NCBI GenBank assembly: GCA_019828565.1
Contig: JAHDYR010000044.1
Location: 1-12,666 of the forward strand
Direction of reading: 5' to 3'
DNA from: Carpediemonas membranifera BICM
Taxonomy: Eukaryota; Protista; Fornicata
Length of the DNA stretch: 12,666 nucleotides
Shown: in pieces, positions 1 through 12,666 of the stretch
How positions within the stretch are numbered: position 1 is the stretch's first letter
Layout of the letters: every line of letters starts with the position of its first letter
Position numbers and translations under genes: made by a program
Notes under the pieces: model-generated
What the model was told of the DNA's origin: nothing
The model's input: the letters and a program-made list of their open reading frames with translations, nothing else
The model's database searches: none

Positions 1-348
1 ACGGGCGGTGTGTACAAAGAACAGGGACGTAATCACCGTACGTTGATGACGTACAGTTACTAGGAATTCCTCGTTCATGCTGAAAAATTTCAAGCAGCAA
101 TCCCCAGTACGAAGAAGTTTCCAAGATTACCCAACCCTTCCGAGCCAGGTTCTACTCATTCACTCCTTCAATGTATAACGCGTGTGGCCGCATCCATCTA
201 AGGGCATAACAGACCTGTTATTGCCTCCAGCTTCCCCAACCTTGCGGTGGTTGTCCCTCTAAGAAGCGTCTACGAATACGTGATTCGCAGCGCTATTTAG
301 CAGGCGGAGGTCTCGTTCGTTATCGCAATCAAGCAGACAAATCACTCC
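1..348 (-). rRNA. 18S (SSU) rRNA gene, partial 3' region; cut by the window edge at 1 and interrupted at 348
   Basis: The reverse complement reads GGAGTGATTTGTCTGCTTGATTGCGATAACGAACGAGACC...CTTCTTAGAGGGAC...GCAATAACAGGTCTGTTATGCCCTTAGATG...AACGAGGAATTCCTAGTAA...GATTACGTCCCTGTTCTTTGTACACACCGCCCGT. These are eukaryote-type SSU signatures, ending at the 1392R primer site. Similarity stops at 348, where the plus strand should continue ...ACCAACTAAGAACGGCCATGCACC. Confidence 0.97.
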
Positions 349-2238
349 GTCAGGCACACCACTCGAGAGGCCTTCATCGACAACTCAGGCGTCAGCGTCG
401 ACGACAACACCAACGAGGTCGTCCGCAAGATGCTCAAGGTCAAAGACTGGATCAGGTTCGCCAACGCAGCGACCATGTACGCCAAGCGCAGCACCACCCG
501 CGGCCCAGCCCTGCCCCGCAAGCGCCTCATCCCCGTTGCTCCGAAGCTGAAGAAGACTAAGCGCAAGCAGACCAAGCGTAACCCCCGCAAGCCCGGCGCG
601 AAGAGCAAGCCCAGAGTGAGACACATAGACACGGCCTTCAGCGACGCAGAGCTCGAATCAGACGTCGAACTCGAGGCGCTGACCGACTATGAGTGCGAAG
701 ACAACGTCGCTGCCATTGGGTTCGAGCCTCTCAACGCCACGTACCGCTCACTACACGAGCTGAACCTCACCCGCGTCCAGCGAAGCCTCGTACAGCGCTT
801 CCGTCGCGACAACTTCTACCGCATCGAGAAGCAGAACGAGGTGCACGAGCTCGCCGCAGCAGGCATCATCAGCGCGGAGGAGACCACCGTCATCGACCAA
901 TGGGTGCAGGAGGCGTCAAGCAAAGACCCTGGCACAGTCATATCGATCATCAGCAACGACACCGACACGGCGAAAGAACTCCTCGACACAGCAGAGGCCG
1001 AGGACGCCAACGAGGCAATCCAGACTATTCTCGCCCGCATCGAAGAAGCACGCCGCGCCCAAGAGCATCCTCCAGCCGCCCACAAGCCTGCCCAGCCCAA
1101 GACCAAGAGCAAGCGGAAGGACAAGCGCAAGCACAAACGCAAGAACAAGCCCACCATCGTCTTCGACATGGGCTCTCCCGAGTCCCCGCCTACTCCCGAC
1201 TACAACAAGGGAGACGCGACATACGCGCTCACTGTCCAACACCGCCGTAAGTCCCGCGAGAGAGCAGAGCCGCCTACGCCCACCATCCGTGCTGCCGATC
1301 CTCCCACGCAACCAGAGGACGAGATGGCCAGCAAGTGCCCGCTGCTCAACCCCAGAAGGATCACGACCCGGGACTACAGCAACGCTCGGCTCTACGACAA
1401 CGACGGCGGTGGCGACTGCGCCATCTTCGCTCTAGCGATGCGCACCAAGGCGTTCTACGACTACTTTATGTCCCTGGGCCACGGAGACGACGTGGACGGG
1501 TGTGTCAAGGTCTTCAGGCAGCGCTTCAGGCAGTACTGCACTGACTACAGAGAGACACACTCTCTCATACACCTCGGCCTTAACCCTGAGGCTGTTCACA
1601 GAATCACTTTCGACGGAACGTTCCTGAACATCCCCACCGTGTGGGCATTCTACTGTCACGAGTGCGGCATCAAGAATGACTCTCTGATTCTGTACCAGAA
1701 CGACAGGACAATCGAGTACACCATCAAGCCAGCGGACGATGACCCCGACCGTCGTGTTTCCATCTGCCAGGACGTCGTCAACGACGACAATACAATTCTC
1801 GCCACCGGCATCCGCCACCACGAAGGTGTACACTTCATGTGCGTCTTCCCCGAAGACGGGATTGAACACCAGCGCGAGCACGTCGACCACTCAGCAGCCG
1901 CCAGAGAGACTGCACTCAACCCCATCGAGATCACAGACGAGGACGAGCCGCCGCCGCCTGCACACGTTACCCGCCAACGCATAGCCATGAGACGTCAAGC
2001 TCGGGCCAAGCAGGCACCCGCCCCTCGGCCCACGTCTCCTCTTGTGCACGACATCGAGAGCATATCAATCAGCTCGCCCTCTGCCTCACCGTCGTCGCAA
2101 GGCTACGTGCCCCCGAAGCGTCTGCGGACGACACCACCACGCCGTATCCTCCCGCAGCGCTCTACGCTCCCCGCGGGACCCTCCGACCCTCAGCACCCCG
2201 GGTGCCCTGGTCGAGTGCGGCTCGACGAGTCGATATAA
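349..2238 (+). CDS. 5'-truncated ORF with an OTU-like cysteine protease domain, likely a mobile-element protein
   Basis: The frame of the 430..2238 ORF is open upstream to the junction (349-429 = VRHTTREAFIDNSGVSVDDNTNEVVRK) with the same C/G-ending codon style, so the ATG at 430 is probably internal. OTU-like Cys box RLYDNDGGGDCAIFALA (Cys at 1417-1419), DGTF segment, and His box HHEGVHFMCV (His at 1831-1833). Lys/Arg-rich NLS-like tracts, acidic tracts and a Pro/Ser-rich tail. Ends in TAA. Confidence 0.7.
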   Translation, partial: VRHTTREAFIDNSGVSVDDNTNEVVRKMLKVKDWIRFANAATMYAKRSTTRGPALPRKRLIPVAPKLKKTKRKQTKRNPRKPGAKSKPRVRHIDTAFSDAELESDVELEALTDYECEDNVAAIGFEPLNATYRSLHELNLTRVQRSLVQRFRRDNFYRIEKQNEVHELAAAGIISAEETTVIDQWVQEASSKDPGTVISIISNDTDTAKELLDTAEAEDANEAIQTILARIEEARRAQEHPPAAHKPAQPKTKSKRKDKRKHKRKNKPTIVFDMGSPESPPTPDYNKGDATYALTVQHRRKSRERAEPPTPTIRAADPPTQPEDEMASKCPLLNPRRITTRDYSNARLYDNDGGGDCAIFALAMRTKAFYDYFMSLGHGDDVDGCVKVFRQRFRQYCTDYRETHSLIHLGLNPEAVHRITFDGTFLNIPTVWAFYCHECGIKNDSLILYQNDRTIEYTIKPADDDPDRRVSICQDVVNDDNTILATGIRHHEGVHFMCVFPEDGIEHQREHVDHSAAARETALNPIEITDEDEPPPPAHVTRQRIAMRRQARAKQAPAPRPTSPLVHDIESISISSPSASPSSQGYVPPKRLRTTPPRRILPQRSTLPAGPSDPQHPGCPGRVRLDESI

Positions 2239-2740
2239 GACGTGGCCATAACTTTTTTTTGAGCCATCGTTCAGGGGCGTTCTGACAAATCCCGTATACA
2301 CCGAAAGGAACCCAACACAACTGTGCATTGGCTTATCCCAACTCCAAACTTTTAAGGCCAAAGGTCAAAAATTCGGGCAGTTCTCTAGATTCGGGTGGAT
2401 TTCGCGACTCAATCATACCGCCAGAGACCCTTAAGTCCACCAAATCCAGCAGCCATGAAGCCTCAGGCCTCGTGCTGTACTGCACAAATTGTTAGGAATC
2501 GCCATTTTTGTCGTACAACTATTTATGCATAATTCAATGTAAAGACGACGGAGTTGAATGGAGCTTATGTAGCGCCTCCGAGCTGTCACGCACAGCTATC
2601 CAGAGAAGCAATCCGCAGCCCTGAACGCCGTCTGTAAGCATGTGCTCTGACCTCAAAGTCCAATTTTGAGGTCCCGTTTTTGAGCGGGAAAATTTAGTAT
2701 AAAATATTTGCGTTGTCCCAGATTTCAATGCATTTTCGAA

Positions 2741-2816
2741 GGACCCCTGGGGTAGGCTACACGCTGCATGTGTCGCCTTCCCTGGCAGGGGCCCAGGGGT
2801 CCCGTACCGGGACCCC
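2741..2816. repeat. GC-rich inverted repeats / hairpin cluster
   Basis: GGACCCCTGGG (2741-2751) is the perfect reverse complement of CCCAGGGGTCC (2792-2802). GGGGTCCCG (2796-2804) and CGGGACCCC (2808-2816) form a perfect 9-bp stem with a 3-nt loop. Confidence 0.9.
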
Positions 2817-2830
2817 CCAAAATCCGCAAT

Positions 2831-2853
2831 ACCTTACCATAACTTACCTTACC
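2831..2853. repeat. Degenerate pentamer tandem repeat (ACCTT)n
   Basis: ACCTT ACCAT AACTT ACCTT ACC: 4.6 units with 2 mismatches. Confidence 0.7.
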
Positions 2854-2868
2854 CCCCACATCGCTGCC

Positions 2869-5292
2869 ATGGCCGCTGCAACCAGCAGCGAATCCGCTCC
2901 GGCCAAGAAGAAAGGCAGACGTCCTCGCTGGAACAGAGGGAAGAAGAAGAGCCAGAAGGATTCTTCAGCCGAGACTGAGCAGCCTGCTACAGAGAAACAA
3001 GCTGACAAACCTGCCAAGTCCCGGAAGCCTGCACCGCGCCAGTCTAAGCCGCACACTGTGGGCCCCCTGTTACAGTGTCCCCCGCCGCCGCAGGGAGCGG
3101 ACAGGCGGGACGTGCTCGCGTATAAGCTCGCAACAGAGACGCTCGACTGCCCCATCTGCCTGAAGCCCGTCCGTGCCCGCAGCCAGGTGTCCGCCTGCAG
3201 GGGCTGCCATGAGGTGTTCCACCTGGCGTGCCTCAAGAAGTGGGCCGCAGTGCGCCAGCTCGACGGCGGGAAGTCCTTCGCGTGCCCGTGCTGCAACCTC
3301 GTCCAGCACACTGAGAAGGCATACCGTTGCTTCTGCGGCAAGGAGACGAACCCCGTGACCCCGGCTGGCGCGACCCCCCACACGTGTGGCGCCCTCTGCG
3401 GCAAGACGAGGCCCCACTGCCCCCACCCGTGCCCCCTGCCCTGCCACCCCGGCTCCTGCCCCGAGTGCGGCGCGCTGGGTCCAACAGTCGTCTGTTTCTG
3501 CGGCAAGAGCACCCATGCCACGCGGTGCGGGTCCGACCCCAGAGCCGGCTGGTCCTGCGGGGATGTCTGCGGCAGGCCCCTGGCATGCGGCCACCACACG
3601 TGCACGCTGCCCTGTCACGACGGGCCATGCCCCGAGTGCCCGCAGACAAGCCGCACCAGCTGCCACTGCGGCGCCGTCTCCCGGGACCTACCGTGCGGCT
3701 CGGCTGCCTTCTCCTGCGGCCAGTCCTGCCCCCACGGCCAGCCCTGCCCCATGGTCTGCCACGAGGGGCTGTGCCCGACCCTCGCCCTGCCCGGCCAAGT
3801 GGTGCCGAGGACGGTGCCAGCCGACCTGTCCTGCGGGCACGCCGGACATGCCGTCGCCCTCTCGTCGGGCGCGGTCGAGTTCCCCCCGATCCCCCTGCCC
3901 TGCACCGCGGACACGACCGTCTCCTGCCGCTGCGGCCGGACCACCGTCACTGTGCCATGCCGCGACCTCGGCACCTCGCCCCTCGCCCTCGTCGCACAGG
4001 CGCTGACGGGCCCCGTGACCGTGGGCCAGCTCCCCCAGGAGGCATTGACCGTCATCAGGGGCATCACACCGCAGGACCGCCGCCCGACTCGGATCGAGCA
4101 TCTCATGTTCGTGCTGAGCGGCGGCCTGCCGACAATCGGGCTGGACCAATCCGCGGGGGAGTACGCCATCGGCCGCCACAGCGACGCGTGGCCCACCTGC
4201 ACCCGGCGCTGCGACGCCCTGCTGGCCTGTGGCGTCCACCGCTGCACGAGGGTCTGCTGCGACGGGGCCGACCACGCATGCCACCGGAGCTGCGCCAAGC
4301 CCCTGTCGTGCGGCAAGCACCGCTGCCCCCTGCCCTGCCATACCGGCGCATGCCCGCCCTGCTCCGAGGTCGTCTCTACCCAGACGTGGACGTGCGCGTG
4401 CGGCCGGACCCACGTGCCGCCACCGATCCGGTGCGGGGACGTCATGCCGCAGTGCCCGCACCCCTGCCCCAGGCGGAGGGAGTGCGGCCACCCCGTCGAC
4501 CACGGCTGCCACGAGGGCCAGTGCCCGCCCTGCACCGCCAGAGTCCCGCGGGTGTGCGCCGGCGGACACACCAAGGTGTGGGCCGCGTGCGGCAGCCCCT
4601 GCCCGAAGCCAGTTTCGTGCGGCGCCTCGTGCAACCGCCCGCTCCCGTGCGGCCACCGCTGCCACGCCAAGTGCCACGACGGCGTCTGCCCGCCCTGTAC
4701 TGACCCCTGCGGCAAGCGTCTGCCGTGCGGCCACGCCTGCTCCCAGCCCTGCGGCCATGGTGGCGAGTGCGGGCCGTGCGAGGCGGTCGAGCTGGCCCGG
4801 TGCGCCTGCGGACTCCAGCAGCTTCGGGTGCCGTGTTCGCCAGAGCCCCCTGCCTGCACACCGGCCTGCGTTCCCCTGCGCAGGGCGAGACTGGCTCCGC
4901 TCGCTGGCCGCAACCTGACCATGCCCGGCGTCGAGCTGAGCGCCATCCCGACCGAGCCAGGCGACCGGCCTGCCCCCGCCACCCTCGACCTGGCCCACAC
5001 GGCGTTCGTGCTGCACCTGCCCTGCGCCGACGGCCCCGCGAGACTGGCGACCGTGCCGGACGTCGTGGGGGCCAGCACCGTGGCGGCGACGATCACGGCG
5101 GTCGAGTTCGAGGCCGGCGTGCCCGACACAGTATGCGGCCTGCCCTTCTTCGTGCTCAACAGCTGGTCCGACGGGCTTCAGTTCCTCGAGCCGACGGACA
5201 GCGGCGAGGACGACGACGAGGACGACTTCGGCCTGTTCCGGCCCCCGACAGAGGCGATCGAGTGGGACGCAGTTATTGCTGCATGGGAGTAA
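2869..5292 (+). CDS. NFX1: NF-X1-type zinc finger protein (NFX1/NFXL1/FAP1 family) with an N-terminal RING finger
   Basis: RING CPICLKPV...CRGCHEVFHLACLKKWA...CPCC, then the family motif YRCFCGK..NP......PHTCG..CGK, and many C-G-H-x-C-x3-C-H-x-G-x-C-x2-C repeats. First ATG in frame is 2869 (GCCATGG context); the ORF-track start at 2713 is non-ATG. Basic NLS-like N-terminus. Confidence 0.93.
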   Translation: MAAATSSESAPAKKKGRRPRWNRGKKKSQKDSSAETEQPATEKQADKPAKSRKPAPRQSKPHTVGPLLQCPPPPQGADRRDVLAYKLATETLDCPICLKPVRARSQVSACRGCHEVFHLACLKKWAAVRQLDGGKSFACPCCNLVQHTEKAYRCFCGKETNPVTPAGATPHTCGALCGKTRPHCPHPCPLPCHPGSCPECGALGPTVVCFCGKSTHATRCGSDPRAGWSCGDVCGRPLACGHHTCTLPCHDGPCPECPQTSRTSCHCGAVSRDLPCGSAAFSCGQSCPHGQPCPMVCHEGLCPTLALPGQVVPRTVPADLSCGHAGHAVALSSGAVEFPPIPLPCTADTTVSCRCGRTTVTVPCRDLGTSPLALVAQALTGPVTVGQLPQEALTVIRGITPQDRRPTRIEHLMFVLSGGLPTIGLDQSAGEYAIGRHSDAWPTCTRRCDALLACGVHRCTRVCCDGADHACHRSCAKPLSCGKHRCPLPCHTGACPPCSEVVSTQTWTCACGRTHVPPPIRCGDVMPQCPHPCPRRRECGHPVDHGCHEGQCPPCTARVPRVCAGGHTKVWAACGSPCPKPVSCGASCNRPLPCGHRCHAKCHDGVCPPCTDPCGKRLPCGHACSQPCGHGGECGPCEAVELARCACGLQQLRVPCSPEPPACTPACVPLRRARLAPLAGRNLTMPGVELSAIPTEPGDRPAPATLDLAHTAFVLHLPCADGPARLATVPDVVGASTVAATITAVEFEAGVPDTVCGLPFFVLNSWSDGLQFLEPTDSGEDDDEDDFGLFRPPTEAIEWDAVIAAWE

Positions 5293-5316
5293 ACACATTA
5301 GCGCCTAGGCGTCGTT

Positions 5317-6591
5317 TTAATTGAGGGGGCAGAGCTTGTTGGCCCGGGCGAGGGCAGCAATCATCGCATCCCAGAAGGCAGGCACGTCGAGCTTGGTGCA
5401 GACGGTGGCGTTCGGCTCCTGCTTCTGGAATCCGTACATGTCACAGCACGTGGCGCCGGCACACATGCCCTGGGTCTCGACAGCCAGGTGAACGGCCTTC
5501 GTCTCGAACAGCTCGGGGGCGACAGCGAAGAGGACGGCGCAAGGGTCATGGACGGGGGGGTGGTCGAAGTGGAAGACCTCGCGGTACGTCTCCTCGAAGA
5601 AGCCGAGCAGCTTGACCAGCACGTCGTGCAGCTTAGTGGCGCCCATGCCCTCCGCCATCTGGGTCTTGACGGCCTCGGTGATGGTGACGGTGTGGGTCAC
5701 GTCGAGTGGGACCATCGTCACAGGGACTCCGCTGGCGGCGACGATGGCGGCGGCCTCAGGGTCGCACTGGATGTTGAACTCGCTGAAGGAACCGGTGTTG
5801 CCCATGTTGTACGTGCCACCCATGAAGACGACCTCGATGTGCTTCTTCAGCTCAGGGAAGGCCTTGAGAAGTATGGCGATGTTCGTCTGGGCGCCGGTCG
5901 CCACGAGCTTGACGCGGCAGCTGCGGGCCTTAGAGGCGCTGATAATACGCTGTGCGATCTCCGCGAAGGGAGACTCGGGGCGTATGATCATCGGCTCGGG
6001 GTCAAAGTCAACGGTGTCCCAGAAGGCGGAGGTCAGCCCGCCCAGGCCGCTCTCGCCGTGGATCTCTGCACACTGCTGGGGCGCGCGGAGGATGGGGTCG
6101 GTGCTGCCCGGGATGACATCCCTCTTGGCCCCTGCGAGGAAGAGACTGCGAGCGGCGTTGTCGGTGACCTTGGCGAGTGTCTGGTTGCCCTGGACAGTGG
6201 AGATGCCGATTAGCGAAATCCCGGGGTGGTGGACGGCCAGCATGATGGCGAGCATGTCGTCGTGGCCCGGGTCGCAGTCGAGCCACATCGGGACCGTGGA
6301 GAGGTCCTCGCCCTCGACGCTGCAGACCGTGCGGGCCTCAGCGTTGAGCGCGGCGGTGATACAGATCTCGCGTCCGAACAGAGGGAACGAATAACCTATT
6401 TTTGCACTCTCGATGAAGTTCTCCGGGACACGGGTGCGACGCAGCGTAGTCTGGCGCGTGCTGCTGATCAGCTCGATCTCATTGGTGGCCGAAAAGAACA
6501 CCATCGTCTGTGATGAGGCCTTACGACCTTCCTCCTGCACAGAGACAGAGAATTCAGCGCGTTTCTCTTGGTTATCTGACGTCGAAAACAT
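5317..6591 (-). CDS. Inosine-uridine preferring nucleoside hydrolase with a ~100-aa N-terminal extension
   Basis: Signature WLDCDPGHDD (DxDxGxDD), ISTVQGN, IHGESGL, ATGAQTNIA, MGG, SEFNIQCDPEAA, MVPLDVTH and VHDPCAV. First in-frame ATG at 6591; the true start is uncertain (other ATGs lie further downstream, and a spliced upstream exon is possible). Confidence 0.93.
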   Translation of the reverse strand: MFSTSDNQEKRAEFSVSVQEEGRKASSQTMVFFSATNEIELISSTRQTTLRRTRVPENFIESAKIGYSFPLFGREICITAALNAEARTVCSVEGEDLSTVPMWLDCDPGHDDMLAIMLAVHHPGISLIGISTVQGNQTLAKVTDNAARSLFLAGAKRDVIPGSTDPILRAPQQCAEIHGESGLGGLTSAFWDTVDFDPEPMIIRPESPFAEIAQRIISASKARSCRVKLVATGAQTNIAILLKAFPELKKHIEVVFMGGTYNMGNTGSFSEFNIQCDPEAAAIVAASGVPVTMVPLDVTHTVTITEAVKTQMAEGMGATKLHDVLVKLLGFFEETYREVFHFDHPPVHDPCAVLFAVAPELFETKAVHLAVETQGMCAGATCCDMYGFQKQEPNATVCTKLDVPAFWDAMIAALARANKLCPLN

Positions 6592-6755
6592 CTTGTCAAA
6601 AACCTGCCAAGGATTTCCCCCTGATCCAGTCAACCTTGGTCTTGCTGGGTCGAATCAGGGGTGCTTCGTTGACGATATGCATGAATGCCAGCACTAACCT
6701 GGTCACAGCAATGGAATTCCGCTGTCACAGGGAAACGATGACACTATGACAGCAT

Positions 6756-7238
6756 TTACAACACAATAGGATCAATCTGATCGGCAAAGCCATGTAGCAT
6801 ATCGAAGGTTGTGCTAAAATCGATGTCATACAGGCCAGACTCTTCCTGCATCAGATGACTGAACTTGCGACGGATGGAGCAGTCAAACATGTCAAATGAG
6901 TTGTCATCCTCAGTCTTCAGCTTCTTATGAAGGGTCATATAGCAGCGCAGAGCCCTGAACATGAACTCATCCACGTCCTTGTTGCGCGCTGGATTATCAG
7001 TGTTCATGTTATTCGCTCTCATGAAGTCCTCAACGTTATTAAACTCGGTAGCATCTACTAAGCTCAGCTTGAATGCAGGAACTGTGTCTGCTTGCTGGTG
7101 AAGAGCATTGCTTAGCGCGTCTTTCAACGCCGGGTTCATTCCTGAGATACCAGCTACAGCTGGGTTGATAAGAAGAGCGCTGTCGGATTCTTCCTGCGCC
7201 TTTTCCGGTGTATATCCCTTTACGCGGGGAATGGTCAT
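6756..7238 (-). CDS. Hypothetical protein, 160 aa (weak by-eye resemblance to VPS28)
   Basis: ATG-to-TAA ORF with protein-like composition, preceded by AT-rich sequence and filling the gap between neighbouring genes. Confidence 0.7.
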   Translation of the reverse strand: MTIPRVKGYTPEKAQEESDSALLINPAVAGISGMNPALKDALSNALHQQADTVPAFKLSLVDATEFNNVEDFMRANNMNTDNPARNKDVDEFMFRALRCYMTLHKKLKTEDDNSFDMFDCSIRRKFSHLMQEESGLYDIDFSTTFDMLHGFADQIDPIVL

Positions 7239-7363
7239 CTAATATTTCTCATGACATGCTCGGTGGAAGAAGTGATGTGCAGTTTATGACGTTTGACACG
7301 CAGAAGTCACGTGCGCGACTGTCAGATTAATTGCAACTCCGTATCTCATCCACTTTACACCTG

Positions 7364-8737
7364 TTATCTCCGGCCAGCTGAGATCTCATCAAGAACATCC
7401 TGCCACGAGTAATGTGCCACGTCTGACACTGACTTTGCAGCAACAGCAGGCTGGTCACGTTCATATACGTCGAACACGACTATCTGCTTGTCTGACTTTG
7501 GAACTCTGATTGGGCGTATGAGCTGCGGAAGAAGGAAGTCATCTGCCATTGCGGCAATGTCCTTCGAACGCCAGAGGATGATCTGCTTGGGCTTCTTAAT
7601 CTCACATAGAACCTCTAGCTTCTCTTTCAATGGGCCGACCCGCAGATGCTCAAACGGTTTGGCGTGCAATGATTGCTTGACCTTGGATGTCGCAAGAGAC
7701 ATTGCGATGGATCCATTGGTTGCAAACAAGGGGTTCTTCTCCATTGTATAGCGGACGAGGGAGATCTGAATGGAGTCATTCTCCTCATTCCAAGACAGTG
7801 TCTTGACTGTCGGTTCCGACTCGGTTACGGGCTGTATAGCCTGACCAAATCGGGACGAAACAACCTCATGAGCGGCATTGGTCAGCTTAACAGCTTCTTG
7901 AACAGAGAGTGCGATGAAGTTGAAGGAGGAGCCGGCTGATGCGATTGTGAGAATGACGCCGCGATTGGTGTCACGAATGCCAAGACGCGTGCTATCTTCG
8001 AAGGGGATGACCGTTACAGGAGTCTGAATCAAATCCAAGTTCTTGACCACGATTCCATGGAAGAAAACAGTCGCCTCAGCAATAATGTTGGACATGGTTC
8101 GCACAAGTGATGAAACTGCCGAGCATGGATATGATATGTGGCACTCTTGCATCATCATGTAGGCGTATGCCGCCCACTCCTCAGATGCAAACTCCAAGTC
8201 TATCTCGGCAGTGGCCAGTGTTATCGTTCGACCATCGAGAGAGATGGCAGAGTCCTTTGAAATCGGCAAGACCATCCAAGGATCATCGGTGTAGTCTGAT
8301 GATAGCTTGAAAAGGTACAATGCCTGACCAATGAGCTCAGCGCGGGTCGAGTGGCAGCGTCCTTGGAACCTGACTGCAGCAGAGAACTGCGCGTGGCCGA
8401 ACGATGTACTGCTGCACTGATTCACCATCCCCGACAGTACACCGAGCAACTCCTCGACGTTAGTGTCGGGCGTCGTGTGAAACATCCACACGTTGCTCTT
8501 TCCGTCGTGGACGAGCAGACGTGGCATATCTCCACCGATCAAGTGGTAAGAAGCATTGTTAGAGAGAGAAAGTACGGTCTTTTCTGCAGAACCAGCTGAA
8601 GCGATTGAAATAGAGGCAACAGGGTGCTGGAGGAAGGTAGCAAGCACTTCTCTCGTCTCGGAGCCGCTCGTGTCATCGGGATCGACAAAAAGCAACTTCG
8701 TATGATAACTCTGGCGAATATCGTCGGTACTAGTCAT
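7364..8737 (-). CDS. Hypothetical protein with PH-like and C-terminal C2-like segments
   Basis: 457-codon ORF from the first ATG (AAAATG at 8737) to TAA. The segment ELIGQALYLFK...PWMVLPI...ITLAT...LEFASEEWAAYAYMMMQE follows the PH strand/terminal-helix pattern, and a second such helix occurs at FIALSVQEAVKLTNAA. The segment ILWRSKDI...KQIVVFDVYERD resembles copine-type C2. The ORF is well supported; the domains are tentative. Confidence 0.75.
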   Translation of the reverse strand: MTSTDDIRQSYHTKLLFVDPDDTSGSETREVLATFLQHPVASISIASAGSAEKTVLSLSNNASYHLIGGDMPRLLVHDGKSNVWMFHTTPDTNVEELLGVLSGMVNQCSSTSFGHAQFSAAVRFQGRCHSTRAELIGQALYLFKLSSDYTDDPWMVLPISKDSAISLDGRTITLATAEIDLEFASEEWAAYAYMMMQECHISYPCSAVSSLVRTMSNIIAEATVFFHGIVVKNLDLIQTPVTVIPFEDSTRLGIRDTNRGVILTIASAGSSFNFIALSVQEAVKLTNAAHEVVSSRFGQAIQPVTESEPTVKTLSWNEENDSIQISLVRYTMEKNPLFATNGSIAMSLATSKVKQSLHAKPFEHLRVGPLKEKLEVLCEIKKPKQIILWRSKDIAAMADDFLLPQLIRPIRVPKSDKQIVVFDVYERDQPAVAAKSVSDVAHYSWQDVLDEISAGRR

Positions 8738-9281
8738 TTTTCGGTTGTATGTTTGCAAAATTTGTCAAGAATTCCCACTAGAATGCATGCTCTTCTTCAC
8801 TGGTTCTTCCACCTGAGGATTTACGAAAATGTCGTCAGTAAACACGTAAATCAATTTATATACGCTTCCGATGGAGCTCAGAGCTCAGTTTGTGGCTGAA
8901 GAGCACAATATCGCATTCAAGAAGCATCGGTCGAGCAAAAGTGCAGGCTCTTCTTATCTCAAGCTGGGACTGTTCAGCCCACTGGAGCTCCTCCCAGTCG
9001 AGCTGTCTGCCTGAGCCAGTTGTTTACATGAAGATAAATCAGAATCGATAAAGTCTGCCGAGCTCCGTCGCGCCCACCGCCTTCTCCGCCTGACCAACTC
9101 GGTCATCACCCTCCCCACATCCCTGCCGCCGCGAGGCAGAGCCAACGGGAAGGCGCACAGGTGCCTTCCGTCGGCTGAAGCGTGGAACTGTATCATATTA
9201 CATACAATCGAGTAAATTCATAAATCAGAAAGCCATCAAGTTGAAGATGGCCTCAACAACCAAAAAACGTCAGTGTTCATC

Positions 9282-10298
9282 ATGAAGCTTTGGTGGGCAT
9301 CGCTTTTAACGTGCATTACTGTTGTAACCTGTTCGATTATTGGTGTTTCACCTTCTGTTGGACATGTTGAAAGCTGGCCCCCCACTGTATGCCTAGTTTT
9401 TGACGAAATACCCACGGTTAGTGAGTCCATGTTCGGCTTTGATTCTGCTGAGGCTGCTTCCTTCCTGAAATCTTCAGGCATGATGATCAGCCCTACTTCA
9501 TTCACCGACTATGCGAATGCCTCCAGTGTTGTGGTAGATTTAGCAGCAATGTCTGTCTGTTTTTTGTTCGACAGTCCGCCAGACCCTGCTCTCTTTGTCA
9601 TAGACCTGTTCTCCTTCACAACTACTGAAAGAGGTTTCGGGTTCACTCCAGCTTCAAAACTGGGATACTACTGTTCCTCAACATGTGACTTTTCTGATGA
9701 GATCGACCCAACACCGCTTGAACTCTTGTCTTATCTTTCATCTTCATCTCAAATGCCGGCTTCGTCACTCTGTTACAACTCTACGTCACAAGAATATGTC
9801 GGCACTGTCCAAGACATTGTCCACCTGCTTCCCGGTGACAGCATTGAGGAGTGCAGTAGCGCAACTGTGCTAACTATGAGTGATGAGCTGCTTATCCAGA
9901 CTCACGTGGAAGCCGGTATTTCTGTCTCCTCCACGTTGAATGACTCATTCACTTATGCAACCCTCCCATTCCGAACATATATTGCATCTCCTGGAGTTAT
10001 AACTTCCAGTTACTCTGTCATCCCAGAGATCCAATACGTTGAGGACATCGTCGAAGGACCGCTTTTCTGCTCGGCCTTAGGAAGCGGCATTTGCACATTG
10101 CTTCAGGATGAATGCTGGACCGATGGGACATACGAGCAGTTTATTACTTGCGCTGAGTCATACTTTGCTCCAGTTACGAATCCATATATCCACTTGCGAC
10201 AATCGTTCTATCTCACCGCTCAGAAATACATTGATTCCCTCAGTTACAGCTTCCTGTTCAGTACGGAGCACCATCCTTGGGTCAGCGCAGCATCTTGA
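9282..10298 (+). CDS. Secreted/membrane protein, N-terminal part (probably joined to the 10108..11643 frame)
   Basis: Signal-peptide-like start MKLWWASLLTCITVVTC; Cys-containing, Ser/Thr/acidic, beta-rich composition. It overlaps the next long ORF in the +1 frame over 10108-10298. Confidence 0.7.
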   Translation: MKLWWASLLTCITVVTCSIIGVSPSVGHVESWPPTVCLVFDEIPTVSESMFGFDSAEAASFLKSSGMMISPTSFTDYANASSVVVDLAAMSVCFLFDSPPDPALFVIDLFSFTTTERGFGFTPASKLGYYCSSTCDFSDEIDPTPLELLSYLSSSSQMPASSLCYNSTSQEYVGTVQDIVHLLPGDSIEECSSATVLTMSDELLIQTHVEAGISVSSTLNDSFTYATLPFRTYIASPGVITSSYSVIPEIQYVEDIVEGPLFCSALGSGICTLLQDECWTDGTYEQFITCAESYFAPVTNPYIHLRQSFYLTAQKYIDSLSYSFLFSTEHHPWVSAAS

Positions 10299-11643
10299 CT
10301 ATGACTTTGATACCACGTCGTTGACTTCTTTCGCGGTATCAGATGCAATATCTGTCACAATATCCAACGTTCCTGATGATTCTTCTCTTGCCGGAATTCG
10401 GAATGACTTTGTCGCGCTTATTCAGACCTCTGGTAAGGTTAGTCATTCTTGGGACTTCCCATGGGTCGAGCCTGATTCGTCGGAGGACCTCTCCGGGGAT
10501 CGTTTTGTTGAGTTTGTTCCTCGCTCCATGCTGTCCTCAACAAGTGATGCGAACTCGCTGTCATATTATCCTGCTGAAGGATACGACGGCTTCGAAGTGG
10601 ACAATGACCCATACGCATTTGCATCCGATGCGAGGTCCTCCTGTGATGCTTTGAATCTTTGCGACCCCAGTTCATTCTCTGTGTCGCCATCTGATGGCGG
10701 TGGATACATTTTGTATTGCGTGAAGCCCATTCTTCCGACAGTTTCATTCTCAGCTCTCGCTCAGGATCCGCCCTACAAAGCTTCATCTGCCGTATTCTCC
10801 ACGAAGCCGCTTGTTGCGACGTTCACGGCGTCCCCCGCGGCCCCCTACGACTTCTACACGGCCGACCTCGCCCTGTCCGTCGAGACGTCCGCCGACGCCA
10901 ACGTCACCATCTCCTGCGACACGGGGGACACCACTAAGGAGATCATCGCTGTCCCAGACGGCACAGTCACCCGCACCACGACCCTGACGCTGCCGACGTA
11001 CTACGGACGGTGGCGGGACCGCTGCCTCTTCGACGTGCCAGAGCCCAAGCTGGGCGGGTGTGCTGCGTCCATTGTCAGCCTGGGCACCGACACGCTCGTC
11101 GTCAACACCACCGTCACCAACAGCGGCACGCTCGACGGCACCTTCACCGGCTACGTCACGGTGGCGTCTGCCGAGGGCGACTTCGCGGCCACTGAGCAGT
11201 TCGACGTCGCCATCGAGGGCTCCCCCCTGGCGGCCGGCGTGACGGTGCTGTCGTACTCGTTCGCCGTGCCGGAGGACGCCGCGGGCTTCACGGCCACGGC
11301 GACGTGCCACCTCTCGGCCGAGTTCGACGACTGCTGGTTCCAGTCGGGGCTCGACGAGCTCAACGCGGACGCCAGCGACACCATCACTCGTGTCGTCGGC
11401 ACCGTCGAGGAGGACGTGGGCCCGATCGACTCCATCGCGGCGGCTGTCATGCAGCTGCATACCCGCGTTATCGCCACCGCTGTTGCCACGGTGCTGGCCG
11501 TGCTGTCGCCCTGGCTCCCCGACACGACACCCGACCTCGTCGTCGTGCAGGTGGCCACCGGGATCGGCCTTGGGGCCCTTGGCCTCGCCTCAGCGACCGT
11601 GCTGGGCGGCGCACTGTTGGCGCTGTCGTGGTTGAAGGTGTGA
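10286..11643 (+). CDS. Secreted/membrane protein, C-terminal part with Ig-like segments and C-terminal hydrophobic helices (HAP2/GCS1-like candidate)
   Basis: Long open frame with strong GC3 bias after ~10800. Ig/CARDB-like VNTTVTNSGTLDGTFTGYVTV and two hydrophobic segments at the C-terminus. The start coordinate is approximate because it depends on the splice or frameshift position. Confidence 0.7.
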
Positions 11644-12666
11644 GTAACCTACCTTACAGTAAATGAAGTGTGTGCTGCATGGCCTCGGGTCCGTGATCAT
11701 TATCGCCCAGTCTCTCATCCTGAGGCTCGTGGCACCGGATGGTACTCAGCCGTCAACATTAACGAGATCATAAATCGAGTTAAGCGTGCACACCGGGACG
11801 GAACGCTGTCGTGGATTTGGTGGAGGAATGAGGGCTAGAAATAGTTGCTATGTCGTTTACTGATACTATATATGCCGTAATGGTGGGTTTTCTCTTCTAT
11901 GAGCTCCTTTTAGCACCAGCATCTCTTCCTTCATCGAGGCATCGAGATTGGGCATAAAATCGCCTTAGGCCGCTCAGTGCCAGTATGCACAGCTATACTG
12001 CAGCATTTATCTGCCAAAATATTATCGACAACGTTCTTTTACTCAGCAGATCACCTTAACTCCTCTCGCCCTCGTCGCCCGCTCCACCCCGCAGCCAGCC
12101 CTGCAACCAGCATCCCGCAGATGCAATAACTACACTATTCTCTGCGTCAGTTCCGTCCTAGTCGTTCACCCGCCTGTCTGCTGTGGTGCAAGCAAGTGCA
12201 GTTTTTGCAGCTCACGCCAAGAAGCTATCCGCGCCAATGACTGCTCCATCACCCTGCCACTTCATTTGTGTCTTACATGCATGTGGTATTGCGGTCGAAA
12301 GCATCGTTACTAAACTGGAGGGCGGGGTACCTGCCCCTGCAATCCAGCAGGGCTCTCGCCCCACACCGCCCGAGTCAGCTGCAGTCGGACAACATTGTCC
12401 ATGAGCATCACTATTTGGTCAGGTGCTTCTAGCCGCACCAGCTCCGATCGGCCGTCTGACTGTCGGGAAGTTGACGGTCTCGAGTCGTGTTGAACTGGAC
12501 AACCATTGGCAATCCCTACAAATCACGCTAAATTTCTTATTCATAGCTAATCATGAAACTATTACGATACGCGTTCAATCACGATGAGCTCTGAGTGTCG
12601 AGACTCGTCTTAACCTGCGATTTCTGAAATCGTCATTAACTCATTAGCCAGAAGGATGCCATCATC

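Follow-up and report, generated by a model that had tools for sequence, protein, structure and literature searches.

At one end of a 12,666-bp contig of the Carpediemonas membranifera assembly (C46, analysed over its entire length and referred to here as the window), a broken 18S rRNA gene directly abuts a 630-codon open frame. Comparison with longer copies in the same genome identifies this frame as the tail of a Helitron, a rolling-circle DNA transposon encoding Rep and PIF1 domains. Since the abutting frame is such a tail and not part of an 18S-targeting retrotransposon, the junction arose either through a single rearrangement at a chromosome end or as an artefact of assembly. A previous interpretation, made from the sequence alone, had offered as its second option that two repeats were joined by rearrangement or in a chimeric assembly, and this option is the one favoured by the evidence. 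The first option, an antisense 18S-targeting element in a protist, was not upheld, so the window does not reveal a new class of rDNA parasite; by itself it adds a further observation on how chromosomes end in this species and is no discovery.

The junction between 18S rDNA and the open frame

The 18S fragment occupies positions 1 to 348 on the minus strand, as determined with the Rfam model RF01960 and by identity to the intact 18S copies of the same genome. Rfam detected a single eukaryotic SSU rRNA match in the window, on the minus strand (197 bits, E 4e-56), whose credible part stops near base 348, and no further rRNA matches. The fragment corresponds to nucleotides 1277-1624 of the 1767-nt 18S gene and is identical at 348/348 positions to the intact copies at C26:938445-938792 and C23:51724-52071. 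It is bounded on the left by the contig end and on the right by the 348/349 junction, beyond which the genome's own rDNA differs from the window. The first 1276 nt of the 18S gene were not found by Rfam in the rest of the window. These results confirm that the 18S gene is broken, that it lies antisense to the frame, and that its missing 5' part does not recur in the window. The break point falls in a conserved 18S stretch, at nt 1277, a position uninterrupted in all seven intact 18S copies.

A three-way comparison of the window, the genome's own 18S gene and a Helitron copy on contig C1 revealed that base 348 (C) is compatible with both partners. The microhomology at the junction (348..349) is thus of 1 nt, the amount expected by chance, as in a random join. 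As previously described, base 349 is the first base of an in-frame codon (GTC, frame 1), and no start codon is present at the junction: the frame runs for 630 codons to position 2238, and its first ATG appears at 430. Frame 1 is in fact open from position 301 to the stop codon at 2236-2238. Neither the in-frame phase, which has a 1 in 3 chance, nor the 48 nt of open frame inside the 18S gene is of significance, and the in-frame abutment is incidental.

The junction is unique within the assembly. A 25-mer spanning it had a single match in the 24.2 Mb assembly with up to 2 mismatches allowed, and no reciprocal junction was found in the assembly with up to 3 mismatches. An exact protein look-up in other assemblies and an exact 30-mer scan of metagenome contigs gave no match, but the records of this genome may be omitted from both collections, so these negatives carry no weight.

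Identity of the open frame

The frame (349..2238, plus strand) is part of a 5'-truncated Helitron remnant that extends from 349 to 2847 on the plus strand. Positions 348-2166 showed 91-96% DNA identity to copies on contigs C1, C37, C38, C31 and C15, all of which run on upstream as Helitron sequence; a block at about 1100-1420 is specific to the window copy. The remnant starts at reference position 3130 of the longest copy (C37:13499 onward). The first codon of the window frame corresponds to codon 1044 of the C37 frame, which is open for 1707 codons, the full protein being of roughly 1,700 codons. This alignment supports the earlier description of the frame as a 5'-truncated piece of a mobile element.

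Pfam analysis of the C37 frame revealed a Helitron_like_N domain (E 8.5e-8, profile positions 87-189 of 191) and, in the same 1707-codon frame, a PIF1 helicase domain (PF05970, E 1e-24). The frame also carries the sequences HYH, an HUH motif, and YIVKY, a YxxKY motif with two tyrosines. Both domains lie upstream of the truncation point and are missing from the window copy, whose 630-codon frame is a dead remnant, the C-terminal part of a Rep-helicase-OTU-like polyprotein. No reverse transcriptase was found by Pfam domain search in the window frame or in the longer C37 paralogue. With only Rep and PIF1 in the longer paralogues, a retroelement identity of the frame was ruled out. The truncation had been taken as a mark of target-primed reverse transcription; this attribution does not stand, because the element is a Helitron and not a retroelement. 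A template jump onto rRNA during reverse transcription was also discarded: it would give a sense 18S fragment, whereas the observed one is antisense, and no reverse transcriptase is present.

The C-terminal part of the frame contains a putative OTU-like cysteine protease domain (1387..1851, plus strand) supported at the level of motifs, with a candidate Cys at 1417-1419 and a candidate His at 1831-1833. A paralogue on C11 with 32% identity keeps both the GGGDCAIFAL and the G-x-H-F/Y motif unchanged, and an ESM Atlas language-model lead pointed to OTU-bearing clusters at 0.93. An OTU domain was not matched by Pfam, even at E 10, or by PDB sequence search, and the AF2 model of the region (pLDDT 52.6) was too poor for a fold search. 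Further downstream, a 60-bp module (2165..2224, plus strand), also found alone at no fewer than 10 loci on C1-C6, marks the point where the Helitron subfamily of the window diverges from the subtelomeric one.

Helitron copies at chromosome ends and the gene-side edge

The 3' end of the element is well defined. A subterminal hairpin with a 9-bp stem and a 3-nt loop (2796..2816, plus strand), read directly from the sequence, is placed 31 nt before the terminus at 2847, and both are kept in all sampled 3' ends. The invariant terminus ...CATAACTTAC (2838..2847, plus strand) is common to 20 distinct sampled 3' ends, and is followed in them by 0-5 telomere repeats and then by unlike DNA. Where this DNA belongs to the same family, it begins at reference positions 7, 1594, 1955, 3093, 3843 or 4743. 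The copies thus combine one exact 3' end with varying 5' cut points, and no intact 5' end was present in any copy found, every one of them being 5'-truncated. Because the 3' end reads ...CTTAC instead of the canonical CTRR of a 5' TC ... CTRR 3' element that inserts between A and T, and because no intact 5' end was found, we classify the element, from its termini, as a non-canonical Helitron-like lineage.

Contigs C14, C31 and C37 carry (CCTTA)n within a few hundred bases of their starts, and C24 carries the complement near position 491,600; this sequence is the terminal repeat of the chromosome ends. The Helitron units with which C31, C37 and C38 begin are in plus orientation, whereas those at the end of C15 are in minus orientation. 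The copies were found either in one-way stacks adjoining (CCTTA)n telomeres or in a C1 cluster, which is internal and made of two opposed stacks. The stacks on subtelomeric contigs were sampled and not read end to end, so copy counts are lower bounds. The chromosome ends of C. membranifera are built from one-way stacks of this Helitron-like DNA transposon.

The genome search suggested by the sequence-only reading recovered longer copies together with their flanks, but all of these copies were 5'-truncated and the flanks were not rDNA. In every other sampled copy that reaches the equivalent of base 349, either the Helitron continues or it is capped by telomere repeats and another Helitron 3' end, and rDNA was present in 0/10 of the upstream flanks compared in other copies. 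Site specificity for 18S was therefore ruled out; copies of the frame lacking any association with rDNA, the observation that the sequence-only reading had named as contrary to its own proposal, are what the sample contains.

The proposal in question was that of a truncated element targeting a conserved 18S site in the manner of R7/R8, with an antisense 5' junction. It agrees with the position of the break in a conserved stretch and with the existence in this genome of an antisense 18S-specific CRE-like retrotransposon on C31. The latter element, however, is inserted at 18S nt 588 and not at nt 1277, and has no sequence in common with the window or its frame, so a link to it was rejected. Besides encoding Rep and PIF1 helicase without reverse transcriptase, the family never touches rDNA in its other sampled copies, and the intact 18S genes are free of insertions at the site. 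In contrast with 18S-specific non-LTR elements, the junction is unique, and the 3' flank is a duplicate of an NF-X1 gene and not 18S sequence. We consider 18S targeting extremely improbable.

On the gene side, a short telomere-type tract (CTTACC, 2848..2853, plus strand) separates the Helitron end from a 99% identical duplicate of C1:827950-831758 (2854..6659, plus strand), which contains an NF-X1-type zinc-finger gene (2869-5292) and an IU-nucleoside hydrolase gene (5317-6633, minus strand). A second block (10787..12666, plus strand), 99% identical to C1:836292-838169, reaches the contig end. The Helitron 3' end at 2847 and one telomere-type repeat thus adjoin the broken edge of a duplicate of C1:827,950-838,169. 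The edge is reached 15-21 bp ahead of the NF-X1 ATG; where the window has the Helitron end, the C1 paralogue shows ordinary upstream DNA, which ends in a telomere-like CCTT. The open frame is intact, the differences from the C1 copies amounting to 67 substitutions and a single 4-nt indel, and 4.1 kb of the contig (6660-10786) has no counterpart elsewhere in the assembly. On account of these differences and of the unique DNA, contig C46 is a polished, distinct locus and not raw read noise.

Origin of the junction and comparison with known systems

The polarity of the rDNA bears on its origin. Both C23 and C31 carry the 18S gene at the left end in minus orientation, and in the case of C31 this side is demonstrably the telomeric one. 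The window has the polarity of these other ends, with transcription toward the telomere. A head-to-head fusion of two ends was rejected on this basis: given the outward polarity on C23 and C31, it would put the 18S sense on the plus strand, which the observed orientation contradicts.

We lean, by a modest margin over its negation, toward an origin in which a chromosome end capped by a Helitron was eroded and then gained the distal portion of an rDNA array from another end. The window would then be a small chromosome-end contig recording successive end events. The first is visible as the abrupt end of a copy of an internal C1 segment (NF-X1, nucleoside hydrolase and downstream genes); the break falls at a native CCTT, similar to the telomere repeat, 15-21 bp before the NF-X1 start codon. 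The broken edge would then have gained one telomere-type repeat and a Helitron 3' terminus, a structure present in the window; all other sampled chromosome-end copies are attached likewise, with the 5' end outward. The outward Helitron would next have lost Rep and helicase, probably by terminal erosion, to reference position 3130. The erosion is suggested by the pattern of truncations, and incomplete copying would look alike. Finally, the eroded end would have taken on the distal terminal rDNA array instead of telomere repeats and another Helitron. The 18S gene might have been entered at nt 1277, over 1 nt of microhomology, either through alternative end joining or through break-induced replication (BIR) primed by the microhomology. 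In C. membranifera, Ku70-Ku80 and DNA-PKcs have been reported absent, and genes for alternative end joining and BIR present (PMC8516963).

Some points run against capture of an array. Just 348 bp of rDNA are on the contig, their continuation past its end being assumed; the junction was seen once, with microhomology at chance level; and a 12.7-kb contig with repeats on both sides is a place where a chimeric long read could leave its mark.

An artefact deserves serious weight, although we judge it the less probable explanation: a chimeric nanopore read or a wrong graph join would have put 348 bp of 18S on the contig end, and the real Helitron copy would continue into helicase sequence or end in telomere repeats. 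Chimeras often involve rDNA on account of its copy number. The junction is only 348 bp away from one end of a contig with repeats at both ends, is unique and without a reciprocal partner, and shows the microhomology of a random join, in an assembly made from ONT R9.4 and Illumina reads (PMC8516963). Nevertheless, the rDNA polarity is that expected of a real terminal array and not random. The adjoining Helitron is a distinct variant with an intact frame, so the locus had real coverage, and with a published long-read coverage of >52x the consensus would normally rest on several reads.

Helitrons are well known as carriers of host gene fragments. The 18S piece could accordingly have been captured or transduced by the Helitron itself, within a composite non-autonomous element whose 5' end lies beyond the contig, where the contig end hides the sequence further left. 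We hold this to be improbable: a mobilised composite is expected to leave second copies and the junction is single, the fragment matches working 18S genes at 100% identity, and no Helitron 5' end could be defined among copies that are all 5'-truncated.

If the junction is real, a newly broken end that carries genes can become the base of a Helitron stack, the stack erodes, and the eroded end can receive an rDNA array; this would bear on rDNA movement between ends and on end mending in this lineage. The protist C. membranifera is free-living, and ORC/Cdc6 as well as Ku-dependent end joining have been reported missing from it. Only tentatively do we suggest a broader view of a real junction as chromosome-end mending in an organism without such joining: eroded Helitron-capped ends would be recapped or would capture whole rDNA arrays, rDNA would move between ends together with Helitron caps, and the contig would duplicate an internal locus at a subtelomere, its 4-kb middle swapped in a cassette-like manner.

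Chromosome healing at subtelomeres by telomere capture or break-induced replication, in which a broken end takes over the distal part of a different chromosome end, is known, and in Giardia rDNA lies next to telomeres. The window resembles healing in its preserved polarity, little or no homology at the join and lack of a reciprocal product; it differs from known cases in that healing is deduced from one contig-end junction, with the captured array and telomere off the contig.

Elements specific to rDNA include R7/R8 in 18S, R2/R4/R5/R9 in 28S, and Pokey. As in these, mobile-element sequence adjoins a conserved rRNA gene site in the window, but here with one junction, no second rDNA flank, another protein type and other copies outside rDNA. 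R8 and R9 are animal retrotransposons of the R2 lineage (PMC5035012).

The Helitron stacks are head-to-tail and one-way, with variably truncated 5' ends and a constant 3' end, like the telomeric retrotransposon arrays HeT-A/TART in Drosophila and GilM/GilT in Giardia, a resemblance that accounts for the earlier idea of target-primed reverse transcription. Unlike theirs, the Carpediemonas protein is a rolling-circle Rep and PIF1 helicase, with no reverse transcriptase.

The telomere-capping Helitrons of Paramecium aurelia are RepHel elements confined to chromosome ends (BMC Biol 2026, PMC13085455). They show an absolute orientation bias (5'/LTS outward, 3'/RTS inward), short C-strand telomeric repeats after the 3' end, and satellites within and between copies; no junction with rDNA such as ours is described there, a Helitron-rDNA link being mentioned as speculation only (PMC13085455). 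The Carpediemonas copies share with them the location at chromosome ends, the fixed orientation, the C-strand repeats after the 3' end, and satellites within and between copies. Unlike the Paramecium class, they are also found in the internal C1 cluster, every sampled copy has lost its 5' part, with cut points that differ between copies, and in many cases the fixed 3' end is joined straight to non-telomeric broken DNA.

The 18S fragment and the frame at its edge

The window, which is the whole of the 12,666-bp contig C46, gave a single Rfam match to eukaryotic SSU rRNA, located on the minus strand (197 bits). Comparison with the intact 18S genes on contigs C26 and C23 of the same assembly revealed that positions 1-348 are identical at 348 of 348 bases, correspond to nt 1277-1624 of the 1767-nt 18S gene of Carpediemonas membranifera, and are followed by sequence that diverges from the intact gene past base 348. 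The remainder of the 18S was not found in the window by the Rfam search, and no tRNA was detected there. In frame 1, base 349 is the first base of a GTC codon, and the 630-codon frame ends at a stop at 2236-2238; it is open back to position 301 and has its first ATG at 430. These observations bear out the sequence-only reading in that the 18S breaks off at 348, that its other part does not reappear in the window and that base 349 lies in frame with the ORF. The phase of the frame at the junction and the 48 nt of open frame running into the 18S are chance features. The partners of the join have one base in common, the 25-mer spanning 348/349 occurs once in the genome, and the reciprocal join is absent from the assembly.

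A truncated Helitron remnant

Window DNA from 348 to 2166 recurs with 91-96% identity on C1 (three copies), C31 (two copies), C37, C38 and C15, and the copies on C1, C37 and C38, five in all, extend upstream of the equivalent of base 349 with the same element and not with rDNA. The C37 copy has a frame open over 1707 codons (C37:13499-18619). In its upstream portion, this frame has a Pfam Helitron_like_N match (E 8.5e-8) and the motifs HYH and Y-I-V-K-Y; a PIF1-like helicase (E 1e-24) follows. Because of these features, the window element is a Helitron-like rolling-circle DNA transposon and not a retrotransposon. The window copy (349-2847, plus strand) starts at codon 1044 of the C37 frame, past the helicase, and retains no more than a linker, the putative OTU-like domain and the tail. 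The OTU assignment draws on Cys and His motifs conserved in a paralogue of 32% identity and on a language-model lead; searches of Pfam and of PDB sequences were blank, and the structure model was unusable. Altogether, the ORF is an unremarkable dead remnant of the family, truncated at position 3130 of the longest copy (that on C37, beyond which no copy was found to reach further 5′), one more among varied truncation points.

It had been proposed that the junction marked either a truncated, possibly 18S-targeting element or a rearrangement or assembly chimera. The truncated mobile-element piece is supported and the second alternative is preferred, the element being Helitron-like and not a retroelement. 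The flanks of the other sampled ORF copies showed no association with rDNA, the copies being associated with telomeres rather than randomly inserted, and site-specific insertion into the 18S is highly improbable. The window copy is the only sampled Helitron end with an 18S cap, the others bearing a Helitron 3′ end or telomere repeats; that the 18S piece is a fragment carried by the Helitron is improbable.

An 18S-specific element with an RVT_1 domain does exist on C31 (C31:49,098-63,163), antisense to the gene at the 530-loop site, nt 588 of the 18S. Its three stacked copies are separated by 18S pieces of 182 bp (nt 407-588), the 3′ end of the element being always at nt 588, and the outermost copy, which is 5′-truncated, directly bears a Helitron 3′ end (C31:49098). 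This retrotransposon was rejected as the source of the window junction, since it uses another 18S site and has no sequence in common with the window.

A 60-bp module at window positions 2165-2224 marks the point of divergence between this Helitron subfamily and the subtelomeric one. Copies of the module alone (97-98% identity) occur at no fewer than 10 loci on C1, C2, C3, C4 and C6, and it may represent the end of a different repeat. Further Helitron-like families were observed at C26:868-2514, C26:9743-11347, C38:22447-24093 and C11:269391-269849. One, with a Rep about 30% identical, has frames that stay open for 1006-1693 codons close to the starts of contigs; another, on C11, shares the OTU-like motifs and has a frame of 1758 codons.

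The C46 locus and the origin of the junction

The assembly comprises 24,237,836 bp in 69 contigs, and was described as 24.2 Mb with 57.1% GC, obtained from ONT and Illumina data and predicted haploid (PMC8516963). C46 is 99% identical to C1:827950-831758 over 2854-6659 and to C1:836292-838169 from 10787 to the contig end. Its middle (6660-10786) is 4.1 kb long, has a GC content of about 48% as against 61-75% for the flanks, and matches neither the 4.5-kb equivalent middle of C1 nor the rest of the assembly, so C46 is a distinct locus and not a mis-assembled copy of C1. Both of the unrelated middles (C1:831600-836400 on the C1 side) have a GC content of about 46-50% and are flanked by GC-rich DNA. 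The boundary of the swap, at 10786/10787, lies inside a membrane-protein gene, and the two proteins therefore differ in the signal-peptide/ectodomain half and share the C-terminal half; the pair is a cassette-like arrangement of a subtelomeric versus an internal copy. In this gene, the frame changes at 10243-10298, between ORF 9216-10295 and ORF 10081-11640, which may reflect a sequencing error, a frameshift or a short intron. The dispersed repeats at 8959-9225 are short, of about 65-180 bp with 69-98% identity, and occur on more than 20 contigs.

On the 3′ side, the invariant Helitron terminus ends at 2847, CTTACC occupies 2848-2853 and the C1 duplicate begins at 2854. Native C1 reads ...GTTCCTT ahead of the C run preceding the NF-X1 ATG, and the window there reads ...CTTACCTTA. 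Since the ordinary upstream DNA of the C1 paralogue is replaced by the Helitron end, the duplicate is broken at a telomere-like CCTT, 15-21 bp ahead of the NF-X1 start codon, with the Helitron end set on the break. The other stacks likewise start with a Helitron end on a broken edge.

The 18S junction is either the scar of a single rearrangement or an artefact. C23 begins inside a 28S and carries six rDNA units with the 18S on the minus strand, and C31 has its telomere at the left and an innermost, broken unit with the 18S on the minus strand, next to which come the ETS/IGS seen on C23 and, beyond that, unique DNA; this indicates that rDNA arrays are terminal and transcribed toward the telomere. 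The C46 fragment has the same polarity, as would result if the distal part of a terminal array had been captured by an eroded Helitron end; head-to-head fusion of two ends and a retro-copy of rRNA would each give the opposite polarity. An artefactual join is possible but rather unlikely. In its favour, the rDNA part measures just 348 bp and is terminal on a 12.7-kb contig with repeats at its borders, the join occurs once and has next to no homology, and chimeric nanopore reads commonly involve rDNA. Against it, the Helitron beside the join is a variant of its own, differing from the C1 copies by 67 substitutions and one 4-nt indel, and its frame is intact, C46 contains unique sequence and the rDNA polarity is as expected, and on this sequence evidence we lean, with reserve, towards a real rearrangement. 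Such a join would have been made by alternative end joining or break-induced replication, given that Ku70-Ku80 and DNA-PKcs were reported absent from C. membranifera and genes for those two routes present (PMC8516963).

Helitron stacks at chromosome ends

The repeat (CCTTA)n, taken to be the telomere repeat, was found within the first few hundred bases of C14, C31 (about 590 bases, noisy then clean) and C37, and as its complement on C24 near 491,600. Plus-strand Helitron units are situated at the starts of C31, C37 and C38, and minus-strand units at the end of C15, so that in every case the 5′ side faces the contig end. At the loci sampled, 20 distinct 3′ ends all terminate in ...CATAACTTAC, 31 nt beyond a hairpin with a 9-bp stem; after them come 0 to 5 telomere repeats and then dissimilar DNA: same-family DNA beginning at reference positions 7, 1594, 1955, 3093, 3843 or 4743, or, at the remaining ends, unrelated sequence. 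A satellite of 423 bp, situated immediately inside the telomere repeats of C31 (C31:595-5700), is shared with C37 (C37:10,285-11,643).

An internal Helitron cluster was also observed on the 1.87-Mb contig C1 (C1:881,168-943,809), with minus-strand copies at 881-921 kb and plus-strand copies at 936-944 kb, whose outward-facing 5′ sides converge; this geometry is that expected of two fused chromosome ends. The window copy belongs to the subfamily of this cluster (up to 100% identity over 1518-2166).

The chromosome-end habit of this family is of interest and has one published parallel in the telomere-capping Helitrons of Paramecium, in which short C-strand telomeric repeats invariably follow the RTS and the orientation bias at chromosome ends is absolute (PMC13085455).
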